Assembly: GCA_965287045.1 (NCBI GenBank)
Contig: OZ336878.1
Location: 56,482,001-56,546,000 of the forward strand
From: Carcharhinus amblyrhynchos
Lineage: Eukaryota
Length of the DNA stretch: 64,000 nucleotides
Reading direction: 5' to 3'
In this document: one piece after another, positions 1 to 64,000 of the stretch
Position numbering within the stretch: position 1 is the first letter of the stretch
Layout: every line of letters begins with the position of its first letter
Translations under genes and position numbers: made by a program
The notes under the pieces: generated by a model
What the model saw: only the letters and a program-made list of their open reading frames with translations
The model's database searches: none
What the model was told of the DNA's origin: nothing

Positions 1-765
1 TACTAGTGTCGTGATTTTTGATTTCTTCAAAGGGGAAAATAAATCTGCACCTCCTGCATTTTTGACCAAATCAGAATTTAGTATTTCCAGTGTAGTAGTC
101 GTTGTTGGAATATCATTGAAGAGCTCGATCAATAATTGTACTTTCTGTCCAAACTGGAAATCAAAAGAAAGCTTTTCTACATTTTGCAAGGCATTAAGTG
201 TTCCAGGTTCATATACCTGCAAATCTCCTGTAACTAAGTAAACTTCCTTAAGTGGGATTCCACGAAGTGCAGATAAGGAATTGGACTTCAAGGAAGAAAG
301 GCGAGCGTTTCCAAAGTGTAGAGAATACAGGTTCTGTAGTTTGTTGATTTCTGCTCCAAAGTCAGCTGTATCAAACATGTTGTTAGTGATATCAAGGTGT
401 GTTAGTGACTGGAGATGATTAAATGGCAAGGCTGAAATATCATGCAAAAAATTATTTGAAAGATCAAGATACCTTAGTTCTGAATTTTTTGAAAATGATC
501 CAGGTTCTATGTCAGTGATGTGATTGAATTGAAGAAAAAGTTTTTTCAGCTTGGTGAAATTCTGGAAACTCTGCTGTTGAATTATTCTGATGCTGTTGTA
601 AGACAAGTCCAACATCTCTACATCTGGTGCCAGGATACAATGAGAAAGTGGATAGCCAATTCCTGAGCAATTTACTAAAGAAGTATCTATCCTCTTTGGT
701 ATTGCAGAACAACCAACCATAAATAGAATACTTGTCAATATAGCACCTGCTCCGAGATGTGTCAT
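1..765 (-). CDS. Toll-like receptor, TLR1/2 family (TLR2/18/25/27-like), N-terminal ectodomain; partial, continues beyond window start
   Basis: Open frame from ATG 765 to position 1: MTHLGAGAILTSILFMVGCSA (signal peptide), then LDLSYNSI, LFLQFNHI, LDLSNNFL, LDITNNMF (LRRs) and LQVYEPGTL (resembles TLR2 LQSYEPKSL). An alternative in-frame ATG lies at 810. A splice acceptor (tttgtcttttaacag) precedes 847. The TIR domain is not visible in the window. Confidence 0.85.
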   Translation of the reverse strand, partial: MTHLGAGAILTSILFMVGCSAIPKRIDTSLVNCSGIGYPLSHCILAPDVEMLDLSYNSIRIIQQQSFQNFTKLKKLFLQFNHITDIEPGSFSKNSELRYLDLSNNFLHDISALPFNHLQSLTHLDITNNMFDTADFGAEINKLQNLYSLHFGNARLSSLKSNSLSALRGIPLKEVYLVTGDLQVYEPGTLNALQNVEKLSFDFQFGQKVQLLIELFNDIPTTTTTLEILNSDLVKNAGGADLFSPLKKSKITTLV

Positions 766-1094
766 CTTGGCCTTGATATCTGTGAAGTAAATTCTGCTTC
801 CAAGTAACATCTCCTCTATTCACGCACTGGCCATTTTCAAACGCACCCTGTTAAAAGACAAATATGAATAATGATAAATCTGGCCTTGATGTTAAAGAAG
901 GTATTAGCAGCACCATATTCAGTGCAATCCTGGTCCTATTAAAAAAAAATCCAGACACCAGTCACCCAAACTCTGATAACTTACTTCTTTTTGTTTGAGT
1001 CTTAGATGCTAAGTGGCTCTGCGCTAGGCACTATGATAATCAGAAATGGATGAGGTGTTGTTGATGATAGTGTTTTGGGTGGTTTTAGCCAAGA

Positions 1095-2630
1095 TTAAAC
1101 ATCAAAAATTTAAAGAACAAGAGGCCATTTGGTCCACCATATCTATGGCTGAACAAGAACTTTTAGCATTATCCTATCTTGCACCTTTTAAAATCCATAG
1201 CCATTTAGGTTACAGGACTTCAACTGCATGCTCAAGTTCTTTAGGATGCAAGTTCTGTACTACCATCATTTCAGTAATTGAACTTCAATGCTGATGGCTC
1301 TCTGGGTGAAAATGCTTCTCCTCAACTGCCCTCTAATCCTTCTTTAAAGCTATTCCCTTGATTAATGACTCCTCTGCTAAGAGAATTTAGCATTCTATCT
1401 AGACATATGAGACCTACTCTGTACCAAAGAAAGCAATCTAGCCTATTTAATCTTTTCACATAGCTAAAATTCACCATTCCTGGCAACATCCTTGTAAATC
1501 TCCTCACTACCGTCTTGCTCATTCTTTTGTAAACACATTCTTCTTGCATAATATGATCAGAGCTGCACTCAGTATTCTAGCTGAGGCCTGACTAGTGTTT
1601 TATACAGATCCTGTAACGTCTTTGTTCTTACCTTTATCAGCCAAGGCACAGAATGTAAGTATTCCCTTAATCACCTTCTCTATTTGGCTCACTACAATCA
1701 GGGATCTGTGTACTTGCAATCCAAAGTCCCTCTGTTCCACCACACTTCTTAGCATCCTACTATTCATTGTGTACTCTCTTGCCTTCTCTTTCCAAAATTG
1801 CCTTGTCATTTGCCACTCTTAGGTCCTACAATCTATATTGATTGTCCTTACTATCAACCACAGTGCCTTTTTTTAATATCATCAACAAACTTCTCAAACA
1901 TGATTCCTTCATTTAATCTAAGTTGTTGATATATAGCACAAAAATCTAGGACCTAATATGGAACCCTTCAGAATTCCACTGGAAACCACCTTCCAGTCAG
2001 AAAAATCACCCATCAACCATTACCCTTTGTTTCCTGCCATTGCACAGTATTTGATCCAACTTTCCACTTTCCTTTGGAACTCATGGATTTCTACTTCTTT
2101 GACCGGTTTGCTGTTTGAATCTTTTTCCAATGGTCAAACTTGCAAAATCTATGTACCCGACAACAAATATGTCACCTACGTCAAGGCTCCTTCCTCAAGA
2201 AAAATTCAAGTCACTCACAGGCTTCTGTTAACAAATCCATGCGAATTGTCATTGATTAATCTGTGCTCTGCTGAATGGTGATTAATACCTCCCCTCAGAT
2301 GTTTGTCCAATAATTTGTCCACCAAGGTAAGGAAACTGTTCTGTAATTACAACATTATCTTTCCTTTTTAAACAATGGTATGACATTACTGGTCTTGCAG
2401 CCCTCTGGTACCACGGCTGTAGTCAGAGAGAATTGGAAAATGGTGGTTAAGAGCCTCCTCCCCCAAAATTATTTCCTTCCTTGCTTCTTTTAGCAGCTGG
2501 GAATACATTTCACCTGGGCCTGCCAAATCATATAGATACAAAGATGCTACACCCCTTAACATTTCCTCTCTCTCTGTTTATCCCATCCAATATTTCTCAC
2601 TCCTCCTCCTCAACTACAATATCTGCATCA
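1095..2630 (-). mobile_element. Degenerate CR1-type LINE, 3' part
   Basis: Minus-strand frames VVRRFTRMLPGM and EQRDFGLQVHRSL; CR1-like tail near 1110. Confidence 0.8.
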
Positions 2631-2632
2631 AG

Positions 2633-3814
2633 AGGGTGGAATTTTAACTGTGGCATGCTGCTTCTGATGGCGTAACCCCAACTGTGAGCCATTTCCACTC
2701 TCTTGCCCTTGTTTCCCACACAGTTCTAATTATAAACGTAAGCATTGGTAGTGTGTATGGGACACGGGAGAGAAGCTTTGCATTGGTCAAACCCATCATC
2801 AGCAGACAGTGCTGCAGCTACTGGTAGGCTGCAAAAGAGCTTCCTGGACAAAAGCCACAATTTGGCTGCCAAATGCCAACACCTGTTTTCTATGATGCCT
2901 GTCTTGGATGGCTGCATCCCGACCAGTTGCTCTGCTGGTGCTGCCTGCTACTGTTGTTGCAGCCTTTGTTGTTGACTGGCAAGAGCCTTCCTTTGTTGCA
3001 CCCTCTTCTCCTGAGGTTGTAGGAATATTGGGTGTATGACAGCCATTGATATTCTAGCAATTGAACTGTGTGAAGCAGGCAGACAACTTTATGAGAACAC
3101 ATGTCCATGGAAAAAAAATCCATGGAATGGATGAGTATTGAGATTTTCAACATCTTTCATTGTCCACAAACAAAACTCGCACTGGGTCCTCCCACTTCCA
3201 TCTCCAGGCCTGGCATCATATGTGCTTCTGGAGACGTAATGAAGCTGGTCATTGTAAGATTTGTAATAAAATCTATTACCCTTCCTGTTTCTCCTATCAC
3301 CTTCAAGCTTGTCCCCACTGACCACCCCAGCATAACCAATACAATAGGCCCTTCCTTCTACTCCTTAATACCACGGACCACACATTTTATTTCATTGGAC
3401 CTTTCTTTCACTCCTCTATGCCCCCTATGGCACACCCCACCCTCAGCACGATTCATGCAAACTGCCATTCTCTTGCACCACTCCCTTGTGCCACAGAGTT
3501 CAGCAAAGAAAACCAATGATCTCTGACACAACTGCACAAATCCAACTGCATGTTACCTTTAAACTAACGTGAACCAGGTGCCAAGAGGTTTTCATATGCT
3601 GCTGACCTTATCTTGACGGTAGGATGTAATTACAAAATGTTTCACGCTAATGAGTAATCATGGAAGGTGAATATATTACAGTTACAAACCTGACATGCCC
3701 CACAAACATGCCACTGACTTAATCTTTGTATTTCAGCTTACTGTCAGGAATTTTGGCTTTGCCTAATTCAGACACTGTGCTGCTCACTCTTGCAGGCTCC
3801 ATAAATTCTCCCCC
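2633..3814 (-). mobile_element. Degenerate Harbinger/PIF-like DNA transposon
   Basis: Ends agggtggaatttt ... aaattctccccc form imperfect TIRs. The interior shows weak similarity to the Harbinger remnant at 58.4-60.2 kb. Confidence 0.4.
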
Positions 3815-3854
3815 TGAGTATTAATTAAGAACCATGCTTACACCTTCTGTCTCC

Positions 3855-4638
3855 TGTTATGGTTCAGGTCAGAAACTCCTAAGTTTTATGGTGCCTGTCT
3901 GGCTCATAAGTTTTGCACCTTGAATTTGATTAGGATAAGCAAATGGCTCAGGTATGATTCAAATGACCCACTAAGGAGCTTTTATCAAACAAAGTTTATT
4001 TAAGAATATAGTTAACATGTGTAGTAAGAATATTAGCAAGAACTGTTATCAATTACAAACAAACCAACCACAATAATGTATAAGCCTTATATCTATCTAA
4101 GACATTCCAATCAAACCAAAACTTCCCCTAGACAAAACCCTTCCACAGGTTTAACACAGCAAAGGCTAATGCTCACGTGATACTGGAATTGAGTCCTTTG
4201 GTTGAATGATACAGTCCTCTTGAAACACTCAGAAGAGTTTGCATCTGATCAGCTTCCCTGAACACCAGAGAGAAACTCCGGTCAAGCCAGTGACAGCAGA
4301 CTTTCTACTCCAGGAAGGCTTTCAGCTTAACTAGCAGAATTTCCCAAAACCAGGGAGAGAAAGAGAGAGACTTCTTTCCAACTTCCCTCTGAAACTAAAA
4401 CCCGCAGCTCAGAACTGAAAATGGAAGAGATCCTGTCATCTGCAAACATGCTTCCTCCTGACAATGATCCGGCACAAAACTAATTCCTTTAGTAAAAATA
4501 AACAATCCGCATTTAAGCCACATAAGGAGCAATGAAAGGACTCCTTGTAGGCAGCTCGCACCAATGACATTAACTAAGGATATGAGTTACTGAGAACATG
4601 ATTTTTAAAAAACTCTTAGAAGATACACTAATGTCACA
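3855..4638 (-). mobile_element. Solo LTR (Gypsy-type)
   Basis: TG...CA termini, 4-bp TSD CTCC at 3851-3854 and 4639-4642, AATAAA on the minus strand near 3995. Confidence 0.7.
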
Positions 4639-5361
4639 CTCCATATAGATGTTCCCTGCTTGGCCTCTAACTCTTTCTGTAGTTATCTGTTTGCTCTTTA
4701 CTGAATCTTCACAATATCCTTGATTTTACTTGCCAATATTTTTTCAAGTTGCCTCTTTGTTTTCTCAATGCCCTTTTTAATTCACTCATGTATTTTCCAT
4801 AGTCCTCTAGGCATTCTGCAGTTTTGAGGTCTCGGGAGCTGATGTAAGTTTTCTTTTATATCTGACAATTGTATCATAGAACTGAGATTTTGATTAACTT
4901 TACAAAATTATTGTGAACAAGTTAAATGTATATACACAGATCAGATAAGTTGATTTCGTGATTTTGTACTTGCCTCGCAAACTCTACTTCAGAATAAACA
5001 AGTAACTCATTTTTGATGGTGAAACATCAAAGCCTATTTATATCGTCAGACTGTAGGATGTGGGTCCACAACGTTTATGTTCTTATCAGGCGGAGAAGCC
5101 AATAGGTGCCATTAATCCAAATGATAACAAATTATACAAAGACCATCTGTACAATTGTTTTTCAGTAAAACTCATGTTGCTGACAAAGCTAGTGTCAATC
5201 CTGGACACTCTGACTATCATTCCCTCAAATGTGAACAAAGTTGCTATTAACTTTTCACAGTTTTGGTGGGCTTCAATAGGAATTTAAAGTATTGTGAGAC
5301 TTACGTTATCATTTCATTTTGACTTGCACCTTAATTTTCTGTCCACTGCAGCACTGGAAAT

Positions 5362-5552
5362 AGAAAACAGGAAATGCTGGAAAACCTCAGCAGGTCTGAC
5401 AGCACTTGTGGGGAGAGAATGGAACCAACGTTTTGAGTCTGGATGGCCCTTAGAGCATCCAGACTCAAAACAGGTGCTGTCAGATCTGCTGAGATTTTCC
5501 AGCACTTTCTGTTTTTGTTTTAGATTCCAGCATCGGCAGTATTTTGCTTTTA
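5362..5552. repeat. Palindromic shark repeat of the Penelope terminal-repeat type
   Basis: aaacaggaaatgctggaaaacctcagcaggtctgacagcac pairs with gtgctgtcagatctgctgagattttccagcactttctgttt; inner arm gttttgagtctggatg/catccagactcaaaac. Confidence 0.65.
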
Positions 5553-6484
5553 CCAATGTCATAGACATACAATTCGAATTATGTAATTTTTCTGGGAATT
5601 CTGAGCTATTGACTTTAAGGATTTAACTACAGCTCCCACTTTCTATTTAGGGAAGTTCTGCCGGTGTGAGATGGGATTACACCTTTCCTGTTGACCTGGT
5701 TTTCATTTTCTGCTCCCGCTCAGTGTTTTGTGCTTGTGCACGATTTCTATTTGACCTTTTCTCCCTTTGTTATCCTCTTTTGTCTTACATATCTTTAATT
5801 TCAACCATTGCATCTCCCGTTGCCTCAGTCAAGGTATCATCTTAGCCCTTTATTCAAATCACGTTTTTCACTTAGGCTCTTGAAATCTTAAAGGAAAGAG
5901 GGAGGCTTTTCGGCCTATCGTATTTGTGCCAGCTGGGTGCAAGGAGCTATCTAACGAGTCCCACTCCCCTGCTCTTTCATCACAGCCTTGCCAGTTTCTT
6001 AATTACACTGTTGTTCACCTAAGAAATAGAAGGAAGTTCGTTGTTGGATGTGAACAATTTTCAGTTACTTTTCTGAACGTTATCTTGCTGAGCTTTCGCT
6101 TGACTTCAAGTCCAGTCCTTCAAAATTGGGAGACCATTTTCTTGAATTGCAGTAGGTTTTCCATTTTAGTGGGCAGCATCTCCGTGTTTGGACATACGTC
6201 AATCTATTGCCATTTATTGGCACACGCGGAACTATCTTCAAATTGATCCCGTTGTGATCTTTGTCCAGTCATTGAAGCTGATTTCACTCTCCGCCTTATA
6301 CTCACTTTGTCACTAATCTGAACTAAAGCGCACAGATTGCTGTAGAAAGGACCCTGCGGTGGCAGTGCTACCTGTTCAAGATGCACGTTATCCTCTAGGT
6401 TCCCGTTTCCTCCAGCGACGTCCCGAAACTGCCTGCTGATATTTCCGAAATTGCCCAACACTCGTCCAAATCGAAAAGACTCAC

Positions 6485-6560
6485 CTTGTGTGGCTTGCAA
6501 AAGTCACACAATTTGCAAAAAACATAACTCCTCTTCTGCTTGATAAGCAATAGTTTGAGT
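6485..6560 (-). other. Putative non-coding first exon of the TLR gene (5' boundary approximate)
   Basis: Consensus donor AAG|GTGAGT at 6485/6484 next to a locally CpG-rich stretch (~6180-6480). TLR1/2-family genes typically have non-coding 5' exons. Confidence 0.35.
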
Positions 6561-7009
6561 ATAAGGAAATTAGTTTTAACAACTAGTTCTTATGAAGGAG
6601 TATGGGGTGGTTTGATGCACAGAAACACGTCACCGCATGCACCTTTTGTCTCCTCCTCCTGAGTGATACAGTCCAGACCATTCGACCCACCCTGCCTGAA
6701 TCCTACCTTGCAAGAACTACTCTACAAGAACTGCAAGAATTAATTCCATTCTACTCCTCTTCCTCGTTTCTCTGCATGCTAATTTCTTCTTTTCAAATTT
6801 TGAAAGTTATTATTAATCTATTTCCCTCACTCATCACAATCCAGGCCATAACTTGCTGCGTAACATAAAGTTTCATTCCCCTTTTTGTTTGATTCCTTTG
6901 CCAATTTTCTTCAATCTGTTAAATTTATTTTAGCAATTCAAAATGTGAATATATAGATTCATAGTTGATTTATAAACCTAAACAGTGGTATCCTTAATGT
7001 CCTAACTGG

Positions 7010-7375
7010 AGAGTAGTTTCATCAATGTAGTTTATATGGATTTCAGCAAAGCCTTGACAAGGTCCTACATGGGAGACTTGTAAAAAAGGTAAGTTTACAG
7101 GGGATACAAGGTCATTTGATAAAGTAGATTCAAAATTGGGTCAGTTGTAGGAGACAGAGGGTGATGTAAAAACACTGCTTTAGTGACTGAAAGTTAGTGT
7201 CCAGTGGCATACCATAGGGAATCTGTGGTGGGACCCCTAATATTCATCATTTATATAAATGACACTGATGACTACGTGGGGTTGGGTGGGTCAGGATTAG
7301 TAATTTTGCAGATGACACAAAGATTGATCGGGTGGTTAACAGTGAGGTGGTATGCCTTGGGCTATGAGAAGATGT
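7010..7375 (+). mobile_element. CR1 RT fragment
   Basis: Degenerate VYMDFSKA.DKV, GSVVGPL and FADDTK motifs. Confidence 0.8.
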
Positions 7376-7780
7376 AACAAAGAACAAAGAAAATTACAGC
7401 ACAGGAACATCCCTCCTATATCTCCCAACATGAACCTTATAGTTATACCCCCTAGTAACAGCTACACCCAAGGAAATAGTCTCTGCGTGTCCACTTTATC
7501 TATTCCCCTCATCATCTTATAAACCTCTATTAAGTCACCTCTCATCCTCCTCTGCTCTAAAGAGAAGAGCCCCAACTCCCTCAACCTTTCCTCATAAGAC
7601 CTACCCTCCAAACCAGGCAGCATCCTGGTAAATCTTGTCTGCACTCTCTCCAATGCTTCCACACCCTCCTTATAACGAGGTGACCAAAACTGCACGCAAT
7701 ATTCCAAATGTGGTCTCACCAATGTCCGGTATAGTTGCAGCATAACCCCAGGGCCCTTAAACTCAAACCCCCTGTTAATC
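7376..7780 (-). mobile_element. CR1/HER1 3' fragment
   Basis: ORF 7462-7743 LYRTLVRPHLEYCVQFWSP; ctttgtt-type tail at ~7376-7410. Confidence 0.85.
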
Positions 7781-7959
7781 AGACAAGTTATTGTGATCTA
7801 TTTTGATTGACATTTGACAGTTCCATAATCTTCCTAAAATTAATTTATTTCAAAACCAGAGGCCTGTCTTATTTTCTTCTCTGTCTTATTATGTAATCCA
7901 GAATTGTCAAATTTACTCTGTTCACTTAAACATTGAGGGTGACTGGGGATGTGGAGCAA

Positions 7960-8380
7960 GAGACCAGAGCAGAGCAATATCAGTGATTTACAGCAGACAG
8001 AGAGAATCAGAAGCATGCAAAGACAGAGAGAAGGGCAGAGCAAGGAAGAATGAGACAGTCAGAAATTGAGAGAAACACAGAGACCCAGAAACAAGCAGCG
8101 ACTGAAAGTGACACATATAAAGAACAGAAGACCGAGAGAAAAATAGGACACACATAGGGGAGAGAGAGAGAGAGAGAGATACAAGCAGAAACTCTAAGAG
8201 ACAGAGATCAAGACACACACAATGAGAGGGAGACACACAAAGACATGCACAACAGAAGGAAGAAAGAGAACAAACTCATGGAGGCACATACACAGACAAA
8301 AAGAGAGACAAATATGGAGCAACACACACACACACATGCATACATACACACACACACACACACCCCTAGAGAGAAATGCA
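7960..8380. repeat. Degenerate (AG)n/(AC)n low-complexity tract
   Basis: Runs of agagag and acacac; a similar tract lies at ~9390-9540. Confidence 0.8.
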
Positions 8381-8384
8381 CACG

Positions 8385-9370
8385 CACAAGATAAGGCTGA
8401 AGCATTCACAACACTTTTCAGCCAGCCAGAAGTGCCAGGTGGATGATCCATCTCAACCTCCTCCAGTGTTACAGCTATTAATCTTCAGCCATTTTGATTC
8501 ACTCCATGTGATATTAAGAAATAATAGAAGGCACTGGCTATTGCAAATGCTGTGGGCCCTGACAAAATTCCAGCAATAGTACCAAGAACTTGTGCTCCAG
8601 AATTTGCCGTGCTCCAGAATTTGCCATGCTCCTATCCAAGCTGTTCCAGTACGGCTGTAACAGTGGCATCCACCTGGCAATGTGGAAACCTGCCCAAGCA
8701 TGTCCTATACAAAATAAACAGAACAATTCCATCCTGACCAATTACTGCCCCATTAGTCTACTCTTGGTCATCAGTAAAATGATGTAAGGGGTCATAAACA
8801 ATGCTATCCCTTTGCTTAGCAATAAACTGCTCAGTGATTCTCAATTTGGGTCCTGCTAGGGTCACTCAGCTCTTGACCTTATTACAGATTTGGTTCAAAC
8901 ATGAGCAAAAGAGCTGAACTCCAGGCATGAGGTGAGAATGACTGCCTTTGACATCAAGGCTGCATTTGACTGAGAATGGCATCAAGGAGCCTCGGCAAAA
9001 CTGGAGTCAATGGGAATCGGAGGGAAAACCCCCCATTGGTTGGACTCATACCTGGCACAAAAGAAAATGATAATGGTGGTTGGAGGGCAACCATCGCAAC
9101 TTCAGGATATCAGTGCAGCAGTTCTTCAGGATAGAATCCTAGGCCCAACCATCTTCAGCTGCTTCATCATGACCTGCTTTCCAAGATAAGGTCAGAAATG
9201 GGGATGTTGGTTGATGACTGCACAATGTTCAGCACCTTTTCCATTCTCCTCAGATACTGAAGCAGGCCCTCTCCAAATAATATCCAGGCTTGGCCTGACA
9301 AGTGGCAAATTACATTCATGCCACACAAGTGCCAGGCAATGACCATCTCAAACACGAGCCCAACTAACCA
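8385..9370 (+). mobile_element. CR1/L2-clade LINE RT fragment (second family)
   Basis: GPDKIPAIVPRTCAPEFA, KLFQYGCNSGI, NYCPISLL, DIKAAFD, QDRILGP; disrupted by stops and frameshifts. Confidence 0.75.
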
Positions 9371-9729
9371 TCAGATCTTGGCATTCACATGCACAGACAG
9401 AAAGAAATAGACAGAGAGAGAGAGAGACAGATACAGAAAGGGATGCAGACAGCGAGCGAGAGAGACAGATACAGACAGGCATCCAGACAGTAAGAGTAGC
9501 ACAGACACAGGTGCATAGATAGAAAGCGACAAACACAGAGAGCTTTTCAAACTGCTACCTAGCTCCCTAGATTCTTGTTGTAGGACCTTATCCTTATGTT
9601 GTTGGTACCAATGTGAAGTGAACCATGACCTCTGACTGTTCACCCTCTCCCTTTAGAATGTCCTGCAGCACTTGCCCCTGGCACCAGGGAGGCAACACAT
9701 CATCTTAGAGTCATGTCCGCTGCCACAGA

Positions 9730-10175
9730 AATGGATGGTGAGGACCTGGGATGGTGAGCAGGGAAGAGGTAAAGGGGTAAGTGTTGCACCCTCTATGATT
9801 GCATGGGAAGGTGCCACGAGTAGGGGGTGAGGTGTTGGGTATGACGGAGGAGTGGATCAGGGTGTCCCGTAGGGAACAATCCCTGTACAATGCTGACAGG
9901 GAGACTGAAGGGAAGATGTGTTGAGTGGTGGCATCATGCTGAAGTTGGCGGAAGTGGTGCAGGATGAGCTTTTGAGTCCAGAGGCTGTCAGGGTGAAAAG
10001 TGAGGGCAAGGGGATCCTATCCTGGTTCCAGGAAGGAGGGGAGGGGGTGAGAGCAGTGGCCCGGGAGAATAGGTCAGACGTGGTCGAAACCACGATTGAA
10101 GAAGAAGGAAGACATATCTGCAGTGCTATTTTGAAAAGTGGCATCATCAAAACAGATGCAGCAGAGGGGAAGGAA
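9730..10175 (-). mobile_element. Penelope-like element fragment
   Basis: PPSWNQDRIPL; matches the Penelope copy at 23.5-24.6 kb. Confidence 0.7.
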
Positions 10176-11477
10176 GTGAGAAAAATCTATCCTGTCCATC
10201 CAATCATCTATCTAAGTAAAAATATTTGCAAGTTATAGCCCAATATCCTTCCTGTCCCTTTGCAATATGATGAAGCTGATTTTCTGCAGAGTATCCTGCC
10301 CAACCGGTTTTCAAGCTAATTTAAACTAAATTAAATTAAACAACCAATTAAATTGGGGACATTCTGTCACAGATGACTCACATTATGCTAGTCAGAAAAC
10401 AAGATATGTGATATTGGAAACACCTGAGCTTGAGGCCATTGCAAAAAAAGGCTGAAGTAAAATCCATACTTAGATATGAGCCTGTGAATTTTTTTTATCT
10501 TTGTAATCTCCAGTGGAGAGATCAGGCAATTTTCTTACCCCAAGTGCTAGAAGGTGTGGATTAGACATAGGTTTGAGGTAGCCATGGGGACTTCTTATCA
10601 AAATGACTGAACCTATAGGGAGCAATCTTGGATATTGAGCTTCAAATGAAACAATGGCTGGCCTTTCCGTTCCCGTTCTTGTTGGGCAGGTTTGGTGATG
10701 ACTGAAAACGCAAGGCATGTTTGACGTTGGCATTAAAAATTTGCACAGTTGTCCCCTCCCCCATTAGTTGGAGCTGTGTTTTCTGCCTTTGAATGTTGGG
10801 AACCTAATTTGCATCTCACTATTGAGTGTTTTTGTCAGAATCATACACTACCATCAAAAATCCATTCACAGTGGAGTGATATCAGAACAACGCCAAAGCA
10901 CAAGTGGTACCTGGTGTGCAGACCTCAGGGCAATCTAGAGGTGAGCTCGGCCATATTTGGTGGGAGGGGGGTATCGGAGTTTGATTTGGAGGACACCAGG
11001 CTTGACTAGCAGTTACTGGTGTTTGACTGGGAGGGAGATTGGTGGCTTTATGTCAAGCTGGGGCCTAGCCGTGTGAGACCTATGGGTTGACTCAGGGGAG
11101 ACTGTCATGTGTGAAAAGTACCATTCTTGAGGATACTTTTTGCTACTGGGCCATGAGCCTCTTGAAAGGTCCTCACAGTGGGAAGGGAAGCTGGAATGAG
11201 TGCGGTGGGGATGTTGGGAGTCATCACAGACAGATGGTTCCACTTAAATCTGCAATAGTGGCGGCTTCTGGAGATAGCATGTTTTTGAGATCAATACTAA
11301 TTGGAAAAACTTGTCAGTCATCAGTATCCCAGCTGTAACACAATCGACATCACACCCACTTACGTGCCACTTCTGTGTGATAAATATAACCGATGAGATA
11401 TTCCACTCAATCTGCAGTATGTTTCACAGCAGTGGCCTGCCATCGGTTGGTGGAAGGATCTTTTGGCCCTGCCTTTT

Positions 11478-11741
11478 GTCATAGAATCCCTACAATGTAG
11501 GAGGCCGTTCAGCCCATGGAGTCTGCATTGACCACCATCCACCTAGGCCCTATCCCCATAGCCCCATACTAACTAGTGTCCCCTGACGCTAAGGGGCAAT
11601 TTAGCATGGCCAATCCACTTAACCTGCACATCTTTGGACTGTGGGGGGGAAACTGGAGGAAACCCATGCAGACACAGACAGTGACCGATGCCGGGAATTG
11701 AACCTGGTCCTTGCGTAATGAGGCAGCAGTGCTAATCACTG
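11478..11741 (-). mobile_element. HE1/V-SINE
   Basis: tRNA-like head, V-core (gggtttcctccagttt...cacagtccaaagatgtgcaggtt) and CR1-like tail. Confidence 0.8.
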
Positions 11742-11966
11742 GGGTTTCCCATTGATTGCACACCTTGCAGCTGGAAAATGCAGGCGAGGGTGCACTGTTA
11801 GCAGAACTGGAAGATCCCACTGGCATAAACAGCTAGAAAATTGCAGCCAATAATCCAATTAATATCTTGGTAGCCTCAAGTTTTGGTGCATTAGCTTTGT
11901 TAAATGTACCTTAAGATGGCAAAGAAATGAAGTGCTCACTTATAAGGAAGTTAGAAGGGTGTGATC

Positions 11967-11972
11967 TTTATT
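11967..11972 (-). terminator. HMCN1: Candidate HMCN1 polyadenylation signal AATAAA
   Basis: Minus-strand AATAAA about 400 nt after the stop codon. Confidence 0.4.
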
Positions 11973-12376
11973 ATTTGATGTCACACTTCAGCCTTTTGGT
12001 AAAAATAAATGAACCATAGGTAACTGCATAGAAAATACAGAGAATTGCTCATATATACATTTCATAAAAATAGAATACATCTTGATATCTGACTCCCAGA
12101 ACTTGTCATCTTCTCATACAGTGTATTGACTTTAAATGGCTGGTGGCTATTTGGTCTTTGGTTAAGCATTGCTGAGAATGATGATTTGTCTGCCTTGTTC
12201 AAACAACATGCCAGAACAGTGCCTGCTGTCCACAAGCTTCAGATATGCATACTGCCAAAACATAGCACCATTTTAACAAAACTGTATTAGACAATGGCAG
12301 ATTTTAAATATTTGTATCCGGTGGTCCTGACTGCTACTTATTTGGGTGAATAAAAAGTATACTTGTTGAAGTGCTT

Positions 12377-12743
12377 TTAGTATGGGTATGCAGACACTGC
12401 TATATAAACTATGAAAGTAGTCTGGTATTCAATATTTCCATCCACACTGTATGATGATGCTCGCACTTTCATCCTATATGTCTGAGGCTCTCTTAGTGGT
12501 CTAGTTGTAAACACAACTCCTTTCAAGTTCTCATCTCGAATTGCAAAAGGTATCATTGGGTCCTCATCAACCATGTAGAAGACTGTTCTGGGATGCATCA
12601 CTCCATCGTGTGTGTAAGCCACGAGGCGGATTAGATCCTGATTTGCAGCAATTCCAAATGGAAGAGCGACAAGCTTATACTCCAAGGCATAGGGACTGAG
12701 AGCACATTCAAGATCATTGGGTGGACAGTTTTTCAGGCAAAAT
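12377..12743 (-). CDS. HMCN1: Hemicentin-1 last coding exon (fibulin C-terminal module)
   Basis: FCLKNCPPNDLECALSPYALEYKLV...IEYQTTFIVYIAVSAYPY*, near-identical to the human HMCN1 C-terminus; acceptor tttgtag. Confidence 0.97.
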
Positions 12744-13607
12744 CTACAAAGCAAAAATTAATAAGTTTACAAAGCAGTTATAGTATGAGGAAAGTCTTTT
12801 CATATCAAACCAGAAAGACTCTACAGTTTCTTAAATTATCTCAAGATTTTTGCATTCAGCACTGTTTTAATCTCTTTGTTTTCAATTCTCAATAATGGCA
12901 TGGGATTTACTGTGAGATTGTGTCAATCAGATTTACCTTTGGAATTATCAATAGGGAATATCATTGTTTCAAATTTAGGAGAAAAGGGGTGTTGGTAGGA
13001 GTGTTAACATCAGACTGAAAATAGGTCCAGAAAATAATCTTTGTCCCAGGGTTGGACTAGTTTTGTAAGTTCTTGGCTCGCATCATGTAAGCAGTAATAA
13101 TATTGTATCTCAGATGGATAAATGGCTGTAGTAATTCAAAAATTGATAACATTTTAAACACTTCATCAGTGACTTGCTTAGTTGTTTTATAAATGGGGAG
13201 GTAAATTGCTGGTGATAGACAGCCTCATTAGAGAAAAACAACAATAATAATTTTCTCCTTAGTGGAGGGTCCTTGTGGAGAATTTCATCTATTTAGATTT
13301 GTTCTGGACTTTTATATTCTATTTATAGAATATCATTTAATCAGATTAATCAGATTAACAAACATTGGATGTAGTTAGAAATATACTATTATGAAAAATA
13401 ATTAAGAAATGTCAGCATGCAATGTGATAAGAAATACATTTTTAATCTTTTGATATTTTGAATTATTATGACAATTAGAAATGTAATGGCAAATAATTTC
13501 CCGAATGGGCATTCTCAGTTTTAGATCAGGAGATACTTCACATTAAACAGGGAATCTGAGAAATAACATTAGCATTGGAAAAGAGCTGATGGTGCTGGTG
13601 AACTTAC

Positions 13608-13734
13608 CCAGTGACTGCATCACGCTGATATTTGGGTGGGCAAGGAGTATCTATGCACTGGTAGCTGCCTCTCATGTTAAAGCACATGTGGTTTGCTCCA
13701 CAGTGGATGTTTTGCTCTAAGCACTCATCTATAT
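13608..13734 (-). CDS. HMCN1: Hemicentin-1 exon (cbEGF)
   Basis: DIDECLEQNIHCGANHMCFNMRGSYQCIDTPCPPKYQRDAVTG; AG/GTAAGT. Confidence 0.95.
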
Positions 13735-16178
13735 CTAGATAGTTCAGAGACAGAAGAAATGTTATTACTGTTATGGTCATGTATTTGCACCTCTTGTAGC
13801 ATTTAAAATTTGAGTGCCCTTTTTCAAGCATTCAAAGAAAATAAACAAGCATTTTTTTATGATGAACACAAACTATACAAAAAGTACTGCAGAGGTTAGA
13901 AACCTGGAATAAAGAGAAAATACTCAGTGGGTCAGGCAATATCTGTGGAGGTAGAAAGAGATAATGGGCTACAGGTTTCCCCAGATGGAAAGTCTTCTGG
14001 AAACTGATTCACTCTGTGCAAGCTAACACTGAATCAAAAAGCACATTGGATGAGCTAAGTTGGCTGTCAGTGGGACTTCTACCCCTCACTGATCAAGTCC
14101 TGGCAACAACAAGGGATCACTAGTGGGCACTGACAGAGCTGCAACCAGTCCCAAGGTGGATCACAGAGTGAATCAGAGGTATTGGGCCAGCTTCAGGAGG
14201 GCTTTGGGAGGAGTGCAGAATAGATGAGTTTTAGAGAGCAGGCAGGGAGAAAGGAAAAGTGGGTGTGCCTTCAATGTGCAAAGGGCAATCCCTAAGATAG
14301 TCATCTTTTTTCTTCCTAACCTTTTGAAAGCTTTCTTTTAAACATTGGTTGTCCACTCCCAATCATATTATGGCACAGGCTGCATATTATCGGGGTCAAT
14401 TGGCTTGTAAATGAGATCAATTGGCCTGTAATTTCTTTAAACATGGCGGGCAGGCTGTTCATTTCAGCACCTGCCCATCTACTATGTTATGGGGTAAGCT
14501 CGGGGCTGGGTGGGAAAGTTGGGGACTGGGTAGGGGCATGTAAAATCTAGCTCAAGATTTCAGATCAGTGACCTCTGCTTAAGAGGTACTGCTGCCTGAA
14601 ATGCTGAACATTTCCAGAATTTTCTGTTTATTTGGAATACTTCCATTTGCCATATCTGCTTTGGTAAATGGAGGCAAAACCTGAGCTCTTGATGGTTTAC
14701 TCGTGATCCTAGCAGAAAAAAATGCGTGTGTAGCCAATAGGAGAGGACATGAGTGAGCTAAATTGTGACTTCTCTCATAGTCAAACTGGCAGTGGTTGCT
14801 GTCTAGGTTTACACGTGAAGGCTGTCCACATGACTGTGGTATGGGTGGGTGACTATTTCCTCTGGTCTGTACTATCCATGTAGGAATCAGCACAGCAAAG
14901 GATCAAAGCAAAAATGTTTTATTCAAGTCAGGAAAATGAGAGCCTGTGACTTAAAATGTACTAAATAACTGTGGCTATTTATAGAATCCTTAGGTTACCC
15001 AGAAAACCACTGTAACCAGCTTGTAAATTTCAAGCTCTAGTCAGTGACTGTTTGGCAATTCTAAAAGAAAGTATGTGTGTTAGATACAAGCCTATCTGTA
15101 CCTTATAATCCATAACATCTAGCAGTGCTTGTTTAAATTCCTGTAAGTATTCATTTACAGCACAGGAAAAGGCCATTTATCTCAACAGGTCCTTGCCAAT
15201 GCTTATGAGCCTCTTACCCTTTTTCATCAATAGAACACCATCAATAGATTCTTCTATTGCTTTCTCCCTTGTATGATTTCCTAGATGATCTCCTAAATGA
15301 ATTTGCCTCAGATACTTCTTGTTGTAATGAGTTCCATATTCTTATTCCTTTCCGAGTAAAGGTTGTCCTAATTCCCTGTTAGATTTATTAGTGACTATCT
15401 TCGAACTATGAAGACTCATGACTCATAGGTATGATCCCATTTGCAAATTGAAAAATCTTCTCTATGTCTATCCTTTCATAGTCTTAAATACCTCAGTCAG
15501 GTCACTCAGTCTTCCCTTATCTAGAGAAAAGAGTTTCATCCAGTTCAATGTTTCATTAAGAGGTGTAACTATGAGTATAGTTCAGTTCTGTATGGTTCTT
15601 GAATATCTTTTTTGCATCTTATCCTGCACCTGTTATTTTTTTTTATATAAGCTGGAGATCAGAACTGTTCATATTATTCCAAGTGTTGTCTAATCAAGGT
15701 TCTACAAAAGTTTAACATAGCTTTTGAATTCTAGAAATAGCTTTTACCATTTTGTTTTTCTACTTTTATGTAATGACATTCCTGGATTCCTCTGTCCTCC
15801 AGCTTGCTTAGACATGTACGGGTGAAATTATTCCACGCCTGCAGCATGAAACAGGCTCTTGTTGAAGTGGCAGACTGTTGTATACTGTGCCAGATTTTAT
15901 TGTCTATTGACTTTGAAAATATTGCCACATTTATAAATTTCAAACCACGTTAACGTAACAGGAAGACAAGGAAATGAGTCTCCACTAGGAGTTTTCATTA
16001 CCATTCTGTGAACTTCAGTGGTAGAGAAATATCAGATGCAATGAAAGAATCAGATGCTGGTTTGCATTGAGTGCATTTTGCACTGTTAGCATAGATATAT
16101 TTTACCCTCTTAATTCCTAGGAGTATGTGACCTCCCAATTCTTCCAACAAAATGTACAATTCTGTATTAATCACCCCT

Positions 16179-16408
16179 GATGTGGGTATGCCGGCGTTGG
16201 ACTGGCGTAAACACAGTAAAAAGTCTGACAACACCAGGTTTTAGTCCAACCTATTTATTTGATAATATACTCGCAAGCTTTCGGGTTAGCCCCTTCGTCA
16301 GGTGAACTCTCCATTCACCTGACGAAGGGGCTAACCCGAAAGCTTGCGAGTATATTATCAAATAAATAGGTTGGACTAAAACCTGGTGTTGTCAGACTTT
16401 TTACTGTG
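16179..16408. mobile_element. Non-autonomous Penelope-associated palindromic element
   Basis: Perfect 97-bp inverted repeat (16210-16306/16314-16410, 7-nt loop); 12-bp direct repeat TTAATCACCCCT at 16167-16178 and 16409-16420. Confidence 0.85.
16313..16351 (+). ncRNA. Minimal type I hammerhead ribozyme motif (mirror copy on minus strand at ~16269-16307)
   Basis: CTGACGA-A-GGG(GCTAA)CCC-GAAA-GC-TT; stem I attcac/gcgagt with one mismatch. Confidence 0.6.
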
Positions 16409-17326
16409 TTAATCACCCCTATCATTTTGCTGTCTTTGCAAATTGTGAATTCCAACTCATTCATATAAATAGTGAAAAACGTTAATCTCAGCATTGATCC
16501 CTGGATAACACCAATTACCAGCATTGCCAATCTGAATAATTCATTTTAACTCTGACACACTTTTTGATTTGTAGCTAGTTTATTGCTGTCCAATCTATTG
16601 TTTGCCTCCTGACTCCAACAGCTTTTTGGTGTCTGGGTTAGGACCCTGATGCCAAGTTCAAATGGAAGACTCAACTCCATGTTGTGTGCAGAATAGTCAC
16701 CCAGTAGCGATTTTTCCTGAATCAGCCAATTGATGGCCAGAGGATTCACTTGCAATTCAATTCAGGACATTGTACAGGCTTTCAAAGTTGGAGGGTCAAT
16801 AGGAGGCCCTTCAGTTCAGAAGACCTGCCTTTTAAGGTGAGACACATAGAGCATCTCCATCTCGAGGGGGGTGGGTGGTGCTTGGTGGGATTGTGCTGTC
16901 CAGTAGCCTGCGTTTTCATGTCTGGCCACCCTAAATTGAACTCTGGGGGGCCTGATCTCAGTGCAGCCAGGCTTTACTGGTGTGTTGAGGCCCAGCCCCT
17001 CTACATGATGGCGTGAAACACATCTACCTGTATTATGTGGCAGAATATGCTAAGAACTGGAGAGACAGAAACAGGAGCATTGCCCTGGGGAGAGAAACAG
17101 GGGCATTTTCCCACTGGAACCAACAAACTGTCCTTTTGTGGGTCAAATTTTGCCCAAAGGATTTGAAGAGCACTAGATAATGTACCTCTATAAAATCTAT
17201 TTTACAGCATTTTAAAATAAATAGGTTAATGCTGCATTATTTTAGCACACATGCATTGCTTAATGATTAATCCAGGAAATGAAAACTCTTGAAACATTAT
17301 TTGGAATTCTGAAAACCCCACCCTAC

Positions 17327-17446
17327 CTTGGCATGATTTCCCATTAGGCATGAGTCGATATCCACTGGGACAAAGGCATTGGTAGCTTCCTGCTGTGTTT
17401 TTGCAGTCATGCTGACAAGGTTCCTTGTTTTCACATTCATTAATAT
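17327..17446 (-). CDS. HMCN1: Hemicentin-1 exon (cbEGF)
   Basis: [40 protein letters not shown]; 120 bp, phase 1-1. Confidence 0.95.
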
Positions 17447-18476
17447 CTGCCAAAAAAGAATTTGACAATCAGAAAAAGCAACAAGGTATTTTATTTACTA
17501 GCAATAACTTCCAGAGATTCATCTGTTCTTTGACAAATTATGATGGTGTTAAATGATGACCATTGCAGAAAATCAGTATTTTAAATGAGCTTAAAAGATA
17601 TTAGAATTGATGGGCTGTATTAAAGGACTACACAATCAGATGAACTTCATTGAAATATTGTTTGAAAACAAGTTTAAAAATGTTTGCGGAAATAAAACAA
17701 GCCTAATAAGGGAACTATATCTGCTGAATAAACATTTAAGTTCCCGTCTGAAATCAGAAAATTTATAATTTCATTGCATTTTAGTCATTTCCCCTTTCCT
17801 GAGTTTCTTTTGCTTTCCCCTCCTGAAGATGCTAAGCTGGCTAAGGCTCCATAGTTACAAACAGTCCTTTGCTACTTTTTCCCAAAGCTGCCTTTTCCAT
17901 GAGCCAAAATGTTATTTATTTTTGTAGTGAAGCATTAATATATTAAAAAGTAATTGTTTTGGTACCTCTAGTTTGCAGATACATATTAAATCGTCTCATG
18001 TTAAGTTGTGTCAAACCCACGAGTAGTGAGCTCCGTTCATCATTTGTTACGTTAAAAGTTTGAGCTTTTGTGATTTACCAAATGAGGGTAGAGAAGAGAA
18101 GCCTTGCATACCTATGACTGAGTGTTTCTACGTTGGCTGGGGCAGCATTTTAATCTGATCAGAAGTGAGACAGGTGTTCAGTTAGTTGATGAGTACTGGG
18201 GGTAGAGATGAAATTGAACTGAAATCGACATTAAAATTACGAGGAATGGTGGCTTTAAGAAACCAAAGACATGAATGAATAATTACAAAAATCTAAAGGG
18301 AATGTTGCTAGTTACTGTTGAAAGTGTGACATGAGTTATGTTCATGAACATAATCCAGAAACAAATTTCTGTGCAATGGTACTTCAACTTCAAAGCCTAG
18401 AAGATGTTTAATCACTACTTTTTTCAGGTACATCACATAAAAAAAACAGATACCATTTATAAAGGCTGATGTTTAC

Positions 18477-18833
18477 CTATGCAATTGTCATTCTTTGCCT
18501 CATAGCCTTGAGGGCATGTTTTTCTAATGCTCCTGCCAGTCCTGGAGAAAGCTGTACGGTAAATGCTTCCATAGCCCACGTGCGATCTATACTGAGAAGA
18601 CTGACTAAAATACCGCTGTTGCTGCTGTGGCTGTTGTTGGTTGAAGTAACTCACACTGGGGAATTGGGCAAAGTTATAATTTCTCTCATAATTTGGCAAC
18701 CTTTCTAATCCAGCACAAGATTTCCCATCACCTAACAAAAGTTGTCCAGGTGGACAGAGACACTTGAAGCTGCCAGGGGTGTTGATGCACTGGTATGCAC
18801 AAGGTTTAGGCACCCGTTCACATTCGTCAATGT
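18477..18833 (-). CDS. HMCN1: Hemicentin-1 exon (cbEGF plus Q/Y/S-rich linker)
   Basis: [49 protein letters not shown]...[22 protein letters not shown]; 357 bp, phase 1-1. Confidence 0.93.
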
Positions 18834-21744
18834 CTGCTCATACGACATGGGTCGCAGCATAATATAACATGAAAGGGAAAGAAAAGAGAACACAGAAAAA
18901 GAGGATCAGTTTGGATAATACAATGAGGACCTCATCGTACAGTAAACCTGTCACATGGAGAAATCCCATTTTGGTGACTTCTCCAGACAGGATTTTGAAT
19001 AAAGATACTTAAATACATTTGATAGCTATTGTTGAGCTTTTTGACAGAAACTTTTATAATGCAGACATCAGTTTGACTGAGGCATATGTTTTGTTGACAA
19101 TTAATTTCTAGAACAGTTAACTTTGGATACAAATAATGAGGGATTTAAATGTGGAAACTGAGATTTTGTCAACATCTGAGTTCTGTCTTATCTAACAAAT
19201 GCACCTGAGCGGGGAATTGTGAATATTACCTTGATAGAGCAATGTTGGGAATACCTTGGCTTAATTATTCAGTACTTTGCATAAGTATATGCTCATTTAG
19301 GTGAGGAATGGAGGAATTTCTGTTTCTTATATGGGGTATCAAACACTCTATGGTCAGATACAGCAGTGTTAGATATCACCATAATCTCCCTCCACACTGA
19401 ATGTCAGAAAAATACTAGTGTGCCATCTATTTTCTACTTCCAATAGCAGTCACTCTGAGTGAGGAACTGCTAATTAGCACCAGCATTTTTTAAAAAGTAT
19501 TATACAAGTGGTAGCTGGAGCTGGATTGAAATTTCTGTTTGCTTTGTCTGGCTGTCATTGGACTAGAAATGATGTTCAATCGAATCCACTATCTTCTACT
19601 GAGCAATACATCAGGATTGTTGACTCTGACACCCTTATTAAAACAATCCCAATATAAATCTGTCGTAATTGCTCAATTATGTGTAGCCAATGTCAAAATT
19701 TGACAGGTTATATATTTATTTAAAGCATACTTAACAGTTTTGTAGCTTAACTCCAAATGGTGTCCCTGGAACAAGCTATCTAGCAAGTGAAAACCTTAAC
19801 AGCATTCTTAAAATATGGAGAAACCTGGCCTGTGACTGGTGACTAGGACTAAGCAGTGTCAATCCAATTAGATGCAATGGCCTATTTACGTAGTGACGTG
19901 TAATGCTGTTGGACATCTAGGGAAATATTAATATAATTGGTTTAAATGTGATTCAGGCCAAATGCTGTTATTTTGAAAATATCTGACAATAGCTTTGTAA
20001 GTTATAAGCAAACGTGTTGAAAACCCCAGAAATAGTGGCAAAGGAAAGGATTAATTGTACTGTAAAGACTTAGCAATTAAATGTATAAGTAGATAATCAA
20101 ACCAACGTGGAAAGCAGGTTTGAACAGATGCACTGTTATTCCAAGTTTAGTATGGAAAAAGACCCTTTGAAATGAACACCCTCTCATCAATATAAGTATG
20201 GATAATCACATTGTTGAATACTTCAGATTATTATGTTTAGTTAAATATTGGTATCAAAATGAATGAGTCATCACATGGATAATAAAGCATTAGTTTGGAT
20301 GGCATATGTCCAAACTGCAATGAATCAGAGTGAATGTAGACGATTGTTTGGTCATCGATATAATGTTAGAAGTAGTTTGAACTGCCAAGGATAACAATTA
20401 TCCCATGGAATAAGTAACTGTATGTTCTTCCTTTTCCCAACAACCCATCTCTCACACACAGCAGGAATCTAACTGTTCGTTATATTCTGGATGGAATATG
20501 CAAAACAATGATGTTGCACCTTTTCATTTCTTAGTCGGCCATTTTTGTATTGTGGCTTATCTAGCACCTCAGCCAAGCTCACCACAGTGAGGCATAAAGC
20601 CCCAACTAGCTGTTCGAGATCCACGTGTTAAGACAGCTGGATTACAGGGTACCCTTTCAGATTTTCTGTACTTAATTTAGTTTCTTATCCAGCTTTGCTT
20701 AACATCTTCCAGGTGACATTTAATGTTTATCTAAGAAATATAGGGCAGGATTTTGATTGTGAGCAGTGAACAAGTGGTACTTTGTTGACTTTTCACTTGC
20801 CCTTTTTATAACAATTTGCTGTCAGCAGGACAGTTAAAATGGCAGGTGCCTTGTTGAGCATTGTTAATGAGGAATATAGAGTTTGAACAAGGAAGCGCAA
20901 GTCAGAGTGTTTCGTTCAAATTAAGTCAGTTATAGAAAGCAAAGCAAAGAGATAGAAAGAAAGCTTAAGAGAGAAACAAAAGATAATGATATGGTAAAAA
21001 TATTACATTTCTTTTCTAAAATCTCCAACCATAATTACAAGTTGTAAAACTTCATTTGGCAGTAATTAAGATATATCACACTGCTGAAAAGACACAGAGA
21101 ATCTAAGTCCTAATTGTGGCAAATTTCATTTGTATCTATGATGTCAATATAGGAACTTCCTACCATCTAATGTTTAAATGGGAGATCAATGGCAAGATAC
21201 CATTTTCATTAAATTTATTGATAAGCGGCACATCTCGAACAGCATCTTCTGGATCTTTTGCGTTTAATAGCACTCTTATGCTTGCCGGAAATGCTGTTCA
21301 ATTTGTGCATAAATAACAGCAACATTAATCCACTAAAATCACAGTAAAATTTGGGCTATTTTGATTCTGGATTGGCTATTATTTAGACTTCGTACAGTCT
21401 TTTACTATAACAGTCATTAGTAAAAACATTACAGAATTTATAGTGCAGAAAGAGTCCATTCATCCATCGTGTCGGCCCTGGAATGAGCAATTTACTTAGG
21501 TGTCAATTCTCCCGCTTTCTCCCCATATACCTGCACATTATTCTTTTTTAAATAACTATCTTTTGAATGCCTTGATTGAAGGGCACTGATTTTAAAAAGA
21601 TTTTTAATTAATTAGCTTTGTAATTGTAGACATTTCCATTTTGGCTTAACAGTTTTTAACTTTGCATTGTAAATTTGCTTCCTTTTATTCATATGTTTCA
21701 CATATATTGATTGAAGCAGTTTGAGTCCAAATACAGCAACACCA

Positions 21745-22505
21745 GGATGACATTCAGGCTTGAGCTGATAACTGGCAAGTTACATTCGCATCACATAAGT
21801 GTCAGGCAATGATCATCTTCAACAAGGAGAATCTACCATCCCCACATGACATTGACCCGAAAGACACCCCCCTCCCCACATGACATTTATTGCAATAAAA
21901 TCATTGAATCCCTACCGTCAAAATCTTAGGCATTACCAGGACCAGTCATATAAATACTGTGGCCACAAGAGCAGGTTAGAGGCTAGACTCCCAAACACTG
22001 TCCACCATCTACAGGTACAAGTTAGGAGTGTGATGGAATACTCTTCACTTCCCTGGATGAGTGCAGCTCCAATAACACTCAAGAAACTTGACACCTTCCA
22101 GGATAAAGCAGCCTACTTTGCACTCTATCTACCATCTTCAACATTTACTCCTACCACTGATGTACAATGGCAACTGTGTGTATCACCAAAAGATGTACTA
22201 CAGCAACTGATCAAGGCTCCCTCGATGGCACCTTCCAAACTGGTAACCCCTACCAACTAGAAGAACAAGGGCAGCAGAGGCATGGGAATACCACCACCTG
22301 CAATTTCCCCTCCAAAACCACACACTATCCTCACCGGTAACTATTGCCATTCCTTTACTTCACTGGGTCAAAATCCTGGAACACCCTTCCTAAAAGCACT
22401 TACGGGTGCACCTACGTCACAGACAGTAGAGGTTCAAGAAGGCAATTGACTACCACTTTCTTGAGGGTAATTAGAGACCGCCACAAATTCTGGCCTAGTC
22501 GGTGA
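21745..22505 (+). mobile_element. CR1/L2-clade LINE 3' end (same family as 8.4-9.4 kb)
   Basis: QVRSVMEYSSLPWMSAAPITLKKLDTFQDKAA; tail ggttcaagaaggca...ccac. Confidence 0.75.
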
Positions 22506-22514
22506 TACGCATAG

Positions 22515-22840
22515 ACTCATCATAAAAACCTACAGTGCAGGCCCTTCGGCCCATCGAGTCTGCACCAAATACAATCCCACCCAGGCCGTACCCCCATATC
22601 CCTACATATTATACCCACTAATCCCTCTAACATACACATCCCTGGACACTAAGAGGCAATTTTTTAGAATAGCTAATCAACCTAACCCGCACATCTGTGG
22701 GAGGAAACCGGAGTACCTGGAGGAAACCCACACAGACACGAGGAGAACATGCAAACGCCACACAGACAGTGACCCGAGCCAGGAATCAAACCCAGGACCT
22801 TGGAGCTGTGAAGCAGCAGTGCTAACTACCGTGCTGCCCG
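22515..22840 (-). mobile_element. HE1/V-SINE
   Basis: tRNA-derived head with A/B boxes (agcacggtagttagc, ggtttgattcc), V-core and tail. Confidence 0.85.
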
Positions 22841-23484
22841 CATAGTCCATGAAAGAATAAAAAAGCACAATATCTAATCGTTGAATTTAATTAACAATTT
22901 ATGTGTGAATATCCTTAATAATTTTAGGTTACAGAAACTCCATTGCTGGTGCTCCCTGACACCGACGAAACTTTGTTTTATTATAATAAGAGTTTTATCA
23001 ACAAAGTGTGATCAGAAATCGCAGGAAATACAGTCACACCTACAAGAAACGTACACCATACACGAGGTTTATATAATTAGACAATGTTTATCCATTTGGA
23101 TGATCCACCAGATAAACTTGTTCATCGTAGTGTCTGTCAAAAAATTAACATTAAAGTCCAAGCATCTTTTGATCACTTTAATTTTACAGCTAATTTTTCA
23201 GATGAGATGGACTATTTCTCAACTCTATCTCCTGCAAATTCAAGCACTAAATGAAGATTTTTTTCTCAAGTCAAAATTCTGTGCAGAATCAGATGTGTTT
23301 CCTGATTCACCATCCCTTCTTCCACCCTTTTAATTTGAGTTTCTTTTAAGCCAACTTGTGCTTTCTTCCTTTTCCATTTTTGTCTTTCAGATTCCATTTC
23401 TAAGCATTTCGATCTTTCTCATCTTTGCTCCTCTTCCAACTCCAACTCATTCATTCAAAACTGAATTCTAGCTAAGTATAGTTT

Positions 23485-24605
23485 TCAGGATTGTCAATGA
23501 CCTCATCTCTTTTGAAGATCTTCTCTCCACAGCCTCCAACCTCATAGTCTCCCAACCTGCACAGCCCACTTCTACCTCCTTCCCAAAATCCTCAAGCAGG
23601 ACTGCCCTGGTAGGCCCATCATGTCAGCCTGTTCCTGCCCCACCGAATTCATTTCTTCCTATCTTGATTCCATTCTCTCTCCTCCTGTCCAGTTCCTTTC
23701 CACCTACATCCGCGATTCCTCCGTTGCCCTACACCATATCAATGACTTCCAATTCTCCGGCCCAAACCGCTTCCTCTTCACTATGGCTGTCCAATCCCTC
23801 TACACCTCCAATCCCCACCAGAATAGCCCCAAAAGTCTTTGCTTCTTCCTCGCACAGTGATCTGAACAATGCCCATTCACCACCATTCCTCTGTCTGGCT
23901 GAACTGGTTCTCTCATCCAACAATTTCTCCTTTAACTTGTCTCATTTCCTCCAAATAAAAGCTGTGGCTATGGGCACCCAATGGGTCCCAGTTATGTCTG
24001 TCTCTTTATGGGGTATGTGGCCTATTCCTTCTTCCAGTCCTACTCTGGCCCCCACCCACAAGTCCATTTTTGGTGCATAGATGACTATTTCGATGCTACT
24101 TCATGCTCTTGTCTGGACCTGGAAAAATTTATCAATTTTGCCTCCAATTTTCACCCCTCTAACACCTTCACATGATCACTTCTGACACTTCTCTTCCTTT
24201 CCTTGAACTCTTTGAATGCATTTCTGTTGATAAACTGTCCACTAGTATCCATCAGAAGCCCACCGACTCTCACAACTACCTTGACTACAGCTCTTCACAA
24301 CCCATATCCTGTAAAGGTTCCATCCCATTCTCTGAGTTCCTTCACCTCTGCTGCATCTGTTCTGATGACGCCACTTTCCAAAATAGAGTTGCTGATATGT
24401 CTTTCTTCTTCCTCAATTGTGGTCTTCCATGCACTGTGGTTAACAGGGCTCTCAACCGTGTCCAACCGATTCCCCAAGCCGCTGCTCCCACCACACCCCC
24501 CCCTCCCTCCCTCCCAGAACCAGGATAGGGTCTCCCTTGTCCTCATTTTTCACCGCACCAGCCATTTCTGCCATGATGCCAAAACTCAACACATCTTGCA
24601 CCATC
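23485..24605 (+). mobile_element. Penelope-like retroelement RT region (degenerate)
   Basis: YLLPKI.KQDCPGRPIMSACSCPTE, TMAVQSLYTS, VAMGT..GPSY, IDD and KPTDSHNYLDY motifs. Confidence 0.9.
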
Positions 24606-24704
24606 ATCATCACCCCCCCCCCATCCACCCCCACCCACTCCACACCAAGCTCAGTATCCTCCACGTATTTCTATCTTTTTGGACTCCCAAAGAATTCCCA
24701 AATT

Positions 24705-25592
24705 TGTTGTGACTGTAGGTGTCATTAATTCTGAACAAATCTCAGATTGAAATCCGACTCTGCTGATTGTCATCTGTTTTTTGTATTGTAGAAACAAAAA
24801 GGAATAGCTTCTGAGCACAAGAGCACAGGAGTGCAGCAATAACTTTTAAAACCTGAAGAACCAAAATGTTTATTGGAAGATTAAACTTAAACACACAAAA
24901 TAAAAGATATGCAGTTAAGTATGCTGTTCTAGATTCTTAACCATAAAGTCGAGGAAAACTGAGTATTGTTTTAATCTTTATCAGAAGGACTATCCATGAC
25001 TTCCCAGAATAAATCCACACTGATGTGGTTTTCCAAAGTGTTCTCAAAACCATCTGTTTCTCCAAACAAGTGTTTTCCTGGACCAAAACTGTAGTTGCAC
25101 TTCTTCAATTACAAATTTTTCACAAGAACGGGCTTTCAGCGGAACTTCCCCCACAGCTGAAACCCTATTGTTATAAATAATCCTTTAATCCCTTTCATTT
25201 TATTTCTCCATTGTCTTCAAGTATTTCTTTGAAAACTTAAGATTCCCAATACAAAGTTTTTCATGTTACAATTTCATCATTTTTTGGTCAATACAATTTT
25301 AAAATTCCTGCTCTTGTTTGCTCCTGAATTTCCTGTACAGTGCAAATGTTCTTTGCAATAGCTACAAATCAATTTCAACACTTACCCCCAACTGCAACTT
25401 TCAAATCTGCTCCATTTACTTGCAAGTTAAAACCCACTATCAGGCCTCATGACAAAATACAAAAGGGTCACATCTTTGACCTTTCATTCCTTAGCTGCCC
25501 TGCTCCAACCACCTCTCATTTGATTAAACCTGGACACAGATATAATTTTACTCTTATCTACACAGAATATATATACACAACGTATCATCACA
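24705..25592 (-). mobile_element. Possible solo LTR
   Basis: TG...CA ends and composition similar to the 3.9-4.6 kb LTR; no clean TSD. Confidence 0.3.
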
Positions 25593-25772
25593 TAAATACA
25601 AATTACATTTGCTTCCCGAGTTTTTTCCAGTTTACTTTTAAAGTCTGCCAATGGCTCTTTCGTAGGGTCTGCACACATGCCACAATCTATGCATGCATGG
25701 TGTCCTGACATCAACTCAGAATGTTGCATCAGGATGTATGCAGCAGAACTGAGAGTTGAGGCTGAATTAGTT

Positions 25773-26092
25773 GGGGTGGCACAGTGGCACAGTGGTTAGC
25801 ACTGCTGCTTCACAGTGCCTGGGACCCAGTTCTATTCCCAGCTTGGGTCACTGTCTGTGTGGAGTTTGCACATTCTCTCCGTGTCTACGTGTGTTTCCTC
25901 CGGGTGCTCTGGTTTCTTCCCACAGTCCACAAATGTGCAGGTTAGGTGGATTGGCCATGCTAAATTGTCCCTTAGTGTCAGAGGGGCTAGCTAGGCTAAA
26001 TGCATGGGATTATGGGGATAGGGCCTGGGTGGGATTGTGGTTGGTGCAGACTTGATGGGCTGAATGGCCTCCTTCTGCACTGTATGATGCTA
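25773..26092 (+). mobile_element. HE1/V-SINE
   Basis: gggtggcacagtggcacagtggttagcactgctg head, V-core, tail gggctgaatggcctccttctgcactgta. Confidence 0.9.
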
Positions 26093-27312
26093 GTTCCGCC
26101 TATTTGGCTTGGTATGTTATGTTGGCTGTGTGGGAAACACACTGTTCTAACAATGGATCACAGAACCCATTAGAAAAGAATGCAACTTCAATGCTAAAAG
26201 CTGTATAAAGACTGATTTGTTTTAATGTTTGAAATTGCAGGAAAAGCACAGAAACCATTCAGTTGAGATCAGATAAAAATACTTCTAATGATTTGGAATG
26301 AGTGATAGGAACAATTTGAAATAAAGTTTGTTCCGTCCCTTTTAATGAAGATTTAGTAATTAACATAATCATTTTTGGTTATGCAAATTTTTCAACCCAT
26401 TCAAAGTACTGTACAAGCTTTCTAGGCAAGAGATTCCTCACTCTATTATTCCAGTTCTTTAAACAATTTGCAGCTGGAAAGGAGAACTGAAACATTGTAT
26501 AATAGGTAAGAATGCCATGGAGAGTTTCAGATTGCATAACACTATTCAATAAAAGCCATATAATATGCTGGATGCATCCATATAAACATGAATGTTAACT
26601 ACATGGCTAAAGCACTGATTTCGTAGCCACAATGGGTTTCTATTCTTCATTTAGTTTTGTATATTTTTCTGAACACTATCAAGAATGAAACATTTTTGAT
26701 TGCATTTTACATGACCAAACTGAGTGCATTTATCAGTGCGGGAGGCACATAAAACAGGACTGGTGCCTATACCCCACCCCTCCCCATTGCCCCCCATCTT
26801 CCCACCCATCCCCAAGTTCACCCTGTAAGCTGGGAGGTGGGCAGGCAGCCCATCCGCTATAGTCAAATAGACAATCAAGAGTTAATTTGGCCTGTTGACC
26901 CAGATGATGCATTGTCCATGCCATGAAATGCTTGGCATGGGCAGTCAGATGGGTATGGGCAGACAGATTTTTTAAAAATAACCTCTTCAAAGGGCTGGAA
27001 GGAAGTGGGAGGGTGTTCTAGGGCTGCCCATTGCTGAGTTTGGGGCTTCTGCTGAAGATAAAATGCTCCTTTCTTCTTGCTTAAACTACCCTCCTCACTC
27101 CCGTCCCTGCCCTACTGAAACCCTCCCTGCCTGTGACCCCTGACTTATCTGTTTCTGGGGATCCAGGGGCTTCCCCTGTGTGCAGTCATGGCAGGGCCCA
27201 GAAATACAGTCTTGGCACGACTATGACTGATGGAATGGCTGGCCAATCTGATTGGACAGTAGCTCCTTTGGGTAGGATTTTCTTCCGAGTGAGGGATGGA
27301 AGTCCAGCTTGA

Positions 27313-28990
27313 TGAAGTAGTATAAGGGTATCTGGCATTGGAAGGTTTAATAATGAATTGGGAAATAGTACCAACCACAGTGTGATGTAAAGAGGCACAT
27401 GACTTGAGACTAGGGTCAGTTGTGAACTGGACAGAGATCTGTGTAGAAACAAACATGGAGTTAGCTCAGAGCTTGAGCTATACTCTATAGACGTACAGAG
27501 CAATATGTTATCGATAAACAATGTTCAACTACATACTTAGAACTTCTTTGTGCAACCGACTGAACCTATAACATTTGACATGGTGGCAGCTATTGGAAAA
27601 CCTCAGAAGCTGAAGCAGAAATTCAAAAGCTGGAAAATTAAAGGAGCAGCATTTCTGACCCAACCGAAAGCACCTGAAGTGGAGTCACAGAGGGGATTGC
27701 CGGAAAGAAGCTCCACTGCAGAATTGGGAACAGAAAGAAAGAAGAAAAAGCTGAGGACTCTGCAAGATACCATGGAGATCTATTGTGAATGCCCACAGAG
27801 TGCAGAGCCTAAGATCCAAACAGGGGTGAGCAAACATATTCAGTTCTAAGCCAGAATTAGCTTTAATAGCTTCAGTGCCATTTAAAAAAAGTCAGAGCAA
27901 ACCATTTCTCAAAGCACTGCAGGTAGCTGGGGTTTCAGAGTTTGTGCCATGTGGCGGCTGAACTTCTTGGAAGAAAAGAAAAAGAAGTGGAAGGGATAAA
28001 AACCTCTGTCAAAAGCTGGAAATCAGTTGTAAAATGCCCCAAATTCCTCCAATATTGCAGGGAAGGCCCAAGAGTTGATTGAGTAAATTGCTGCCCAAAA
28101 GTAAAGACAAAAAGAGGTCACATAACCATCACGTCAGGAGCCTGGCAAAACATGACAAGTGTGAGAAGGTGCTTTAAAAGAAATTGATTACTGCAGTGCC
28201 ATCTTTAAAAGCTGCTCAGGATTTAAAGCTGTACTCACCCGAATTTTAAAGCAACCATGGACAACAAATTAATGTTACCAGAGCCATTTCCACTTAGCCA
28301 AGGGCCAGAGCATTACAAAACTGGGGACTTTGGTGGAAAAGATTCTTGAGATCAATGATAGCATCAGGTTTAAATAAAAAGACAGAAGCTGAGTCATAGT
28401 AGAGCCGATGAGTCAATGATCTTATTATGAGGCAAGGAATAAATGGATCCTCAGGTAAATTTGATAAAGTTCTATAATCTGCCAACAGCACTGATTCATT
28501 TTACGTGGTGAAATCAAGCCATGGGACAGAATGGCTCTAACTGTCCAGCTAATGAAGCGACAAATGAGCTGAGACACCAGACCAAGAAAGTTAATACCAA
28601 AACAGACCACAAGAGGGTAGGCGACCATATCAGTGCTGTGAAGCCAAATGACACCTCAGGCAGGAGCGATGTCCAGCAATCTTACTACAGTGTTTAAACT
28701 GCAACTGCCTGTGAGACTTTGGAAAATTATGCAAAGCTAAGAAAGACATGCAGATGGGCGCAGCAATCCAGGAGGTCGAGATACTAAACCAGGAAGTTTA
28801 GTACCTCAAGGTACTAAAGGAAGGTCAAGGATCCTGGATTCCCTTCATGGAACGCTGACATTTTGGTAAATGGTTATTTTCCCAACTTCAAATTGGACAC
28901 GGGAGCCAGTGTTATGATCCTGTCAGATAAGGAAATGTGGTTGAGGGACCTTTGGCTCCAAACAGATACATGACTTATCCGCCTGGAGAA
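27313..28990 (+). mobile_element. Gypsy LTR retrotransposon, 5' part (LTR, PBS, gag, protease), degenerate
   Basis: LTR ends ...GACA at 27580, followed by PBS TGGTGGCAGC; degenerate CCHC knuckle (CLNC...LC) at ~28690; protease FKLDTGASV at ~28890. Confidence 0.8.
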
Positions 28991-29563
28991 ATCTGACTTC
29001 CAGCCATAGGCATGGTCCTTGAAGCACTATAATATTCGAATTCAGATAAATATTCAGAAAACAAATATTTTCTGACATAATTTCATGTAATTATCTTTTA
29101 AAAAGCAGAAGCATAACAATGTGTAAACAGAAAGAAAGCGAAAACTGATCCTTCACGTAAAGCAATAACTTCCCTGTTCCTACACTCCCAAAAACCCCTT
29201 TCAAAACTGCAGGCAAATCGAGGAAAATTATATTTACTATCTGTTCTAATGAAAGCTTTTGATGCATAATTTTGCAAAAGGGTATATTTTTAGTTAGGAC
29301 TCTAAGCCGGTATTACATTAAAGAACAGGCTTAAACTTCATTAAAACGAATTACAAAGTACAAAAGAGGACAGACCTTTTGGCTCAAATAGTTCTTGATG
29401 GAGTTCATACTTTACCAAACTGTACCAGTTCCCTTGTCATTAAAGCTTATTGTATAAATCTTCCCTTTAAGTGTTCATCTAACCTTTCAATTTAAGTTAG
29501 GTTTTAATTATCATTTCAACTTTATGTAAAAATGATTCAAAATAGGTGCTGATTGTTACATAC

Positions 29564-29692
29564 CAATACAAGGCCTTCCGACTCCCTGAGATCTGTAACC
29601 CCTTGGACAAACACAGCGATAGCTCCCTTGTGTATTTTCACAGATCTGGTTGTACCGACACTGATGGGTGCCATCTCTGCATTCATTGATAT
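29564..29692 (-). CDS. HMCN1: Hemicentin-1 exon (cbEGF)
   Basis: DINECRDGTHQCRYNQICENTQGSYRCVCPRGYRSQGVGRPCI; 129 bp. Confidence 0.95.
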
Positions 29693-31205
29693 CTGTAGAG
29701 AAACATTTATCAAAACTGCACTAATGCACAACATATCTTCTCAAGTTGTGCCTTGCTATAGATTTGGTTCCATTGCTCACTGAGAAGGGTACTGCACTTC
29801 ACGTGAGAATAAGAAGTGTGCAAAATATTCAATTTAGTAACTGAGAAATACGTTAAGATCCATCACAGGGCAAACAGAAAAAAATAAAATTACTCTATGA
29901 TAAGTATTTTTAAAAAGACAAACATGGCACTGCTATTGGGCACGAGACAATCATGTGATTAAGATTATTTAACTTCATCTGATATAAACAGATTAAGTAT
30001 AATTTAAAAAACAAAGCATTTGAGCACTGAGGATGACACATCATATATTCACCATACCTGCTCTTCCCAACATATGTCACCCAGTTCATCAGTTACTCAT
30101 TTCCCCCATCTGAACCAAAGTGGAATGAGTGTACTCCACTGCAAATTTCCACTGCACCCAATTCAATTTGGGCAATTTTATATAGAATACTGATTTGTCA
30201 GAATTAAAATATTATCAGTTATGTCACCAGCCCTCCAACTGTTAAAAGGAGGGATTTTCAACTGGCTACTCATTTCATGTCATCACCATTGCCACCTCAC
30301 TAACATTGTTTGACTCCATCTCTGGCTTATCCATGTCTTTGTTACCTCTTGACTTGACTATTTCCAAAGATTGTCAGTCTCTCACGTTCTACTCTTTGTA
30401 CATTTGAGGCCACTCAAAATTCTATTGCCTGTGTCCTAGCCTATACCAAGTCCTGTTCACTATTATCCAAGTGCTTGCTCTCCCTCAAGTTGTTTTTGTT
30501 GTTCAAAAAAAATGGGCGACCAACTGAGGGAAATCTGATTTGCACTCATCTGTCTGGCTGAAATTGAGTTTCAGATAGATCTTTAAATGAACATCCAACA
30601 CATCCTTACTCTCCTCCAGACAAAATCTACTCAGGAAGCTAAATATCCAGATAGTGTTCTTACTTCTGCTGTATGGTCCTGAGTGCAATTTTCATACAGA
30701 AATAGTGTATGGTCACTGTGGATGGGACTATATTGCACCCATTTAATGTCCAAGTATAAAATCTCTTCCAATATTTTTTTATGGATTGTGATATGAATGG
30801 CCTACTCTAGGATAACACTGGATATCACTACAGGAGATGATTACCTTCTCGGATATCATCTTAACACTTAAACCCAATCAAACAAATAGCACAGGTGAAC
30901 TTAGGAAGAGGACATTAAGTTACATTTCTTCTTGCCGATTGCGATTTAATTGCTGAATTGTTTCAATATGTTAAAGTTTAGTATTTGATCTTTGGTTTTG
31001 TATCCCATCTCTATAATAACTGACAATGGTAACTTATTTTTAGGTATCGATAGTTCTATGCTAACACAATGTGGCACATCTTATGCGTTTAATATGGTCC
31101 TTAATTAATCTGAACCCTCTTGAGAAAAATAATCTCTTGACAAATAATCAGTAAACATATCTATTAATGCAGAAATGAGAATGATCTGCATTGCTTTCAA
31201 CCTAC

Positions 31206-31331
31206 CAACGCAACTCCCATTTTCAGCTTTGGTCATTCCAGCAGGACACAGATCAATGCATCTGAATCCGCCTCGCGTGTTCTTGCATTGCTGGTCAGCT
31301 TGACATACATTCTGTCTGCACTCGTTGATAT
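31206..31331 (-). CDS. HMCN1: Hemicentin-1 exon (cbEGF)
   Basis: DINECRQNVCQADQQCKNTRGGFRCIDLCPAGMTKAENGSCV; 126 bp. Confidence 0.95.
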
Positions 31332-31649
31332 CTAACAATAAAATGCAGAGCACACACAACAGTTTTTCAGTTGATGAACTTTGATGACTTTAATACAGCT
31401 TCTTTGTGCAATCCACACTATTGGATTTATATTAAATGATTCACAATGTTTTAAAATTTAAATATTTGTAGCTTATTTACATAAAACTGATGTACATTTC
31501 TTTCTCTACTTGTTGACAAATTGGAAAAAATCATTACTCAAGTCATGCTTACTGAGACAGAGTGAAGGATTACATTGCATATGATTATGAAGCAGTTTGT
31601 TTAAATTATGTTTGACATCAGGTTTACATAGCCTGTTCATTGTACCTAC

Positions 31650-31763
31650 CCACACATCTTCTACCTCGTAGTTGATAACCTCGATTGCATACACACCGGT
31701 AGCTCCCAATGGTATTCAGACAGCGATGTTGACATGGATTAGATTCTTGGCATTCATTGATGT
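31650..31763 (-). CDS. HMCN1: Hemicentin-1 exon (cbEGF)
   Basis: DINECQESNPCQHRCLNTIGSYRCVCNRGYQLRGRRCV; 114 bp. Confidence 0.95.
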
Positions 31764-32601
31764 CTACCAGACAGAAAATGTTAATGGTAGTTTGTATAAT
31801 CAAGCTTGCATACCTTGCCCTTCCAAAAGGGCTGAACTTGCATTTATTTATAAAGATCCCAAAGTGCATCTCAAGTGAATAACCATAAAGAAATCATTAA
31901 TTCTGGAGTTGAAGCTTATGGAACTGAGGACCAATTATTGATCTGGTTAGGAAAATGGCTCAGTGAAAAGAGATAAAGAGAAAGGCAGGCCGTGTTAGGG
32001 ACTCAACTATCTGGGTGTCATTGGCTGGTCCAGCATTTACTGCCCATCCCTAATTGCTCTTCTGATGGTTGTGATGAGCCGCCTTCTTGAACCACAGAAG
32101 TCCATGTGATGTAGTTACAATGACAGTGCTGTAAAGGAGTAGTTCACAACTTTTTACTGTATCCATTAACTGAGATGATGGAATGGAAAGCCACAGATGG
32201 GATTTTTAGCCCCCTGTTATAGTGGGGTCAGACGAGATGGACCTAAAAGTAATACCACCGGTGGGCATGTCATTTCCCTGATTCTGTCTTGTCCCCCCAG
32301 CTATTTTCCCAGAGTTGGAATGGTATTTCACTTTGTCCAAACTGTTTACAGGCTAACCTGCGCCATCCATACTCTCCTTTTTTGTTAATTTAGAAAGTGG
32401 TCTTGTTAAATGAGTTACGTAGTCCTGCATTAAATATTAGCATGGAATGATGATTGTGGCCATTCAGGCTTCCCTCCTTCTCCAACCCACACTCCCATGC
32501 ATCTTTGACTTTCCTTCACCCATGCATGTGCTATGAAAAAATACCAGAATATTCCTCAACTCATTTCAAGAAACATAAAGCTTTTGGAACAGCAACAATA
32601 C

Positions 32602-32736
32602 CTTGACAACTTAATCCCTCGAGTGTTCGTCTAAAACCAATGCCACATCTCACTACACAGCGATATGAACCAATGGTATTTTCACAGTCTTGTCCACCAT
32701 GACATGTGTGACCACCTAAAGTGCACTCGTCGACAT
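32602..32736 (-). CDS. HMCN1: Hemicentin-1 exon (cbEGF)
   Basis: DVDECTLGGHTCHGGQDCENTIGSYRCVVRCGIGFRRTLEGLSCQ; 135 bp. Confidence 0.95.
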
Positions 32737-34134
32737 CTGAAGAAATAATGACCAGAAATTGCACTTTTACATTCTATTAATCAGGTGAAAAGAGTTCAGA
32801 TTGCCTGTTTAGGGTCAGTCAAATTTTAGAATACTTAGAAATTCAGGGAGTATTTCTATTTAATTGTGGTTCTAAGACTTCTGTCATTGGTCTTTACATT
32901 TCAAACCATGACCAAAAGCTACTATTGAACAGTACTGTGATAATGCTGGGGAATGGAACGTCTTCCCACATTTTGTCCTGCCAATCAGTATGGAATATTC
33001 ACATACCAACTGTACCAGCAGAACCCTGGATAATGGGTTAGCAATTAAAATAGGGAATTTTCACTCTAACCTATCTTAGAAATATTCCTCTAGGCTTTAG
33101 AAGATCATCTTCTATTGTTCTACTGAATTATTCCAGTGACGGATGCTGGCAATTTGAATGATTATTTGCTGTTTACATTCCCAGTAAGAACTGCGTTTGG
33201 AGAGACAAATTTGAGACTTCAGCTTGTTATCCTTAGCTTTATTCCAATCCAAACCCCCAGAAATGATTTGGTGTCTAATCATACATTTTGGGGTCTGGCG
33301 AAAAGTCATTGACCTAAAATGTTAGTCCTACCTTTCTCTCTCCGCAGGTATTGCCTGACTTACTGAGTACTCCCACCATTTTTGTTTTAATTGCTAATAC
33401 ATTGGTTGGGATGCTGCTTAATGGAGCAGAAGTCAGGAGACTGACTTTGACCAACCTTTCCAAATCCACCCTAACCTTGAACCACTTTCCTGAATTGGAA
33501 GTCATTTGCGATGTACAGTTGGTTCCTGGTATGATTTCCATTGCTAGGAAGGGGCCCAACAAGGCATAGAGGACAATCCAAATCGTGGTGCAGTGGCGCT
33601 GAAATGCTGTGGGAACACTTAAAGAGGCAGTGGCCTCTGGAAGCATGTATAAAACTCCCACTAAAGCATTCGTCAAGACGGATATACTAAGCAATGGTGC
33701 TGAGCTTGAACTAAAGGTCAGGAAGCTATTACAAAATCCCTTCCCTCCATTTATGGATCTCGAGGTATTTAGCATACTTTCTGGGGTTTACCAACTTCTT
33801 CCATATCACTGCCTTTGCAAGTGGTGAAGGAGGCAGATGAAGGGAAAATTCTATGCGGATTTCAGACCTGTTCCCTCGTTTCACTTGATGTGACAAATGG
33901 AGAAACAGCAGTTATTTAATGGAGCTTTTCTTTGCTGAGGAAGGGAAATTCAGTTTATGGCAGTATGGTGGCAATAGGCCTCACTAACTACACTTCCTGT
34001 CATTTTCTGTCATAAATTTAGGGTGGGAGTTCAGAGGATGATCAGGCCTGTTGCGGCACTCAACCATCTGTGCACATTAAGGGTTATTTAATGGCGCAGT
34101 GCCTCAATTGTGGTCAGTGTAGATCTGAGAATGG

Positions 34135-34136
<2 letters not shown>

Positions 34137-34167
<31 letters not shown>
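34137..34167. repeat. (TG)n microsatellite
   Basis: About 15 GT units. Confidence 0.9.
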
Positions 34168-34169
<2 letters not shown>

Positions 34170-34401
34170 CTTATATATCAGTAAATATTTATTTTAATTG
34201 AAACCAAAACCAATTAATCCATTTGGACTATTAAAATATATTTATAACCATTTTTAATTTAAAAATGTTTATATCTTTAAAGAAGCTACACTCTTAATTT
34301 GTTCAAGGAATTTTGCCACAAATTTCTGGAAAGTTTGCTTAAGAATTAACTCTTGTGCTGAATGTTGATTTAAAATTTTATTCAGTAGAAATTCAATGCA
34401 C

Positions 34402-34521
34402 CTTGACAGGTTCTTCCATCAGCAGATATGGTGAGACCTTTTGGGCATGAACAGTAGTATGTTCCCATTGCATTGTGGCATAAATGAGAGCAGGGCTTCC
34501 GAAAGGCACATTCATCTTCAT
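34402..34521 (-). CDS. HMCN1: Hemicentin-1 exon (first cbEGF)
   Basis: DEDECAFRKPCSHLCHNAMGTYYCSCPKGLTISADGRTCQ; 120 bp; not in the ORF track. Confidence 0.93.
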
Positions 34522-34631
34522 CTGTATTGAATCACAAAAAGTTTTAAACAAGGTTTTATGTCAATTGTTTTATCGGAGGAGTATTTGTAAAAGAAAACAT
34601 GCTCGGTTTTGAATGAAAGTACTCTACTCAC

Positions 34632-34694
34632 CTGAACAATAGGGCCCAACTGAATCCAAAGCAAAACCATTTGGACACTGGTTACTACGGTCAC
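34632..34694 (-). CDS. HMCN1: Hemicentin-1 small exon (G2F-EGF linker)
   Basis: GDRSNQCPNGFALDSVGPYCS; 63 bp; CAG/GTGAGT. Confidence 0.9.
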
Positions 34695-34851
34695 CTGTAT
34701 TGAGCAAATAACTGTTACTCTGTATTTAAGCACTTGCAGCCACAGCTTTCTCCTTGCTGATATGTTACTTCAGCCAAGTTAACAGCTTATTAACTACAAG
34801 TCCTAAGTCCTACAATGGCAATAAATTTCTTATAAGATTTCTTTTCATTAC

Positions 34852-35089
34852 CTTTAGTGATGATAGCATGAATCTTGTATTCTAGAATTTCATCCATTGG
34901 GTTGTATTCTGCTGCAATGGATGTAGCGTGGAGTGTCTCTACTAAGTACGGCATTCGGCCTCGATTAGGACTGTATGTAATGGTGTGATTCCAAGAATAT
35001 GGTACACTGGCATCATCTACTGTAAACATCCTGGTAGAGTAGGCATAAATCTGACCTGGTCCAATCTGAATGTAGTCTTCTGTGTAATC
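34852..35089 (-). CDS. HMCN1: Hemicentin-1 exon (G2F domain)
   Basis: DYTEDYIQIGPGQIYAYSTRMFTVDDASVPYSWNHTITY...YKIHAIITK; 238 bp. Confidence 0.94.
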
Positions 35090-36378
35090 CTGAACACATC
35101 ATAAAATTACATGAAATTACAATGTTTTCATTTTTCCTCTGTATATAAAAATTATGATATTTATATGGATTTGTGGTGGGTGACCAAGAATACATTGACC
35201 TTGTTTTCTGAACTATGCTACATAATGGCTCAAGGTTGTAGAAAAAATAATGGACAGTGAATAATGCATGCCATCATTAATGTACAAATTAGCCAGCAAT
35301 TCATGATGAGATATCCTGTGAATTGGAAGTCGCCATTGGTTGCTGGCCAACTTGTGCACTCTGTTACTGACTGTGCAAAAATGGTATCTTGTCCTTAAAC
35401 TTCCTTTAATTTTCATGAAGTTGCGGCATTGGCACATTAACTATCCATTAAACTTGGCAAAGGAAGTCAAATCTTAACTAACAGTGCAAACACCCTTTTA
35501 AGAACATAATGATTGTTAATGACGGACAATCAACTCCCCAAAGTAACCAGTTGAAAGTGCAGACTAGATTCTCATTCCTTCAGGTTGTGAAATATTATTG
35601 GAGATAGAAAAATGCCAAATTTGACATTTAAAAAGAAATTTTGATTTCTATTTTTTTAATTGATTTCTTGCCTTTCTCTCTATTTTATTTCCTTACCTGA
35701 TTTGACATTAATATCACATTTTTAGTTCACGCTCTAATACTTCCTATGTTTACTTTGCAATCCTTTAATTATTTAAGGGGTGCACATTTTACGCTGATGC
35801 TCATCAAGGTCCCAGATGTGCTGTAGACCTTGCCATACCTTAGTCAGCTCACACTTCCAGCAATTTTGTGGGCAAAAACGTTTAAAACCTAGTCTTACAG
35901 TAACAAATCTATCAAGGTGCCCTGCTAGATGCTCCACTCCAGCAAAATCTGAGTTAATACAAGTATATTCAAATACTGGAGTAATGATAATATGAGGTTT
36001 GATGAGGACTAGCATGTGACTGATTTGTTTCATATATATGCACACACACACACATTTGGTCACCAGAGGTTAGAGCTATTTATAAAGCAGCAGACATTTT
36101 TGCATGCATGCATTCAGATATTTACAGAAACTGTACAAGCAGAATCCTTTATTAACAAACAGTGTGATACCACAGCAACTCTAAAAAGCACTTACTCATT
36201 GACTGTAATGTGTGAAATTAAGTTTGGGCCCCATTAAGACTTCTGGCTTTAAAATTGGAGCATGCACTATCAAGCACGGTAGACTTCTACACCTTAAAAT
36301 GTGCCAGTACTGAGATTTGGGTGGAAATCCGCATGCATTTCAACCTACTTTTTTTTTTAAAAGACATTCTTATAGTAC

Positions 36379-36500
36379 CTTAACATTAAGGTTTACGGAT
36401 GATGGTAGTTGCAGCACATATCCATTCACCACAATGTCCAGTAATAGTGCCCCATCTGAGTCCAAGCCTCTAGCAATGTGCGTCATTCGTAGTATCTCTC
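36379..36500 (-). CDS. HMCN1: Hemicentin-1 exon (G2F domain)
   Basis: GEILRMTHIARGLDSDGALLLDIVVNGYVLQLPSSVNLNVK; 122 bp. Confidence 0.93.
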
Positions 36501-37132
36501 CTAGAAACCACAGCGGCCAAACCAAAAAGAATTCTCACTCATGCAGCCTGTGCTGTTATCAATGCTCCACTGTGTGGCATTGAATTCAGTGCTAAGAGAT
36601 TACAGGACATAAATACATAAAAAGTGCTGGGTACTAACACTCTGGCATGGGGGTCTTATTCAAAGTTTTAAAAAAAATATTGTGTTTATTGGCATTTTCA
36701 TTGTCTTTATAATTAATTCACTGCTCCTGGTACATTTTAAAATTAACCTAAATGTAACATCAAAACCTTGACAATTGCTTTTACTTTAAAAATTCAACAT
36801 TTTAACTTTACAAATTCTTTATCAGGGCAGTGGTTTCCAACTGGAGGCTTGAAGGCTGTGTGCAGCTCCTGTAAAAAGTCTGACAACACCACAGGGGATC
36901 CCTCAACACTGAGCAAATTCCTATTTGTACTTAGATTTTGTTATGTGGTTCTGTTTGAATTCTAAGAGTCTATATAGAGCTTATTATGTAATGGCTTTTA
37001 AGTATTATTGCCGGAATAATGGAATCTGTTAGTAGCAATGTACAATAGATACAATTTAATGGGAATAACATTTTGATGTTATTTGTGACTCTCATACTCC
37101 ATGGTGTGCATGGATGATATGTTGCTTTGAAT

Positions 37133-39134
37133 GGATACAGGTGAGGTCCCAGAGGACTGAAGGATAGTAAATGTGGTACTGTTGTTTAAAAAGGGTAATA
37201 GGGATAACCCAGGTAATTATAGGCTGGTGAGTTTGACGTCAGTGGTAGGGAAGTTGTTGGAAAGGATTCTTAGGGATAGGGTGTATAAGCATTTAGAGTG
37301 TGGCAATTTGATTAGTGATAGGCAGCATGGCTTTGTAAAGGGGAGGTCGCGCCTTACGAATCTGGTAGAATTTTTTGAGGAGGTGACAAAAACGGTCGAC
37401 GAAGGACGAGCCGTGGATGTCGTCTATATGGATTTCAGTAAAGCGCTTGACAAAGTCCTTCATGGTAGGTTGGTGGAAAAGGTTAAGGCTCATGGGATAC
37501 AAGAACAGGTGAATACATGGATTGAGAACTGGCTTGGTAACAGGAGACAGAGAGTAGTAGTGGAAGGGTCCATTTCAAGCTGGAGGTCTGTTACTAGTGG
37601 TGTGCCACAGGGCTCAGTACTGGGACCTTTGTTATTTATAATATACATAAATGACTTGGAAGAAGGAGTAAGTGGCTTGATCAGCATGTTTGCAGATGAT
37701 ACGAAGATGGCTGGACTTGCTGATAGTGAGGAGCAGTATCAGGCAATACAGCAGGATAGAGATAGGCTGGTCTATTGGGCAGAGAAATGGCAAATGGAAT
37801 TTAATCCAGACAAATGCGAGGTGATGCATTTTGGAAGAAATAATGTAGGGAGGAGTTACACGATAAATGGTAGGCCTATTACAAGCATAGAAATGGTGAA
37901 GGACTTGGGGGTGCAGGTACACAAGTCTTTGAAGGTGGGATTACAGGCGGAGGTGATGATGAAGAAGGCCTATGGTATGCTTGCCTTTATAGGGAGGGGT
38001 ACAGAGTATAAAAGCTGGCGTCTAATGTTGCAGTTGTATAGGACGTTGGTTTGCCCGCATTTGGAGTACTGCGTCCAGTTCTGGTTGCCTTACTACCGGA
38101 AGGGCATGGAGACCCTGGAGAGAGTGCAGAGGAGGTTTACCAGGATGTTGCCTGGTATGGAAGGACTGAGTTATGAGGAAAGATTGGGCAAATTGGGGCT
38201 GTTCTCCTTAGAAAGGCAGAGAATGAGGGGAGATCTAATGGAGATGTATAAGATTATGAAGGGTATAGATAGAGTGAACAGTGGTAAGCTTTTTCCTAGG
38301 TTGGATACAATAATTACGAGAGGCCACGGGCTTAGGGTGAGGGGGGCGAGGTATAACTCGGATGTTAGAGGGAGATTTTTCACACAGAGGGTGGTGGGGG
38401 CCTGGAATGCACTGCCATGTAGGCTGGTGGAGGCAGGCACGCTAAGGTTGTTTAAGGCTTACTTAGACAGGCACATGAGTGGGCTACAGATGGAGGGATA
38501 CAGGAGACTTTTCTAAATAAAGATCAAGAGCCTTGGGACGTCCCTGGGAATCAACTGATTCCTATGGATCTTCCAACATATTTCATGGCTCACTTGCTTT
38601 ATTTCTGCGCTTCTGGGGAGTCCATAAATGTCTGTCAAAGTTTTGCATGTTTAGTGATGTCTTTTCTTTTACTTCACAGGAGATTTGGTCCGCCTTGTTG
38701 ACCAACAAGGGGCATACATGCGATGGGTCGTGCGACGGCTGCTCTTGGATGTTGCTTCAAGAGCTGCCTAGTGCTTCACGTCGTTAGTGTAAGCTTAAAC
38801 TGGATCAGTTGACGGGCAACATGACAGCTCAGTGGCTATCACTGTTTGCTGTGCAGATACATGGATTTGGGCTGGTGTCTGCAGGAGTTTGCATATTCTC
38901 CCTGTGATTGCGAGGGTTTTCTCCGGGTGCTCCGGTTTCCTCCCACACCCCAAAAAATGTGCTCTTAGGCTGATTGGTGTAACAAATTATCCCTAAATTA
39001 GTCTTCCCTCAATCTTCCCTAATAGGTGTAGACAAAGGTCATAGGTAGAGGAGGGCACTCAATGTTAAAATGGCGGCGCGGGCTTGTTAGGCTGAAGGGC
39101 ATGTTTCCCGTGCTGTATTGTTCTTTGTCCTTTG
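37133..39134 (+). mobile_element. 5'-truncated CR1/HER1 LINE with open RT ORF (37173-38516) and composite 3' UTR containing a V-SINE body
   Basis: 447-aa uninterrupted ORF with DFSKA.DKV, GVPQGSVLGP and FADD; V-SINE core at ~38813-38980; tail cccgtgctgtattgttctttg. Confidence 0.92.
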
Positions 39135-40403
39135 ATAGGAGTAAGGGATAGTGAAATACAACACACCTGAAATTCTGTAGGGTTTTATTCTTGTCTCATG
39201 CTGTTTCCAGCCATTTCTGTTGAGGTTTTTTTTTTAACCAGTATCCTGGCAGTGGGAGACCATTAGTGGAATTGTAGGGTCCACATAAGCCACTGCTGCA
39301 AAAATATACCAACATGTCCTTTGGTAGGTTGCAAATCAGAACCAGGCTTTGGCTGTGGGAAGATCAATTAAGTGGCAGACATTCTGGCTTAGTATTAAAT
39401 TTGTATTCGATGAAATGTGATCTTGGGAGTATAATGATACATGTTAGTCTCAAGTTAAAATTGATTTTATTTGATTACCTCATGAATGCCCCATTTAATG
39501 GTTAAGATTTCACCTCTGTTGTTTTTTAATGCGTTAAGTAAGATGTTCATGTAAAATTTTGATTGCATTGCTTTTAATTCAGTTGTTGACCTGTTTAAAA
39601 TTAAGTGTGTTCAGATGGTAGAAGCAGGAATTTAATGCAAGTGTGTTAAACCCCAGCACAAAAAGAGTGCACAGCACCTTAAAAATTTGGTGGCAATAAT
39701 TCACCATTTCTGACAATGTCTTTGTAATGACCCATGAAAACAGCTAGACAAAATTATTGATAAGGTTTCAATATTTAATTTTTAACTTTATGTAACATGC
39801 ATATTTGATAGCCAGCATCATCATTTCTCTATATGTTATTGCAAACTCAATGCCATTTGATCAAATCTGGAGTTTTCATTTTAATAACAAAGTTGAGCTA
39901 TTTGAAATATGATAGCTTTCTTAATAAGAAAGTCTGGGTTGAAATCATGTCATGTTACAGTAAGAAACAAGTAAACAGGTTTATATTATGATTCCTTTGT
40001 TCTACAGCTTAAAGCTGTTAACTCTTTCCAATTATTTTTAAATGAATATGTTAACAAATTCATTACAATAGCACAGAAATGCATTTTATACAAACCAATT
40101 CCAAACACTGAATTCAACATATTTGTGTTTAATTGGAAAGTACGTTCCCTAACATAAATGTTAACACTAGAAGGCAAAAGAAAAATATTCTACAGTGGTC
40201 ATGCAGCATGTTTTAGAGGAAACAGCAGGGGAGAGTGCTCCCTGCCGTGAAAAATTGTCTGATGTGTAAGTACTTCACAAAAAATGTTTTCCATTTGCAA
40301 CAAAACCACGTTTTTAAAAAACTTGAAAAATTACTTGTGCATTAATCTCCTTCCAATTTCTATGTGTAATGAAATGATTTAAAGTAACACATTCATAACT
40401 AAC

Positions 40404-40541
40404 CAGTGGCAAACTCGACTTGTGTCTCCCGTCTGAATACCCCTTCTGTAAGAGAGTATCCATTAGCTGCTTCCCCGATTTCTTTTGCTGTTGTCCAATA
40501 AATGGGATTTAGGATTGAGATGAGTTTCCTCATGGCAGGGC
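40404..40541 (-). CDS. HMCN1: Hemicentin-1 exon (G2F domain)
   Basis: [46 protein letters not shown]; 138 bp. Confidence 0.94.
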
Positions 40542-41181
40542 CTAGAAAAAAGACAATGAAGTACTCAATACTTGTCATAAAACAATCTATATTTGGAAGT
40601 TATAAAGCACCAACCATGCCAACAGTCCTTTCATTATATATAGAGTAACTTCTGATACACAAAAGGTCGGTTCACAAACTAATCCAGAATATTTAGATAT
40701 GGGGATAAATCAGTGAATGTGCATTGCAAGCCTTTGGGCTGTAAACAAAAGATTCAGCTCATTTGACTCATGAGAAAATTACAAAGTAAGAGGTTATGAT
40801 GCTCCCTGCATGCCCAAATACATTATAAAAATAATTAAGGAGTTCTCTGGCATCGTTAGAGTAGTAAGGTGATTTCCTGCACCAGGTAGCTCAAGAAAAG
40901 TGTTAAAATTACAAGCTTAGGTGCTATCCCCTTCCCATGGCTACTGATGAGAATTAAGCATTTCTGCCCTGCCCCTCGTTTCTTTATTTCCTAATTTCTT
41001 CTATTTCCAAGGTGTCTTTTTTTCTGTTTTAATGACATTTCACTTTTTATTAAAGTGAATGTTAGCTGTTTTGGACTCAAACCCAGATTCTGAAGATGAA
41101 GCCCACAGAGTAGCCCACACCCTTCAGTCACGTACATGTCTGGAAAAGGTTGAGTTGATGAATCAGGTACTAAGCACTTAC

Positions 41182-41331
41182 CTATGCTCCTGGGTATATT
41201 TGAGATTTGTGCTTTTATAACTTGCGTACCAGTTTCTGGGCTGTCAAACACTGTAGCATTCAGTAAAGCAACACCAAATTCCACGTTGTTAATATTTCCT
41301 ATAACACTTCCTCTGGCACGCTGAGGACCTC
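41182..41331 (-). CDS. HMCN1: Hemicentin-1 exon (start of G2F domain)
   Basis: GGPQRARGSVIGNINNVEFGVALLNATV...NIPRSI; 150 bp. Confidence 0.94.
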
Positions 41332-42552
41332 CTGAAAGTAAGACATAGATAATGCAAATTTCCTGCTATTTTGAAAAGAAAACTTAAGGTGAATAGTTTA
41401 GTGCTTGTTAACCAGTCACCTGTCTATGAGAAGATATGTTCGCACTACCTGTGTACCCTGATTCCTGAACTATCTATGGCATTGGCATGCAATGTGTTAA
41501 AACAACTTTCTGCTGAGAATGAAATGCTTTGTGTAAGTGAACCTCAGGAAAATGTACCTTCTTAAGATTAACGGACTGATGAAATGTATGAAATTCATTC
41601 AGTGTGTTTCTGGTTATCTGGAAGATCCTGAAAGGCTTGAGAGCTGTATGATCAATTAAGCTTAAGTAAGTGATATTGGAATGGTAATGGAATGATTGGA
41701 AGTTATTGAAAAGTGTTAAGTGCATTTTTCTGGGTTCATTATGATTTTCTGGTATAATTTGAATGCACCCTTGATGTACTGTGACTTGTGAAGAAATGCA
41801 GAGAACAAAAGTAGAATTGGTATAAAATTTGAGTGAACCACTGCATGCTATAGTCATACTGGATTGTAGAGTGTGGTGTACTACAATGATAGTAATGCAA
41901 TTGATATAGTTATTTATATATATATTTTATGCGTAAGGGAAATGTTTAAATTCAACTTTATTCTATAGGTAGTTGGTGTGTCTGGGAAACATTTAGCTGA
42001 AGGGTTGTGAAAGCAAGTTAAATACTCGTTTCAGCTAGAAATTTGTTACATTGATAGTGCTGATGGATTTCTGTTGACATAAAAGATTCCTTGGGAATTT
42101 GATTGACAGGGTCATGTAACAATGTAGCTAATGTGCAAAGCTGAGTCTATAGCAGACAGAAAGAAGCTTTTGCAGTTTAGAGTTGGGATTGTGGATGGAA
42201 ATTGAAGATAGAGTTTCTTCAAGCTACTCAGGAACTCGTATCTCTCTCAGAAAACTCCAAAGCTGTCTACAATTGTTATAGCAAGTAGACATGAGTGTTA
42301 ACTGTATTTAAAGTGGCCTTTAAGTCTGTAAGAGGAATGTTGCCTACTTGGAACTGAAAGTTTAAAATTAACATGGTTAATGTCAGCAACAAATAGAAAG
42401 TAGGAATGATGTTACAAGAAAAAGGTCATGTCTCACAAAACTTTTTTCCTGGTGATAGGACTTCTCTGAAGTGGTTCTTGTTGAATTATGAAGATTGTAT
42501 CGAACTCAAAACTGAAGTTCTTTTCAATTATTCAACAAAACAGCTGACAAAC

Positions 42553-42723
42553 CTGGACATGGTTGGACTTTACATCTGGACACCTGTGAACCATCGCCTG
42601 GGCATGAACGGCCTCCACTAGAGGGCACTGGGTTGTTACACAGACGAAGACGCCTCTGTTCGCCACCTCCACAAGATGCTGAACAATCATTCCAGGTTTG
42701 CCAAGGTCCCCAGTTTCCATCCA
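42553..42723 (-). CDS. HMCN1: Hemicentin-1 exon (TSP1 repeat 6)
   Basis: VDGNWGPWQTWNDCSASCGGGEQRRLRLCNNP...CP; 171 bp. Confidence 0.95.
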
Positions 42724-44315
42724 CTGGACATAAATTCAGGAGGAATAATTAAGAACAATTACTAAATAGCATTATTTGTATCACCAAGGAAGAGTCTGAA
42801 GAAACATTAGAGTTTTACATGAAATTAATTGCCTTTCTGGTGAGTAAAATCATACTTCTATAAACATTCCCCTCTTGCTCCTTGTAAACTCCATTCTTTC
42901 TTACATGTCCCTTTGCATCCCAATCTTACTGAAATCAAGGCTTGTTTTAATAGCCTATTTTAGCTCATTCTCTCCCAGGACTTTACATCTGTGGATTGCT
43001 TTACCTCCTTCAATCATTCCTTTCATCTCCAATCTACAGACTTTTAAAGTACAAGGTAGTGTCAACTAACCAACACAACTTGATCTACTCTGACTTCTCT
43101 CTTGGGTGAAATTGGTCTTGTGGCAGCACACAATAGGCAATAGCAAATGTGTAGGCCATTTACACTCAGTCTGACTGACTTCAGAGGAAAAGCAAACTGA
43201 ATAGAATATAGATTTATTATTGTGTATTTAAAACCCTTGCCTAATTTCAGCCTCTTAATCTGCACATCAACATGTCTCAAATTTAAAATGTTGTAAAATA
43301 TAGAATTTTAAGATCAGCAATGTTTACAATATTTTATCCATCTTTGATTCATTTGAAGTGTTCAAATTAAATTATGGGCATTTGGAATCAATTGTACAGA
43401 GCATTATATTCATGAAAAAAATGTTCAACGAATTTCTTTGAAGGCAGACTCAATGTCGATGGTATGTTGTGTATGTGTTGGGAACAGTGCACTATTTGTG
43501 GGGAAGGTAGTGTTCTCTCATTGTGAGAGATGCACTACCTGCACATAGCAGTGGTAATTGCACGTGTCAGTGTATTGCTGTGGGTTTTGCCTCCTAGTGG
43601 GTATATTAAACAAGCAAAAGCTTGCATCTGATTGCAAGGCTGGTCAATCCGCTAATGGTTTCCCAGGTTGTTGCACTGGAAGTGTCAGTATCAAATAAGT
43701 GCAGCAGTAATTATCTCTGGTAACAGCTCCTACTGGTATTATCCATTATACCCCCTCTCTCAGGGAGAGAGGTGTTTGCAAGCCAAGGTGGAGTCAGGTA
43801 TAATCAGTTTTTGCAAGACGCCCTTTAAGTATTCTACTGCAGAATGTATTAAAGATGAATTTCAATAAAAACATCACCACTTCATGAAGAAACAGAACTC
43901 ATTCTCCAGAAGCCATATATCAATTTAATTACACATAAAAGACTGCCAATTCTTACAGTTGCTGCAACTTTGGTTCTGATATTGCATCTTCTGTCATGTT
44001 TGCATCCTGATCAGCATCTCATGCCATGTCATCCTACATATGGCCTGGAATTCACTGTAAATTTGAGTTTCATCTGATATCTCATATTGCATAAATGACA
44101 GGAGGAACATTGCATCAGATTTTGAGAAGACTTTGCTAGTTCTTTTATATTTGTTCACATTATTAGAATACATCTATCTGAGACTGCCTATGCAAAGTAA
44201 CTGGAAAATGGATATGTTGATCACTATTTTCAGCTCTGATCTGTTGGCAATTACACCAAAAATTCCTGGCCCACAATGTTGCTCCAAAATACGAATGTAA
44301 AATCAACCAGCTCAC

Positions 44316-44486
44316 CTGGGCAAACATCAATACTACATCGCTGAACCCGAGTATCAGCTCCAGCGCAAGCCCTTCCACCACTTGCTGGCCGGGGATTGTC
44401 ACAGGTACGATATCGTCGCTTTTGTCCTCCATTGCATGTTCGACTGCAGGTTCCCCAACTGCTCCATGGACCCCAGTTTCCATGGA
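44316..44486 (-). CDS. HMCN1: Hemicentin-1 exon (TSP1 repeat 5)
   Basis: VHGNWGPWSSWGTCSRTCNGGQKRRYRTCDNP...CP; 171 bp. Confidence 0.95.
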
Positions 44487-45653
44487 CTAAAGATAATGCA
44501 AACAAAAAACAATTCTAGCATTATTCAATATGTTATAACTTGTGGACCATAACTTCAATATACAAATAGAACAAACAAGTCCTCCTGCTGTGAACCTGAG
44601 AACACAAACTAATAGTCTGGGGAGTTAATTAGGTAGCTAAATGAGCTAACCAATTGCTTGTTCTTTATAGCCTTTCAGGCAGGTTCTCTTTTGTTGGTAT
44701 ATTAACCATTTATTGCGATTTAAAAAAAAACATGAATATAGTATACTTTAAGTCACATCTTAACGCGTTTCTTGCTCCAAATCCTTTCAGTGAGAAAAGT
44801 CAAAAAAATCAAAGATCAGGAGGAATTTCTTCACACGAGTTATCAACAACTGGAATTCATTTTTCAAGCAGGATAATTGGTGAAAATATTGGATTTGTTC
44901 AAGTAAGTGGGAAGATGAGAAGGAAACTTTTTTTCTGGACGAAAAGGTGAAAAAGAGTTGACTAGCTCCTCCTTCTGCATTTATCTTGTAATTCTGTGAA
45001 TGAAGAGTACAATAACTGACAACTAGGCTGTGCTGCAGCAGCGAAAGTAAGTGTATAATATTCATACAGTGCACACCAGAGGGTGGTGGCAAAAAACAGT
45101 AAAACTAAGCCACCATGGTACATTTGCCTAACATGATGGAAATACTGCCAATTCCAGAGAGACATAACCTAAATTCAAACAATTGAAGCACAAGTTGGTA
45201 ATACCAAAAGATTGCCAAGTTTGTGTCAAGATACTGCTGGAGTTCAATTAGTTATGAATGTGCAATGTTTCAGCACAGAACATTTAGGCAACAGCTAGGA
45301 GGCTTACACTATGGAAAGTCAATCTTCCCTTATGGAGAAAACGGAAAATTACGAATGAGCACTAGTATCCAAATGGCAATATTTCAGGTTGAGACTATGA
45401 GCCAAACCACTGCCTTAAGGCCTCAAGATGCTAATTTTCCTTTTGGGTGCTGATGGACCAGTCATGTATTTCTAGAAAATTCTGATTGTATTATATCTTA
45501 ATCTATTGTATGACTTTTACTTTAAATTCCAAATTTTTTTTGTTTAAAGATGCATACACTGCAATGGTTTAATCAGTTAATGGATGGCAGTAACTGAACT
45601 AGCAACCAATTAGCATTTTTTTTGAAGATCTGCAATCATCTTTCAATACTCAC

Positions 45654-45824
45654 CTGGACATGGATCACTGTTGCAGAAATCAATCTGTACATCATTGCCT
45701 TCGCAGTAGCGCCCTCCATATTGTGGCGTTGGATCTGAACATGTTCTGGCCCTTTGGCGTGTACCTCCTCCACAGGACACACTACATGCTGTCCAGCTGA
45801 TCCAGGATGTCCATTTTCCATCCA
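45654..45824 (-). CDS. HMCN1: Hemicentin-1 exon (TSP1 repeat 4)
   Basis: VDGKWTSWISWTACSVSCGGGTRQRARTCSDP...CP; 171 bp; AAG acceptor. Confidence 0.95.
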
Positions 45825-46239
45825 CTTAAAACAGCAAAATGCCAAATAATTAGAATTTGATTATATAATTAGAACAATTGTATTAGTTAGCCTAAAAAGA
45901 TTCATGGTACTCAATATTCATGAACAGAGGCTCTTGGTCCAGCCAATTGGGCAAAGGATACATTTATAATCCTCTCTTACTTGTCAAACAGGCTGTGTTA
46001 ATTCACTGGGCTGCAGTGAATAATGACTAGCTTTGTAATTGATATCAAATAGTTTTCCATTTCAATTTACTTAAGATTGAGGCTCAAAGTTAGCACTTGC
46101 ATTTATATAAGATCTTTCATGCTTTCATAATGCCCCAAAGCACTTCAAAACTAATGAATCATTTTTATAGTTCCATTAACTGTTGCCATGACAATTTAAA
46201 CAAAACAAACTCTGGTTGAGGATAGGAGGCTGGTCCCGG

Positions 46240-47160
46240 GAGACAGACTGAAATGAGAAAGGAAGAAAGGTGTCCCGGTTCCTTTTAAATATCGTGTCCG
46301 ACATTAGGGCCCAAATGGGCTGATGGTGGGGAGAGGGACTTCCTTCCACCCCAACTACAAGATTCACGGTGCTTAGCATGGATCCATGAGTAATGAGCTG
46401 AACAGTACAAGATTGCATGTGGTCATCTGCCCCACACTCCAGCTGGAATCGCTCCCACTCCAGCACCCATCACCAAACTTCGACTCCAGAGAAGATTCTG
46501 CCTCCAGGTGGAAACAAAGCTGCCTGGAAATGACTGAGAAACAGCACTGAAGGAGACTGAAACTGAAAGCTGATGGTTTCAAACATCTGTGCCTTTGTCA
46601 GTGCGGAATAATGCAGCATCTTACAGGCAGCTGCACACAGGTGCATCACCCAGGTGATAGATGTTCTCTTCATGGAAGCTACATAACACATCAAATCCAT
46701 AACCTCTAGAGCATCGCAGACTCAGAGAACATTGGGTTTGGTGTCTGGACCAGGCGATAGTTCACTTCTGCAAGGGATTTGATTATTGTGATGATCTGCT
46801 GTGCTCTCCATAACAAAGCCTTCCAGAGAGGTATGGACCTCGAGGATGGTGAAGCCATAGAAGGCGATAATTCATTGAGGGAGGTGCAGGCAGTGAGACC
46901 AGAAGTATTGGAAGCAGAGGGACAAGATGCTGAACAGAAAGATGCTCCTGCTGCTTGATAAGGTAATCTCCTCCTGCAACCTTGGGGAAGTGAACCTCCA
47001 TCCTCTCCTTCATGGATACCAAGAATCCAGCTGCCCTGTGATATGAAAGGTTTTGACACAAACTTTCACCCTTAGGGATGGCTGCCTTGAGTGTCTGAAA
47101 GCTGCCTCTATTCCTGCCCCTCACATGCTTTAATCAGACAGTCTACATAGCGTAATTGCA
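46240..47160 (+). mobile_element. Harbinger/PIF transposase remnant
   Basis: Broken frames giving LEMTEKQH*RRLKL, AAHRCITQVIDVLF and IIVMICCALHNKAFQRG (HARBI1-like). Confidence 0.7.
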
Positions 47161-47708
47161 AGCTCACCCCTGCAAAACTCTGAACTTCAGTCAGTTTCCT
47201 AGTAAAACAGGTTTCTGTCACAAAAAATGATGTGGTTCCTGTATCCTGTCTCCTTGCCATTTCATGCTATTCAGCTCACCTATGGTATGACTCCCATCAA
47301 GAAGGCAGATCTGAAAAAAACCCTCCTACACAGAACTTCAATGTAAAATCCACCTGGACATATAAATGGGAATCATTGGACACAACAGCAAGTACCTAAT
47401 TTCAAACCCAACAGCTGCCTGGTTTCAACCTTTCAAGTAAAGAGTGGTCCACCCTCAACATGTTCAGGACTGGCCAAAGCCCCTGCTTGTCCAACCTCCA
47501 CAGATGGGGCAGTAGTGCCAGCCCCATTATGTGCCTGTGGGAGAGAGCAAACTATGCACCACATCATAGAAGAGTGTCATATAGACCCAGCAGAGGCCTA
47601 TCCACACACAACACAGCAGGACTGAATGAAACTGCTTGCCTTACGGACTTTGCATTTGTTACATAAATAAAATGACAACAATCTAGCCCATAGTTTCTAA
47701 TTGCTTAC

Positions 47709-47879
47709 CTGGACACAACCTGTTCTTACAAACCCGTGTTTGTGCATCTTGTCCCTCACAGTGGGCCCCATCAAACGATGGCGGAGGATTATTGCACAGT
47801 CTTAGTCTAGTTTGAGTCCCTTTACCACAGGTCTCAGTGCATGGTCCCCAGGGCAACCAGGAGCTCCAGCCACCAACAA
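47709..47879 (-). CDS. HMCN1: Hemicentin-1 exon (TSP1 repeat 3)
   Basis: VVGGWSSWLPWGPCTETCGKGTQTRLRLCNNP...CP; 171 bp. Confidence 0.95.
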
Positions 47880-49710
47880 CTGAAGAAAGATTGATAAAAA
47901 GGTACAGGAACATTTCAGTATATAAAAGTATAAACATTGGAAAAGGCCTTACAAAAAAGATTAAAATAGTAAACAGGATGGAAAGCAATAAATCTTTAAC
48001 ATTATTTTGTTAAATAGAAATAAAAAAATCACAGGTTCACATTAGCAATGGGCAAATTTATGTCTCTTATAAAGAAAGTAATAAAATGGTGCGATGGGCT
48101 TCTAAGTTTTTTTGTTCCTTCCCAGGACATAGGAATTGCTGGCTAGACCAATATTTTTATTGTCATTTCTAATTAGCCACTTTCTTGGACTACCAGAGTC
48201 CAGGTAGGAGCCTTGATGAGTTGCTGCAGTGCATCTTATAGATTGTATACACAATTGCCAATATGTATTGATGATGGAAGGGGTGAACGTTAGAAATGAT
48301 GGAAGGGGTGCTCATCAAGTTGGCTCCTTTGTCCTGGATGGTGTTGAGCTTCTAGAGTGTTGTTGGAGCTGCACCCATCCAAGCAAGCGGAGAGTACTCC
48401 ACCACACTCCGGATTTGTGATGATAGGCAGCCTTTCAGGAATCAGTAGCAAGAAAAATCTCAGAAAACTGAAAAGGAACACAGAAGGCAGGAGACTGAAT
48501 GACTGAACATAGTTTGGAAATGAACTTTTCCCTTCATACCCATCTTGTGAAAAATGACAGATCTAAACTGGGAATATGCAGCACCACGTAAGAGAGAGAG
48601 AATTAAGACAATATACCATTTTTCTTTCTCTATATCACCCGAGATAGGAAGAGATGAGTGATCATGTCATTTAAGGTGCACTTGTTTTCAGGAGAATATA
48701 TTTGTCTAACCTTTTTTTCATTGGTAATAAGCAAGGGACATGATGATGTAGAGTGTTCTGAATACAACATTATATGAGTTGTGTGTGGTGCCAATGAGAA
48801 AAATGATATGCTGCAAGCTCTGATTATTCTGCTTTCTTTCTCTTCAAAACATGATTTTACTAAAAGTGTACATCTTTAAGCACTTGAAGTCAGGGAGGAT
48901 GCATAGATACATGGATGTCTTATTGTTCTGCTTGTGTTTTTGTTGGGAGTTAAGGGAGTTTAAACATTTAAGCAATTTGCCTTTCTTGCTTTATGGAATT
49001 CAGTTAGATCGGGGCATGGGATAGGTGGGTGTCCATCAAATTAGTGCTCTTGTTGATTATTAATGCTCTAGTTGCTGTATTTTTTTTGTGTTAGTTGTTG
49101 ATACTAGCTTGTTGTCACTGCTCTCTTTTATAGAACCATAACAGGAGTGGTACTAAAAAGCTCATTTCAATTCTGAGCAAGATTGGGGTTGGCAAATACC
49201 CAGCACAGCAACCCCAACATCTTCCATCCCCAACGCAGTAGGATGAAGAGATTTTAACTCCTTGGCATTTATTGCATGTTCCTGAATCTGGCTTGATAGG
49301 GAATCAGCAGGAATTATGTCACTGCCAGAGAGTTAGGGTCAAAACTGGCGGTGTGATGTGGGAGGATTACCAATTAAAAAAGTACCTTCCAAAGCAAATA
49401 GGGATTGGGAGATGGGAAGGCAGAGGTTGGAAGCCTTCAAAAGTCTAAGTTATCCTTGTCCAGGCCAGTGAAGTAGCCTGGTCTTGCATAGAAGAGGACA
49501 TATTTTAGAGAAAAAAAGTACTCTACTCCTGTGTAAGAGGGGCAACGGAAGAGTAAATAAACTGAAATTCAATACACTCTTTCAAATGTTTCTTGGAGAC
49601 ATCCCTCTGATCAGGAGTCCTAAGCAATGGAAGTTATATTCAAAGTCTTTGTGTAAGATAGAAAGTTAGTGAGAGAGTGAACATTAGACTGTTCAAATTG
49701 TCTCTGATAC

Positions 49711-49881
49711 CTGGACAAGGCCGAATGTTGCACATGATAGCCTCCACAGCTTTGCCTTCACATCTTTTCCCCCCATTTTGCACTGATGGATTAGTGCACG
49801 TCCTGGTCCTTGTCCTGTTGCCCTGGCCACATGTACGAGAACATTCCTCCCACTGGCCCCACTCTGACCAGCTGCCATCCA
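49711..49881 (-). CDS. HMCN1: Hemicentin-1 exon (TSP1 repeat 2)
   Basis: VDGSWSEWGQWEECSRTCGQGNRTRTRTCTNP...CP; 171 bp. Confidence 0.95.
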
Positions 49882-50419
49882 CTGAAGGCACAAAATATTC
49901 ATTAATAGTGTTTTTCAGCGGTTAATGTTAATTTATTCTTTTAGCAACATTTCATCAAAATAACACATACAAAATCTCTACCTGTTCTATGTCAAGGAGT
50001 TACTCCAAAGCGATTAGTTTAGAGCAAGCAAAGCATAGGCAACAATTAAATGTCAAAATTAAAATTAATTTCCCACTTCTGATATGTTGCAGTCCTTTCC
50101 TGAAGGTATTGACTCATACTTTCAGTATGATTGTACAGATCCACCTAGCTCTCTGGTACTTGCAGAGAGTTTGGAAAGATAATTCATTGATTTTCAAATT
50201 TTGATCCCTGAATATTAGGGAGGGCAAGATAATCTTGGAGGCCCATGAAGTCACACCTCTGTTTGTCACCCGATTTCTTTATCTTTGTATATTTCTAAAC
50301 AAACTGACATAATTTCCTGTTGCTGTATACTAATTAAGATTTCAACACTATTAGCAATGTTTATCTTTACGTGAATGTCACTTTCTTTTAGAAATGAGGG
50401 GATAGGGTCCTGTGAAAGT

Positions 50420-50760
50420 GAGTCAGTCAAATGTTTCAGGAATCCCCAAGGATGTGCCAGTCAATATTTGCTGGGCTCCCTGATAGCTTGCTGGTCAATA
50501 TTTACAGTGTACCTTGATAGTGTATTGATCAATATTTGCAGGTTAGTCATTATTTGCAGTGTTCCCTAACAGTGTGGTAGTCGATATTTGCATTTTTCCA
50601 TGACCAAGTGTTCGTTGAAATTAGCAACGTTCCCTGAAAGCTAGTTGATGTTTACAGGGTGTATTAGTTGATATTTGCAGTATTCTCTGATGGGTGTTGG
50701 TCAATGTTTACAGGGTTTCCTGACAGTGTCAGAAAATATTTGCAGTGTTTCCTTGTATTT
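50420..50760. repeat. Degenerate ~30-bp minisatellite (resumes at ~51380-51540)
   Basis: Recurring gtcaatatttgcagtgttccctga-like units. Confidence 0.65.
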
Positions 50761-51084
50761 GTTATAACTTCGAATAAACAGATTTGTATCTGTCAATCTG
50801 ACAGTAAAACTTAAAGTGGTTCCAATTAAATATGTAAAGTATCCAGGAATTCTATATAAATAACCTGAGCAAATACATGTTCCATGAGAAGGTTTGACTG
50901 AAGCACAACTTGATTATTGAATCTAGCATGGTTACGGAAGAGAAGGAAGCCATTTAACCTGACATACATGATGGTGTTGCATGAATCAGACTCCTACACA
51001 TTCTCAGGAAATGCATTCCAGGTTCTAACCACCCACTGCATAAAAAAAATTCTATTGTTTCTTTGACAGGGTGTTAATGGTCAA

Positions 51085-51378
51085 AGAACCCTACAGTGCA
51101 GAAAGAAGCCCTTCAGCCCATCGAGACTGATCACAATCCCACCCAGGTCCTACCCCCATATCCCTCTCAGGATACTAAGGGGCAATTTTAACATGGCCAA
51201 TCAACCTAACCTACACATCGTTGGACTGTGAGAGGAAACTGGGGCACCCAGAGAAAGCCCACGCAGACATGAGGAAAATGTGCAAACTGCACACAGGCAG
51301 TGACCCGAGCCACGAATCGAACCCAGATCCCTGCAGCTGTGAAGCAGCAGTGCTAACCACTGTGCTACCGTGCCACCC
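51085..51378 (-). mobile_element. HE1/V-SINE
   Basis: Head gggtggcacggtagcacagtggttagc, B box ggttcgattc, V-core and tail. Confidence 0.9.
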
Positions 51379-52646
51379 ATGTATATTTGCAATGTTTCCT
51401 GAAAACATGTTGGTCATTGTTTGCTGTGTTCCCCAAGCATATTAGTTGGTATTAGCAGGGTTCTCTGTGCGTTAGTCAATTATTGCAGGGTTCCTGACTC
51501 CATGATAGCTGATATTTACAGTGTTCCCTGACGGGGATTTAAAGTTTCATAATATTGTGTAGTGATATTTTCCCTACCCAAAAATGTTAATTTTGTTTTA
51601 CTTTCATGTGTATTCAATTACAATGTGCTATCAATAGTTTTAGTTTGGAATGAATTTTTAACTGTGTATTCAAAGCTATCCCACACACTCAAAGCTATTC
51701 TATTGCACTCAACAATCCGTATTGAATATTAGAAGGTATTTAATTACTCAAGTAACACTTGAATTTGTTCAGTTTCTCATTTAATCCATAGATATTGTTT
51801 TGCTATACGCTAAAAGCTTGAGAGTGCCACCTGATCCCATAAATCTCGGAGATTATACTTCCTATCCATTCATTCTCCAGGACTTAGGTCTAAACTGCCT
51901 TAGGATGTAAATTCTTCCCATGGCCACTGTCTCCATACTCTTAAATTCTCCACCCCCCAAGACATGCTTCTCCCTCTCTCCAGCCTCTCTTCCCCCCTCA
52001 TTCTTGCCACTCCCCATTCCACCATCCTCTCCTTCTGGTCTCCAGGTCTTGGGACCTCCAAACTTGCTCCTCTGACTTCCCCAAGGCTTATTACCATGAT
52101 GCTGCTCCCATGATGATTTTTATGTTTAAAGGGCCACTTCCTGTTTTCAGCCAGCCTTGTAAGCAGAGGTCTTCAGTTGAGAGGAGGGACGAGAAGGTGG
52201 GGAGAAGAGTGCGGTGGAAGGGAAAGAAAGGAGTGGGAGGTAAATAAGAAGTGTTTGGATGGGGCATAAGGAGTGTATCAGCAGGGAGGAAAAAGAAGAG
52301 GAGGGAGAAAAAGAGAGTTGGGTGAAAGGATTGGTGGGGAGGGAGCAAAAAGTGTGATTCTTCACACTGCAGACATAATCAACTGAGACTTAGGAAAATT
52401 CTGGCTGTATATGCAGTCATATTTTGTTGTGAACACTGCAGGACGATAATTAACAACAATGTCAGTTGATAAACTGTCTTTAGGTATCACCAGCCTGGTT
52501 CTGAGTGAAAATGATAATTAAATGGTCAGTTTGGAGTGAAAGTGAAATAGAATGATAGCCAGATGCTTGCTTGTGAGTGAAAGTGGTACCAAATAATGAC
52601 AAAATGATTGCAATCAAGTGCAGTTGACATGAAATGAAAGTTGTTG

Positions 52647-55145
52647 AACAACAAAGAACAATACAGCACAGGTACAGGCCCTTCGACCCTCCAAGCCTGC
52701 GCCGCTCATGCGCCCAGATAGATCATTTGTTTGTATCCCTCTATTCCCAGTCTGTTCATGTGGCTATCTAGATAAGTCTTAAACGATTCCAGTGTGTCTG
52801 CCTCAACCACCTTGCTTGGCAGTGCATTCCAGGCCCCCACCACCTTCTGTGTAAAATACGTGCCCCTGACATCTGGTAGGCTGATAGAAAAGGTGAAGGC
52901 TCATGGGATACAAGGCCAGGTATGTAGATGGGTGGAGAACTGGCTTGGGAGGAGGAGACAGCGGGTAGTAGTGGAAGGCTCCTTTTCCAATTGGAGGTCT
53001 GTCACCAGTGGTGTGCCGCAGGGCTCGGTACTAGGACCTCTTCTATTTGTGGTATATATCAATGACTTGGAAGAGGGGGTAGGTGGTGTGATCAGCAAAT
53101 TTGCTGATGACACTAAGATGGTTGGATTGGCGGGTACTGAGGAGCAGTGCCTGGCAATGCAACAGGACATAGACAGGCTGGTAGATTGGGCAGATAGATG
53201 GCAAATGGAATTTAATCCGGAGAGATGCGAGGTGATGCACTTTGGCCGGAATAATGTGGAGGGGAGTTGTACGATAAAAGGTAGAACTATCCGGAGTATA
53301 GATACGCAGAGAGACCTGGGGGTGCAAGTGCACAAGTCCCTGAAGGTGTCGGTGCAGGTGCAGAATGTGATGAGGAAAGCGTATGGTATGTTAGCCTTCA
53401 TAGGAAGGGGTATAGAATATAAGAGTAGGAGTCTGATGTTGCAGTTGTATAGAACGTTGGTTAGGCCTCACTTGGAGTACTGCGTCCAGTTCTGGTCGCC
53501 GTACTACCGGAAGGATGTAGAGATCCTGGAGAGAGTGCAGAGGAGATTTACCAGGATGCTGCCTGGTATGGAAGGGCTGTCTTACGAGGAAAGATTGAAC
53601 GAACTTGGGCTGTTTTCCCTTGAGAGACGTCGGCTGAGGGGGGATCTAATAGAGGTTTATAAGATTATGAAGGGGATAGATAGAGTAAACGGTGGTAAGC
53701 TTTTTCCGCTATTAGAAATGGATAGAACGAGGGGTCACGGGCTTAGGGTGAGGGGGGCTAGGTATAAGACAAATATTAGAGGGCAGTTTTTCACGCAAAG
53801 GGTAGTGGGGGTGTGGAATGCACTGCCGAGTAAGGTGGTGGAAGCAGGCACGCTAGGGTTGTTTAAGAGTCACTTAGACAGCCACATGAGCGGTCTACAT
53901 ATAGGGGGATATAGCAGGCCTTACTAAATATTGTAGGCTTGGGATTCCGTTTTTGCCTCAGGGATGTTACAGTCTTTGCCTGTTTAATAATGAATTTTTT
54001 GTCTCCACAGACATTTAAGTCCACCTTGTTGACCAGCAAGGGGCATGCATGCGGCAGGTTGTAGTGGGCTGCTCTTGGATGTTGCTTCGGGAGTTGCCTA
54101 TTGCTTCATGTCGTTAGTGTGCTTAAACTGGACCATCTCGAGGGCAACATGACAGCTCAGAGACTATCTCTGTTGCTGTGCGGACACATGGATTTGGGCC
54201 TGTGTCTGTGGGAGTTTGCACGTTCTCCCCGTGGTTGCGTGGGTTTCCTCCGGGTGCTCCGGTTTCCTCCCACATCCCAAAGATGTGCTTTTAGGTTGAT
54301 TGATTGGGTAACAAATTGTCCCTATATTGGACCTCCCTGATCCTCGCACATTAGGCGTAGACTAAAATCATGAATAGGTCACTGAGACAATGGGACGGCG
54401 GCGTGGGCTCGTTGGGCCTGTTTCCCGTGCTGTGTTGTTCTTTGAAATCTGTGTTGAACCTTGCTCCCCTCATCTTGAACTTGTGACCTCTTGAGTTCGT
54501 CACCTCCGACCTGGGAAAAAGCTTCCCACTGTTCACCCTATCTATGCCCTTCATAATTGTATACACCTCTATTAGGTCGCCCCTCATCCTCCGTCTTTCC
54601 AGGAAGAACAACCCCAGTTTACCCAATCTCTCCTCATAGCCAAGACCCTCCATATCAGGCAACATCCTGGTAAACCTTCTCTGTACTCTCTCCAAAGCCT
54701 CCACATCCTTCTGGTAATGTGGTGATCAGAACTGGATGCAGTATTCCAAATGTGGCCTAACCAACGTTCTATACAGCTGCAACATCACACGCCAACTTTT
54801 ATACTCTATGCCCCGTCCAATAAAGGCAAGCGTGTCATATGCCTTCTTCACCACCCTCTCCACATGTGCTGCCACTTTTAAGGATCTGTGGACTTGCACG
54901 CCCAGGTCCCTCTGTGTGTCTATACTCCTGATGGTTCTGCCTACATTAGATCTACCGAAATGCATCACTTCGCATTCATCTGGATTAAATTCCATCCGCT
55001 ATTTCTCCGCCCAATTTTCCAGCCTATCTATATCCTGCTTTATTCTCTGACAATGTTCATCACTATCCGCAACTCCAACAATCTTTGTGCTGTCCGCAAA
55101 CTTACTGATCACACCAGCTACATCTTCTTCCAAATCATTTATATG
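52647..55145 (-). mobile_element. CR1/HER1 LINE (host copy) split into 52647-52875 and 54447-55145 by an opposite-strand CR1
   Basis: The two halves rejoin across the duplicated ATCTG; ORF pieces at 54351-54704 and 54726-54995; tail at ~52647-52700. Confidence 0.88.
52876..54446 (+). mobile_element. 5'-truncated CR1/HER1 LINE with composite V-SINE-containing 3' UTR (second copy)
   Basis: Open RT frame to the stop at 53927 (GVPQGSVLGP, FADD); 3' UTR homologous to 38670-39130; 5-bp TSD ATCTG. Confidence 0.92.
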
Positions 55146-55315
55146 AAAGCAAAATTTGTCAAGTAGTATGGAAAATTTCTAGATAGGGAAATATTAACAG
55201 GTAAAATGATTTATTAGTTTGCTTTTTCCCTGTGTAGGCATGAAACCTTAAATATAAACTACAAATTAAAACCATGAACCATTAAGTAGCATTAGTCTGT
55301 CAAGTAGAAATGTAC

Positions 55316-55486
55316 CTGGGCAAGGTTTGGATTGGCATCTGCGTGATTCTGAATGAGTGCCCGTGCAATGCCGTCCTCCATTTGCAGGCACTGGATTGTT
55401 ACAAAGTCGCAGTCGTTTCTGCACTCCCTGTCCACAGGTAACGCTACATGGCTCCCACTTCAACCATTCAGAATATCCACCATGCA
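55316..55486 (-). CDS. HMCN1: Hemicentin-1 exon (TSP1 repeat 1)
   Basis: VHGGYSEWLKWEPCSVTCGQGVQKRLRLCNNP...CP; 171 bp. Confidence 0.95.
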
Positions 55487-55651
55487 CTGAGGGAGAAACA
55501 TAGACAATGCTTGTATTGCCAATCCTTGGTATGATTTTTAATTGCATTGTGCAACAAAGTGAAAAAGCTACAGTAAATGTTTATAGTGGTTTCAGCTAAA
55601 AGAATTAATTCTCTCTTACCTTTGAGTGTGTTCAATTCACAGCTTGTGATC

Positions 55652-55935
55652 ATAGGATCATAAGAAATAGAAGTAGGAATAGAAATAGATCATATGGCCC
55701 CTTGAACCTGCTCCACCATTCATTATAATTAAGGTGAATTTTCTGTCTCAGCTCCATGTTTCTACCTACACCTCTATTCCCTGAGAGAAGAAATATTTAT
55801 CCCAGCCTTGAATATACTCAATCCGCACCCATGACCCTCTGGGATAGAGAATTCCAAAGATTGACAATTCTCTGAGTGATGGATGTCTCCTCATCTCAGT
55901 CCTAACTGATTGGCACCTCGTCCTGCTGCTATGCC
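55652..55935 (-). mobile_element. CR1 3' end fragment
   Basis: cataagaaatagaagtagga...ggccccttgaacctgctccaccattc tail; gaattccaaagatt motif. Confidence 0.7.
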
Positions 55936-56448
55936 ATGTGATCTATAATATCAGGCTTTTTCAAAGTGGGGGTCACAGCCCACACATGGGTCACAGGGAT
56001 ATTGAAACTGGGTCGCTGGGTATGCGGTTTTTTAAAAAAAAAGACATGTTCTATGGTCCTGTTCAAAACATCATGAGATGTTCTGTGATCCTGTTCAAAA
56101 AAAAAGTGGTATGTTCTGTTTATAATGTGCATTTTATAAAAGGCAGTATGGCAATTGAGGATCTCTGGACTCAAGATGATGACATGGTCAGCATGCAGAG
56201 GAAAAGCTTAGCATTGCCTGATACAATTCCTTACATAAAGTGCACATAACTTGAAAAGATAAGGTGTATTTTTAAATGTATAGTAAATCCTGTTTAGATT
56301 GTGGCTCTGGCAACAGTACTGCAGCTTGCTTGGTCAGTAGGTTGTGAGTTTCTATTTCTAGCATGTTGAGACATTAGATCAGTATGTGTGTCTAAGTGTG
56401 TAACATTCATTTATATTAGTGAAAGCATTCAAGATCACCTGCACTCAC

Positions 56449-56718
56449 CTTGCACTGTCAGAGTGATTTTGACAAGCACAGAACCCATGAGATTCCTGGC
56501 CACACACTCATATTCTGATGTGTCCTCCTTCTGCACAGCAGCAAGCCGCAATGAGTTGTTAGATAAGATTGTGATCCTGTCGTTTCCTATTAATGGCTGA
56601 CCTTGACGGGACCACTCAATGGTTGGAAGTGGCTCTCCATCTGCTTGACAGTTCAGCATCACTGTGGTGCCAGCATCAGCAACAGTATCCATGGGTTCAA
56701 CAGTGAATACTGGGGGAC
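56449..56718 (-). CDS. HMCN1: Hemicentin-1 exon (last Ig I-set domain)
   Basis: PPVFTVEPMDTVADAGTTVMLNCQADGEPLPTIEW...DTSEYECVARNLMGSVLVKITLTVQ; 270 bp. Confidence 0.95.
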
Positions 56719-57544
56719 CTAGGGAGAAAAGATCAACACTAACAAAGTGAAAGATAGAAAGATCTCAACTATTTTGCATTCTTTTAAATGGAGAAGCCTC
56801 TGGGAATAAGCCCAAGTTTTTACTGTAGGGCAAGGTTGAAAAAATACATCTGAGTACGAGTTAACAGATCTGCCAGAACCTCAGAGTACAGACGTTGAAG
56901 AATAATAAGAGTTGTTGGTAAATCAAAATAACGTGTCCAAGAAGAAGGAAGATGTGTAAGAGACACACCAGAGACAGCATACAGGGAAGTGCAAAGACAT
57001 ACTTTTTAGACAACAGTAGAGATACATTCCTCTGTGAAATGATATTTGACAGCATTGCTGGTGATTACATTGCAAAATTTCAAAAACAAAAAGATTCATG
57101 AACAGGATATGTTCAAAAAGAATTATGACTGAAATCTGATGCCAATGTAGATGAGCTCCACTTTAGTATACATTATGTATTCCTATAGAACCGTCTGTAG
57201 GTCATTCTGATATCAACATTGCACCAGTAGGTTACAAAATTCTATGTGAAGATCCCACATAGAGAGATTTCAAGGAAACAAGTTACTGTATCTATGAATC
57301 TTCTGCTTAGGCAGTCTCTTGGGATTGAGGATGACTTGTTTCCACCCTGGTTCAGTGTGTTCTGTGATGGCTGATAAGTCAGATGCATGATCTGCAGACT
57401 CTGCCACGTGGGACAACTGGTGCTTGAAAGTCCAGATTGTATGGAGGTGTTATATGATAAAGGGTAAGCCCATAAGGAGTATAGAAATGCAGCGAGACCT
57501 GGGGGTGCAAGTGCACAAGTCTTTGAAGGTGGCAGTACAAGTGC

Positions 57545-57820
57545 CTGATAAACTCTGACCTTTGTCTCAGGTTTGAGATTCTGGCCCTCAAATACTCTTT
57601 CCTTCAGTTGACCAAAGGATGAGTGAAAACATTGGAGGTGATGATTAATTTTATTGTCAATGTTGTCTTCATCAAGAGGAGGCTTCCAATTTGTGGAAAA
57701 TGGCCTACACTTTCCAAGAATTTGAAAAGTACTGATAAAGGTAGAATAAAAATCCAAGGTTTGATTACTGTGACTAACCCTAAGAATAATCAGCACGTTA
57801 TGATTTGAGCAATCTTCCAT
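57545..57820 (-). mobile_element. RTE-clade LINE fragment
   Basis: IDNKINHHLQC..SSFGQLKERVF...LKPETKVRVYQA. Confidence 0.65.
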
Positions 57821-58399
57821 TCACCCAGCTGTCCTTAGAATAGATATATCTTGTTAATATATTTTTTCTGCATGTATTCCCTATATTCAAATTTAGCTTT
57901 ATAAATTCTTATCTTCTCATTTATTATGCAAAGCACTTACAATTGTAATTGAGAGACTATAAGTGTTAATGCCTAGGTGAGACAGAAGAATAGACTAACT
58001 GCAAAATCCTTTTCTATACTAATTACATTTTTAAAAAATGTTTAATTTAAAAGTAAACAAAACTTCTGGCAGTAAAAGATCAGAGAAGAGAAAGAGTAGA
58101 AGAGAAGTGAAACAGATTCAAGGAGGGGAAGAAGAATGGACAGATGAAGAATGAGCATACGTCACTGCCAAGCAAGTTGAGGGAGGAAAGAGGGATTGAA
58201 TTCAAGTGTGAAGAGATAAGATTATAGAAGAAATCAAAAGGCTCAGGGAAAGATGAATGACTGAGGGCAGGGGATTGGAAGGGAGTTGCTGAGAGACCAC
58301 AGATAGGGACCTACTTCCCCTCTTCCACTTCCTCATCATCCACCTTCTCAGATTTAATAATTAAAAGCCTGGCTTCTGCTCCTTGTGGTTGTAGACTCC

Positions 58400-60225
58400 T
58401 CTGCTATGCCATATTGTGAAGCATGCAGCACTTGACAACTATCCTGGGAATGCTATGGAGCTCCTCCAGAATGGTCAAGATACCTTATGCATATTTTAGG
58501 ATGCCAATAGCCTCCTCTGTTGTATTGCAGGTCAACACACGGCTGTTGTACTTTTTTTTGGCCTCTGTTTGCAATGAGGGTAATCAACTGCCTCTTGTTC
58601 TCCATAAGCCAACCATAGACCTGTGCTGATGTCTAAATGAAATGGAGGCAGTTGCAAACACATAGTATAAAAGAATTATGGCAATAGCCAAGGTACACTA
58701 CACTTATATTTCACACCACCTGCACATTCAGGTAGTGGAAAGGTTTTCTGTTTATGAATGTGTCAGGTTGATAACTTGATTCCCTCATGGTGACATGGGG
58801 TGCAGTCACTAGCCGCTGTACTTGAGCGAAGCTGGCTAATCCCTGATTCTTTGGGAGTTAACGTGCTCCCTACACAAGTAAAGAGGGCATCTATATCTGC
58901 CTTGATGCGCCTGTGTGTGTAGCTGATTGTGAGATGCCACACAGATCTCCAGCTGGGCACTGGAAGAGCCAGCAGCATAAAACTTCAGAGCATTTGTGAT
59001 CTTAAGTGCCAGTGGGTGGGCAAGTAAATCGGCACACTGTAGTACCAGACCTTTTGGCTGCAAGGTATATGTCTCAGTCACCAATTCCCAGGTTAACCTG
59101 AGCTGCCTTTGGTATTCACTTACAGTCATATCCAGATATAACCTCACCAAAAAGGTACTTGACCCCTTCCAAAAGGGTACCCAACCTCTCCAGAGAGCTC
59201 CACTAGTTAACACCTTTCGCTTAAAGTTGTAACTCCCATGAAATCTTGGTGAAGAAAATTGCTTCTGATTGAAAGCAGTTGCACTTCTAAACTTTGAAAC
59301 ATCCACGCTGATGAGTTCTGTCCCAAATGGTCAGGCAGGTAAGCTGCACGTGTGGGGAGCATGCTGCAGTCATCAGCCATGTCATCGGCTGATAGTTCTT
59401 GTCGTCCAGTGGCCATTCTGCTGTTATTTTTTGTGCTGGATCAAATGCAGCAGGCACAGCGATTGCTGCAGAGCGAAGGCTTCATCACTACTGTCATTAC
59501 AGCAGACATTAACCTGAATAATTCTCTGCCTATGATCAGACTCCAGTGAATGTTAAGAGAATGGAATGCTCTTTGATTCTGGTGAAGGCAGAATTCATGT
59601 GCAGTGCTCACAAAATGATCAGTCTGCATTCAATGACACCTTGCACCAAGGGAAGCCTTGGCCTCACTTTTTCTACTTTCCTCTGGCAAGAGAAAATTAA
59701 ATCTAATTAGCTCTCAGTAGTAGTCAGAGCATAGTGACTTTCCTTAAACACCAGTGGATGACAAATAGCAGCATGCTGAAAATATTTCCAGCTGCAGTTT
59801 AGAAAGGCATAGAAGTTCATTGTCATGTTCATTGTCATAATTACTTTCACTGCTACTGGCAGTCTATGCCTTTAGTGAGGTTACAGTTGTGCCTGCATCA
59901 GGTGGCAGATTTAGGTGAGGACATCCTAATGGAAGTGCGTCTTCATTGTTTGTCACTGAGGGTCAGGAAGGGAAATTGCTCCCTGAACATTTTTGCCCCT
60001 CTCGTTTCTTCAAACCAGCATTGCATGCTAATTGACATCATGACCTGTCTATTTTGCATACTTCTGGTGGTTTCAATGCAGGTGCGCTAATGCCCTCATC
60101 AACATTGTGTTTAGTGTGGCTCAGATGCCATTATACCACTGCAAACCTCTAAAGTGTCTACTGTGCAAACAATGGCTCAACACAGGTGCAATACATGGAG
60201 TGTCTAGAATAAATTCCACCACCCA
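58400..60225 (-). mobile_element. Harbinger/PIF transposon remnant
   Basis: SEYQRQLRLTWELVTE, PLALKITNALKFYAAGS, THRRIKADIDALF (HARBI1-like); TIR-like aaattccaccaccc at ~60211. Confidence 0.7.
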
Positions 60226-60759
60226 CCTTCCCCCACCCAATCCACATACCCTGCCTTTTGGAGCAAAAGGGATTTAAAAATTTTTTTTATAGGAACAAAA
60301 TGATACAGTGTACCTTTGGCTGGCGGAAAGGGACTTCATTTGAGGTTCGAGCGTAGGATGCGTCAGGCCTCTTGATTCTAACTTGCCATTGCTCCTAAAC
60401 TCCTCAACAGTCATTTCAATGTCAGCTCACTGAGTAGTGTAGCTCCTGCAGCCTCCAATCTAATCTGTCCTAATCTTAGTCACAGCTCAGTATACATTAT
60501 ACGTACTGAAAATGGTGGTGAAGACAGCTAAGATTATTAGTCACATTTCAGCCACTGCAGAGAAGGACATCTTCAATAAAACAACATAAGATGAAGATAA
60601 ACTGTGAGGTGGTGGGATGAAGGCTGTGGACATTATTGAAAGAAACTCTTAGCAGGGAAAACAATAAAGAGAAAGAACTGAATGGATATTAGTGATCAAA
60701 GCCTTTAAAGGGAAAGGGAGCCAGATGGTGTAAGGTGGGTAGGAATTGTTGAGATAGTG

Positions 60760-63020
60760 TTGGTTACAGAACCCGTTAAAGAAATCTTCCTAGCCTTCAG
60801 CAAGTTAACTCCCAAAATTCTTTTTAACCACTTATAACTATATAATAAAGGGCACAGGCAACGAGCTATCTCAACGTTTAGGTGTTAACGTGTCACTGCT
60901 CAACACTACATTGACCCTTGGTCTGAATCATGTGCCTTCTTACATCATTTTATTGGTGATACCGTACTCAGACCCACATTAACCTTGTACTTGCCAGACC
61001 CCCTCTCCACCCACTGCCCCCAGTGTTTGTCCCATTAGATATAGGGTTACACTAGTTTATTTCATGTCTTGCATTGTTATGAGTCCTAATGCTATGCTAC
61101 TATTATTGCTATTACAGCATTAACAACAATCTCACTACCCAATCTCCCCCCTTCAAGTCCTTGAAGTTAGAGATTCAGTCTGGAGGTCTTATAACCTTTT
61201 CATATCTCATTTGCTGTTCTGTTGGGAGAGTGGCAGACTCTGGAGATTCGATTTCTTACTGTTAGATCTGAGGTTGGACTGGCATTTAGGTGTGCTTTTA
61301 CTTTTTATTTCCATTGCTTTATGTTGAACCATGCCTGGTCAGTTTAGCTGTTGCATTGATCCATAGTTGCTGTTATTCTCAATCGTTCATCGCAGGGTGT
61401 AGAGACTTGGTGTTGTCACCTTGGCATTGTTTTTTCTTCTTCACCATGTGGGTCTTCTCAAAGCCTTCTGAGGTTGAGGAAGAGTGTTCCTGTGGTGAGA
61501 AGAAGGCACCTTGGTGCATCACCTCTGTGTTTTGTTGTCAATGGTGAGAGATTGGTGCCCAGTTCCAGTATCCCTTTTGACTGTGGCATACTGTGGAAGT
61601 TGTAGCGAATGCACAGTGGTTGTTGTGTCAACCATTTGTACTATTGTTGTAGTTGGAGATAGGATTTTCTTAGACTGCTAACTATTCTCTGGTTCTGCTT
61701 TCACTGAAGGTATCATGATAATCTCGTGGATGATAATTTGGTCTGACCAGTGGGGACTTTCCAGGACCTGGAATGATAATGAAAAAAACTTGCTCAGCAA
61801 AGAGAGGAGAGCGATCGATATGAAATCTGAGTCTTTAGTGTTTGAAGACCCATGCTGTTCTGGCTGTCTAACAATGGTGGTAGTTTTGATATTCTCTACC
61901 ACTTGAAGGAAATCCAAGGCTATACAGGCATTCCTGAGAGAAAGGCTGGTTATGGATGACATCCATCAGCTTAAAGATCTGTTTGCTGCTTTACCTCGGA
62001 GGTCCTAGGCATTTGTCACAATGTTCATTAGGGACATCTGATGCTTAAAATTCATTGATTTTTAATTGAAGATCTAGCTTTGTTTCTACAAGTTAATAAT
62101 TTAAGTGTTTTGGGTCCTCTTTTTTAAGTGTTGTATTTCCTGTGAGCAGCATGCCAGTTTTCTCATCAGCTGTTGCTTTTCCTTAATGAATTCAGCTTTG
62201 GTACGTGAAAGCTGATTTTCTACACTGGTTAGCCGTTCCTTGACAGAGTATAATTTCTCCATGCTAATCTTCAAGCTCACATTCTGTAATTGCATGTCTG
62301 TCAATTATTTTTGAAACATCTCACACCTCCTTTTGTTTGCCGTTCCATGTTTTGGATTTTTATCTCTTTGTATACCTACTTGGGAAAGTAATGTTTTTCT
62401 AAAGTTTCTTCCAAAGGTGCAACTGTTTCTTTCAGTGCCGTGGTCTCATTATTGTACTCGTCAGCTTCCTCCAGAGTACTGAAGATTCTTGTACCTTCTC
62501 TGAAAACTGGCTTCTCAGCTGTTTCGAAGTTTGTATTAAATTTATTTTATCCCACTTCAAAATGTGCCAGAGGACAAACTCTGACCTGAGAGATCCTTGC
62601 AGTGTGTGAAGGTCTGTTGTTCTACCATTCCATTGCTTAAGGTAGTCTTTATTTCTTCATGCCGCTGAAGGGTTATGCACTGTGCTTGATCTCAATTTTG
62701 AAGAACAATTAGCTGTTCTTTCAACTGTTTATTTTCTTGTTTAACTCTTGATTTCTGACTCTGCGTTTCAATGTATTTCTTTGTCACTACTGATAGCTCT
62801 AATGCAGCTTTTTCTGTAGTAGCATTCAACATCTGTTAAAAATAGTTTTAAATATATACATACACAATGTAAGGGTTACAGAAAAGGCGCTATCTCTATG
62901 TTTAGGTCTTAACACTTCACTGCTCAGCACCACACTGACCACAAGTCTGGTCATGTGCCTTCTTACATCACTGTGTGAACAGTACAATACTCAGTCCCAC
63001 ATTAACCCTGTGTCTGCCTT
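60760..63020 (-). mobile_element. Non-autonomous Gypsy-derived LTR element carrying a captured coiled-coil gene fragment (ends approximate)
   Basis: Direct repeats at 60865-60995 and 62889-63018, related to the Gypsy LTR at 27.4 kb; polypurine tract AAGGGGGGAGA at 61143-61153; pol-tail-like RYEKVIRPPD just before it. Confidence 0.65.
62101..62832 (-). pseudogene. UACA/RAI14/ANKRD24-family coiled-coil fragment, disrupted
   Basis: MLNATTEKAALELSVVTKKY...VKQENKQLKEQLIVLQN*DQAQCITLQRHEEIKTTLSNGM aligns by eye with human UACA LNDTLAKTNRELLDVKKKF...IKDKNEILKRNLENTQNQIKAEYISLAEHEAKMSSLSQSM; stops and frameshifts present. Confidence 0.65.
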
Positions 63021-63061
63021 AACATGACGCTTTAGTTTAGGAAGGTCAGCTTCCCCTCAAG

Positions 63062-63462
63062 AATGAGGGGAGATCTTATAGAATCATATGAGATTATGAA
63101 GGGAATAGATAAGATAGAAGCAGGGAAGTTGTTTCCACTGGCAGGTGAAACTAGAACTAGGGGGCATAGCCTCAAAATAAGAGGGAGCAGATTTAGGACT
63201 GAGTTGAGGAGGAACTTCTTCCCACAAAGGGTTGTGAATCTGTGGAATTCCTTGCCCAGTGAAGCAGTTGAGGTTACCTCATTGAATGTTTTTAAGGTAA
63301 GGATAGATATATTTTTGAACAGTAAAGGAATTAAGGGTTATGGTGAGCGGGTGGGTAAGTGGAGCTGAGTCCATAAAAAGATCAGCCATGATCTTATTGA
63401 ATCGCAGAACAGGCTCGAGGGGCCAGATGGTTGACTCCTGCTCCTAGTTCTTATGTTATCTT
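63062..63462 (+). mobile_element. CR1 3' end
   Basis: MRGDLIESY...TRGHSLKIRG...VVNLWNSLP; tail ctcctgctcctagttcttatgtt. Confidence 0.9.
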
Positions 63463-64000
63463 TAGTTTAGGAAGGATAGATTGAAACTTACCAGCCAAAC
63501 AGTTGTAGGGGCAGTTAGCAGGAAACACCATCCACTGGGATGGAGATTTGGCAAAAGACTTCAGCTTTACAGTATTCAAAATCAAGCAAAACAACAAGAA
63601 CTTTACAAGGAAAGAGGGATGGCCAGGCTTCAAAGATACAGTACCACCATAGTATGAAAGGATTTTATACTGAAGCTGAAAATGATTTATTTCATCCCAA
63701 AATTTAACCCAAAGTAAAGCAATTTATGCAGTTATGAAGAATAGGTTGGCTAAGATGGATTGGGAAACTAAAAAAAAGTTAAACAATCAATGATGAGTAA
63801 TTAAAGAAATGTTAAATAATTTGCAACAAATATAGATTCTTTTAAGACACAATAAACCACATTCAAAATGTTATTCCTGTGTGCACCACATTTTTGTTTG
63901 TATCAACTTTCTGACAATTAATATCCCATGCTCACATTTTTGATAAAAATACCCCTATATAAATTGACTTGTCTGTTTGTGATTACAGTGTTGTATTCAA

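Follow-up and report, generated by a model that had tools for sequence, protein, structure and literature searches.

Host-gene capture by LTR elements has been described in animals and plants. Parts of Tan et al. 2016 (PMC5131818) describe animal LTR-mediated retrocopies in which partial host coding sequence replaces the internal open-reading frames, and Supplemental Table 8 of that paper is cited there as covering retrocopies of five other species. In the sections of Chong et al. 2014 (PMC4299795) used here, CrocERV29 and CrocERV31 are retroviral and carry near-complete open-reading frames under purifying selection. Maize Bs1, as outlined in passages of PMC5131818, is a plant element with three parental genes and one to five copies.

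The locus described here lies in a 64,000-nucleotide stretch of the Carcharhinus amblyrhynchos genome (hereafter the window), where a first, sequence-only reading had proposed that a host UACA segment replaced gag/RT within a Gypsy-derived LTR structure. The core of that proposal holds: we consider it reasonably likely that a non-autonomous LTR element of Gypsy descent inserted once, long ago, at 63024-60747 and is now dead, its coding core having likely been replaced by the UACA piece. The parts of the element, in minus-strand order, are as follows.

62835..63024, minus strand: 5' LTR remnant (copy A), begins TGT, has a 10-nt deletion near its start and runs straight into UACA
62340..62835, minus strand: UACA-derived coiled-coil segment, residues 847-1041 of Heterodontus francisci UACA
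62101..62339, minus strand: second coiled-coil-like stretch, with a 67-codon open frame at 62304-62101, adding 19 points to the UACA alignment
61210..62100, minus strand: body, multi-contig in three runs, in which no protein family or integrase likeness was found
61167..61207, minus strand: Gypsy integrase end motif RYEKVIRPPD, with a stop in another frame at 61169-61167
61143..61153, minus strand: purine tract AAGGGGGGAG picked out in the sequence-only reading; in the alignment the LTR begins 130 nt further downstream
61014..61021, minus strand: short purine tract of 8 nt abutting the 3' LTR, weaker than AAGGGGGGAG
60747..61013, minus strand: 3' LTR (copy B), 267 nt, TG...ACA

UACA had been put forward as the expected best match for a protein search of the coiled-coil region, and with one frame of 62832-62100 the sole match among 469 candidates was indeed Heterodontus francisci UACA (XP_067874302.1, E 6.6e-11). 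Three collinear UACA pieces were recovered by tblastn in three frames (61%, 39% and 44% identity), and a frameshift-aware alignment to UACA residues 840-1070 scored 352; eight shuffles reached 44-70, and three other stretches of the UACA coil aligned to the same segment gave 48-76. Judged from these alignments, the likeness is specifically to UACA and not a product of generic coiled-coil bias, and RAI14 was absent from the matches; the collinear UACA match put forward in the sequence-only reading is thereby borne out. About 94 of 163 residues are identical where UACA 847-1041 lies on 62835-62340, and the piece carries a 29-residue deletion, three stops and five internal frameshifts, with a sixth at its end. 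The second coil (62339-62101) matched none of ten candidates at E<=1, and only generic coils were hit in Pfam, Atlas and solved structures.

We take the part of UACA captured here to lie in one very large exon, and presumably an RNA or a DNA route would then give the same sequence. Part of one published account places UACA Ser1234 in exon 16 (PMC12881209). No exon junction could be shown within the UACA piece, as would fit its entry into a Gypsy copy of the same family at the DNA level, through break repair or a small duplication out of the gene, with the chimera copied thereafter; sense orientation together with replacement of the core is, however, the outcome of template switching in the relevant parts of PMC5131818, and we hold the DNA-level route to be very unlikely.

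The UACA piece is framed by two copies of one repeat. Direct repeats lie at 63011-62870 and 60988-60846; over 147 nt they share 75.5% of their letters (E 3e-22), close to the 75% first estimated by eye, and the local score of copy A against copy B is 164, where 200 shuffles give at most 38. The repeats themselves therefore stand as originally seen, with their bounds (63018-62889 and 60995-60865) revised to about 63024-62835 and 61013-60747, and their K2P distance is 0.25 over 178 columns. Copy B begins with TG at 61013 and ends with ACA at 60747; copy A begins with TGT at 63024 and is without a homologous 3' end, the last ~56 nt of the LTR being missing from it in a three-way alignment of A, B and the LTR of a related element at 27.3 kb. 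A search for the missing part upstream of the neighbouring LINE did not find it. The related element is the following.

27313..29006, plus strand: related Gypsy 5' half, with a 268-nt LTR, primer site TGGTGGCAGC at 27581, and broken gag and protease

Both repeats resemble window positions 27376-27465 within this LTR, a resemblance already remarked on in the sequence-only reading (71% over 91 nt, E 7e-5; scores of 82 and 79, with 200 shuffles each reaching at most 37 and 44). The LTR lengths are nearly equal, at 267 nt for copy B and 268 nt for the 27.3-kb element, and the 3' ends of the two show no likeness (420 of 500 shuffles). The 27.3-kb half-element stops near 29.0 kb and lies antisense in a hemicentin intron. 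Its protease is 42% identical (E 3e-5) to that of a metagenome Gypsy locus, L002, in which frames for gag, protease, RT and integrase accompany the same primer site TGGTGGCAGC; since L002 combines Gypsy frames with a primer site shared with the 27.3-kb element, the repeat family is assigned to Gypsy LTRs. We take L002 and the Gypsy elements with this primer site to belong to a Mag / K02A2.6-like clade. At the DNA level the LTRs show little or no likeness to L002 (scores reached by 16, 243 and 302 of 500 shuffles), none of 127 candidates matched the 27.3-kb gag-protease in a protein search, and the LTR motif had no matches in the metagenome contigs. Another locus, L003, was discarded as a Gypsy relative, being a phage contig with a chance match.

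Downstream of the UACA piece, RYEKVIRPPD at 61207 ranks first of 127,936 six-frame positions for the L002 integrase end motif, a motif that was chosen after the likeness had been seen and that leads by a small margin (27 vs 24 for the next); L002 is the one reference in this test, a search for further references having given no loci. Against the whole L002 integrase, 62340-61150 scored 35, where 25 shuffles gave 41±6, so that the integrase-tail-like region suggested earlier is reduced to its ten-residue end motif, the remaining body showing no such likeness. No Pfam family was found in three whole frames or in six body frames, and a HMMER search of one of the three body frames against 1.84 billion proteins gave no matches; about 1.1 kb of body matches no family. 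As in L002, the integrase end motif is followed by a spacer of ~150 nt and then the LTR, the stop-to-LTR distance being 153 nt here and 152 nt in L002. The purine tract AAGGGGGGAG occurs once in the window (0.11 expected) and is present in 9 of 100 shuffles; it had been named as the polypurine tract, and it does not abut the LTR. The tract at 61021-61014 is the likely decayed polypurine tract. An origin of the two purine tracts by old duplication was tried and rejected, with 454 of 1000 shuffles scoring as well.

Unlike L002, the UACA element is without gag, protease, RT, RNase H and integrase core: none of these was found in it beyond the ten-residue integrase end motif, and it is therefore Gypsy-derived and non-autonomous, not a full Gypsy member. 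It fails as a full Gypsy element on three counts, being without core genes, primer site and target duplication. Seven matches to the primer site with at most one mismatch occur in the window, none of them in 60747-63024, and there is no primer-binding site after copy A. A target-site duplication of 4-6 nt was not found at any of eight boundary pairs, the best of which had three matching letters, and may have decayed. A normal reverse-transcription product keeps its whole 5' LTR and primer site, so the absence of both points either to a later deletion or to a patchwork, and with no primer site after copy A and no gag the present copy could not be a direct reverse-transcription product.

In a patchwork, copy A and the tail with copy B would be separate Gypsy insertions, and UACA would have come by another vehicle, either a LINE-made retrocopy fragment or a member of another repeat family, and landed between them. 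Such an origin would suit LTRs that are 21-25% apart, the missing target duplication and a junction that falls inside the LTR without a primer site. It would also suit a copy A that begins TGTTAA and meets the junction at TTAACA, readable as a short complete LTR, but TTAACA turns up 0.66 times per kb, and both other LTRs continue beyond that point. The depth of contigs is uneven along the element, yet it is raised in 13 of 13 element bins in run X1 and stands at 1.0-1.1x just outside, at 60327-60648. All parts moreover lie on the same strand in canonical order, and no poly(A) run stands behind the UACA piece (no A run longer than 6 after 62340, by eye, although age could have erased one). We regard separate insertions as unlikely, and favour a single insertion that later lost part of its 5' end. 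The LTR and UACA alignments meet near 62835, and partial host coding sequence stands in place of the internal open-reading frames between the LTR parts, as in a retrocopy.

The element lies in an intron of a hemicentin gene, next to a LINE.

56435..56719, minus strand: hemicentin Ig exon, the next downstream of the element, which lies in the intron above it
63030..63475, plus strand: very abundant LINE 3' end (63046-63459), with a 16-nt target duplication at 63030-63045 and 63460-63475

Minus-strand exons in the window encode, in order, Ig, TSP1, G2F, EGF and fibulin C-terminal domains, which identifies hemicentin, and we take the TSP1 repeats to mark HMCN1 as opposed to HMCN2. No hemicentin exon was seen upstream of the element as far as 64000, the window end. 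The LINE end, presumably of CR1 type, reaches a summed contig depth of ~1e6 in three runs and is an insertion separate from the UACA element: it has a 16-nt duplication of its own, and 5 nt separate it from the outer end of copy A. Elsewhere in the window, directly downstream of the hemicentin gene, an open 273-codon leucine-rich-repeat frame (1-819, minus strand) runs off the window edge and looks to us like a Toll-like receptor ectodomain. Two long open LINE frames of 451 and 383 codons (37161-38516 and 52776-53927, plus strand) are ~81% alike, the first with an RVT_1 match (E 1.5e-32). A perfect inverted repeat at 16210-16410 (arms of 97 nt, 100% complementary, spacer of 7 nt) is either a young hairpin or an assembly artefact, a degenerate array at 50440-51531 has a spacing of 34 and 52 nt, and broken frames at 23472-24712 and 9711-10238 are, we assume, remnants of Penelope-type retroelements.

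The element is in sense to HMCN1, as previously stated, on the same strand as the hemicentin exons. This orientation, a CAG at 62835-62833, a donor match (7 of 9 letters) that follows after 247 nt and stops in all three frames would be compatible with the co-option of the insertion as a cryptic (poison) exon regulating HMCN1, a role suggested in the sequence-only reading on the strength of an acceptor placed directly before an ATG at 62832. That acceptor is ordinary: it has 10 of 17 pyrimidines and is equalled or bettered by 558 of the 3381 minus-strand AG sites, or ~11 per kb, and the real exons that were checked have 13-14 pyrimidines in four of five cases and 8 in one. The T-run of this acceptor is aligned to LTR sequence, and the ATG comes from UACA, where it encodes internal Met848. 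Orthologues, moreover, show change over the element no slower than over its flanks. The acceptor is thus not the strong one it was taken for, the poison exon is unsupported and we consider it extremely improbable; most likely, the UACA insertion does nothing today.

All or part of the stretch is contained in 22 runs from 12 studies, none of the runs being listed as RNA; our comparison of contigs covered four of these runs. The UACA-element locus is orthologous in three other organisms: it is present with its flanks in X7 and X15, and X12 contributes four short, low-depth pieces that lie outside the LINE. In X1, possibly the run behind the window itself, the own contig of the locus has one difference and no gap. 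Differences over element pieces amount to 2.3-3.2% in X7 and 7.2% in X15, against 2.1-4.2% and 6.6% over flank pieces, so the element has changed at about the flank rate and no constraint is visible. The two LTRs differ about three times as much as the X15 orthologue does and, if there was one insertion, it would therefore be much older than the X15 split. In simulations with half the LTR distance, 0.127 per site, as the decay, 2.8 stops arose on average (5-95% range 0-6), which the three stops seen fit; but they fit each of the four simulated decay levels and so discriminate little. Absolute dating of the insertion was rejected, as the shark mutation rate given in the part of PMC10587355 used here (7e-10 per site per generation) is a rate per generation.

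Contigs from other loci suggest that this copy is not alone. Summed contig depth over 13 element bins had medians of 11, 7.8 and 8.7x the own contig in X1, X7 and X15, against 1.9, 1.2 and 1.6x over 12 flank bins (of 30 bins, four LINE bins and one boundary bin were left out), although this depth is no copy number, with flank bins reaching 9.5x and element bins dropping to 1.4-3x. The top bin, 62581-62741, lies inside the UACA piece (44, 32 and 29x, respectively). In X1, at least four other contigs have a common indel at 62688 (among 12 of 97 indels listed), and at least two to four contigs have common letters at 61552, 61726, 61736 and 62235 (among 40 of 676 letters listed), although one of the indel-sharing contigs may come from the UACA gene itself, and others may be alleles. 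A joint between 62084 and 62270 is carried by one contig in each of X1, X7 and X15 (among 15 of 483 joints listed, which have short sides of 23-42 nt). Other contigs also cover 60769-60774, and one joint ends at 60771, within copy B. The own contigs of the locus break at the same spot, 62712-62740, in X1 and X7 and not in X15, which is what a near-identical word at another locus would produce. Within the 5' LTR, a step back of 55 nt at 62951-63005 is seen in one contig of each of X1, X7 and X15 (among the joints listed): elsewhere in the genome there is an LTR variant that carries an internal duplication. With variants common to other contigs, the UACA piece does not look single-copy, and several further copies of the UACA-bearing element are likely on the evidence of these shared variants. 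The amplification of UACA pieces by a shark LTR family, as proposed earlier, is supported to that extent; no contig from another locus crosses the LTR-UACA junction at 62835 among the pieces (32 of 177,908) and joints (15 of 483) listed, which are crowded with LINE matches. It is nevertheless likely that the whole family keeps the order LTR-UACA-tail-LTR.

The locus is probably a case of LTR-mediated host-gene capture of the kind described by Tan et al. 2016. Following the mechanism in parts of that paper (PMC5131818), UACA mRNA would have been co-packaged, and reverse transcriptase would have switched template onto UACA and back, a switch that would have spared both LTRs together with the end of integrase and the untranslated 3' region. 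An autonomous relative would then have copied the chimera, leaving several copies, a step that is supported but not closed. One copy came to lie in the hemicentin intron, where three other organisms have it in the identical position, and would have decayed neutrally, with a later deletion taking the 5' LTR end, the primer site and any gag. A bolder idea, that in sharks and rays host coiled coils have time and again taken the place of the enzyme core of Gypsy elements as Gag-fused oligomerising aids, strikes us as quite unlikely; if true, the Gag-fused coil would have helped a defective element to join helper particles or to blunt host control, and the UACA family would be a selected cargo, expressed during the spread of the family. 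The UACA element alone is a fossil with no sign of function, but it raises the question of whether captured cargos are biased to coiled coils and under selection during family spread, and such copies would confuse UACA annotation and read mapping.

In the largely open-access literature searched, we found no mention of UACA as the cargo of an LTR element. Set against the retrocopies in the portions of Tan et al. (PMC5131818) considered, the UACA element is alike in its partial host coding sequence, placed in sense in lieu of internal open-reading frames, in the lack of poly(A), in its intronic site and in its signs of further non-autonomous copying; unlike them, it is very old, sits in a cartilaginous fish and has lost its primer site. 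Maize Bs1, in the passages on it in the same paper (PMC5131818), is similarly a non-autonomous LTR element that carries partial host exons and was recopied. The parts of Chong et al. (PMC4299795) on CrocERV29 (KIT-ligand) and CrocERV31 (nectin3) describe host genes taken up long ago by LTR elements in vertebrates that evolve slowly, copied after capture and common to several species, as here, but in our case the carrier is of Gypsy type and the cargo is an internal UACA fragment with stops and frameshifts. The locus adds an old, germ-line case from a cartilaginous fish in which an LTR element took up part of a host gene, the process being a known one and the cargo, UACA, new.
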